From Okamejei kenojei (taxonomy: Eukaryota): DNA of 64,000 nucleotides. The stretch is taken from assembly GCA_035221665.1 (NCBI GenBank), contig CM069131.1:23994001-24058000 (forward strand). Reading direction: 5' to 3'. Of this stretch, positions 1-64,000 are shown in pieces. The notes below the pieces were generated by a model that saw only the letters and a program-made list of their open reading frames with translations, was not told where the DNA came from and ran no database searches. Made by a program: the position numbers and the translations under genes. The number at the start of each line of letters is the position of its first letter. Within the stretch, counting starts at the first letter, position 1.

Positions 1-69
1 CTCCAGTGTTCTGGTCCACAATTCTAGTCTGACCAGCCTTGTATGACAGACTCTCCCCCCGCCCCCACT

Positions 70-190
70 ACAATCAGTCTGAATAAGAACCCTGACTTGA
101 ATGATCATCTACCCTCCAGGGATGCTGCCTACATTACTCTAGCAGCTAATTTTTTTTCTCTAAACATAAATCTGCAGATCCTTATAAATT
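70..190 (+). mobile_element. Degraded Penelope-like terminal repeat (pLTR) fragment
   Basis: cagtctgaataagaaccctgacttgaa...ccagggatgctgcct...tctgcagatcctt matches the pLTR family found throughout the window. Confidence 0.6.
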
Positions 191-269
191 CCTTCAAGTA
201 AAGAGACCTATATTGTACACAATACCCCAGATGCAGCTTAAACCTTGCTTTATATAATTTAGGCATAAC

Positions 270-650
270 ATCAGACGCAAAGTACTTGAGTAACTCAGCG
301 GGTCAGTCAATATCTCTAGAGAAGATGACAGGCAATGTTTTGAGTTGGGACCCTTCTTCAGATGGAACTCTTTGCTTATCCATGTGTAGGGAGGCACTGC
401 AGATGGTGGTTTAAACTGAAGATAGACACAAAGCTGGATTAACTCAGTGGGTCAGACAGCATCTCTGGAGAAAAGGAATAGGTGACGTTTCGGGTCCAGA
501 CCCTTTTTCAGACTGAGAATCAGAGGAAGGGGAAACGAGAGATATAGACGGTGATGTAGAGAGATATAGAACAAATGAATGAAAGATATGCAAAAAAGTA
601 ACGATGATAAAGGAAATGGGCCATTGTTAACTTTTGCCTAGGTGAAGCTG
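270..650 (-). mobile_element. Two tandem Penelope pLTR copies, with a hammerhead motif at 481-515
   Basis: Minus strand reads cagtctgaaaaagggtctggacccgaaacgtcacc, followed by the tattccttttctccagagatgctg family body. Confidence 0.75.
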
Positions 651-832
651 TATAGTACTCATTTTAAATCATTCTCTTGTCTGTGGGCAGTCAATCTTAT
701 GTCCACAATATTATGTTATCACCTATAACATGTTCTGCAGAATAATCTTTTGATGTGGCACTGTCTCAAATGTCACAAGTTAAACTGTACTCAGTAAGTT
801 AGTTATATTGTCTAGTTTCAATGCCAACTAAT

Positions 833-1917
833 CAGAGAGTAATGGTGGATGGCTGTTTGTTCAGAGAGTAATGGTGGATGGCTGTTTATCAGGTTGGAAG
901 CCGGTGACCAGTGGGGTGCCTCAGGGATCTGTGTTGGGTCCACTGTTGTTTGTCATGTACATCAATGATCTGGATGATGGGGTGGAAAATTGGATAAGTA
1001 AGTATGCAGATGATACTAAGATAGGTGGTGTTGTGGATAATGAAGTGGATTTTCAAAGTCTACAGCCATTTGGAAAAGTGGGCTGAAAGATGGCAGATGG
1101 AGTTTAATGCTGTTAAGTGTGAAGTGCTACATCTTGGCAGGACAAATCAAAATAGGACGTACATGGTAAATGGTAGGGAATTGAGGAATGCTGTGGAACA
1201 GAGGGATCTAGGAATAACTGTGCATAGTTCCCTGAAGATGGAATCGCATGTAGATAGGGTGGTAAAGAAAGCCTTTGGTGTGCTGGCCTTTATAAATCAG
1301 AGCATTGAATATAGGAGTAGGGAAGTAATGTTAAAATTGTACAAGGCATTGGTAAGACCAATTCTGGAGTATGGTGTACAATTTTGGTCGCCTAGTTATA
1401 GGAAGGATGTCAACAAAATAGAGAGAGTACAGAGGAGATTTACTAGAATGTTGCCAGGGTTCCAGCAACTATGTTACAGAGAAAGGTTGAACAAGTTAGG
1501 TCTTTATTCTTTGGAGCGCAGAAGGTTAAGGGGGGACTTGATTGAGGTCTTTAAAATGATGAAAGGGATAGACAGAGTTGACGTGGATATGTTTTTCCCA
1601 TTGAGGGTAAGGAAGATTCAAACAAGAGGGCATGACATGAGAATTAAGGGACAGAAGTTTCGGGGTAACGTGAGGGGGAACTTCTTTACTCAGAGGGTGG
1701 TGGCTGTGTGGAATGAGCTTCCAGCAGAAGTGGTGGAGGCAGGATCGATTTTAACATTTAAGAGTAAAGTGGATAGGTATATGGACGTGAAGGGAATGGA
1801 GGGGTATGGTCTGAGTGCAGGTAGATGGGACTAGGGGAAAACAAATGGTCGGCACGGACTGGAAGGGCCGAGAGGGCCTGTTTCCGTGCTGTAATTGTTA
1901 TATGGTTATATGGTTAT
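833..1917 (+). mobile_element. 5'-truncated CR1/L3 LINE (3' half of ORF2 RT plus 3' UTR)
   Basis: SGVPQGSVLGPLLF..YINDL..KYADDTK; a frameshift near 1065 leads into the LEKWAERWQMEFN...LERRRLRGDLI...WNELP ORF (1025-1834); (tatggtta)n-type tail; about 29-nt duplication at the 5' junction. Confidence 0.95.
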
Positions 1918-2070
1918 AATCATGCTGCAAATAAACAATAAAAGTGAAGGCATCCTAATTCTTCTGGATATACAAGCAATCTTTGTAGGGATATCAGGTG
2001 GAGACCTAGGGAGCTTGTTATGCAAATAGCATTGGTGCCGGCTGCGAGATTTGGTTAAGACTTGTTAATG

Positions 2071-2163
2071 CCCGAAGAAGGGTTTCAAACCAAAACATTA
2101 CCTATTTCCTTCGCTCCATAGATGCAGCCTCACCCGCTGAGTTTCTCCAGCATTTTTGTGTAC
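2071..2163 (+). mobile_element. 93-bp Penelope pLTR insertion with 10-bp TSD
   Basis: Flanked by cttgttaatg at 2061-2070 and 2164-2173; begins at a degenerate hammerhead core (ccgaagaagggtttcaaaccaaaac). Confidence 0.8.
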
Positions 2164-2339
2164 CTTGTTAATGACATGATCTGTTTGGAGGCTGAGCAAA
2201 TAGAAGACAAGTGGGGGCAGAGGAGAGATTGGGGGAGGGGGGGGGAACTAAATGGTGACACAGAACAGTGCTATCACATTTTTTGAAGGGTGCTTAAAAT
2301 ATCTAGCATATCACTGCACCAGTGGACAGAGAAACTCAG

Positions 2340-3540
2340 TAGGTTTAGGTTTATTATTGTCATGAGTACAAAGCTACGAAGCTTTGTTTTGCACGCTACC
2401 GGATCGGATAATATTACACATAAACACATAATGTCAAACTACAGTATAATAGGTAGCACAGAGGGGAAGATTTTTAAGGCAGAGATAGATAGATTCTTGA
2501 TTAGTACGGGTGTCGGGTGTTACGGAGAGAAGGCAGGAGAATGGGGTTAGGAGGGAGAGATTGAATGGTGGAGTAGACTTGATGGGCTGAATGACGTAAT
2601 TCTGCTCCTATCACTAATGACATGACTTATGCAGATACAGAGTGCAGAATGTAGTTCACAGCACTGTAATGCCACATTTGCACAGACATAATATAATGGT
2701 GAATCCGACAGTATTTTTACTTACGAAAGAACGTCCAGAAGGCTGATAACAGAGGGAAAGAAGCTGTTCCTGGTCGTATGTGCTTTCAAGCTTCTGTACA
2801 TTCTGCCCAACAAGAGCAAGGAGAAGAAGGAATGACTGGGCTGGGACATCTTTGATTATGTTCAATGTTCCAAGGCAGCATGAAGAGTACATGGAGTCAT
2901 TGGTGGGGAGTGTGATCTGTGTGATGGACTGGGCCATGTCTGCAACTCTGCAACCTATTTCGGCTGAGTTCCCAACCAAGCTGTTCTGCAACCCAATAGT
3001 ATGCTTGGGGAAATAGCTCTTGCTTTACATCTCTCTCCATCCCCTCCCCTTCCCAGATCTCCCACCAGTCTTACTGTCTCCGACTACATTCTATCTTTGT
3101 CCCACTCACTCCCCTGACATCAGTCTGAGGAAGTCTAACTTCAGTCTGAAGAAGGGTCTCTACCCGAAATGTCTCCCATTCCTTCCTTCTCTCCTACAGA
3201 TTTCCTCCTGTCCCGCTGAGTTACTCCAATATTTTGTGTCTACCAATAGTCTGCTTTCTATGGTGCATCTATAGAAGTTTAAAAGTTATTGGAGACGTGA
3301 CCAATTTCCTCAGTCTCCTGCAGAAGGCGAGGTGTTGATGTTTCTTCATGGCTGTCCCGTCAATATATATGGTCCATGACAGATTGATGGTCATATTAAT
3401 GCAAAGGAACTTGAAGCTCTCAACCATGTTAATATTGGCACCATTGATACTGATTCGGGAAGGTACTCCAACATGCTTTCTGAAGTCCATAACTAGCTCC
3501 TTTGTTTGCTGACATTGAGGGAGAGGTGTTGTCCTAATAC
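2340..3540 (-). mobile_element. Degraded Rex1/Babar-like LINE 3' region with nested CR1 tail (about 2465-2630) and Penelope pLTR (about 3010-3245)
   Basis: Minus ORF MDFRK..ISINGANINMVESFKFL..INLSW..HQHLAFCRRLRK is typical of the Rex1/L2 ORF2 C-terminus; nested cagtctgaagaagggtctctacccgaaatgtc. Confidence 0.7.
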
Positions 3541-3551
3541 TACGTTACTCA

Positions 3552-3770
3552 AGGGCCTGACCCACTGGCGTTTTTTTTTTTTTTTTTGGAGACTGATGTA
3601 TCAGGTCACCGAAAAAGTTGCGGCGTGACGTATTGATGGTATTTCCTCAAGTGTCACAACTTTTTTTGTCACCACTGGATTTTGAAATGTTCACAATTTT
3701 TCGGCGACCCTGATACGTCAGTCAATGATGCCGGCAGTCGCCTAAAAAATTGCCAAGTGGGACAGGCCCT
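3552..3770. mobile_element. PIF/Harbinger-type MITE
   Basis: TIR agggcctg(a/t)cccact...agtgggacaggccct; TNA flanks (tca/tta). Confidence 0.75.
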
Positions 3771-3829
3771 TTAGTTTATCTCCTTCCTGTACTCCATTTG
3801 ATTGTTGTTTAAAGTCTGGTCTGATACAA

Positions 3830-4680
3830 ACTGGAAAGTTTGGGTATTTGAAATTGCTTAGTATAGTGTTATATCCTGGGGTAGTACTGTCCCTATTTGG
3901 AAGATGGGATTATAGTCTTTGATCTTACTTTTGTTGGAATGTTGTAACAAGCTAAAGACGGGTCAGAATGGGTATGGGGTGGAGAAGGATAGGGAGCTGG
4001 AATCTCGTTCACCTTTTTGGACAATACCGTTCTATCTTAACACCAAAGAGGAATTTGCACAGAGCATTGATTAAATTGGAAGAACTTGTGAATTTTTGTT
4101 TCACCTGGAAATAAAGTTTTGGTTCTTGAATGATAGGAAAGGAAGAGCTAAAAGGATAGGCTTGCATCTCTTAATTGAGAAGTGCTCTGAAGCGGTTATT
4201 GAATGATGACGGTGATGGAAAAGTGAACCATGGAGTGGCAGAGGGAATGTGTCTTTGTAATGCTGATAGAGGAGGTCATGGTGTTATGTGGTATTTACTG
4301 AAGATAATCTGCTCAACAAAGAAGCCCAACTGGAGGAACTCAGTGGGTCAGGCAGCATCTGGGGAGGGAGATGGACATTTGATGTTTTGGTTGGAGACGC
4401 TTCATCAAGACTGAGAGAATAAAGGGCTGCTCTTTTTTTGGCTACAGATTCCAGCATTTGTAGTCTCTTATGACTCAAATGTTGAGGCGAGTGAAGCAGA
4501 ACCTTATCCTTGGTGTGGTGGGTGGATGACAAAGCAAACATTTAAGAAGGCGTGTAGATGCAGTGGAGAGTCCCTTCACTGGGGGTGAAGGTGGGGGGTG
4601 GGGTTATTATTGAAACAACATGTGGTAGATGTCATTTAAAAAAAGACAAAGTTAGAGGAACTGGGTGAAGTGGATTTTTA
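3830..4680 (-). mobile_element. Old degraded Penelope-like fragment with an internal pLTR piece
   Basis: Resembles the Penelope ORF 3' region at 26790-27875; pLTR-like ggaactcagtgggtcaggcagcatct...cttcatcaagact at 4330-4460. Confidence 0.5.
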
Positions 4681-4912
4681 CACTGTGGGAGGAGCTGTTT
4701 TGAAAATTGCTTTCAGGCCTGTGAGTATGTTATGTATACCGGGCGGGACAGTTGGAACTTGCCCCCTACACGTACAGTGGCAACTGGTGGGTGACTCATT
4801 TCCTGCATACCTACAGGACACGGGTCAAAAATGTGATGGAATACTGTTCATTTGATTGGATGAGTGAATCCTCAACATCTGAAGCTAAATCAAGATAATG
4901 TTTCCCACCACT

Positions 4913-7111
4913 CGGGCTGTTTTCAGGTTAACTGATTAATTTATTAATTTTGGAAAAAAAGTAATCCGTATTTAAATTAAAATGAATTAATTTTAAAATC
5001 AAATTTGTTATTTTCAATTTAAAACATTCTTTCATGGCATATTTACCTTTAATTCACAAATGCAAACCTACTTGAGACTCATTAGGTATGATCTCACAAA
5101 ACATAGTATCGACGGTCTCATCACTCATATGTCAATTTTGTGGCAGGCCAACAGCGCTAAAACATCTTTTGAGTTCAACAGAGTTAGGAGGAATTGTCAT
5201 GTGTGCTCTGTATACTTTTTCAAGTGTGCTTCGGTGTTTCGACATGCTTTCCAGGACAGCCATTTCTCACTTCAATGTATTCCAAATATCTTGCGGTTTG
5301 TATATGACATTGTCATCAAAGAATTCATCGTCTTTGTTTGCTACCAGCCGCATATAAACGCCTTAATTTTGGCAAGAATATTTGTTAGTGGGAAAACGAG
5401 TTGGGAGTTGCAGGCAGAGTCATAATCCATCGGATTATCCATGTACTTGAGGAGTTCTGAAATGCCTGCGTTTATTCTCTGCTCACCTTTGGTGCAAACA
5501 GCTTCATAATATTTTCTGCTGATATCACCAGGTTGCTGCTCCTTAATATTGTTCGGCATGAAATCAAATATTGTGTCAGCTATGACTAAGTTGCAGTCGT
5601 GTTGTCCAAGGTTGAGGACATTCATTTTAATCAAATCCAAACTTTTAGCTAACTGATGCCAACTGCAATTCAATTTCAGACGGGAAAAGGTGGCTGGATG
5701 AAAGCTCACTAAGCATTGTTGGTATGACATCTTTCAGTTTCAAAATCTTCCTCGACATAGCCAGCATTGAATTCCAACTTATTTTGCAGTCAAGGATGCC
5801 ATCTCATTTTCATTTTTACGTTTGACTAGATTTTGCAGTAAATATTTCCCAAAGGTGATTTGTGGAAAAAAACTAGTTATTTTGGGTATTTTTCTAATCA
5901 ATTCAGCAATGTTGTCTGCAAGTTGAACATCAGCATCCACGGATTGATCTTCAACCCAATCGCCGATGCAGTCGCTTTCATTCTCGGCATCGGACCTCGA
6001 TCTTCTCCTCTTCAGAGATATCGTCCTCTTCGTTCTCATCTTCACCATCAGAAGACGGAAACGTGACTGCTTGTACAACACATCAATTGCAGCTAAGTGA
6101 ATGCCATGCAGATGACACATTTACTGGAATATTCATGATTTATGACCAAGCTTCTTATGACCAAGGTTCCATCAATGGTCATCCCAATGACGTGTTTCTT
6201 CAAATCAATGTCAAAAGTTTCAAGTTTATCAATGATCAGTTTTAGTCCCCTTTTGTTTTTTCATCCAGAGGCAAAATATCTTGTCAGTGTGATGCAAATT
6301 GAGACATGTAGTATAGATTTCTCTTTGAGGTCAACGCATCTAAAGTGAGTGAAAATCTGTCCCCAGATTCCAGTATTTCCTTTAGTTCCGGCTTGATTTC
6401 TTCCTGGATTTTTATTTCAAATTTCATGACGATATCATGAATTTGCCCCTCTTGTACTTGGGATTTTCAGATCCTGTGCTTTCCAGCCATTTTCAATGTG
6501 AATACTTTTGGCCAAAGTTCCAAATGGAATTCTGCCTAAAGCTGTCAAACGTGCAATGCTGTCAAACCTGGGTGTTTCTGTTCATTTATCTTGAAATGTG
6601 AAATAATTGTTCCCTGATTTGTGCAGGATGGAATGCCAACTAACTTGTTTGAAGACACTGGGTCAAATTTGAAGGCATGTTTCTGTTCCAGATAATATTT
6701 GAATGACAAACTGGGATGACTGATATTTGAAAGCTGTTTCACAATGCTTCTGCTTCTCTAAAGTATTCTCGTTTTTATTCAGAAAAACATTGTGCCAAAT
6801 GTCTGACCACCTGCATTGAAAATCAATCTAGTTATTTGACATTTTGCTGTTTTAAAAATTCTGATTTTTGTTTTTTAACTGATTGTTTACATTTTTGTCC
6901 AGCTTTACTGAATAGATTGGCTGAAAGATACCGAGCATTAATTTACAAAACAAGGAACTCTCGTACCATCCTATTCTAGTATTAGCTTTAGAGAAGAGGG
7001 AGTTTAGAAATGTAATCATTTTCATCGATTAATCATGGGTGATTAATTACTTTTTTTGAAAAACTGATTAATCAGAGGAGCGTAACCCATCACCTGAAAC
7101 ACTCACTCCTT
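4913..7111 (-). mobile_element. Near full-length fossil hAT DNA transposon
   Basis: Imperfect inverted ends (tgttttcaggt / acctgaaaca) with ctgattaat and aaaaaaagtaat subterminal motifs; candidate 8-bp TSD ccaccact at 4905-4912 and 7112-7119; internal transposase pseudogene. Confidence 0.7.
5070..6810 (-). pseudogene. hAT transposase pseudogene (BED-finger remnant, DDE core, dimerisation region)
   Basis: Frameshifted minus-strand translation gives SFKYYLEQKH (BED-like), RFSLTLDALTSKRN (first D), VIGMTIDGTLV (second D), CHLHGIHLAAIDVLYK (CxxH), DCKISWNSML (TRWNS-like) and IPPNSVELKRCFS (catalytic-E motif), all in the expected order. Confidence 0.85.
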
Positions 7112-7711
7112 CCACCACTGACTAATTGTGATTGCGGTATCTACCTTCTTTAAGATCCGCTGCAGTTATTTTGCCAGGCAACTGTGGCAGAACTTCCCAA
7201 GTCAGTGATTTCCATCATTTGAGACGAGGGCTCATTGGAATACCTCCTCCTGCAGGTTCTCCTTCAAGTCGCGATCTATCTTCACATGAGCCCCTGCACA
7301 TCAGGGAGTATCTTGACTAAAAAGATAGCAGTGCTTCAAGAATGTGGTTCATTGATCTCAACGGCCAATAGGAATGGGCAATAAATGCTGGCCTGCTAGC
7401 AATAACCTCATCCTGTAAGTCATTTAAAGATCATTTCAGTTGGCTAAGAATTGCTTGCACATTTTAATTTAATGCTATCTGAGAGTAAAAAAGAAAAATA
7501 GATCTGTAGCAAAATCCTACTGATACTTTGATCTGACCATCGGTTATGGTCTGGTTAACTCTTATCCTAGGCATACTACTTCTGCGGTTCAACATCATGG
7601 CTGATGTTTTCATTTCAGCATTATGCTAGTACTGATGCTGACGTGATTTTTTACCTCTCATTGAACTAGCGCTTTCATTGGCGTGAAGGTCGCGAAACAT
7701 CGAGAGTATAG

Positions 7712-7975
7712 CACAGTGGCACAGCAAGTAGTGCTGCTGGTTCACAGCTTTAGCAATCTGGGTTCAAAGCTGACCTCTGTTGCCACCTGTATGGAGTCTG
7801 TACTTTCTCCATGGACATTCTGAAGAAGAGTTCTTGACCCAAAACATCACCTATTGGTCTGAAGAAGGATCTCGACCCGAAATGTTACCTATTCCTTTTC
7901 TCCAGAGATGCTATCTGATTCCTGAATGCTGTTGGTTTCCTCCAGATGCTCCCATTTCCTCCCACATCCCAGCAA
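7712..7975 (+). mobile_element. Old V-SINE interrupted by a Penelope pLTR with tandem hammerhead motifs (7818-7920)
   Basis: A-box-like cagtggcacagcaagta, B-box gggttcaaagc and V-domain tatggagtctgtactttctcc; insert tctgaagaagagttcttgacccaaaacatcacc-tattgg-tctgaagaaggatctcgacccgaaatgttacc. Confidence 0.7.
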
Positions 7976-10900
7976 GTCATTTTTCTGTTTTGCTTCCACA
8001 GTGCGCAAATGCATACCACCCCCCTCCAAAATCACAGATCCAAGTCTTCAACTGATTTGGTTTGCACCATGTCATATCAAGTAGTGCTTGAATATAGTGG
8101 ATGTAGCAAAAGTGTGGCCAATGAAAATCTAGTTGCAGGGCTGAACACTCCAGAAAACTAGCTGAACGCTGACGTATCTAGAATCTCCAGCAACACTATT
8201 TTGGTATAGCATTGCCTTTATCCACCAAAAGTCAAGATTACACAGCTCTTCATTCCTCATTGAAGCACGATGGTCTTGTAATTTTTAAGATAATGGTAGA
8301 GTGAGAAATATGTTGCGCCTTGGGGTTATGGATTGTGATGAAGCACGGTCGTGCTCCTACTGATGGCCTGCATCATCTTTTGAATGTCTAGATCAATTCC
8401 AAATGTTTCTTTTTGCAACATGGCAATTACACACTGCTCTTTGAGGTGTGGACTGTGGTGATCACTTTCATGATTATTGTGTCAAAATGCAACTGCCACA
8501 TGTACAATCGTGAGGATGGGATTGAGTGGATTTACCCTGCTTCTCATTTGTTGCATATTTCATCCATCAGTCCTCTGGCAGTTTGATTGGTATTGGTATT
8601 ACCAGACTAATTTGTGTATTGAAGGTTCCCAACTATGGCCTGAATGCATTTTTCCAGATGGTGCCCAATATAGAAAATGTATTGGCTGAGGGTGGGTTGC
8701 TAGTAATCAATATGCACTGAGGCTCTGGGTGTGAAGACTGTTGGCTTGAAATACCATGAATTGTTTCCTCAGTGCTAATTTACAATTGTGCTCAAACCTA
8801 TGCGTCACAGAATATACCAAAAGATATTGCTAGAAAAGTCATGGAGTATATTTTCACATAATTTAAACTCTGTAGTGCTTCTTTTGATTAATACCAGTTC
8901 TCTTTCAGTTTTAGCACAGGTCCACAGCTGGTTTGCAGTGAACTTTGCAAGGTTGACTAGGGTGGGAGTTTTTATTACTATCTGCCTGAGTTGGTGCTGA
9001 GTCATTTGTTTAGTTGGATTCTTTACAATAGTTTGATACAACGGTGTTGAGTTCAGAGTTAACTACATTCTTAAGGGTTCATACGCCTGATACGCAAATG
9101 GTTGTAGTATTCAATCCATAAGGAACTTCAGCGGGGTTCATGTTCACCATTACTCATTGGATTTAAATTTCAGATATATTGGGCTAACCACAATAAAATT
9201 CGTACAATTTATTGTAGCAATTGAACTAATTCTGATGTTATGCCTCTGGATTATTGAATTAATTGCCCATAGCATTGAAGGCTTCCTGATAGTTGTATAC
9301 CAAGTTCCTGCCTAGATTAAAGTTTTTTTTATGTTAGGCAAATATAATAATCACTCTGCTACAGAATCTGGAGTGATACAATTACTGTTAATGATTAAGG
9401 ATTTCAGAGGGCGTGTTGGGAGTGGCTAGAGCTGAGAAAACTCAAAGGTTGAAACACTGAACACTTGGTCAGTACCTTGAAGAAAAAGCCTTGTTTTGTT
9501 ACATATCCTTTAATAACTACATAAAAATTAAAAAAGGATTGATCGAAAGAGATTTGTCAAGAATGTTATTCACAAAACCATGGCATGATGATGCAGTAAT
9601 TAGTGCTGCTGTAGGAATCTGGCTTCAATTCTGACATTGTGTGGTAGGATTCAAACTTTTTGCATTCAGATCAATAGTCCAGACAATTGGGTGTTATCTT
9701 AATAACGTAATCACTATTGTGGTTAATGTTGTTAACCCTCTTAAATAGTTGGCTAGACATTCTTGTGACTGATTTAAAAATTGTTGGTGAACTGAAATTT
9801 TATAGAGTGGGAGATAGACAGACCCCACCTATCAGGAACCTTTTTTATCCTCTCTATGCAATATAAAAACAATCTTTACACAAGCTATAGGATAAACCTT
9901 TGGCTCCAAAGGTGATGCAATGAAAATTGGGAGCCAATTTAGAAGAACAAGGGTTTGATTGCCCCATCTTCTTTGGCATGCAAGATTATTGAATCAGAAA
10001 CTGAGCTATTGAGTGTTTTTGACCAAGTCAAGATTTTATTTTGCCTATTTCGTCCATCAGTCCTCTGGCAGTTTGATTAGTATTCAGAGGTGATTTGGGT
10101 AGAGCTGAATGGCTTCAGAATAGTGGGGCCCTGGAGATTCAAATTTTAAATAACACATTTTAACTGTTCAATTTTGTCAAAATGTGCAACAAAAAAAAGC
10201 TAGTCTTCAAACTTGCAGGCATAGGTAATTTTAAAGTATGAAAAGTTAAGGTGTTGGATGTGTTTTTCGACTGTCTAATTATAGATTGATGCAAGGTAGG
10301 GCAGGGCAAAAACTTAACAACATAAGAATGGCGGTGCTGGCTCAAAGGGCTGAATGGCCTACTCCTGCACCTTATTGTCTAAATCAAAAGGAAAATTCTT
10401 TTTGTGCTAGACACAATAGATTTTTGCAGGTTAGTGTGATTTTTATCTCTGCATATAAGTTTGGTATGATTTCATTTTCATGTTATTAATACCAGGTCAA
10501 TTGGTACTTTTCTGAGAATCATGAAAGACGGGAAAACATTAAACTCTGGTGGGCAGTGTAGAAATTCATTTGGATGATATTTAAAACAAAAAAACAATTT
10601 AACAAAATGAAAGGGATTTTAATCAATTAATCATAGACTCCTCGCATGCATGTTTCTTCTCTTTTATTTGAAAGGGACGTAAGATAAATAAAAAAACTTC
10701 AGAAATGTTTGAATGTGCACTGCATACAATTTGTTATTGACTGTTAGAATAATGAAATTGAAGTAATGTGATATGTTTCCATGGTACAATATGTAAAGGG
10801 TTAATAATGCAGAATGTTGGAGAAAATATTCAATTGTTCACTTGTTTGACATTTATTTGAAACTATTGTTTCATATGCATTTTTGCCTGACTTACTAAGG

Positions 10901-11419
10901 GAGGAAGGAAAGGTGGGCCTTGTTCACACTGCAATTAGCATGTACTCTGTTTCAGAGTAATCAGTACAAGCAAGAGTTGCTGGTGTCAGTGTATAAAATG
11001 GATCGAGGTTGCTTGCAGTCTTTGTTTAGTTTTATTTTGAGCACAGTTGAGTACAAAAGATCTACTCCGCACATGCTTAGTGTGTTAATAGCTGCCAGAA
11101 AGAGAATAAAGGCTCACGTTGTTACATACTGTGAACTACTGAAGTCTTGATATTTGATTGGCATTGTTTTTGTATTGCCAAGAGAAGATATTTTTGGGTT
11201 CTGGCATTGAATATTGTGGATTTTATGATTTGATTGCTGTGGTATTTTCTTGATCCAAATTGAGAATTAAGACCTGTGGCTTTTTTTCCCAACGTACAGC
11301 ATAGAAACAGGCTCATTGGCCCACTGAATCCACACCATTCACACTAGCTCTATGTTGTCCCCCTTTCTCATTCACTCCCAACATATTGGGGAAAATCTTA
11401 TGAGGCCATTAAGGTAAAT

Positions 11420-11895
11420 GTGCATTTGGAAAGGCATGGGTTAGGGGATAGATACCATGGCTTTGTACGTGGGAGCTTGAGTCTCACAAATCTGTGTTTT
11501 AAGAAGTAACAGAGGGTTGATGAGGGTAGGGCATTACTTAATCTAATTGTACTTCCAGGCCTTTGATAAGGTTCCGCATGACAGTGTACTTTGGAATGTT
11601 AGATCACATGGATCTTGTGAAGGCTAGTGAAATGGATACAGAATTGGCTTGATGGTAGGAAGCGGAAGGTGACGGTGAAAGTTTGTTTTTTGGAGTGCAT
11701 GCCAGGGTCTGGTGGTGTGCCTCGAGGATCGGTGCTTATCCTATTGTTATTTGTCATCTATGTCAACAATTTGGAAATGATGGAGCATTGTATAGCAGAT
11801 GATCTGAAGAAGGGTCGAGTGCTGTACGATGTCACCTATCCATGTTCTCCAAGGGGTGTTGCTGGACCAGCTGAGTTACTCCTGTGTCTTTTTAT
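11420..11895 (+). mobile_element. Degraded CR1 RT fragment fused at ADD to a Penelope pLTR piece
   Basis: AFDKVPH, WIQNWLDGRK, GVPRGSVL and ADD motifs, then ctgaagaagggtc...gtcacctatcc. Confidence 0.7.
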
Positions 11896-13080
11896 TAATT
11901 GAATGTAAACATGGATTTAATGACAGATTTATTTCATTGTTACAGTTGCAGTTTTTTGTGCATAATTGGGGGTGGGAAGGGAAACAGACCTCTTATATGC
12001 TACGGGTATGGTCATGATTTTCCAATCTACCTCATAGTGGCCCTTGCACTTTCCTAGGAGCTGTAATATTGCAGCATTCTGCAGCTACACATTCAGTATA
12101 TCCTGCACTTTTTGTTTCTCTTCGCACTCTCTGTGCATTGTGCATGGCCTGGCTATGCACATTTTTGGTATGATTTGACTGCATAGCATGCCATCAATTT
12201 TTTTTCACTATGTTGGTATGCCTGACAATAGTAATAAATAAAATCAAATCTGTCAATAATTCAGAACAAGATCACCAGAGACATCCCTGAAAAGATGGAA
12301 GTGGATTTCATGAACATTTTCGAAAGTTCAAACTAATTTCTGCCAAAAAGTCATTTCCAAATGATTGAAGGTTCAACATGAGTAATCATGCACAACAGCA
12401 GAATATACTGTCAAGAAGCTGAGTTTGAATTTTTAACTGTGGTGTGCATAAAGGATTTATGTCAGATTACAGATCTGAATTTGGGGCATAACTGTTTTAA
12501 TGATTACTGACAGAAGTGTATCAATTCACAACTTTCCCCATACTATCCAGTCTCTGGAGCAGCTAAAATGCCATAAAGTCATACACCACCAAAATAGGCA
12601 CTTTGGCCTACAAAAAGTACCAAAGATAAAGTACCAATTTTACTGCAATCCTACACCAAACCCATTTTATTCCCATCAAATTCCCCAGATGCTATCACAC
12701 ATAATCATTGACAATTATCAATGCAAATTTGAAAATGCAATAGAACTTGACATGCAGGAAAGAATGCATCTACTGGACTTTGCTGCCTTTATGTCCTTGA
12801 AATATTTTTTGTGATATAAGATCATTGTGGAAGCATAATTTCCTGAGTGGGAGGAACAGTTCATAAGAAGGTCCAGCACCATCCCCTTCAGGCATTTGGG
12901 TTCTTGTTATCATTGGCATCATTTGGAAAACAGGAAAATAACTTGGGGTCTGAGGAAGGTGCAAGCTCGAATCTGAAGTCTAGATTTACAATAATTATGG
13001 TTCACCTAGGTGTCTTGGAGCTCTCTACATTTTCTGTACTTGCAATATGTAATTTTAATACAAAATGGACCAAACATTTA

Positions 13081-14345
13081 AGATGCTGCTTGACACACTG
13101 AACTCCTCCAGTACTATGCTTTGCTCAAGATTCCCACATGAGCAATCATTTGCATTCCTTGGCAGATACACTGTTTCAGTCTGTTCTTTTCCCATGGAAT
13201 TGATTTCTGCCCAATTTTACAGGCGAGATCATTTTGACTTCAATGCGTTTCTTTTCCGCTTAGTCCAGTCTATGTCACAGAAAGAATGTCACAGCCAAGC
13301 CAAATATTAGTCAATAATCATTACCTCAAATATTTTTATCCTTCAGAAAGGAGATGCTAAGTAGATTGCAGAAGGCTGATAACATCTTTCCTTAACTTTT
13401 TGCAAGTAGGAGCTTCCTTCAATCTTTTTTTATTTAAAAAGGGAAACTATTTTCTTGGAGTGCCGACTTCTGAAATAAATCCTCATGCTCTAAAGGGTTT
13501 TGTCAGTCATTTCTAAATAATTCAAGTTTTAAGTGGACAGCAACATGTTGAATACATTTGTTGCACGCATGCAAAACTTACAGCAATGCATTCTTGACGA
13601 TTATTTATCACCAAATTTTACTGAATGGTCAATTAAAGAGTTAATAATAAAAGCTTTGTTTAAGAAAGATCTGCAGATGCTGGAAAATTGAAGGTAGACA
13701 AACGTGCTGGAGAAACTCAGCGGGTGCAGCAGCATCTATGGAGCGAAGGAAATAGGCAACGTTTCGGGCTGAAACCCTTCTTCAGATTGATGTGTATGGG
13801 GGGGGCGGGGAAAGAAAGGGAGAGGAGCCAGAGGGCAGAGGGAGAGCTGAGAAGGGGAGGAGACAATAAGGGCTACCGGAAATTGGAGAAGTCAATGTTC
13901 ATGCCCTGGGGTATAAACTGCCTAAGCAAAATATGAGGTGCTGCTCCTCCAATTCAGAAGTCGGCATCCAAGAAAATAGTTTCCCTTTTTAAATAAAAAA
14001 AGATTGAAGGAAGCTCCTACTTGCAAAAAGTTAAGGAAAGATGTTATCAGCCTTCTGCAATCTACTTAGCATCTCCTTTCTGAAGGATAAAAATATTTGA
14101 GGTAATGATTATTGACTAATATTTGACTTGGCTGTGACATTCTTTCTGTGACATAGACTGGACTAAGCGGAAAAGAAACGCATTCAAGTCAAAATGATCT
14201 CGCCTGTAAAATTGGGCAGAAATCAATTCCATGGGAAAAGAACAGACTGAAACAGTGTATCTGCCAAGGAATGCAAATGATTGCTCATGTGGGAATCTTG
14301 AGCAAAGCATAGTACTGGAGGAGTTCAGTGTGTCAAGCAGCATCT
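13081..14345. repeat. About 394-bp inverted duplication (arms 13081-13474 and 13953-14345)
   Basis: The arms are reverse complements differing by about two substitutions and a 1-nt indel; mirrored ORFs at 13065(+) and 14116(-). Confidence 0.95.
13660..13952 (-). mobile_element. 5'-truncated Penelope element (GIY-YIG C-terminus plus pLTR with hammerhead at 13755-13789)
   Basis: Minus strand encodes LEEQHLIFCLGSLYP/GMNIDFSNFR*, then caatctgaagaagggtttcagcccgaaacgttgcc. Confidence 0.85.
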
Positions 14346-14770
14346 GTGGAGGTAATGGACAGGTGATGTTTTGGATTGGAACCTTTCTTCAGACTGATTT
14401 TGGTAGGGGAGAGAAAGCTGACTAAGTGGGCACAGGTGAGGGGGATTTGATTGGAATATGAGTAGAGTAAGTGACAGTCAAGAGATGAAAAGAAGGCAAA
14501 AGGTTGTCAGATAAGGGGGGAAAAAGAAGGGTGAAATGTAGCCAGAGAGAGGGATGAAATGTGAAGTCAGAAGGGGAGATGTGGATGGAAGTGGAAAGGG
14601 TGGGGATGAAAAGGAAATGAACTTGGGAATGGGAGATGTGTACAAAGGAAAGGAGCAGCATGACCTGCCAGGTGGGAGATGGAGGGCGAATTTAATGCAC
14701 ACCAAGCTGTGTGGAGCACCGGAAATAGAGAGCAAGTAGGGGGGAAATTTAATGTTCATACCGCTGGTTA
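14270..14770 (-). mobile_element. Older Penelope pLTR and ORF end
   Basis: Minus strand reads GMNIKF then a pyrimidine-rich UTR, then cagtctgaagaaaggttccaatccaaaacatcacc. Confidence 0.65.
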
Positions 14771-14944
14771 TATCTGCCTCCTTGTTGGTAGTGGACGTTA
14801 AGAAAAACAGGCTGCATACAGAGGGGTGAAGGGAGGAAGTCCTAAGGTGATTAGGTTAATGACTGTTCATGTATTGACCCAATATTCACGTTGGTGTTAA
14901 AATCTAGAGAGATACAATGATGTGCTAGACTTTGCTGGATTGCT

Positions 14945-16275
14945 TTAAAAGGGCATCAGTAATACTGGTGCCCAGGAAGAGGAAGGTGACATGCGTCAAA
15001 GACCACTGACTGGTGGCAGTAGCTTTCATGTTGATGAAGTGCGTTGAGAGGTTGGTTTTGGCGTATATTAACTCCCACCTCAACAAGAATCTGGACCCAC
15101 TCCAATTTGACTACTGCCAGAAAAGGTCAGTGGTGGATGCGATCTCACTGGCTCTCCACTGCACTGGAACACTGAGACGAAATCATACATCAGGCTGTTC
15201 TTAGATTTCAGCTTGGCATTCAACATCATCAACTGGTTACCAAGCTCATGAAACTGGGTCTCCGTGCATCCCTCTGCAGTTGGATCCTTGTCTGCCTCAT
15301 CAACCATCTGTATGAATTGGCAGCAACATTTCCTCTAACCATCAGCACAGGAGCACCTCAAAGCTTCGTACTCAGCCCCTTGCTCATCAATACTCATGAC
15401 TGCGTAGTCAGATAAAGTTCATCTTCTAATTTGCTGATGATGCCACTGTTGTTGAACGAATTATGAATGACAGTGAGAATGTGGGGGGGGGGGGGGGGGG
15501 GGGGGGGGAGATTGATCAACAGCGAATAATGCCAGAACAACAACCTTGCTTGATATCAGTAAAACCAAGGAACTATTGTTGACTTTGGAAGAGGAAGGTC
15601 GAGGATCCACAAACCTGTCTTCATCTAATGGTTGGTGGTGGAGAGGCAAAAAGTTCAAATTCCTTTGCGTGCATCAAGATCTCTTCTAGATCTAGCACAT
15701 TGATGCAATCATAAAGCCTATCAATGCCTTTACTTCCTTAGAAGATTCAGTATGTCAATGAATGCTCCTGAACTTCTACATGTGTACTGTAGAGCGCATC
15801 ATGGCAATCTGTAACTCGGCAACTCGAATGCTCAGGAACAAAGATGATTGCAAAAGTAATGAACACTGCCCAGTCCAACGTGGGTGCTCACATCCCCACC
15901 ATCAAGGGGATCAAAAAGGTGGCCAGCATCATCAGAGACCAACACCACCCCTGGCCATACTCTCATTTCACTTCTGTCATCGGGAAGAAGGCACTGTAGC
16001 CTGAAAACTGTAATGTCCAAGCTCTGGAGAAGCTTCACCCCTACAACAATCAGGCTGTGGAACAGTACATCATCTAACTAAGCTCTGAGCATAGATGGGG
16101 GCATTGATTTTGTGTTTGCACTGTTATAATTTGTATCTTTGCACTATTATTGTTTCTTTACTGACCTTGTTCATTATGGTGTTTACAGAACTCTATGTAT
16201 ACATATTTGTTGTGCTGCTTCAAGTAAGAATTTCATTCTGTTTTGAGACATATGACAATAAAATATTCTTGACTC
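14945..16275 (+). mobile_element. Degraded Rex1/Babar LINE (RT to 3' end)
   Basis: MKCVERLVL..LDPLQF..DAISLALH; GAPQ..LSPL; FADD; NISKTKE; LLSSGRR..SF; aataaa followed by a tcttgac tail. Confidence 0.85.
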
Positions 16276-17086
16276 TTGAGTGGGTATGCCAAGCAATAAC
16301 ACTGTCCTTATTAGCAGATTTAGTGGTTTTATTGGTGTTGAGTACTGCAAGTTCAGAGAGAACTTTAGGATGCATGAGTGAAGAGGAGGAAAAAATTGGG
16401 AAGTTGGAAAACAATAGACAATAGGTGCAGGAGTAGGCCATTCGGCCCTTTGAGCCAGCACCACCATTCAATGTGATCATGGCTGATCATCCTCAATCAG
16501 TACCCCGTTCCTGCCTTCTCCCCATATCCCCTGACTCCGCTTTTTTTAAGAGCCCTATCTAGCTCTCTTAAATCATGCGAAAGATTTCAAGTTGAAGGCG
16601 TGGGAACTAAGGCAAGTAAAACTCAACATCAGGTTCCGCTTGAAATTTATTGATAGGGGATAAAGCTCTATTATTAACTGGGAAATGTTCATTCAGTTAA
16701 GGATGTGAGAGATCAAACCCAAAAAGGGATAACATTAAGTGGAGAGCTGGAGTCAGAAAGAAAATGAAGAAGGATCCAGAAGAGGGCTTCAATTTAATAG
16801 TAGTTGGTACTTACGATTCTTGTCATGTGAAAGGAAGAACATAAGCCTTTGTTAAAGTGCTGTATTCAGCAAAGGATCAAATAGGATTGCAGAGCACTGG
16901 GAATAACTTGATACAAAGTATAATTTTGATATTTTGTTAAAAGGACAAACAAGGTACAAGTTGTTAACCCAGGCATATATTTAGAAAAGCTTGTTAGGAT
17001 TAATTATTGATTAGATTTTTGGTAATATTAGTTCCATGTACAGTAAGTAAGGATTGTGTCAAGACGTGTGTTATGATTGATCAAGC

Positions 17087-17642
17087 TATAAAAGTTAATC
17101 TTAAAATTCTGGAAAAATGCTCCTATACCAACCGTTAATATGTGTATTTCAACTATGTTTGAAACACTACATCTGGAAGATATGAGACTCCGCCTGGCAG
17201 GAAAATCAGACTGTTTCTATAAGACGTGGTCTGCATTTATAAATCTACTACAAGGATAAGGTGCAAGAGTACCTCAAACAAGTACTGGCGTCGGGTCTTG
17301 GTAAAGGGGGACGTAAAACTGTCGAGTTGGTAGATTCCTTTTGCATGATGCTTATAATAAAGTAACTGGCTTTTCTTTTTCCTTCTCTCTCCCTTTTTTC
17401 TCTCTAGGGTCTATCTCTTAATCTCCTTACTCTAACTCTTCAACCAAGGGTTCCCATTTCCTTTGGCAACGCTTTTTCACTTTCACAACTCTTTTTCGCT
17501 TTCTCTACTTTCTGTTTCTATTTTTTTTTCTTTTTTCTAAAGCCTTAAAAAATTAAGGGGTACAATGATTGTAATATATGCATGGGATGTACACTGATGT
17601 AACTTACTGTACCTCTAATAAATAAAAATATAAAAAAATAAA
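17087..17642 (+). mobile_element. 5'-truncated L1-clade LINE with poly(A) tail and 14-bp TSD
   Basis: TSD atgattgatcaagc at 17073-17086 and 17643-17656; ORF2 end KLILKFWKNAPIPTVNMCISTMFETLHLEDMRLRLAGKSDCFYKTWSAFINLLQG*; aataaa plus A-rich tail. Confidence 0.85.
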
Positions 17643-18154
17643 ATGATTGATCAAGCCATTAATGATCTGATTGCTACAAGACAGTCACATGGGATTAGGA
17701 ATACAAAGATTGTATTAATATAGCTATTTCAAGATATGGATTGTGCTACTTTATCTAGATTTTTTCCTGTATCAGTGATATTACTTTTCTGTTTATTTAG
17801 CTTAGAGGTTCTATAAAAAAATCTATTTGGACTAATGGTGTATGAAAGGCAAGTGCATTCCTTTTCCAATTTCTCCCCCCCCCCCCCCCCATAATTAAAC
17901 TTGATTCCAAAATTTTAAAAAAAGAAAAAAATAAGAAGAATTCTTCTTAAGAGGAATAAGAAATCTTATCCAATATTCTCTGCAATAGTTTCATAGTTGG
18001 TAGTGTTTGCAATGTATCTTTAAACCAAGCACCTTGCCACTCGTGGCCTCTGGAGTGATATCACTTCCCATGTTTGAGATGTGTCTCCACTGGACTCTGT
18101 CCCTCAATGTCCCCCCACAGAGCCTTGGTGTTAGCTGCACCAAGCTTGCATGAG

Positions 18155-19153
18155 TCATAAGTGATAGGAGCACAATTAGGCCATTCGGCTCATTCTACTC
18201 TGCCATTCAATCATGGCTGATCTATCTTTCCCTCAATCCCATTCTCCTGCCTTCTCCCCATAACATCTGCCCTGCCAGTCTCAGGGCCACCTGTACTAAT
18301 CAAGAATCTATCTATCTCTGCCTTAAAAAAATATCCATTGACATGGAGGCTTGGAGGCACAGCCTTCTGTAGCAATGAATTCCACAAATTCACTGTCCTC
18401 TGACTAAATAAATTCTTCCATATCTCCTTCCTAAAAGAACACCTATTAATCCTGAGGCCTCTGGTCCTAAACTCTCCCACTAGTGGAAACGTCCTCACCG
18501 CATCCATTCTATCTAGGCCTTTCACTATTTGGCACGTTTCAATGAAGTGCCCCCTCATCCTGCTAAACTTAAGGGAGTACAGGCCCAGTGTGGTCAAACG
18601 CTCATCATATGTTAACCCACTCATTCCTGGGATCATTCTCATAAACCTCCTCTGGACCCTCTCCAGCACCAGCACATCCTTCTTCAGATATGGGGCCAAA
18701 AATTGTTCTCAATATTCCAAATACGGCATGACCAGCGCCTTATGGGGCCTCAGCATTACATCCCTGTTTTTTGTATTCTAGTCCTCTCACAATATATGCT
18801 AGCATTGCATTTTCCTCCCTCACTACCGATTTGACTTGCAGATTAACTTTTTGGGAATCCTGCACCAGCACTCCCAAATCCTTTTGTACCTCTGATTTGT
18901 GAATTCTCACTCCATTTAGAAAATGTGTATGCCTTTATTCCTATTGCCAAAATGCATGACTCCACACTTTGCTCTGCTGTATTCCATCTGCCACTTCTCT
19001 GCCCACTCTCCCAACCTGTCCAAGTCCTTTTGCAGAGTCCCTGACTACCTGCCCCGCCACTGAACATTAGATGAAGACAGGTCTGTGGATCATGAACCTT
19101 CCTCTTCCAAAGTCAACAATAGTTCCTTAGTTTTACTGATATATATCATCTGC
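18155..19153 (-). mobile_element. CR1 LINE 3' portion with two internal templated insertions
   Basis: APYLKKDVLVLERVQRRFMRMIPG...VNLWNSL; ADD codons at about 19145-19153; CR1 3' UTR hairpin and tail. Confidence 0.9.
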
Positions 19154-19879
19154 CTCAGTGATTGTTGGTACAGGCGCCCCTGAGACTGGCAGGGCAGGTG
19201 GCATTCCACCACTGACCTTCTGTTCAAAGCAGGTGTCGAATGCATTGATGTCATCAGGGAGGGAACATTGTGAGCACTACTGCTGTCCTTTGCGTAGTAG
19301 CCCGTTTATATTATGCAAGCCTGGCCGGAATCTACGCGTATCCATGTCATTGCTTCAAACCTCCAGCTGACTCCAGAACTCCTCCATGGCTTAATAACTC
19401 TGCAAAGGGTTTATTGAACCACTTGGGATCGTTTGACTTGAATACTGCAACCTGGGCATCACCTGGGAGTGAACATTGCAGTTCATCCATAGTTTCTGGT
19501 TGGGGAATATACGTATTGCCTTTGTGACTCATTCCTTTACATATTTGCTGATTAAAGTTTGTGATAGCGGGGGAATATTCATTTAGGTTTGCAACAGACC
19601 TCTTGACTATGGATCAGTCCACCAACTCAGAGCAGTTGTGAAAGGTGTCATATATTTTCACAAACCAGCACTCTACGGTTTTTTGTAGTGGTTCCTTCCT
19701 CTTCAGTTTCTGCTTGTACGCAAGGAGTAGAAGCACAGCCAGGTGCCCAGATTTACAACCAGTTTATCAGATTACATTGAAGATAGACACAAAATGCTGA
19801 GTAACTCGGCAGGACAGGCAGCATCTGGAGAGAAGGAATGGGTGATGTTTTGCACCGAGACCCTTCATCAGCTACACCA

Positions 19880-20910
19880 TTAGATTACATCAATGCTTAT
19901 CAGTCAATTGCCATTCAATATACTCTGTCCCATTACATTCAACCTCCCAAAGTATAGAACATTACATCTGCTCGGCTTAAACTCCACCTGCCATTTCTCT
20001 GCCCACTCTGTCGTTGATCAATATCCTGCTGTAGACAATCGGTGCAGGAGTAGACCATTTGGCCTTTCGAGCCAGCACCTCCATTCAGTGTGATCATGAC
20101 TGATTATCCCCATTCAGTACCCCCTTCCTGCCTTCTCCCCATATCCCCTGACTGCTATTTTTAAGAGCCCTCTCTTGAAAGCTAGATAGGCTAGAAAGCT
20201 TGAAAGCCCTTCTAGCTCTCTCCTGTATACTTGACAACCTTCCTCGCTGATGTCATCTGCAAACTTAATAAGCAACCCACCCACATCTCAAACCACAGCA
20301 TTCTCAGCACAGATCCCAATGGAACTCCACTGGTCACAGACCTCCAGCCAAATAACATCCTTGTACCAAATCCCTTGGCTTTCTATGAGTAATTCAGTTT
20401 TGAATCCAAACAACCAAATCCCTATGGATCCCATGCATCTTAATCTTCTGGATCAGCCTACCATGATCAACTTTATGAAAAACTTTATTAAAATCCAAGT
20501 TGACAACATCCACTGCTCTACTCTCTTCAATCATCTTTGTGGCATCCTCAAAAACTCAAATCAAATTCATAAAATATTACCTACTGCGTTCAATCATCTG
20601 ACTGCTTGAATAAATCCTTTCCCAAAGAACCTCTCTGATCCACTGCCTCCCATCCACTGCATGTGACCCACTGGACTATCATTTTGTGGATTATCTCTAT
20701 TTCCCTCCTTCAACAAAGGAACCAAGTTTTCTCTGCTCCTATCCCCCCGGACTGCACCTATGGCTAGACAAGATGCAAAGATCATCACCAAGGTCTCTGC
20801 AATCTCCTCTCTTGCCTCTCTGAATAATCTAGGATAGATCCCAATAGGCTCTGGGGATTTATCCACCTGATGCTCTTTCAGAGTTCCAACGCCATCTCGT
20901 GGATTCATGT
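19880..20910 (-). mobile_element. Degraded CR1 ORF2 fragment with a nested CR1 tail (about 20033-20180)
   Basis: VDKSPEPIGIYPRLFREAREEIAETL..ENLVPLLKEGNRDNPQN. Confidence 0.8.
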
Positions 20911-22064
20911 AAGACAAGGTGGTGGCAGTGGCGTATGGAGAAGATGATTGGAACTTGTGAGTGGGCTGCGAGCTTGCCACCCCCTCCACCACCCCCCCTT
21001 TTAAATACTCCAGGGGTGCAGGGGTTCTGAGTTCAGCTATGGGAGGCACCCCAGCACACAGAAAGAAGCCGAGCAATGGCAGCAGGAGACTAGAGGGCTG
21101 TGTGCTCGCTGGCCATGGTATCGGAGGAATGGGCCACTGGAGGCCCTGCAGCAGCTGGATCCCTCAGAGTTTGGACGAGTGTGCAGCTCGGATGAGGTCC
21201 ACAGCAGCAAGGAGTGGTGGTGAAAGACACCGACAGCATCGCCAGGCCAGGCCCGACCTCACCATCACCAACCCAATACTGCCACCAGGATAACGGGCCT
21301 CTTAGGCCAAGATAAGACTCTATTTTTATGAGCTTTATACATGGAAAGTAAACGCTGGAAACTTTGTGTACTGCCACAGAAGAAATCTATTTTTACACTA
21401 TAGTCATTACACATGCATTTATGTATGATTTTTGCTTATGTATAGTTTGATTCAGCGGATTGTATGCATAGCAAAGAATTTTACTATCTAGTTCGATGGG
21501 ACATTGAACTATTAATTGCATCCCTTAATTTCAAACTGCCATAGCATTTTAGTATTCCTCGCATGCATAGAAACATAGAAAATAGGTGCAGGAGTAGGCC
21601 ATTCGGCCCTTCGAGCCTGCACCGCCATTCAATATGATCATGGCTTATCACTGTCCTCCTTCACTTTGGTTAATACAGATGCAAAGTATTCATTTAGAAG
21701 CTCGTCTTCATCCAGTGACTGCCAGCATAAATGTCTGCCTAAATTATGAAGTCTGCCTCTTAGCATTGTGTTATCTGAATGCAATGACTGGTGAGGATGC
21801 TTTTACAACTGCATTGCTTGAGTGTCAGTTTTGCAGTTGCCAGTATAACTGCTAAACATTGTTGTAAATTTGGGGATCTGTGGTTTCCTGATGTTAAGAC
21901 GCACTGAGAAGTGAGATTTGAATTTGAATTTGATTCCTAGAATTTGTAGTTCCGAATTTAAAAAAAAGAGAAATCTGACTGATCGTTTTGAGTAAAATGT
22001 TAACTTTTAAAACTTAATTGTTCGCTCTTTTAAAAAAAAAAACCCCAATAAAGCTGAATGAGTA

Positions 22065-22226
22065 GGAAGGAACTTCAGATGCTGGTTTATACTGAAGATA
22101 GACACAAAATGCTGGAGTATCTCAGCGGGTCTCAGCATCTCTGGAGAAAAGGAATAGGTGACATTTTGGGTCAAAAGAAGGGTTCTAACCCGAAACATCA
22201 CTTATTCCTTTTCTCCAGAGCTGCTG
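22065..22226. mobile_element. Penelope pLTR with short inverted partner
   Basis: ggaacttcagatgctgg..gacacaaaatgctggag..ggtgacattttgggtc joined to aagaagggttctaacccgaaacatcac..ttccttttctccagag. Confidence 0.75.
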
Positions 22227-22569
22227 CCAAAACAGTGTTTTGTGTCTGTATCTCCAGCTGATTGAATCAAGTTTACTGCCTCCACAGATGTTGCTTAATT
22301 TCTGTTCCCAGCATTATTCTTAATATTTTAAATTTCCAGTTTTTACTTGGTTGTTATTTGTATCATGGGTAACTTTCCTAGCAAAAGGAGATCCCTAACA
22401 TGCCATAGAAAAGGATTGTCAAAAATATTGAAACCATAATGGGATAAAGAAGGAGTGGTATTGTGGTTGGAACATAGCTGTGAAACAGAATAAGAGTGAT
22501 GTGGTAAAATACGTCAATACAACTGTTTTAAAGAACAAAACCATACAGGACGTTTATTTATAATAGAGG

Positions 22570-23218
22570 CAGATTGGCCTTCATCATTCAGAGTTTTGAG
22601 TATAGAAGGTGGGGAGGTTATGGTACAATTGTACAATACATTGGTGATGTTGCATTTAGAGTATTGTGTTCAGTTTTGGTCACAGTGTTGTAGAAAAGAT
22701 GCTGTTAAAACAGGAAAGGGTGAAGGGAAGATTTACGAGGATGTTGCCTCGAGGACTCGAGGGCCTGAGCTATCAGGAGAGGTTGAGCAGGCAGGCACGG
22801 GGATGAAGGGTATTCTTAAAGTGTACCTGATCATCAAGGGAATAAATTGGATAAATAGTCTTTTACCCAGAGTAGGGAAATCAAAGTATAGGAAAACTGC
22901 CCTTTGTGTTCCTATAAAAAACCCTCTCACCTTAAGTTGAGAGGGTTTTTTCTCACCTTAAGTTGAGAGGGTTTTTTATAGGAACACAAAGGGCAGTTTT
23001 TTTGCACAACTATGGTAAATATTTGGAACGAGCTGCCAGAGGAAGTAGTTGAGGCAGGTGCTGTTGCAATGTTTAATAAACATTTAGACAGATACATGGA
23101 TAGGATAGCTTTAGAGGGATATTGGCCAAACGCAGGCAGGTGGGACTAGTGTAAATGGGGCATGTTGGTCCATGTGGACAAGTTAGGCCGAAGGGCCTGT
23201 TTCCACACTGTATGACTA
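22570..23218 (+). mobile_element. Degraded CR1 3' portion containing a fold-back at 22893-23000
   Basis: LYNTLVMLHLEYCVQFWS; tggaacgagctgcca; gggcctgtttccac tail. Confidence 0.85.
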
Positions 23219-24573
23219 GTCTAGATCGAGATGTTTTTTAGTATTATCTGCAGCTTTTTGTTTATATAAATCTTTATAAAACAATGATGTAGCATATTGG
23301 GCATGTGCTTTCTACCATGTGGACCTCTTGTACATCATTCTTGTATCTCCTCTAGGTTGCATTCTACAACACCATTGGGAAAGGATGTCAATATTTTCCA
23401 CTGGTTTTATTTTGCAATAGTTGAAAAGGCAGTTTATAGGTTTCTTAAATTAAGAGGTTGGTCAAAGAAATTATGGTGGATCCTTCTCTTGATAATGTTC
23501 CAAAGTGGCAGGGCAGCGTGTACTCAGATGAGGAAGTCTATGGGCAAGTTCTATTTTTATATCTCATGTTTAAAGATGTTGCAGTTTAGAAAGAACACTT
23601 GAGTCAAATATTTATTCTAAAATATGGGCTAACGAACAGAGATTGCATCAAAAAAAAATTGTTTGATTATATTTTAAACCCAGGTTTGACCATAGTATTT
23701 GCTGCAGCTTTGGAAAATGAAGGAGGAGTAGTTAAAGTTCAATTTTTTTTATGCAATATATTCGTAGGACATGGAATGATCAAATCAAAATGATAAAGGA
23801 AGCAGAATACATAAGGGTTTCTAGAAATAATTTATAGTATGGGGAAAAAAAGGGGAACCACAGAGTCAAAGTGGTCATGGGTTGAATGGTTTACTTTTAT
23901 TGTAAAATTACACAATTCTCACATTGACCAGGCGTCGTGTGATACGTTAATTACTTTGTCAAGAATTTATTTAAGTGGAAAACCAAAGTGACAGAATAAG
24001 ATAATTTGCTTCGCTTGTATGCAATGCATGTTGCAAGGCGTCATGTACGTTCACTGCTCTGCGGATGCTACGATTGCTGTTTTCTCTGTTACTGTCCTAA
24101 CATCGGGCAGCATGAAGAGTAAAGATTGATTAGATCAAATTGTGTAAATTGCTGAAGGGTTGATGTTGTTGACCAATGCCAGAAAGCAGTTACTCATTTG
24201 ATAACATGATTTAGTCCATGTATATCCAGATATCTGGACTAAACTTCTCCACAGTAAGACTAAGCATTTTGTAGTCATGGTCACTTACCATGATGATACT
24301 GTGTTTGGTTTGCTCTCTGATTTTGACACACAGCAAAGTGGTCACTTACCATGATACTGTTTGGTTTGCTCAGTGATTTTGACACACAGCAGTGTCATAA
24401 GATGTTTTGACATGTCAGCAAAATTGTATAAGTGTACAACTTTGGCTACTCGCTTTACTAATAAGAGAATAAAAGATAACCTTGGGGTTATACAGCATGA
24501 GAACAGTACAACATGGGAACGGGTAATTTGACCTATCGAATCCAGACTGACCATCAAGCATCTGTTAACAATT

Positions 24574-24883
24574 GTTTAGTTTAGAGATACAGTGTGGAAA
24601 CAGGCCCCTTGGCTCACCGGCGATCGCTGGTCGGCACCACCGATCCCTGCATATTAACACTATCCCACACACACTAGGGACAATTTTTACATTTACCAAG
24701 CCAATTAACATACAAACCTGTACGTCTTTGAAGTGTTGGAGGAAACCGAAGATTTGAGAAAACCCACGCAAGTCACGGGGAGAAAGCAGCACTGACAGCA
24801 CCCGTAGTCGGCAACGAACCCGGGTCTTCAGCGCTGCATTTGCTGTAAGGCAGCAACTCTACCGCTGCGCTACCATGCTGCCC
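24574..24883 (-). mobile_element. tRNA-derived V-SINE (HE1-like) with CR1-derived tail
   Basis: Minus strand: gggcagcatggtagcgcagcggtagag (A box), ggttcgttgcc (B box), V-domain, gggcctgtttccacactgtatctctaaactaaac tail. Confidence 0.85.
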
Positions 24884-25849
24884 TACTTTATTTTGCGTGT
24901 ATTCTACCACTTGCCTATACGCGAGGAGAAATTTACAGTAGCAAATTAATCCACTGACGCACGTCTTCGGCATATAGAATGAAACTGTAGAAATCCACAT
25001 AGACACCGAGAAAAATTACAAACACAGACAATACCAGAGATCAGGATTGAATCCAGGTTGCTGAAATTGAGAGCAGCTCAACTAGCTGCACCACTGTACT
25101 GTCCACATGCTAAGGCTTACAAATTAAACATTGTTAAAGGACCTCCATGTCGGATGTGAAGGTATTATCAAAACAATGAGTGGGACACTTGCTGTTAGGT
25201 TTATCTTTTGGTGTGGTGAAGAGGTAATAATCACTACAGTGTAAAGCTGGCCAGAGCTGTGTGTTTTTTAAAGCTCCATTGCAGAATTGAGTTCAGCATT
25301 TATTGCTTAACCAAAACTATGCTTGAGGAATTGATTGTCAAGTTGACCAATTACAGACAGTATCATAAAAGAACGATAGAGTGTGAGGCAGGTAGTTTTA
25401 GGAGGATGATGAATCAATCATATTTCCAAGTGGGGATGGATAATATTGGCTTTATTTGGGGATTTTGTAGGCAATGATCTTCCTGTGTGTTTGCTGCCTT
25501 TGTCCTTCTAGTTTGTGGAGTCATTTGTTTAAGAATTGGCAAGGAAGGGCAAAATGAGTTGCTGGTATGCATTTTATATGTGTACACTGCATCACGTTGT
25601 GCTGGTTTTGGAGGCATTGAATATTTAAAGAAGTGTGCAGATTGCACATCTGGTAAACTGTTTTACCTGAGTCTGGTAGCAACAGTCTTATGTCGCAGCT
25701 CCAAATAATATTCTGGTCAATAGTGGTGCCTCTGCCTTCCTACCAAACATTTTTATGATAGAAGGATTTGACAATTGTAATGCTGTTAATTGCTGAGACC
25801 AGCAGCATTAGTCTCATTTGTTGGAGAATATCATTACCTGAGAATTGTC

Positions 25850-26460
25850 ATAGAAATATAGAAAATAGGTGCAGGAGTAGGTCATTCGGCCCTTTGAGCC
25901 AACACCACCATTCAATATGATCATGACTGATCATCCACAATCATTGCCCCATCCGGCTTTTATCCCCGTATCCCTTGATTCCCTTAGCGCTAAGAGCTAA
26001 ATCTAACTATCCCTTGAAAACATCCAGTGAATTGGCCTCCACTGCCTTCTGTGACAGAGAATTCCACAGATTCACAACTCTCTAGGTGAAATCGTTTTGT
26101 ACATTTTATCTCATTGACTGACTATGTTTGTTTCTGGTATACTGGTATCTGTTCATCATTAGTTGTTCATAAATAAGTGAGCTAACATTGTTATGTACTA
26201 TTAAAGTTGCCATGGGTAAATGGGACGAAAAGGTTGGGAACCCCTGCTCTAGTTGGCTTCTCTACATATTGGTTTAAAAACCCATCCCGTATACATTCCA
26301 GAAATTCCTCCTCAGCACTGTTACCAATTTGGTTGGCCCAATCTATATGTAGATTAAAGTCACCCATGATAACTGCTGTACCTTTGCTACACGCATCCCT
26401 AATTTCCTGCTTGATGCTATCCCCAACCTCCCTGCTGTTTGGTGGTTTGTATACAACCAG
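25850..26460 (-). mobile_element. CR1 3' tail (25850-26090) and CR1 endonuclease fragment (26240-26460)
   Basis: ctatttctat tail and UTR hairpin; minus strand AVIMGDFNLHIDWANQIG..EEEFLEC. Confidence 0.75.
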
Positions 26461-26789
26461 GCATTATCATTAGTTACTAATTATTGGTCATTTCTGAATG
26501 TTATTCGTGTCATAGTGCACGTGAGAATTGGTTGCTTTGCTATCTGAAAGGTGAAGTAGAAGTAGAAGTAAAAGCTAATCCAACAAACATGGCCCCCTTC
26601 AAGCCTTATAATAGTGGGATGGTAATTGATGAAATAGCAGTAGATAGGGTTCTTCTGCATTTGTCCTGGGTTGAAATAACCAATCCCTCAAAATCACGGC
26701 AATTTTTCCATTGTCCTAGATTTGACAGCAGCCGCTGGAGAATTTTCCTCAATTTCCATTGACGTCAATTTTACTCTCCTCTTCCTGTC

Positions 26790-27875
26790 AAGGTTTCAGA
26801 GGTAGGTTGGTGTGGGAATGGCAAGGGGAACTAAAATGACATGCAACTGGGATCCATGGATTGCCATTGTAGAAAGAGCGCAGATGCTCTGAAAACTGGT
26901 CGCATAGCCTGCTCTTGCTGACGTAGGGGAGCACCAAAGTGCTGTTTAGGACCCATGAGGTGGTGTAAGAACAAGTGTTGCAGCTCCTCACCTCGCAGAG
27001 AAAATGCCACGTGTCAGCGAGGGAGGGATAGATGGGGAGGATGAGTGCAGCAGGGAGTCATATAAAGGAATTTCTCTGGTAGGTGGGGAGGGAAGATGTT
27101 GCTTATGGTGGGATGCTGATTCAACAGGTGGAAATAATAACGAATGATGATATCCTGGATGCTGATGGGCTGAAAGGTACGGACTAGGGAAATTCTATCT
27201 CTTCTGTTTGAAGGGAGTGAAATGAAAACAAATGCGGTCGCAAGAAACCTAGAAAGAGATGGTGTTCTCATGAAAGATGTTGGGAAGAGGTGTAGATTGG
27301 GTAGCTCTGGAAGTTGGTGCCTAGTTTCCTTTCTGACTTGGAAATAGAGAGATTCCGAAAAGGAAGAGAGTTTCAGAAGTGGTCCAAATGAATTTAGGAG
27401 TGGAGTGGATGTTAACAGCAATGGTGATAAAAGCTGACGAGTTCTACACCTTCACAGGAGGCAGCACCATTGCAATCATCGATGTGACAGAGGGTCGAGG
27501 AAGCATTGGAACAAACACTGTTCCATGTAGCCAATGAATAGACAAGCAAAGCTGGGGCCTATACCCATGGCAACATGTTCAACATAGTGAGTCTGAGGAA
27601 TCAAAAGAGAAACTGTTCAGGGTAAGAACAAGTCCTGCCAGGGAGGGTAAAGTCGTCAAGTCGAGTCATCTTGCAGGAAGAAATGTAGGGCTGTCATGCT
27701 GTCCCTTTTTTGATGAGGGCTGGAGATGTATAAATGAAGATGAGGACTAAATGTGGAGGACTATGCAAGTGTCCCAGATGTAGATGGGAGGGAGCTGGAC
27801 ATGGGGAGACTGGTTAGTGGCAAAGACTGAAATAAGTTCAGAGGGGAAGGAACAGGTAGAAACAATAGTCCTTAG
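26790..27875 (-). pseudogene. Penelope-like RT plus GIY-YIG endonuclease pseudogene
   Basis: Minus strand VAMGIGPSFACLFIGYME (PLE RT motif), HIDDCNGAAS (YxDD site), RISLVRTFQP and SKSRLCDQFSEHLRS..PVACHFSSPCHS (GIY-YIG). Confidence 0.85.
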
Positions 27876-27954
27876 TGCCCTTTGGGTAAAATATCAAGGA
27901 AGCATCTCCCATACATTAATTTGATGGTGAAGCAGTCAGTACCTGTGACGGACC

Positions 27955-28410
27955 CGTGATGCAACAGTCACTGTGCTCTCCACTGTACATCTGTAGAAAT
28001 TCAGTCATTTATTAACATATCAAATCTCCTCCATCTTGTAGGGAGGGAGAAGCAATGAAGAGCTTTCATTGTGATTGCATCAAAGTACAGGGTCCAGGAC
28101 AGATTTGGAGATATGCATGCCCAGTAACATGAAGCTGTTGGCTCTTTCCACTGCTGTCCCTTCAATGAATACAAGTTTCGGGATCCTTGACCTTCCACTC
28201 CTGAAACAAAGGTCAGCTCCTTGATTTGCTGACGTTGAGAGCAAGATTGTTGTTCTGGCACCATTCAATCAGAATTTCAATCTCGCTCCTATATTCTGAC
28301 TCATTACCCATCATTCGTCCAACAACAGTGGTATCGTTGACAAAATTAAAGATGGTTTTTGGAACTGTCTGGCGGGTAAGGGGAGAGGGGTCTGAGCACG
28401 CAGCCTTGAA
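27955..28410 (-). mobile_element. Rex1/Babar RT fragment
   Basis: Minus strand equivalents of QGCVL, DTTVVG, WCQNNNLALNVSK and YRCTVES. Confidence 0.8.
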
Positions 28411-28524
28411 GTACTTTTGTACAGCCTTATTACTTCTGTACTGTTCTGCAAAATATCAACCGACAAAAATTTTACAAAGTCTCTCGATTTGGCTTGTAAG
28501 ATTAATGAAGTATGGCCATGTACG

Positions 28525-29472
28525 TAGCAATGTTACAAAATTTTGAGATTTAAAAAATCAGGTCTGCAATTTATCCCATCAGAAAAAGCATAAAAGGAAG
28601 TTTAATTTGACACCTAATTCACTTTCATATCTTCAATGGCCATTTTCATACTCGGAAATTAGCATCTTGTTCCCCATTGCCTTTCCATTGACTTAACTCA
28701 AAAGCTGTGATCTAGGACAGTCAAAAGCCCATAACTTTCTTAAAAATTAAGAGAACTGAATGAAATTTTCAGTTATTATAGATTGAAGCATTCTGAAACA
28801 AATATGAAACAATCTTACTTGGGTGACCTGAAGTTAAAGCATATAATTAGTTAGTTACCTAATTGTAGCTAATTACAAAATTCAACTACTAGATCTAAAC
28901 ATCTATCCATTTCTTAAGAAAAGATAAACATTTTTAAATTACCTAAGTGTCCAAATAACATTCACACAATAATTCACAATATAACATGATTTTTAAATCT
29001 AATTTTCATGAATTTATAGGCCGAATGGAAGGAATTTAGTGTTTAATTCCTGTAAATTAATGACCATTCAAATCAACTTGCGAGTGGGTTTTAGTGGAAC
29101 GCGGTGGATTGGAACGTTGGGTTTGCGGTGAATTTAACCGACAGTCGGCAGGAAAAATACTGCTGGTTCGTATATATTTTTTGTCCACTTTTCGCAAAAT
29201 GAAAATTTGATTAAAGGCTTCCTAAGAACCTAAGATGATTTTTAAATTACTCTTGCTAATAAATGATCTATCGTTTTTTAAAAATACCTTCATAAAACAA
29301 ATGTCGGAGCGGTTTCTCTTTAGCAACAAAATCCCCTGAGATGGATCGATTTCAACTGTCTGGAGAAAAACGGCATTTTAAACCCCCCCCCCCCTTGAAA
29401 GGCGCCGAAGTCGCGCACACGGGGAGTGGCAGAACTGCAGCTCCGCTGAAGGTAAGTTTTGTAACATACCTA
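28525..29472. mobile_element. Non-autonomous TIR DNA transposon (superfamily uncertain)
   Basis: 16-bp TIR tagcaatgttacaaaa / ttttgtaacataccta; flanks atgtacg and atgtatg. Confidence 0.75.
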
Positions 29473-29594
29473 ATGTATGAGGGTATTTCCAAATGATCTG
29501 TGTACTTGGATGGGGCTAGAATCTGAGGCCAGGCAGTCCGGTTGTCATGCCCAACTTACTGAGACGTTGAAAATTTGTCTGCATAACATAAATC

Positions 29595-30412
29595 AGATTC
29601 AGATTCTGATTCACATTTATTGTCACATGCACCAATTAAGATACCGTGATATTTGAGTTGCCATACAATTAAAAGAACAGCACAATTCAAAAGAACGATG
29701 GAACTTAACGGAAAAATCCATGACAGTGATCACTGTGATGGAAGGCAATAAAGTTCAGTCAGTCTTCCTCCTTTTGTTCACCCATGTTTGGGGCATGGAT
29801 CCTCTGCAGTCACCGCTACGGACAGCCCAATGTATAAGCCCTCTCGTCGGGATGATCGAAGCTCCGACGTCGGGATAGATGGAACACACTCCGCGGCTTG
29901 GAGTGCCCGAATCGTCCACTTTCTTACCGGAGACCACAGCTTCTCGCTGTTATAGGCCGCAGGCAGGCCAGCGGTCGGAGCTCTTCTGTGGCGACCCCCG
30001 CAAGGGATCCCTGGCTCCGGGATGGTAAAGTCCACTCCACGCCTGCTGCAAGAAGCGGACCGCGGCTTCACGATGTTAAACTCAGCAGGCCGGCGGTCGG
30101 AGTCTTCTGGCTCCGCGATGTTAAAGTCTATGCTGCGCCTGCTGCTGAAGCTCTGGGCCGTCTCCGGGAAAGGCCGCACCAATCCAAGTTGTAAGGCCAC
30201 AAGGGAGGGAGAAAATGCGACTAGGAGAAAAGTCGCATCTCCTTCCAGGTAAGTGATTGGTAACGGTTTCCCCCTTTTCTCCCCCCCACCTCCTCCACAT
30301 AAAAACATACTGAGAGACATTAACACATACATTTAGACATATTAAAAAATACAAAAAAAAGTTGAAATGACTGACAAACTGCTGGCGAGGCTGCCGTAGT
30401 GGCGCCACCCGA
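29595..30412 (-). mobile_element. Non-autonomous LINE-tailed retroposon with GC-rich 5' part
   Basis: Minus strand ends ..gacaataaatgtgaatcagaatctgaatct (Rex1/L2-type tail); a related 3' fragment lies at 51030-51260. Confidence 0.6.
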
Positions 30413-30839
30413 TGACTGAGAATGATTGAGGAATGCATTATTCCGGCCATTTTGTTTCGAGGAATTTGATTTTATTTGTTTTTGACCGTTCATAGTTAAT
30501 ACTATTTCAATGAACCAAAACTGTTTTTGTTTTTTTGTTTGAGAATGATCAGAGATTTTTTTTTTTTTGCATTACATTAAACTGAATTCAAACCTGGGTC
30601 TTAAAGGTTTGTTTTAATTTGTTGGTTTACTTTTCTGTTTTTTTAATGGTTAATGATTAACTATATTAAATCAAAAAATAACATTTGCATATCCTGATTG
30701 TGCTGTATGCTACTAAATTTAACATTTTACTTGAATCTGCCTTGAAAAATCTCACTGAAGTATAAATATTTTAGAACTGAGCTTGTGTTTGTTTCTATAG
30801 CACTACAGAAGGAAGGACAAATGAGCAATAACACTGAAT

Positions 30840-31177
30840 AGTGAAATAGAGTGGATGTGTAGAGGATGTTTCCACTAGTGGGAGAGTCTAGGACCAGGGA
30901 GCACAGCCGCCGAATAAAGGATGTACCTTTAGAAAGGAGAAAAAGGGGAATTTCTTCCGTCAGATGGTGGGGAATCTGTGGAATTCATTGCTGCAAACAG
31001 CTGTGGAGGCCGTCATTGTGTATTTTTGCAGCTGAGATTGACCGATTCTTGATTAGCAAGGGTGACAAACATTATTGTGGAGAATGGGGTTGCGAGGGAA
31101 AAATAGATCAGCCATGATTGAATGGCGGAGTAGACTCAATGGGCCAAATTGCCTAATTCTGCTCCTATGGCTTATGA
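30840..31177 (+). mobile_element. CR1 3' end
   Basis: MFPLVGESRTREHS, then 3' UTR and ttatg tail. Confidence 0.85.
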
Positions 31178-33563
31178 ACAAGATAACACAGATTTTCAAG
31201 AGTTGTGAGAAAGTAGAATAGGGGGTTACTATATCAAAACACCACCACCTTTCTTTGTACCATGAATAGGCTTGCATATATGTGCACTCTTTTTGACCCT
31301 AGGATGTCCCAAGTATCTTAAAACAAATACATTTGAAGTGTCATTTGTATTGTAAGTCAATGCAAATGGGCACCTGGATCGCATGCTGCAAAGGTCATGT
31401 TAACAAATAATGAAAAGGATAATTGAAGTGGGTCAAGAGATCAATTTTGACCGGGACAGTGAAATAAATCAAAATTTTGGGGAGCGTTTGTTATGTATTT
31501 AGTCAGATTCTTTTTTTTTAAGCCGATGAATTAGTATCCAACAATATGGTGACAGTGTGCTCATGCAGGTACTGTAGTTGCTTCAGTTCAGTGATTTCAC
31601 ATTATGGAATGTGGAATGATGTGACCAGCTGTTAACTGGGTGGGACCAAGGTGATGCAGAAATGAATCATTTACAGTTAGTATCTTATCTACTTCTACTT
31701 TGTATCTTGAAAATGATGTGATTTACATATGCTTATGATTCCTGCATTTGAATTGATACCAAATCATTTTTTTTTTCAGAAGTAAGCTAGTTTCACTTTA
31801 TTCCACATTGAATTCAAACAAATGCCCAGAGAATAACAAATCTCTGAAATTGTTCTTAATTGACTCATTTTTATTTCTGTGGGCTTGAAACATGTAGCTT
31901 TGATTGTTCTATAAAACATTAAAACAAAACTGTGAGCTTTTGTTCCATTAAATTAGTAATTAGTAAATTCTGGCAGCCTTATGTACATGAATAATAGTGA
32001 ATGCTTATTTGAATTGATAAAGTGTTCCATGGAGTATTTGCTTGTTATCTAATTAAGTGTTTTACACTTCAAGATGAACGACTAAAATTACTGACTCAGA
32101 TGTATTAATTATGTGCTGGTCGTTGCATTCTTGCTTGGAACTGGAAGTGTAGAAGACCCTCTATCTATTTAGGTGATGTGTCTGTTATATCCAAGAATTA
32201 AAGCTGTGCAATAAATTATTTTCCCTGCAGTAGGGTGTGACTAGATATATTTTGTAAATCAAAGCCATTTTCGAGTATAATCTTGCTGCATAATTTCAGT
32301 GAAGTACAGCGTTAGATTGGGCAACATTTCGGATTTGAAGTTAAGAAAAGATAGGAAACTGCAGATGCTGGAAACCCGAGCAAAAACAAAATGCTCGAGG
32401 AATGCAGCGGGCCAGGCAGCATCTGTGGAGGGAATGGACAGACAATGTTTTGGTGCTGGATCCTTCTTTAGACTTGGAATTCTTCCAGCTTTTTGTTTTT
32501 TTGGTACTTGAAGTTAAGGGACTGTTTTCGTGTGTTATAATTGGAAATACATATTGAAAGATTGGATTATATTACAGCAGCATGTCAACTGAGTTTCAGA
32601 AATGATCTCATTTGGCCAATATCAGATTTTTTTTGGCTGCAATTCAAGATTTTGTGTTGTGGTGGCAGCACTTTTTAATAGGATTCTTTTGTAACCCAAT
32701 TCTTTGAATAACGGCCAGTTGCAGGACAAGTTGATTATTATAATCATTCAGGAAGATACATCATTATTGACCAACTAATCAATTTTCCGTTTTGGAGAAG
32801 AAAATAACACAAACATGTAGGATATGTGAAAGAATAATTTCTTTGTCAATAAATAGCTTTTGTTTTTTTTTCCATATGGGATGGAAAAGGGTTATGTACT
32901 TCTCCATCTGTGTGAGATTCCTATTCATACAATATATTTAATGGAATGGGATTTTCTTCTCGAATCTGGTCATCTTGCCAAATTGATTCACGGGTTCAAC
33001 GAGCAGAATTAGGCCATTTGGCCCATCAAGTCTACTCCACCATTCAATCATGGCTGTTCTATCTTTCCCTCTCAATCCTATTCTCCTGCATTCTTCCTAA
33101 TTTTCAATAATTAGCCAAACAAAATTTGCCTGTAATGATCCATGCTGTGTTTCCAAATGCAATTAGTTTTCTGTTAAACTGTCTCAGGAAATTATCCTGC
33201 CAACCACATTAAGCTTCTTAGTTTGTGGTTGTCAGGTTTATCCTTTTCTCCCAACAGGTGAGCACTGTTTTCAGTCCCCGTATCCAAAGAGGTTTACAAA
33301 ATTTAAAGCGGAGCCTGAGTTATCATTTTTACTTATTTTAGTCATTTGGACCTCACCTGGTTTTCGCGACTATTTATGACGACGTCTAGAGGGGGGGAAA
33401 AAAGAAAAAGGGCTGAAATAACTCAGTGGGTCAGGTAGCATCTCTGGAGAACAATGGCGACGTTTTGGGTCGAGGCCCATCCACATCTGCATTCCTTTTG
33501 TCTCAAGCCCTTGTGGAATCTCTTATTTACAAATGGCCTGTTTGGTATGTCATAGTCATAGAG

Positions 33564-34780
33564 CAGGCACGTGCCGTGAGTGATCACTCAGGGTAGGCAG
33601 TCAGTCGGCTTTAAAAAAACCTTAAACCGCGCATGCACAGATTATTCTCTCCGTAAAAATAAAAAATAAAAATAAAGACAGTAACAATTAAATTTGCCCA
33701 AGTCTTCCAAATCTCCTTTATTCTGAATTACTGAATGGGTGGGGGGTGAAGGGTGATGGTAGGTGGAGAGATGGTGGGAAAAACGGGAGCAGCAGTGCTG
33801 GCTCGAAGGGCCGAATGGCCTACTCCTGCACCTATTGTCTATTGTCACACCGGGACAAGTTGAATTAGTTGTCATCTTACTGAATGACAACACTTGTTCA
33901 AGGGACCAATTGCGGGGAGTGTTCCTTTCACAGCGTGTTCGGAGTCTGACCAGCGGTAAAGTTGCGGGGAGGGCAGGAGAATTGAGAAGGAGTGGGTCGG
34001 GATAATACCAGTAACTCACTCACTCGCCGCTGCCGCGACGCACCGGACGCGGAGCCACCGCATTGTAGCCGGGAATAGAAGCAGCTCGGTGGCTTCGAGC
34101 GGGAGCCGACAGCAGAACTGGCCGCCATTTCAGCGCCTTCTGCCGGCCCGCTCATCTTTGGCAGTGATCTCCGTCTGAACACCTCTCACCTGTCGCTCGC
34201 CAACTTCGCTCATGTCAGCCGCTTCAGCAAATCCTTAAATTCCCACAGCCGAGTAACCTCAATCGCGCTGTCGGAATTTAAGGATTTGCGGGAAGCGGCT
34301 GACATGAGTGAGGCCAGCGAGCGGAGGTGAGTGGTGGCCGGCAGAAGGAGCTGAGGTGGTGGCTGGTTCCACTGTCCGGCCTAGCGGCCGCTCGCAACAC
34401 CCGAACTGCTTCCCTCCACGGCCCCAATGCGGTGGCTCCGTGCAAGGAGCGTCGCAAGTGGGCTACTGGAACGATCCCGATCCCCTCCTTCACAATGCTC
34501 CTGCCCTCCCTGCAACTTTACCCAGGCCAGACTCCCCAAACGCTGTGAAAGGAATTCCCCCCCCCAACCCCACCCCGGGAAAGACGGTATTTAAAAATAT
34601 ATAGCACCAAGACTTGTACTTGCCACATTATCGGTACACGAAACTCCATTCTTCTCTCTTTGTTTCCTAAGACACTTAAGATAATGGCAATCCATATTTG
34701 AAAAAAACCCGGCAAGAAATTAGTGCCGGGTAGGCAAGGTAGGCAGTGCCTACCTTGCCTACCCTGACGGCACGTGTCTG
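33564..34780. mobile_element. Non-autonomous hAT element with perfect 8-bp TSD, inserted in a CR1 tail
   Basis: TIR caggcacgtgccgt / acggcacgtgtctg; TSD tcatagag at 33556-33563 and 34781-34788; subterminal palindrome gggtaggcaaggtaggcagtgcctaccttgcctaccc. Confidence 0.9.
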
Positions 34781-35369
34781 TCATAGAGTATACAGTGTGG
34801 AAACAGGACCTTCAGCCCAACTTGCTGACACCCACCAACATGTCCCATCTACACTAGTCCCATCTGCCTGCATTTGGCCCATTAGCTCTCTAAACCTGAC
34901 CTGTTCCTATCCGTGTACCATGTAAATGTTTCTGAAACGTTGCGATGGTACCTACCTCAACTGCCTATAATGGTAGAATCCCAGGAAATATATCATAACA
35001 TTTTGAAGGACACGGAAACAGATTAATATCATTGCATCCTGATTATGCATTTAATCACAGGATTGTATATTTCAATACATCAATGTACACTCTTCTTCCC
35101 TGCACTTTTAGGTGGGATGAAGATTCAAGAATCCATGTGGCAATTTAAGTAAGAATGTCAGCAGCAAATATTACAATTATCTTTTAATGGAAGTTCTTCC
35201 TGATTTTAAATTCTTCCTGAGATAAAGTAGGAGAGGTTCCACTCTTTCCATTCACTTGGTCTGATCTCTCATTGCAATCTTTGGTGTAATGAAACCCAGC
35301 TATATCACATATAAAATACAGAATGACCTGACTTGTGGAAATCCAACTTCATACAAATTCTCCCATACA

Positions 35370-37007
35370 TTGATGAACCATGAGATCCGGATTCTTCTGA
35401 AGACCAGATCCCAAGTATTCGAGTCTGGTGACGCAGAGGTCTATAAGTCCAGATACGACCTTGACAACTCCTTCAAAAAGGCCAAAAAGGGGCTTCTGCT
35501 CAAAGCTGGAGGATGGGGCCGATGTCGGCTACTGTGGCAGGGCTTGAATGCTATCACCTCCTACAAGGCAAAATCAGGAGGCAGCTCAAGCAACAGCGAA
35601 GCATCGCTCCATGACGAGCTCAATTCGTTCTACGCATGCTTTGATAGGGAGAAAACTGATGTGCTTTCCCGAGTCCCCATACGCACTGATGGTATCACAG
35701 TCACAGAGGCCGACATCAGAAGATTCTTCAGGGGGGTGAACCCTCGGAAAGTTCCTGGACCTGATAGTATACCCGGTCGAGTTCTCAAAACCCTTGCAGA
35801 CCAACTGGCTGGAGCTTTGCGGACATTTTCAACCTCTCATTATTGAGGTCTGAAGTTCCCACCTTTAAGAGAGCATCAATAATACTGGTGCCCAAGAAGA
35901 GTAAGGTGTCAACCAGTGGCACTAACATCCGTGGTGATGAAGTGCTTTGAGAGGTTGGTTATGGTGCATATCAACTCGTACCTCAACAAGAACCTCGACC
36001 CATTACAGTTCACCTACCATCACAACAGGTCAACGGAGAATGCGATCTCACTGGCTCTCCACTCTGCACTGGACCACTTGGATAATAAAAACACATGTCA
36101 GGCTGTTGTTTATAGACTACAGCTCGGCGTTCAATACCATCATCCCCTCTAAGCTTGTTCCCATGCTCACGGAGCTGGGTCTCCGCGCACTCCTGTGCAA
36201 TTGGATCCTTCACTTCCTCATCCACAGTCTGTTTGAATTGGCAGAAATACTTCTTCCTCACTAACGATTGGTATGGGAGCACCTCAAGGCTGCGCGCTCA
36301 GCCCCCTACTCTACTCACTCTATACTCATGACTGTGTAGCCGGACATAATACGTACTCCATCTTCAGTTTCGCTGACGACACCACCGTTGTTGGACGAAT
36401 TGCAGATGGTGATGAGTCAGAGTAGAGAAGTGAGATTGACTGATTGACCAAATGGTGCCAACACAACAACCTGGCTCTCAATATCAGTAAAACCAATGAA
36501 CTGATTGTGGACTTTGGAAGAGGAAAGATGAGGACGTACAATCCTGTTTATATCAACCGGACAGTGGTGGAGAGAGTCAAAAACTTCAAATTCCTGGGCG
36601 TGCATATTTCCAAAGATCTTTCCTGGAATTAGGAAATAAAGCACATCAGTGCCTCTACTTCCTAAGAAGATTTGGTATGTCAGAGAGGATTCTCTTGAAC
36701 ATCTACAGGTGTACAGTAGAGAGCACAATGACTGGTTGCATCAACTTGAACGCCCAGGAGTGCAAAAGACTGCAAAATGTTGTGAACACTGCCCAGTCCA
36801 TCACCGCCTCTGACCTCCCCACCATCGAAGGGGTTTATCGGAGTTGCTGCCTCAAAGCCAACCGCCAGCCTGAAAACGCTTAACGCTCGGGTTCAGGAAC
36901 AGCTTCATCCCGACAGCCATCAGGCTATTAAATACTACAACCACAAATAAGTTCTGAACTACAATAAACTTATTATTGCACTACTATTGTTTGTTTTTTG
37001 AGTGTGC

Positions 37008-37042
<35 letters not shown>

Positions 37043-37120
37043 TTTTTTTCTTTCTCGTTTATCATATTGTTTACAGTGTACTATGTTTACATATTCTGCA
37101 GTGCTGCAGCAAGTAAGAAA
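35370..37120 (+). mobile_element. Rex1/Babar LINE, ORF2 pseudogene
   Basis: LWQGLNAITSYK..ELNSFYACF..PRKVPGPDSIPGRVLK; [20 protein letters not shown]; [14 protein letters not shown]; GAPQGCALSPLLYSLYT; FADD. Confidence 0.92.
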
Positions 37121-37479
37121 TGGATGTTTGTGATTTACTGGGAAATCAGTTTGGGGACTGTTGTCGGGAATGGAACTGTTGCATAATACATAGACTGCCT
37201 GTACTTAGCTTTTACTTAGTAGGTTGCGCTTGTTGTCCATCTTAATTTATACTCCCATACTTTGAAATGAAATCAATATGCAGCAGCAAAATGTTGTCCC
37301 ATCCTGCAGTGATGTGAGAAATCTCTACTTGGCTCGTGTCATCCTCAGCAGATGTATGGGACAGTTGCATTCATAAGTGTAAATATGAATTAATCTTTTG
37401 AAACAAAATCCTCCTTTCTAAACCCAAAAGACACCAATTTTAATAATAGTCTGTTAAAGTGAAGAGAGCAGCAGCAGCA

Positions 37480-37730
37480 TAGCAGGGTAGGGCAAAGTCA
37501 GATAGGGTTATAGTGATGGGAGACTGATTGGTTAGGGGACAGTCAGGAGGTACTGTGTCTGTAAATGGCACTCCAGTATGGTGTGTTTGTTGCCTTCCTG
37601 GTGCCAGGGTCCAGGATGAATCGGAGTGGCTGAAGAACAAGGAGGAGGAGAAGTTGTGTGGATAGTGGCACAACAGACACGGGATGAAAAAGTGATGAGA
37701 TCCTGCAGGATGTATATATATGGAGTTAGG
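37480..37730 (+). mobile_element. CR1 ORF1 esterase (SGNH-like) fragment
   Basis: RVIVMGD*LVRG...CCLPGARVQD. Confidence 0.7.
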
Positions 37731-37899
37731 CATTCTTGAAGTACTTCTTATGCCCACCTAGAAATCTTTTGCTGTTTGTCTGGCCTATGATGTTAGGTAT
37801 GCGAATGGTGTAGCCTCCCTGTTAGAGCAAAATGAATGCAACTAGAATCTTGACTCTGTGAAGGGTGATCTGGAAGGCAATGTTAATGTAGGTTTCTTT

Positions 37900-38640
37900 C
37901 TCTGCCAGTGGATTTGAAAGATTTTGCAGAGGTGGTGTTGATGATGAGAGCAAATTTGCAACGGTGTGATGGGCAAGAAAGATGTATAGCAGAATTATTC
38001 CGGTGGTGTTGCCAGCTCACAAAATGCTTGGAGCACGCCCTGTCATAATCTACACCCTGTCCATTCAGAGAGAAGTTAGTATCTTGTGACATCTTTGATC
38101 CGGACCCCAGCACTCTTCAAGTACTGTTGTTGTTTGAACAAGAGATCATATGATACCTGCATCAACTTCACCACGATAGGTGGCAATCAGTGCCGAACTG
38201 TCGTAGACCTAAACTGTTCTGTCTCCTGCAGCCTGGCTTCAACGCAATGATGACACCAGAAGCACCTCTGCAAGAAAATTGATATTGAATTTATTGAAGT
38301 TTGTGCAAATGTGGCTCTTTTCAGACAATACCTCTACTTGACCACTTGCAAATAACTGCACCCACATAATGTCTTCATTGCCCGGAACTCCAACATACTT
38401 AGCGTCTGTGAAGCCATTTGGCTCGTCTGGGAAACACTAAGACTAGTTTGATGAGAATGACCACGTGATCCAAGAGCTAATTAAACACAAATACAAGTCA
38501 TTCTTGGATGGAAAGCTTCGTCATGCTGATAGGGAATCAAATAAGCTTTTCAGATAGCCGATGGCCAAGGTCCAACAATAAACACTCAATCCAAAGAACA
38601 GGATGTGTGGAAAGAGCTCAGGATATATAGCAGCTATCTG
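37900..38640 (+). mobile_element. Old RTE-clade LINE fragment (endonuclease end and linker)
   Basis: LTKCLEHALVI-like segment, and KH*D*FDENDHVIQELI corresponding to the RTE KHQDWFDEND motif. Confidence 0.65.
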
Positions 38641-51337: not shown

Positions 51338-51566
51338 TGCTTACAGTGCCAGAGACATGGGTTTGATCCTGCCGAAGTGCTGTTTGTATGGAGTTTGTAC
51401 CTTCTCCCTGTAGTGCTTCGTATTCCTCCCACATTCCAAAGACTTGCAGGTTTGTAGGTTAATTGGTTTCAGTAAATTGTCCCTAGTTCTGGTGTATGGG
51501 TGATCACTGGTCAGTGTGGATCGAAGGGTCTGTTTCCATGCTGTATCTCTAACCTGAGCTAAACTA
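51338..51566 (+). mobile_element. V-SINE, 5'-truncated
   Basis: gggtttgatcc B box, tatggagtttgtaccttctccc V-domain and tgtttccatgctgtatctctaa tail. Confidence 0.8.
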
Positions 51567-51736
51567 ACAATTTATGCAATCACTATGAGCCTTAAATTGC
51601 AGGACAGACTTGGAAACTGAACAACCTACTCCTACTATGTTTATAAACTATATTTATGATGGGTAATATCTACTTATTCTGGAAAATTGTTAGAAAAGTG
51701 TCAACATTTGTTAATTGCTTTGCCATTGTATTCCAG

Positions 51737-51798
51737 ATGAGTCCATTCAGGAGTTTGCCGCATTTTTACGTACTCTCGAGGAACAGAGGGAAATGATG
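51737..51798 (+). CDS. ARHGAP10: GRAF-family RhoGAP coding exon (BAR domain; probable exon 3)
   Basis: ttccAG acceptor and GTaagc donor; 62 nt, phase 1/0, in frame with the previous exon; (D)ESIQEFAAFLRTLEEQREMM versus recalled ARHGAP10 DASLREFSNFLKNLEEQREIM. Confidence 0.92.
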
Positions 51799-54315
51799 GT
51801 AAGCAGAAATACTGTGCGCTAGGAGAAGGAATTGTCTCCACATATTTTAACTAAGTATTCTGGGAACTGTCTTGCTTGCTTGCTTGCTATATAAATATAG
51901 ATAGGTCTTTTGAGATCAATTCACCACAAACTACTTTCATGTCATCAGGAAATTGATTGGAATGCACCTCTCAACAGATTGTTGGAAATGTAGTTTCTCT
52001 ATGTTCTCTAAATCCCCAAGGGGAAAAGATTGTTGCAAGTTGTTAGCTTCAGTCTGTGGTTTTACTGTTCCCATAATCTAACTTGCTATTTACTGTTCTT
52101 TTCCAAAAGCATTATGGTATTTAATTGTTTTAGGCTGACCACAGCATAAGATCCACTTTGTTGCTTAATTTATTTTCCCTCTGTTGGAGCTCATTTCAGC
52201 CTAGTGATTTAAAACCGAATGCAATTCATTCTGAAGTGTATTTACCGTATATTTCCCGGCAATGAACTCGCTATTTTTTACCCAAAAATAAGGCATGAAA
52301 TTTTACCTGCGTCTTGGAGGCCAAAGGTTAGGTTGTTAGCCAAGAAAGATATACTTGGCTATCCCTCAGTACAGCAACGTCAAGAACGATGTTGCTGTAC
52401 AGAGGGATGGCCAAGTCTGTCCCTCATTGCTGGCAGCTGATGGGAAGCGGCTGTAATAGGACAGCGCCACTGTGGGTTCTTATCACAGCATGTGGGGAGG
52501 CTGGCCCGGGTCAGCATGGGCATGAGCGTTGAGAAGGAAGGGGTCGGGGATCATGCCAGCAACTCACCGCTGCCGTGACGCTCCGGGCGCGGAGCCACCG
52601 CATTGTGGCCGGGGAGGGAAGTAGCTCGGGTGGCTGCGAGCGGCCACCGGGCCCGGACAGCGGAACCCGCAGCCACCTCAGCACCTTATGCCGGCCCGCT
52701 CACCTCTGGCAGTACTCTCCCTCTGAACACCTCTCTCCTGCCGCTCGCTGGCCTTGCTCATTTCAACTGCTTCCCGCAAATCCTTAAGTTTCGACTGCCG
52801 CTGGGAGCAGGACATGGCCTCACCTGCTGCTCTGGGTGACACTGCACGGCATTCACCATGTCTTTCAAGAGCAAAGATCATAGAGCGGAGCGGGTCAGCT
52901 GGCGATGGATAACAGGACAGCGGGCGGTGGAGCTTACTCCTGTGTCACAGGGCTCGAAATTAGCGGTTGCCCGGGTGCCAATGACCACTCAAAGTGCCGC
53001 CGGGCAACCTAAACACCGATTCATTTTGCCCGGCTTCGCACGGAAATACTGGTTTATACCGATAGACACAAAAAACTGGAATAACTCAGCGGGTCAGGCA
53101 ACATCTCTGGCGAATAGGAACGTGACGTTTCGTGTCGGCAGCGGCTATATTGCGGGGCAAAGAAACTAGGAGCTATCACCCTGATAACGGCCGCTGCCTG
53201 CAAATCCGCCAACAACGCTTTCAAAACAACCCCTCTCGCACGCCGAGGCCGGGAGGTGGGAGGGAGAGAGGGAGGCCTCCTTCCGCCGTCTGAAGCAAAG
53301 CTCCTCTAGGATCTTTGGTCTGAAGCAGCTGCACCAAAGATCCTATAGCTATAGGATCTTTGTGCTGCCCCGCTCGGCCCCGCACCTTGTTGTCGGCTGG
53401 CGGATGAGGGGAGGCGGTGGCGAGGAAATCCCCACTGCCACCCCCTTTGACGGCGGCACTTTGGCGTTGGACAGGGACGGCCAAGGCAGCGGGGCGATGT
53501 TGNNNNNNNNNNNNNNNNNNNNNNNNNNNNNNNNNNNNNNNNNNNNNNNNNNNNNNNNNNNNNNNNNNNNNNNNNNNNNNNNNNNNNNNNNNNNNNNNNN
53601 NNNNNNNNNNNNNNNNNNNNNNNNNNNNNNNNNNNNNNNNNNNNNNNNNNNNNNNNNNNNNNNNNNNNNNNNNNNNNNNNNNNNNNNNNNNNNNNNNNNN
53701 NNNTGGTTCCCCAATTCATCCTGTACTGACCCCCCTTCCCATCCATCCTGCACTTCTCCCCCCCACTCGTACTGTACTGATCCCCCCCATTCAAGAAGAA
53801 TGAGGGGAACAGTATGAGGAAGGGTCTCGACCCGAAACGTTGCCTATTTCCTTCTCTCCATTGATGCTGCTTCACCCACTGAGTTTCTCCAGCATTTTTG
53901 TCTACCCCATTCATCCTGTACTGATCCCCCCCCATCCATCCCGTACTGATCCCCCCCATTCAACACCACTGACATCCCCCGTGCTCTCCCCTCACAATTT
54001 TACCTACTCCAACCCACACGTACTAATTCACCTGCCTTAATCCATGCATTCTGCACTGATTGCCTTCTCACCCCCCCCCCCCCCCAAACATCTATCCACC
54101 CCGCAATGATTCACCCCCCCCCCCCCCCCCCTAACCATATTGTGCTTCATGGTCTTCAGAGCGAACATTGACTGTTTGATAACGGAATTCAATCAAATGT
54201 GTTTTAATTCCCAATGCTATTATTTCTTTTGACACCTTTAAACATATTACCAAAAGAACATTTGCTGCAGTTATGTCCTTTGGCTATCTCTTGTCAGTTA
54301 GTGTAATGTTTAATG

Positions 54316-57300
54316 TACATATAGATTGGGTGAATCAAATTGGCAGGGGTGCTGAGGAAGAGGATTTCTTGGAATGTATGCGGGATAGTTTTCTAAACCA
54401 ACATGTAGAGGAACCAATGAGAGAGCAGGCTATTCTAGACTGGGTATTGAATAATGAGGAAGGGTTAGTTAGCAGTCTTGTGTGCGTGGCCTCTTGGGCA
54501 AGAGTGACCATAATATGGTTGAGTTCTTCATTAGGATGGAGAGTGACATTGTTAATTCAGAAACAAGGGTTCTGAACGAGACCTAGGTATCATGGTACAT
54601 CAGTCATTGAAAGTAGGCATGCAGGTGCAGCAGGCTGTGAAGAAAGCAAATGGTATGTTGGCATTCATAGCAAAAGGATTTGAGTACAAGAGCAGGGAGG
54701 TTCTACTGCAGTTGCACAGGGTCTTGGTGAGGCCACACCTGGAGTATTGCATACAGTTTTGGCCTCCTAATCTGAGGAAAGACATTCTTGCCATAGAGGG
54801 AGTACAGAGAAGGTTCACCAGACTGATTCCTGGGATGGCAGGGCTTCCATATGAAGAAAGACTGGATAGGCTCGGCTTGTACTCGCTGGAATTTAGGAGA
54901 TTGAGGGGGGATCTTATAGAGGCTTACAAAATTCTTAAGGGGTTGGGCAGGCTAGATGCAGGAAGATTGTTCCCGATGTTGGGGAACTCCAGAACAAGGG
55001 GTCACAGTTTAAGGATAAGGGGGAAGTCTTTTAGGACCGAGATGAGAAGATCTTTTTTCACACAGAGTGGCGAGTCTGTGGAATTCTCTGCCTCACAGTA
55101 GTTGAGGCCAGTTCATTGGCTATATTTAAGAGGGAGTTAGATGTGGCCCTTGTGGCTAAAGGGATCAGGGGGTAAGGAGAGAAGGCAGGTACAGGATACT
55201 GAGTTGGATGATCAGCCATGATCATATTGAATGGCGGTGCAGGCTCGAAGGGCCGAATGGCCTACTCCTGCACCTATTTTCTATGATTCTATGAACTTAA
55301 AGAAAGGTAACTTTGAGGGTATGAGACGTGAATTGGCCAAGATAGACTGGCAAGTGATTCTTAAAGGGTTGATGGTGGATATGCAATGGAAGGCATTTAA
55401 AGACTGCATGGATGAACTACAACAATTGTTCATCCCAGTTTGGCAAACTAATAAATCAGGGAAGGTAGTGCATCCGTGGATAACAAGGGAAATCAGGGAT
55501 AGTATCAAAACTAAAGATGAAGCATACAAATTAGCCAGAAAAAGCAGCCTACCAGAGGACTGGGAGAAATTCAGAGTCCAGCAGAGGAGGACAAAATGCT
55601 TAATTAGGAAAGGGAAAATAGATTATGAAAGAAAACTGGCAGGGAACATAAAAACTGACTGCAAAAGGTTTTCTAGATATGTGAAGAGAAAAAGGTTAGT
55701 TAAAACAAATGTAGGTCCCTTGCAGTCAGAAACTGGTGAATTGATCATGGGGAACAAGGACATGGCAGACCAATTGAATAACTACTTTGGTTCTGTCTTC
55801 ACTAAGGAAGACATAAATAATCTGCCGGAAATAGCAGGGGACCGGGGTCAAATGAAATGGAGGAACTGAGTGAAATCCAGGTTAGCCGGGAAGTGGTGTT
55901 AGGTAAATTGAATGGATTAAAGGCCGATAAATCCCCAGGGCCAGATAGGCTGCATCCCAGAGTACTTGAGGAAGTAACCCGAGAAATAGTGGATGCATTA
56001 GTGATAATTTTTCAAAACTCTTTAGATTCTAGAGCAGTTCCTGAGGATTGGAGGGTAGCTAATGTAACCCCACTTTTTAAGAAGGGAGGGAGAGAGAAAA
56101 CGGGGAATTACAGACCAGTTAGTCTAACATCGGTAGTGCGGAAAATGCTAGAGTCAGTTATTAAAGATGGAATAGCAGCACATTTGGAAAGTGGTGAAAT
56201 TATTGGACAAAGGCAGCATGGATTTATGAAAGGTAAATCATGTCTGACGAATCTTATAGAATTTTTCGAGGATGTAACTAGTAGAATGGGTAAGGAGAAC
56301 CTGTGGATGTGTTATATCTGGACTTTCAGAAGGCTTTTGACAAGGTCCCACATAAGAGATTACTATACAAACTTAAAACACATGGTATTGGGGGTTCAGT
56401 ATTGATGTGGATAGAGAACTGGCTGGCAGATAGGAAGCAAAGAGTAGGAGTAAACAGGTCATTTTCAGAATGGCAGGCAGTGACTAGTGAGGTACCACAA
56501 GGCTCAGTGCTGGGACCCCAGCTATTTACAATATATATTAATGATCTGGATGAGGGAATTGAATGCAACATCTCCAAGTTTGCGGATGACACGAAGCTGG
56601 GGGGCAGTGTTAGCTGTGAGGAGGATGCTAGGAGGCTGCAAGGTGACTTGGATAGGTTGGGTGAGTGGGAAAATGCATGGCAGTTGCAGTATAATGTGGA
56701 TAAATGTGAGGTTATCCACATTGGTGGCAAAAACAGGAGGTAGACTATTATCTGAATGGTGGCCGATTAGGAAAAGGGGAGATGCAACGAGACCTGGGTG
56801 TCATGGTACACCAGTCATTGAAAGTAGGCATGCAGGTGCAGCAGGCTGTGAAGAAAGCGAATGGTATGTTGGCATTCATAGCAAAAGGATTTGAGTCCAA
56901 GAGCAGGGAGGTTCTACTGCAGTTGTACAGGGTCTTGGTGAGGCCACACCTGGAGTATCGCATACAGTTTTGGTCTCCTAATCTGAGGAAAGACATTCTT
57001 GCCATAGAGGGAGTACAGAGAACGTTCACCAGACTGATTCCTGGGATGGCAGGACTTCCATATGAAGAAAGACTGGATAGACTCGGCTTGTACTTGCTGG
57101 AATTTAGAAGAATGAGGGGGGATCTTATTGAGACTTACAAAATTCTTAAGGGGTTGGACAGGCTAGATGCAGGAAGATTGTTCCCGATGTTGGGAAGTCC
57201 ACAACAAGGGGTCACAGTTTAAGGATAAGGGGGAAGTCTTTTAGGACCGAGATGAGAAAATCATTTTTCACACAGAGAGTGGTGAGTCTGTGGAATTCTC

Positions 57301-57513
57301 TGCCACAGAAGGTAGTTGAGGCCAGTTCATTGGCTATATTTAAGAGGGAGTTGGATGTAGCCCTTGTGGCTAAAGGGATCAGGCGGTATGGAGAGAAGGC
57401 AGGTACAGGATACTGAGTTGGATGATCAGCCATGATCATATTGAATGGCGGTGCAGGCTCGAAGGGCCGAATGGCCTACTCCTGCACCTATTTTCTATGT
57501 CTATGTTTCTATG
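54316..57513 (+). mobile_element. Relatively young CR1 LINE (endonuclease end through RT and 3' UTR), frameshifted
   Basis: FNVHIDW..AILDWVL; KSPGPDRLHPRVL; NYRPVSLTS; YLDFQKAFDKVPH; VPQGSVLGP; FADDTK; (ttctatg)n tail. Confidence 0.95.
54578..55293 (+). mobile_element. Same-family CR1 3' fragment nested inside the CR1
   Basis: Near-identical to 56790-57513; interrupts the ..RVLN^LKKGNFEG frame; aac on both sides. Confidence 0.9.
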
Positions 57514-57969
57514 TTAACCTGTCTGATGGGTATAGTCGGTTTTAACAGTTATTATCATAAAATGCCTTTAGAAATTTCCTTGCAATCTGTATATTTTGTT
57601 ATGGATAAATTATGTGGGAAGCGAGAGTGTTTCTGTGCCAATAGCAATAACGACCCATGCTAAGGCCATGTCATGATAATTTTCGGTCCTTCACAGAGAA
57701 CATGCTTGCATCAATCTGTAGTGTGCATGGTTAAGCATATATGTTACCATGGTCCAGGATTTATTGACACAGGTTGATCATACGCTGAATAATCCAACCA
57801 CATTTTTGTTTGGAAGTGGAAAGAACTAATAGAAATTGCATTAATTGCAATGTGTAAAAAGAGTTGAGATATTGTATTATAATTTTGCTGCATGTCATTG
57901 TGGTATATATCATGACTTGATTGGTGAATATGTTTGTGAATTATTTGAAGCAGAAATAATATGTGAATG

Positions 57970-58188
57970 TAGACAAAAGTGCTGGAGAAACTCAGCGGAT
58001 GCGGCAGCATCTATGGAACGAAGGAAATAGGCAACGTTTCGGGCCGAAACCCTTCTTCAGACTGATGGGTTTCGGCCTGAAACGTTGCCTATTTCCTTCG
58101 CTCCATAGATGCTGTTGCACCCGCTGAGTTTCTCCAGCACTTTTGTCTACATTCGATTTTCCAGCATCTGCAGTTCCTTCTTGAACAC
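57970..58188. mobile_element. Palindromic Penelope pLTR pair with 9-bp TSD
   Basis: 57965-58154 folds back on itself; atgtgaatg at 57961-57969 and 58189-58197. Confidence 0.85.
58030..58064 (-). ncRNA. Minimal type-I hammerhead ribozyme motif (intact core)
   Basis: CAGU-CUGAAGA-A-GGGU-UUCG-GCCC-GAAA-CGUU-GCC contains the CUGANGA and GAAA boxes, stem II and an NUH triplet. Confidence 0.7.
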
Positions 58189-59449
58189 ATGTGAATGCTT
58201 CTTTGAGCATAATTCCGACTGGTAACTACGCACTTCGTCCGAGCATATTATCGCACGCGGCATGCAAACTGTCTTAAATGACCACCTAAACTGTCATTTG
58301 GCGACCTAAAAATCTGCCAAGGTTGCCTGGTTGGCAACAGGGAAATAAAGTTAAGTGAGAGCCCTGTGTCAGCGCGAGTAACCTCAATTGATTCCTTGAA
58401 CTAGTATTGACATTCAATAAGATGACAACTAATTCAACTTGTCCCGGTGTGCTCCCGTTTTCCCCACCGTCTCTCCACCTGCCATCACCCTCCACCCCCC
58501 ACCCATTCAGTCATTCAGAATGGAGGAGATCTGGAATCCTTGGACAAATTGATTTGTTACTTTCTTTTTTAGATATTTATTTATTTTTGAGCATGAGAAA
58601 TTCTATGTCCTTCCAGCCTTTTTTCTAAATTTTGCAACTCAAAATGGGGGTGCGTCATCGACGCAGGTGCGTCTTCATTGCCGGGAAAACCCAGCTGCTG
58701 AAGATTTCAGCTTAGTTTTTATATCCTTTGACTTCCATATGAATTTCAAGACAGTTGTAGACTTACATATAGTAACGATGTTGTTTTTCCAGTTAATTAT
58801 CAGTATCTTTTATTGACTAAAATTGTCATAGCTTGGTAATTTAATAGTTTCTGGACAGTAGGCAAATTCTGAATTTAAAATTATATAATTAAGTGTGAAA
58901 CAGGTTTTGTTTTTGTGGCACATATTTATGGTATGGGAAGTGTAGTCCAGAGGGAATTCTTAACTCAGCTATGTTTAGAATAGTGATTTTACTGTGCCTG
59001 CAATGGGTTATATATTTCCAGGCTTTGAACAAATGGTAAATGTGTTTCTCAGCAACTCCAGCAAAGCCATTTCTAGGATAGCTGGTGCTATGCATTTCAA
59101 TTGAGATCAGTAGCACTGGGCATCCTGGGAATTGCCTCAGAATTGCCCACCCTGGAAAACATTTTTCTGGCTGAACATTGTTGGTTGTGAGTTTTCCATG
59201 GAATGCCTGCTGTAGATAGCTATATCTTTTTAGTTAATCTGTAACATCATGCCCTGCATAATCAACATTTAGCAAATGGATCAATTCACTGGAGCATATA
59301 ATGTTCTCTAAATCCCCAAGGGGAAAAGATCATTGCAAGTTGCTAGCTTCAGTCTGTGGTTTTACTATTTCCATAATCTAACTTGCTATTTACTGTTCTT
59401 TTCCAAAAGCATTATGGTATTTAATTATGTTATTTAATTATGGTATTTA

Positions 59450-59633
59450 TGACAAGCCTACTGTCCCCGCCTCTTCCTTCCCCCCCCCACCCCCCCTCAA
59501 CATCAGTCTGAAGAAGGGTCTCGACCCGAATCGTCACCTATTCCTTCTCTCCATAAATGCTGCCTGACCCACTGAGTTTCTCCAGCATTTTTGTCTACCT
59601 TCGATTTTTCCAGCATCTGCAGTTCTTTCTTAA
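59450..59633 (+). mobile_element. Penelope pLTR
   Basis: cagtctgaagaagggtctcgacccgaatcgtcacc...cagcatctgcagttctttcttaaa. Confidence 0.85.
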
Positions 59634-60049
59634 ATAACGGAGCATATTACCAAATTTTGTCCATTACCTAGAAATCCGCAGAATGCCTTAGTGGTGTTTT
59701 TTTCAAATTGGTTAAATATATATTCACTTGGGGGAATAAAAACATTAAAAATATTTAGCTACATCATGAATGAAAATATTTATCACTTCCCTTTTCCCTT
59801 TTGTCCTAAAGCCATTAACATTTTCCATTTATTCTTTCAGGGGCTTTATTCATTTATAATTTCCTGTAGGACAGTAATTGATGCTGTTAAAAAGAGTCAC
59901 ATGTCACATCTAATCGGCTGCTCTCATGCCATGTTATACTCTTGAACAGGTGGAACAAACACCTGCGGAATGTTTTTGGGACCCTACTTAGATAAGGAGA
60001 TCAGTGAAATTAGATACATGTAATGCTATAGAGAGATACAACATGGATT

Positions 60050-60680
60050 GACACACAAAGCTGGATTAACTCAGCGGGACAGGCAACATCTCTGGAGAGA
60101 AGGAATGGGCGACGTTTCGGGTAGAGACCAGACTGATGTCAGGAGAGGGAGATACATAGATAAGGAAAGGTAAGGTGTGAAAATAGGACAAAGGGAATAG
60201 TGATCAAGGAAAATGTAGAATAGATCATTGTTAGCTGGGAAAAGATAACAACAAAACAAACAAATAAAATGTAGTCAGAGACAGTAAGACTGGTCGGAGA
60301 AGTGGGAAGGGACGGGATGGAGAGAGGGACAGCAAGGGTTACTTGAAATTAGAGAAGTCAGTGTTCATTCCGCTGGGGTGTAAGCTCCCAAGCAAAATAT
60401 AAAGTGCTTTTTCTCCAATTTGCGCTGGGCCTCACTCTGACAATGGAGAATGGGGATTACCATTTAAGAGATGTAACGTCTTAACAAATGGCCTGTTTAC
60501 TTTATCGTAGTTACTTTGTTTACATATCTTTCATTCATTGTTCTTTATCACTACATCATCGTATATATGTCTAGTTCCGCTTTTCCCAAATTAGTCTGAA
60601 GAAGGGTCTTGACACAAAATGTCGTCCATTCTTTCTCTCCAGAGATACTGCCTGTCCCGCTGATGGTGCTGCTGAGTTAC
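60050..60680. mobile_element. Penelope 3' end (minus, 60050-60450) with an inverted pLTR (plus, 60480-60680)
   Basis: Minus strand LHCQSEAQRKLEKKHFIFCLG../GMNTDFSNFK*; plus strand agtctgaagaagggtcttgacacaaaatgtc. Confidence 0.8.
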
Positions 60681-62799
60681 ACCTGCTTTTCATAGTTTAC
60701 TCCTCTTCTCTTATCACTTACACCCTTCTGTCATCTTTGTCTTCTTACCATTTCTGATCTTTGTCCACCCATCTGCTATCTCTCCTCCCTCCACCCCCCC
60801 AACGATCCACACCCAAAACGACGTCTGATTCCACAGATGCTGACTGAACCGCTGAGTTATTCCAACATTCAGTGTCTTTCTTGTTTTTTGTAAACCAACA
60901 TCTGCAGTTCCTCCTGCGGAAACATGAATTGCAGGTGCTGGTTAATACTCAAAAGGACATAAAGGCAGTTTGTTCTGTCAGCCATTAATCTTAATTAATC
61001 CCATTCTCCCTACATTTTGTCAGCACTCCTCAGATTCTACAATTCACCAACACAAAGGAGCAATTTTACAGTGGCGATTTAACCAAATAACCCATACTTA
61101 TTTGAGAAGTGGGAGAAAACCAGAGTGCATCAGGTGACCACAAAAAATGTAGCCTCCATACTAACAGCATCCATCAAGTTTGGAGTTTAGTTGGCTGTAC
61201 AATGTTGGACTTCCTGTTACATGGTAAAAATGGGTTGTAAAGATGAGATGAGGCTCAAGTAAGTCTTTTTTTGAAGGTAAGTTTAGGTTTTCTCGCGAGA
61301 CCAGGAGGAGCATGATTTTTTTTCGACTTAACAGAGAGATGTTGGGTCTCGGGTACACAAAATGCTGGAGAAACTCAGCGGGTGCAGCAGCATCTATGGA
61401 GCGAAGGAGATAGGCAACGTTTCGGGCTGAAACCCTGCTTCATACCCCTCTCTTGTTCCAGGGTTGTCTTCACTTCTCCCATATCACCTTTAATATTAGG
61501 GTTCTGTGTATTCAGACTCTTTAATCTATGGGAGCATTTATATAACAGAGGTATCTTTTCATGAATCTTATCTGTAGTTCTTCTGTGAAAAAAACATAGG
61601 CTGATTTCTATTTCTGTCCGTGTCTGTCATGGCCTCTGTTGATTTGTTGGGATTAAAGGACCTACAGATTCAAACATAAATTAGCTCGTATAGATTAGCT
61701 TTATTGGTTCGTACCTTTATGAATTAATTAATCCATAACTTTATTTTTGTAAACAAAACTTCTTTAAAATTTCTAATGCATGATTTAACAAGCTGGTGAT
61801 TCTAAAGGCTGCTTTCAGTCTGGTTTAATGGCTATTAATTTTTAAGACTGTTTTGTATACAAACACTGTTCTTACATTATTTTATGCTAGATGTCGATTG
61901 GTTTGTTATCAAAGTGAAACTAAATCTGGCTGGTGTACAGGAAAAGAAAAGATTGAATTATGTTGGTCAATAAACTAATGGGTGCTTATTTGGGGATCTT
62001 CATTATATTTCAGTGGTAGTCTGGTTTCAGTTGCAGAGCACCTCATACAATCAAGATATTGTGTGTGGCATGTGATACAATGTAATTGAAACTTTTGTGT
62101 CATTAATACCTCACTGAATCAGTGAGGTGTATTTCTGCATCGTAAGATTTGAGCACAGATTTAATCCTGTTTTTGGTTAAAATTAGCATTCACTATGATA
62201 CACTATGATTCACTGATGAGTTCTTGTCACCAAAATGAATTAGTTACCAATATTTCCTGAGCAATTTGCACCAATCTATTGTTAGTCCCATAACAAGGCC
62301 ACAGCTTGCTTTAATGTCCAGTGAGTTGCGAGTTTGTGCAGTTACATCGTCATTATCCTACAGCACGGAAACGGGCCCTTCAGCCCATCTTAGTCATGTC
62401 TACCAAGATGCTCAATCTTCCCTAGTCCCACCTGCCACATTTGGCCCACATCCCTCTAATCCTTTCCAATCCATAACCTGTCCAAGTGTCTTTTAAATGT
62501 TGTTATTCCTGCATATTAATTACCAATTACTTGCCATAATAATTTAGAACTGGTAATTGATGACATTTGTACCCATTTTAATGAGATTTTCTGTGCCTAT
62601 TGAAAGTGAACCGACCTCTCCAGTTAAAAGAAAAGACTAAATTTTTTTGAGTTCTTTTTCTGTTTTTCCCCACTTTCTTTTTTCTGCAGTCTTTTTTGTG
62701 CCTTTATTTTCTTCTCTGTAAAGACTCCAATTCATTCATTAAAATTCACTGCCGATATTTGTTCTCAACCTTAAATGTAATTGAAATAAAAACGTAATG

Positions 62800-62960
62800 T
62801 TGGAAATATTCAGCTGATCAGGAAGCCTTGGTGGAGAGAGAAATAAAGTTAATGCTTCAGGTCAGTGACCTTTCATCAAAGTCCTAAAAGGTCATGAGCC
62901 TGAAATATTAACTGTGTTTTCTATCTCCACAGATGCTACCTGAGCTGAAAATCAAGATTT
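62800..62960. mobile_element. Older Penelope pLTR sub-family, inverted pair
   Basis: Minus strand tgatgaaaggtcactgacctgaagcattaact; plus strand aaaggtcatgagcctgaaatattaact..ccacagatgctacctga. Confidence 0.65.
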
Positions 62961-63072
62961 CTGCTCTAGATATATTTCCCAAGCTGCCAGAGCAGTTCTC
63001 TGCGATGTTTTCCAACATGTTATGTTCCGTTGCACCTGAAAGATAACTAGGTAATGTATTTGTATTAACTGA

Positions 63073-63421
63073 AAGCCCTGTCCCACTGTACGAGTTCATT
63101 TAAGAGTTCTCCTGAGTTTGCCCTGAGATTACTCAGGGATTTACTCTGGGATTTACGGGATTTACTCTGAGATTTATGGTAATGGCCGCTCGTAAGTAAT
63201 TGGGGCTCTCGTGGACATTTTTCAAAATGTTGAAAATTCTTCACGAGTCTTCCCAAGCTTACCGCGTTTCCCCGAGTACCTGCCGTTAGCGTTACGAGCA
63301 GCTAAGGGACGTCCCCGAGCTCCGACGTACCCGCTACGTTCATTCTACGTGCTTACAACGAGTTTGATTTTTTTAAACTCGGGAGAGCACTTGAATGAAC
63401 TCGTACAGTGGGACAGGGCTT
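63073..63421. mobile_element. Harbinger-type MITE with perfect TIR and TGA TSD
   Basis: TIR aagccctgtcccactgtacgagttcatt at both ends; tga at 63070-63072 and 63422-63424. Confidence 0.9.
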
Positions 63422-63439
63422 TGAGGAGGAAGTAACATA

Positions 63440-63695
63440 TCGGGCACTGGGATTTGCAACATTATTGGCTCCCAACAATGCAGATACCCACTGACTGCTC
63501 TCATGCACTTGAAAGGGTTCCTCTTACATTTTATTTAATGAACAGGAAAGGTTTCCACTACCTCACCCTGCAGGTTGTTGTGGCTCTGAGAATTTCTTAA
63601 TAGGGAAAGTCAAGTTTCCTGGAAACATGGCAGTCACCCTAAAGTGGTTTGCAATTCCTGACATTTTCGGATGCTAAGGAATAATGGCTATCCTT
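63440..63695 (+). pseudogene. Highly degraded Harbinger (HARBI1-like) transposase fragment
   Basis: ALGFATL.., DCSH (cf. GAIDCTH), NRKGFHYLTLQVVV, KFPGN and NGYP occur in the expected order with frameshifts. Confidence 0.65.
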
Positions 63696-63744
63696 CAAAT
63701 TTTTAAGTTGAGATTCACAGACTCTTGATTAGTAAGTGTCAAAG

Positions 63745-64000
63745 GTTAGATCATAAGATCATGTGATAGGTGTAGCATTGGATCATTCGGCCCATCAAGT
63801 CTCCTCCACCATTCAATCATAGCTGATCTATCTCTCCGTCCAAACCCCATTCTCACTGCACATTTCAATGAGGTCCCTCATTCTTCTAAACTTCAGCGAA
63901 TATAGACCCAGTGCTGTCAAATGCTCATATGTTTACCTGGTCATTTCTGGGATCATGCTAGACCCTCCTCTGGACCCTTTCCAGAGCCAGCCATCCTTCC
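63745..64000 (-). mobile_element. CR1 3' end running off the window
   Basis: Minus strand LALERVQRRV..MIP; 3' UTR hairpin and ttatgatc tail. Confidence 0.8.

What the first reader, a model, noticed from the sequence alone, without database searches (positions are those of the whole stretch)
58030..58064. Hammerhead ribozyme motif in the dominant short repeat, covarying across three Penelope sub-families
Seen: the abundant 'ctgaagaagggtctcgacccgaaacgtcacc' repeat has hammerhead anatomy: CUGANGA, one extra A, stem II, GAAA, a very short CG-palindromic stem III, an NUH triplet and 2-4 bp of stem I. Three variants change sequence but keep stem II pairing: GGGUC-UC-GACCC (481-515 minus, 3143, 59504), GGGU-UUCG-GCCC (58030 minus; GGG-UUUCAG-CCC at 13755 minus) and AGGUC-ACU-GACCU (62848-62880 minus). 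More than a dozen copies occur in 64 kb, on both strands, and two of these repeats (13660-13952, 60050-60450) are directly attached to a GIY-YIG C-terminus. Established: Penelope-like elements carry minimal type-I hammerheads thought to act as dimers. Inference: this genome holds a very large family of mostly non-autonomous, ribozyme-bearing Penelope repeats (retrozyme-like) that sit inside host pre-mRNAs. In this window the plus-strand copies I could read (host-sense) all have core or stem changes, while the two intact cores are antisense, which could reflect selection against cleaving the ARHGAP10 transcript. The sample is small.
Basis: partly seen in the sequence, partly recalled or inferred. 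Interest (0 to 1): 0.75.

Follow-up and report, generated by a model that had tools for sequence, protein, structure and literature searches.

The report
Fossil Penelope ends with minimal hammerheads
The hammerhead ribozyme motif is really there, in the terminal repeat of a very abundant Penelope-type jumping gene, but the copies in this gene are short, likely dead insertions decaying on both strands alike, so this is a known arrangement and shows no sign of selection by the host gene.

Summary
The motif is real: 58030-58064 (minus) carries all 12 hammerhead core bases, a 4-bp stem II and a 2-bp stem I. It belongs to a repeat with 31 independent copies in the window; two hang on a GIY-YIG C-terminus, so it is the pLTR/tail of a Penelope-like element, where such minimal hammerheads were described in 2014. 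Covariation among window copies does not beat shuffles; stem I does covary in related elements elsewhere. The strand-bias idea fails here: 15 sense versus 16 antisense copies, full cores 2 versus 2; CpG decay and age explain the losses. No tandem retrozyme arrays. One lead remains: 5' ends and all five inversion junctions fall at or inside the hammerhead, none at its cut site. The scan noted this before in two other genomes.

The parts
58030..58064 (-). Minimal type-I hammerhead motif: stem I 5' strand 58062-58061, CUGAAGA 58060-58054, extra A 58053, stem II 58052-58049 / 58044-58041 with UUCG loop, GAAA 58040-58037, CG 58036-58035, UU 58034-58033, predicted cut 58033/58032
57965..58067 (-). 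Left arm of the inverted insertion: 7 nt upstream of the core, hammerhead, about 65 nt of tail; its last 5 nt coincide with the target duplication (microhomology)
58067..58188 (+). Right arm: same sub-family, starts at G10.1 of stem II (lacks CUGANGA), full tail; arms 93% complementary over 91 nt
57961..57969 (+). Target-site duplication, left copy (ATGTGAATG)
   Evidence: empty-site joint 57963 to 58192 in contigs of 3 of 4 runs
58189..58197 (+). Target-site duplication, right copy
13657..13990 (-). Sub-family A copy with frameshifted GIY-YIG C-terminus (stop ends 13873), 87-nt pyrimidine-rich spacer, full core (C3 = 13785; stem I has one mismatch), tail
60044..60463 (-). Sub-family B copy with frameshifted GIY-YIG C-terminus (stop ends 60339), 207-nt spacer, core with a 7-nt deletion, tail
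3011..3245 (+). Host-sense copy with all 12 core bases and 4-bp stem II (C3 = 3146; C15.2 changed to U), bounded by an 8-bp direct repeat
7812..7925 (+). Two hammerhead heads in a 38-nt tandem; the second keeps all 12 core bases but only 3 stem II pairs
381..630 (-). Sub-family B copy with upstream pLTR; G8 changed to A; followed head-to-tail by the 272-365 copy
59460..59637 (+). Host-sense copy, A15.1 changed to U
22059..22298 (.). Head-to-head pair, junction near 22170 inside the hammerhead
39493..39716 (.). Head-to-head pair with a 13-bp target duplication; arms overlap at the TCAG/CTGA near-palindrome
44225..44401 (.). Head-to-head pair, junction near 44290; present again inverted at 44555-44743 (counted once)
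62781..62963 (.). Head-to-head pair of the divergent sub-family C (AGGU...ACCU stem II), both arms decayed
26790..27870 (-). Decayed RT-linker-GIY-YIG remnant of a Penelope-like element with a C-x4-C-x2-C linker, no hammerhead attached
   Evidence: tblastn with L079 and L028 ORFs, E down to 1e-7
46168..46263 (+). Host exon, BAR domain (GRAF/ARHGAP10-like; gene name recalled)
   Evidence: Pfam BAR_3 E = 0.018, below the curated cut-off
51737..51798 (+). Next host exon, AG/GT-bounded and in phase with the previous one
   Evidence: no Pfam hit on its own

Best explanation
The repeat is the terminal module (minimal hammerhead plus about 65-130 nt of tail) of Penelope-like retrotransposons, and the window's copies are likely dead-on-arrival, 5'-truncated insertions whose hammerhead core is conserved between sub-families but decays after insertion, mostly at CpG sites and on both strands alike. 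Inferred mechanism: the element's RT-GIY-YIG protein nicks the target, starts cDNA at an internal site in the tail of an uncleaved RNA, and usually stops at or within the hammerhead. When both nicked strands prime, two cDNAs are joined head to head between one target duplication, as at 57961-58197. The ribozyme would matter only in the RNA of active master elements, probably with help from a second copy or the element's protein; a lone intronic copy is predicted to misfold, and the 58030 copy to be locked in a 91-bp hairpin.
For: Shown: GIY-YIG C-terminus 87 and 207 nt upstream of the core in two copies, as in unrelated loci where the same core follows a GIY-YIG ORF by about 85-165 nt (L006, L028, L040) or precedes a 961-codon RT frame (L079). 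In those loci, positions not in the search pattern behave as a hammerhead: base 17 is C or U in 56 of 56 distinct contexts, and stem I pairs in 50, 46, 47 and 34 of 56 with compensatory changes (shuffle p at most 0.004; related loci are not independent). One insertion event at 58k: 9-bp duplication (chance 0.7%) and an empty-site joint skipping 228 nt in 3 of 4 runs. Five independent head-to-head pairs hold 10 of 31 copies. CpG positions changed in 36 of 116 cells against 17 of 252 at other core positions (p = 4e-9), 34 of 36 as C>T or G>A. Core damage rises with tail divergence (rho 0.57, p = 0.006, 21 copies). Within sub-family A the core is no better kept than the tail (4 of 54 against 18 of 360, p = 0.51), while across sub-families it is (6.7% against 14.1%, p = 0.001). 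Predicted folding: stem II probability 0.14 for the bare 34-mer, about 0 with the downstream pyrimidine tract or the inverted arm. Literature: minimal HHRs in pLTRs, inactive as monomers (PMC4209133); uncleaved RNA is the substrate and cleavage needs the protein (PMC11167929); adjacent inverted truncated copies with 8-10 bp duplications (PMC8557442, PMC3846280).
Against: No full-length element of this family was seen, so autonomy of the master is inferred; no genome is held. The GIY-YIG pieces score weakly on their own (E 0.002-0.09; no Pfam hit). Only 5 of 27 units tested show a credible target duplication, 2 of the 5 pairs among them. Nine truncation points were set by hand, which lowers the core change rate. 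Thermodynamic folding ignores tertiary contacts, proteins and co-transcriptional order. Cleavage and expression were not tested. The pile-up of 5' ends at the hammerhead is not explained by random truncation.
Confidence: 0.8

Rival explanations
1. The short copies are a non-autonomous family of their own (SINE-like or retrozyme-like) with a defined start just upstream of the hammerhead, mobilised in trans by the Penelope protein.
For: By hand, 24 of 31 copies start between about 8 nt upstream and 18 nt downstream of C3; by automatic alignment 18 of 29 start between -9 and +14 (noisy). In contigs from elsewhere in the genomes, 4 of the 15 listed joints and several letters-between rows land on 59505/59506, 3 and 2 nt upstream of C3.
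Against: 5' ends spread over about 25 nt rather than one base; 7 of 31 copies continue into pLTR, two into the ORF; the same short form occurs in three sub-families; no 150-450 bp tandem arrays.
Confidence: 0.12
2. Intact ribozymes can cut the host pre-mRNA, so selection removes intact cores from the sense strand of introns.
For: With the CG palindrome required, intact cores are 0 of 15 sense and 2 of 16 antisense. A preprint reports retrozymes under-represented in Xenopus introns, without a strand test in the parts read (10.64898/2026.07.22.740005).
Against: p = 0.48; with the 12 core bases alone it is 2 against 2; sense copies carry fewer core changes on average (1.0 against 1.8, p = 0.22); orientation is 15:16; the two intact antisense copies belong to the least diverged sub-family; published minimal HHRs do not cleave as monomers (PMC4209133).
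Confidence: 0.06
3. The hammerhead look is a chance arrangement of a purine run and a short hairpin.
For: No Rfam hammerhead model matches at E up to 10; folding z-scores are near zero; window covariation is not above shuffles.
Against: Full descriptor 3 found against 0.01 expected; same core with covarying stem I and NUH beside GIY-YIG ORFs in unrelated loci; extra base after A9, G10.1-C11.1 and palindromic 15.2-16.2 match the published minimal form (PMC4209133).
Confidence: 0.02

Closest known systems
Minimal type-I hammerheads (min-HHR) in pLTRs of metazoan Penelope-like elements (Cervera and de la Pena 2014, PMC4209133)
   Same: CUGANGA, one extra base after A9, G10.1-C11.1, GAAA, palindromic 15.2-16.2 with no stem III, UH; mostly single dispersed motifs from truncated elements; pairs on opposite strands; thousands per genome in fish, coelacanth and frog.
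   Different: Stem II is 4 bp and stem I only 2 bp (published: 7-8 and 4-5 bp for the schistosome family). No shark, skate or chimaera name was found in the two supplementary files that could be searched (file 1 could not be searched).
Canonical EN+ PLE insertion units, Neptune clade (PMC8557442, PMC3846280)
   Same: C-terminal GIY-YIG, pLTR with HHR, tail, heavy 5' truncation, partial tandems, adjacent inverted truncated copy, 8-13 bp target duplications; Cys linker in the 26.8-27.9 kb remnant.
   Different: Here both arms of the inverted unit are only about 100-120 nt and the junction lies inside the hammerhead in 5 of 5 pairs; clade assignment rests on the linker motif and C-terminal profile, not on an RT tree.
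PAc, Poseidon element of Anolis carolinensis (PMC11167929)
   Same: HHR just upstream of a tail whose end marks internal RT initiation; insertion from uncleaved RNA fits the window copies keeping the core.
   Different: Different clade; activity was measured there, not here.
Non-LTR retrozymes (PMC7229834; preprint 10.64898/2026.07.22.740005)
   Same: Short, protein-free, hammerhead-bearing, PLE-related repeats in animal genomes.
   Different: Retrozymes are head-to-tail arrays of 150-450 bp with canonical HHRs, expressed as circles; these are dispersed single or inverted copies with a minimal HHR.

Membership tests
PLE minimal type-I hammerhead | Conserved core CUGANGA / GAAA / UH | tested here: met
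   All 12 core bases in 58030, 13755, 3146 and 7859 (4 of 31 copies)
PLE minimal type-I hammerhead | Extra base after A9, G10.1-C11.1, palindromic 15.2-16.2 | tested here: met
   Extra A in 23 of 23, G10.1 in 22 of 23, CG the majority
PLE minimal type-I hammerhead | Stems I and II supported by covariation | tested here: inconclusive
   Not above shuffles among 21 window copies; stem I covaries in 56 contexts from related elements elsewhere
PLE minimal type-I hammerhead | Self-cleavage as dimer or with protein help | not testable with these tools
   Needs an in vitro assay
Canonical type-I hammerhead (Rfam) | Match to an Rfam hammerhead model, with full stems I and III and loop-loop contact | tested here: not met
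   No hammerhead family among 14 matches at E up to 10
EN+ Penelope-like element | pLTR follows a C-terminal GIY-YIG domain | tested here: met
   Top 4 of 3663 peptides, weak E-values, two loci
EN+ Penelope-like element | 5' truncation, tail, partial tandem or inverted units, target duplication | tested here: met
EN+ Penelope-like element | Full RT-EN ORF between two pLTRs for this family | not testable with these tools
   No genome held; only a detached 1.1-kb remnant in the window
Neptune clade | Cys-rich linker between RT and EN | tested here: inconclusive
   Seen in the 26.8-27.9 kb remnant and in L023/L057, not physically linked to a hammerhead copy in the window; no RT tree built
Non-LTR retrozyme | Head-to-tail array of 150-450 bp units, each with a hammerhead | tested here: not met
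   Only one 38-nt dimer among 16 tandem rows
Non-LTR retrozyme | Expression as circular RNA | not testable with these tools
   No raw-read RNA run was available

The most novel reading that the evidence does not exclude
The hammerhead sits at the very 5' end of the template RNA. The TCAGT just before the core is an initiator-like start site (or the 3' splice site of a pLTR intron, which in D. virilis Penelope ends at helix I), so the hundreds of thousands of short copies are complete run-off cDNAs from the first internal priming site, and the head-to-head pairs are two such cDNAs made by a dimeric enzyme and joined inside the hammerhead. The genome would then be a base-level record of Penelope transcription start, RT start and second-strand joining, and the ribozyme's role would be to trim the capped 5' end rather than to cut tandem RNA into units.
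Probability: 0.2. Interest if true: 0.55.

Novelty: new member of a known kind. Interest (0 to 1): 0.22.

Why it matters
As it stands it adds one more vertebrate lineage to a described association and warns against reading intronic motif matches as active ribozymes: most are CpG-decayed, truncated or predicted to be buried in hairpins. Its use is as a data set. At about one copy per 2 kb, such a genome allows a well-powered test of sense-strand selection and a precise map of Penelope 5' ends, RT start sites and inversion junctions, which bears on the open question of what the hammerhead does in these elements.

Tried and rejected
Rfam scan: no hammerhead match, only hairpin-type microRNA models over the inverted pairs. 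No whole genome held, so no genome-wide strand test. Protein search with the 26.8-kb GIY-YIG piece: 16 candidates, none significant. Pfam on 17 window peptides found nothing for the two GIY-YIG C-termini or the second exon. The ESM Atlas gave no useful match for the first exon, so the gene name ARHGAP10 is recalled, not tested. No RNA holder listed among 24 runs; the one possible RNA run laid was probably DNA and all four runs were contigs, so nothing is said about expression, cleavage ends or circles; whether the 58k insertion is shared by the other organisms could not be read from the rows shown. The family's tail was absent from viral contigs and from the 120 metagenome loci. Automatic 5'-end mapping was confounded by sub-family differences and self-matches and is quoted only as a rough check. 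Dimer co-folding of the 34-mer gave a non-hammerhead duplex. Dropped before counting: 13080 (no hammerhead part, inside a local duplication), 35746 and 50253 (weak hits), 44555 and 44648 (inverted duplicate of the 44290 pair). The 11-bp repeat around 53808 was not counted as a target duplication because it lies in a 25-nt tandem repeat. Look-ups of earlier findings by sequence and by place returned nothing.

Full report
What is there. The minus strand at 58064-58030 reads CAGU CUGAAGA A GGGU UUCG GCCC GAAA CG UU GCC. It has the 12 invariant core bases, the extra base after A9, a G10.1-C11.1 pair opening a 4-bp stem II (last pair U-G), a CG palindrome in place of stem III, a GUU triplet and a 2-bp stem I. 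The loose pattern CUGANGA..GAAA is not above chance in the window (7 found, 5.3 expected), but a full minimal-hammerhead descriptor finds 3 sites against 0.01 expected. No Rfam hammerhead model matches, as expected for a form without stem III.

The repeat family. nhmmer with six window copies as seeds gave 36 hits. I dropped five (one without the hammerhead part, two weak, two duplicates), leaving 31 copies, about one per 2 kb, 15 plus and 16 minus. Each is the hammerhead, whole or in part, followed by a tail of roughly 65-130 nt. Three sub-families differ in loop II and tail. In contigs of four runs, bins holding the repeat have summed depths four to five orders above unique bins; the tool warns this is no copy number, so I take it only as 'very abundant'. 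The organism is probably a cartilaginous fish; this is recalled from the repeat's sequence and was not tested.

It is the end of a Penelope-like element. A pattern search of metagenome contigs returned 120 loci with the same core. In several, a GIY-YIG ORF stops about 85-165 nt upstream (Pfam GIY-YIG in L028, L040 and L006), and in L079 a 961-codon frame with an RT domain opens at the motif. A profile of the last 40 residues of nine such ORFs ranks the window pieces at 13876-13988 and 60342-60463 first to fourth among 3663 six-frame peptides, each piece split across two frames, with weak E-values of 0.002-0.09. Their stops lie 87 and 207 nt upstream of C3. A detached RT-linker-EN remnant with a C-x4-C-x2-C linker lies at about 26,790-27,870 minus, pointing to the Neptune clade; no tree was built.

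Covariation. Among 21 aligned window copies (the ones spanning the motif) 74.4% of cells pair, against 73.2% after shuffling; 143 of 500 shuffles reach this and 111 of 500 reach the covariation score; slid controls give 11-43%. The better evidence is external: in 56 distinct contexts from the metagenome loci, positions outside the search pattern give C or U at position 17 in 56 of 56 and stem I pairing in 50, 46, 47 and 34 of 56, with swaps such as ACA/UGU, CCA/UGG, GCA/UGC, CUA/UAG and AGU/ACU (shuffle p at most 0.004). Those loci are related to each other, so the p-values are generous, and they support the motif class, not activity of the window copies.

The 58030 copy is the left arm of a head-to-head inverted pair, arms 57965-58055 and 58064-58154, 93% complementary. 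A 9-bp direct repeat bounds the pair (57961 and 58189; such a repeat arises in 0.7% of 4848 random placements). The pair sits in another interspersed repeat, and contigs of 3 of 4 runs join 57963 to 58192, skipping exactly 228 nt, the empty site (short sides of 22-23 letters). So both arms arrived in one event. The right arm lacks CUGANGA because the junction cut it off, not through later change. Either strand is predicted to fold into a hairpin of about -177 kcal/mol with stem II probability near zero. Even alone, the motif's predicted folds compete with the hammerhead: stem II probability is 0.14 for the 34-mer and about 0 once the downstream pyrimidine tract is included. Five independent pairs of this kind hold 10 of the 31 copies, and all five junctions fall at or inside the 35-nt hammerhead; two have target duplications (9 and 13 bp). 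Credible duplications were found for 5 of 27 units tested.

Strand bias. Two plus-strand exons, 46168-46263 and 51737-51798, have AG/GT ends and matching phase; the first gives Pfam BAR_3 at E = 0.018, below the curated cut-off. The name ARHGAP10 and the idea that the whole window is intronic rest on recall of the gene's structure; no further exon was found. Taking plus as sense: all 12 core bases are intact in 2 of 15 plus and 2 of 16 minus copies (p = 1.0); adding the CG palindrome gives 0 and 2 (p = 0.48); adding a 2-bp stem I gives 0 and 1. Among 22 copies spanning the core, plus copies average 1.0 changes and minus 1.8 (p = 0.22). The four CpG positions of the motif are changed in 36 of 116 cells against 17 of 252 at other core positions, 34 of 36 as deamination-type transitions; G12, the general base, sits in one of these CpGs and is A in 11 of 28. 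Damage tracks tail divergence (rho 0.57, p = 0.006). Within sub-family A the core is not better kept than the tail (p = 0.51); across sub-families it is (p = 0.001, with a bias from nine hand-set truncation points). This fits constraint in active master elements and neutral decay afterwards. Pooled rates predict 2.7 fully intact copies among 22 (2 seen) and a 27% chance of none among 10 plus copies. A small genome-wide bias is not excluded.

Mechanism. Shown: sequence anatomy, GIY-YIG link, single-event inverted insertion, CpG-biased decay, no detectable strand difference. Inferred: priming at nicked target DNA from an internal site in the tail of an uncleaved RNA, early termination near the hammerhead, and double priming for the inverted pairs. 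This follows PMC11167929 (read: parts 1-2 of 4, the main text and start of methods), where a Poseidon protein cut and extended both strands, started RT internally, did not need hammerhead cleavage and was needed for it. PMC3846280 (passages) offers another route to head-to-head units, self-priming on an antisense template; my data do not separate the two.

The remaining lead. By hand, 24 of 31 copies begin between about -8 and +18 relative to C3 and none begins at the cut site (+29); 7 run further into the pLTR. An automatic mapping is noisier: 18 of 29 between -9 and +14, and 2 poorly aligned copies at +42. Joints from elsewhere in the genomes often land 2-3 nt upstream of C3. The sequence there, a pyrimidine tract ending in TCAGT, resembles both an initiator and a 3' splice site (consensus recalled). 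In D. virilis the start lies 46 nt upstream of a 75-nt intron (PMC2377424, passages) whose end maps to helix I (PMC4209133), so a start directly at the hammerhead is not the known arrangement. RT stalling at structure is a plain alternative. Two earlier findings of this scan, e1-7858714 and e1-7788964, describe the same 5' clustering and fold-back copies in other genomes; they are unchecked notes and not independent proof.

Comparison with what is known. PMC4209133 (read: parts 1-2 of 4, results and discussion; two supplementary files searched, file 1 not available and it may hold further examples) defines this minimal form in pLTRs, reports thousands of dispersed copies in fish, coelacanth and frog, no monomer cleavage and low dimer cleavage. 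PMC8557442 (passages) calls adjacent inverted truncated copies typical. PMC7229834 (passages) defines non-LTR retrozymes as tandem arrays with canonical hammerheads; none is here. Preprint 10.64898/2026.07.22.740005 (parts 1-3 of 5; supplements closed) includes one chondrichthyan genome and found cleavage in 1 of 9 tested dimers. PMC6155905 and PMC13725137 were seen as passages only. Searches for Penelope + ribozyme + shark and Penelope + skate + cartilaginous found no paper on this family; subscription journals and repeat databases were not searched.

Verdict. A real motif and a new member of a known kind. The host-selection and retrozyme readings are not supported. Interest 0.22.

Noticed in passing
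window 58095-58111 (+) and the same place in all three sub-families: 12-20 nt after the predicted cut, every sub-family has a pyrimidine tract, YAG and then ATG, which looks like a 3' splice site; a simple exon scan called 58109-58190 a candidate exon. Sense copies could offer cryptic acceptors to the host intron.
   Followed up: no
window 58060-58010 (-), 59508-59548 (+), 13785-13745 (-): The purine run GAAGAAGGG of the core is predicted to pair with the downstream pyrimidine tract in several copies, an alternative hairpin that would switch the hammerhead off; energies are not better than shuffles.
   Followed up: partly
window 44225-44401 and 44555-44743: The same inverted pair occurs twice in opposite orientation next to assembly gaps; the left arm lacks 13 nt of the 3' core that the right arm begins with. 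Duplication or assembly artefact.
   Followed up: no
window 53808-53820 (+) and 61445-61435 (-): Two sub-family A-like copies both have A in place of C3, at their 5' edge; shared variant or junction effect.
   Followed up: no
window about 57510-58385: The inverted pair is inserted in another high-copy repeat of unknown kind, itself interrupted by CR1-like LINE pieces (joint 54309 to 57514).
   Followed up: no
window 47300-48800: Remnant of a Tc1/Sleeping Beauty-type transposase (Pfam HTH_SB, E = 1e-22).
   Followed up: no
window 13081-13474 and 13990-14409: A local duplication of about 390 nt that includes the tail of the 14272 copy.
   Followed up: no
L079:10-2899: A complete-looking 961-codon Penelope-like frame opening right at an intact minimal hammerhead; a candidate intact element of an unnamed organism.
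   Followed up: partly
window 22888-23000 and 22129-22229: Other short inverted or hairpin structures that draw weak microRNA-model matches; the second is one of the head-to-head pairs.
   Followed up: no
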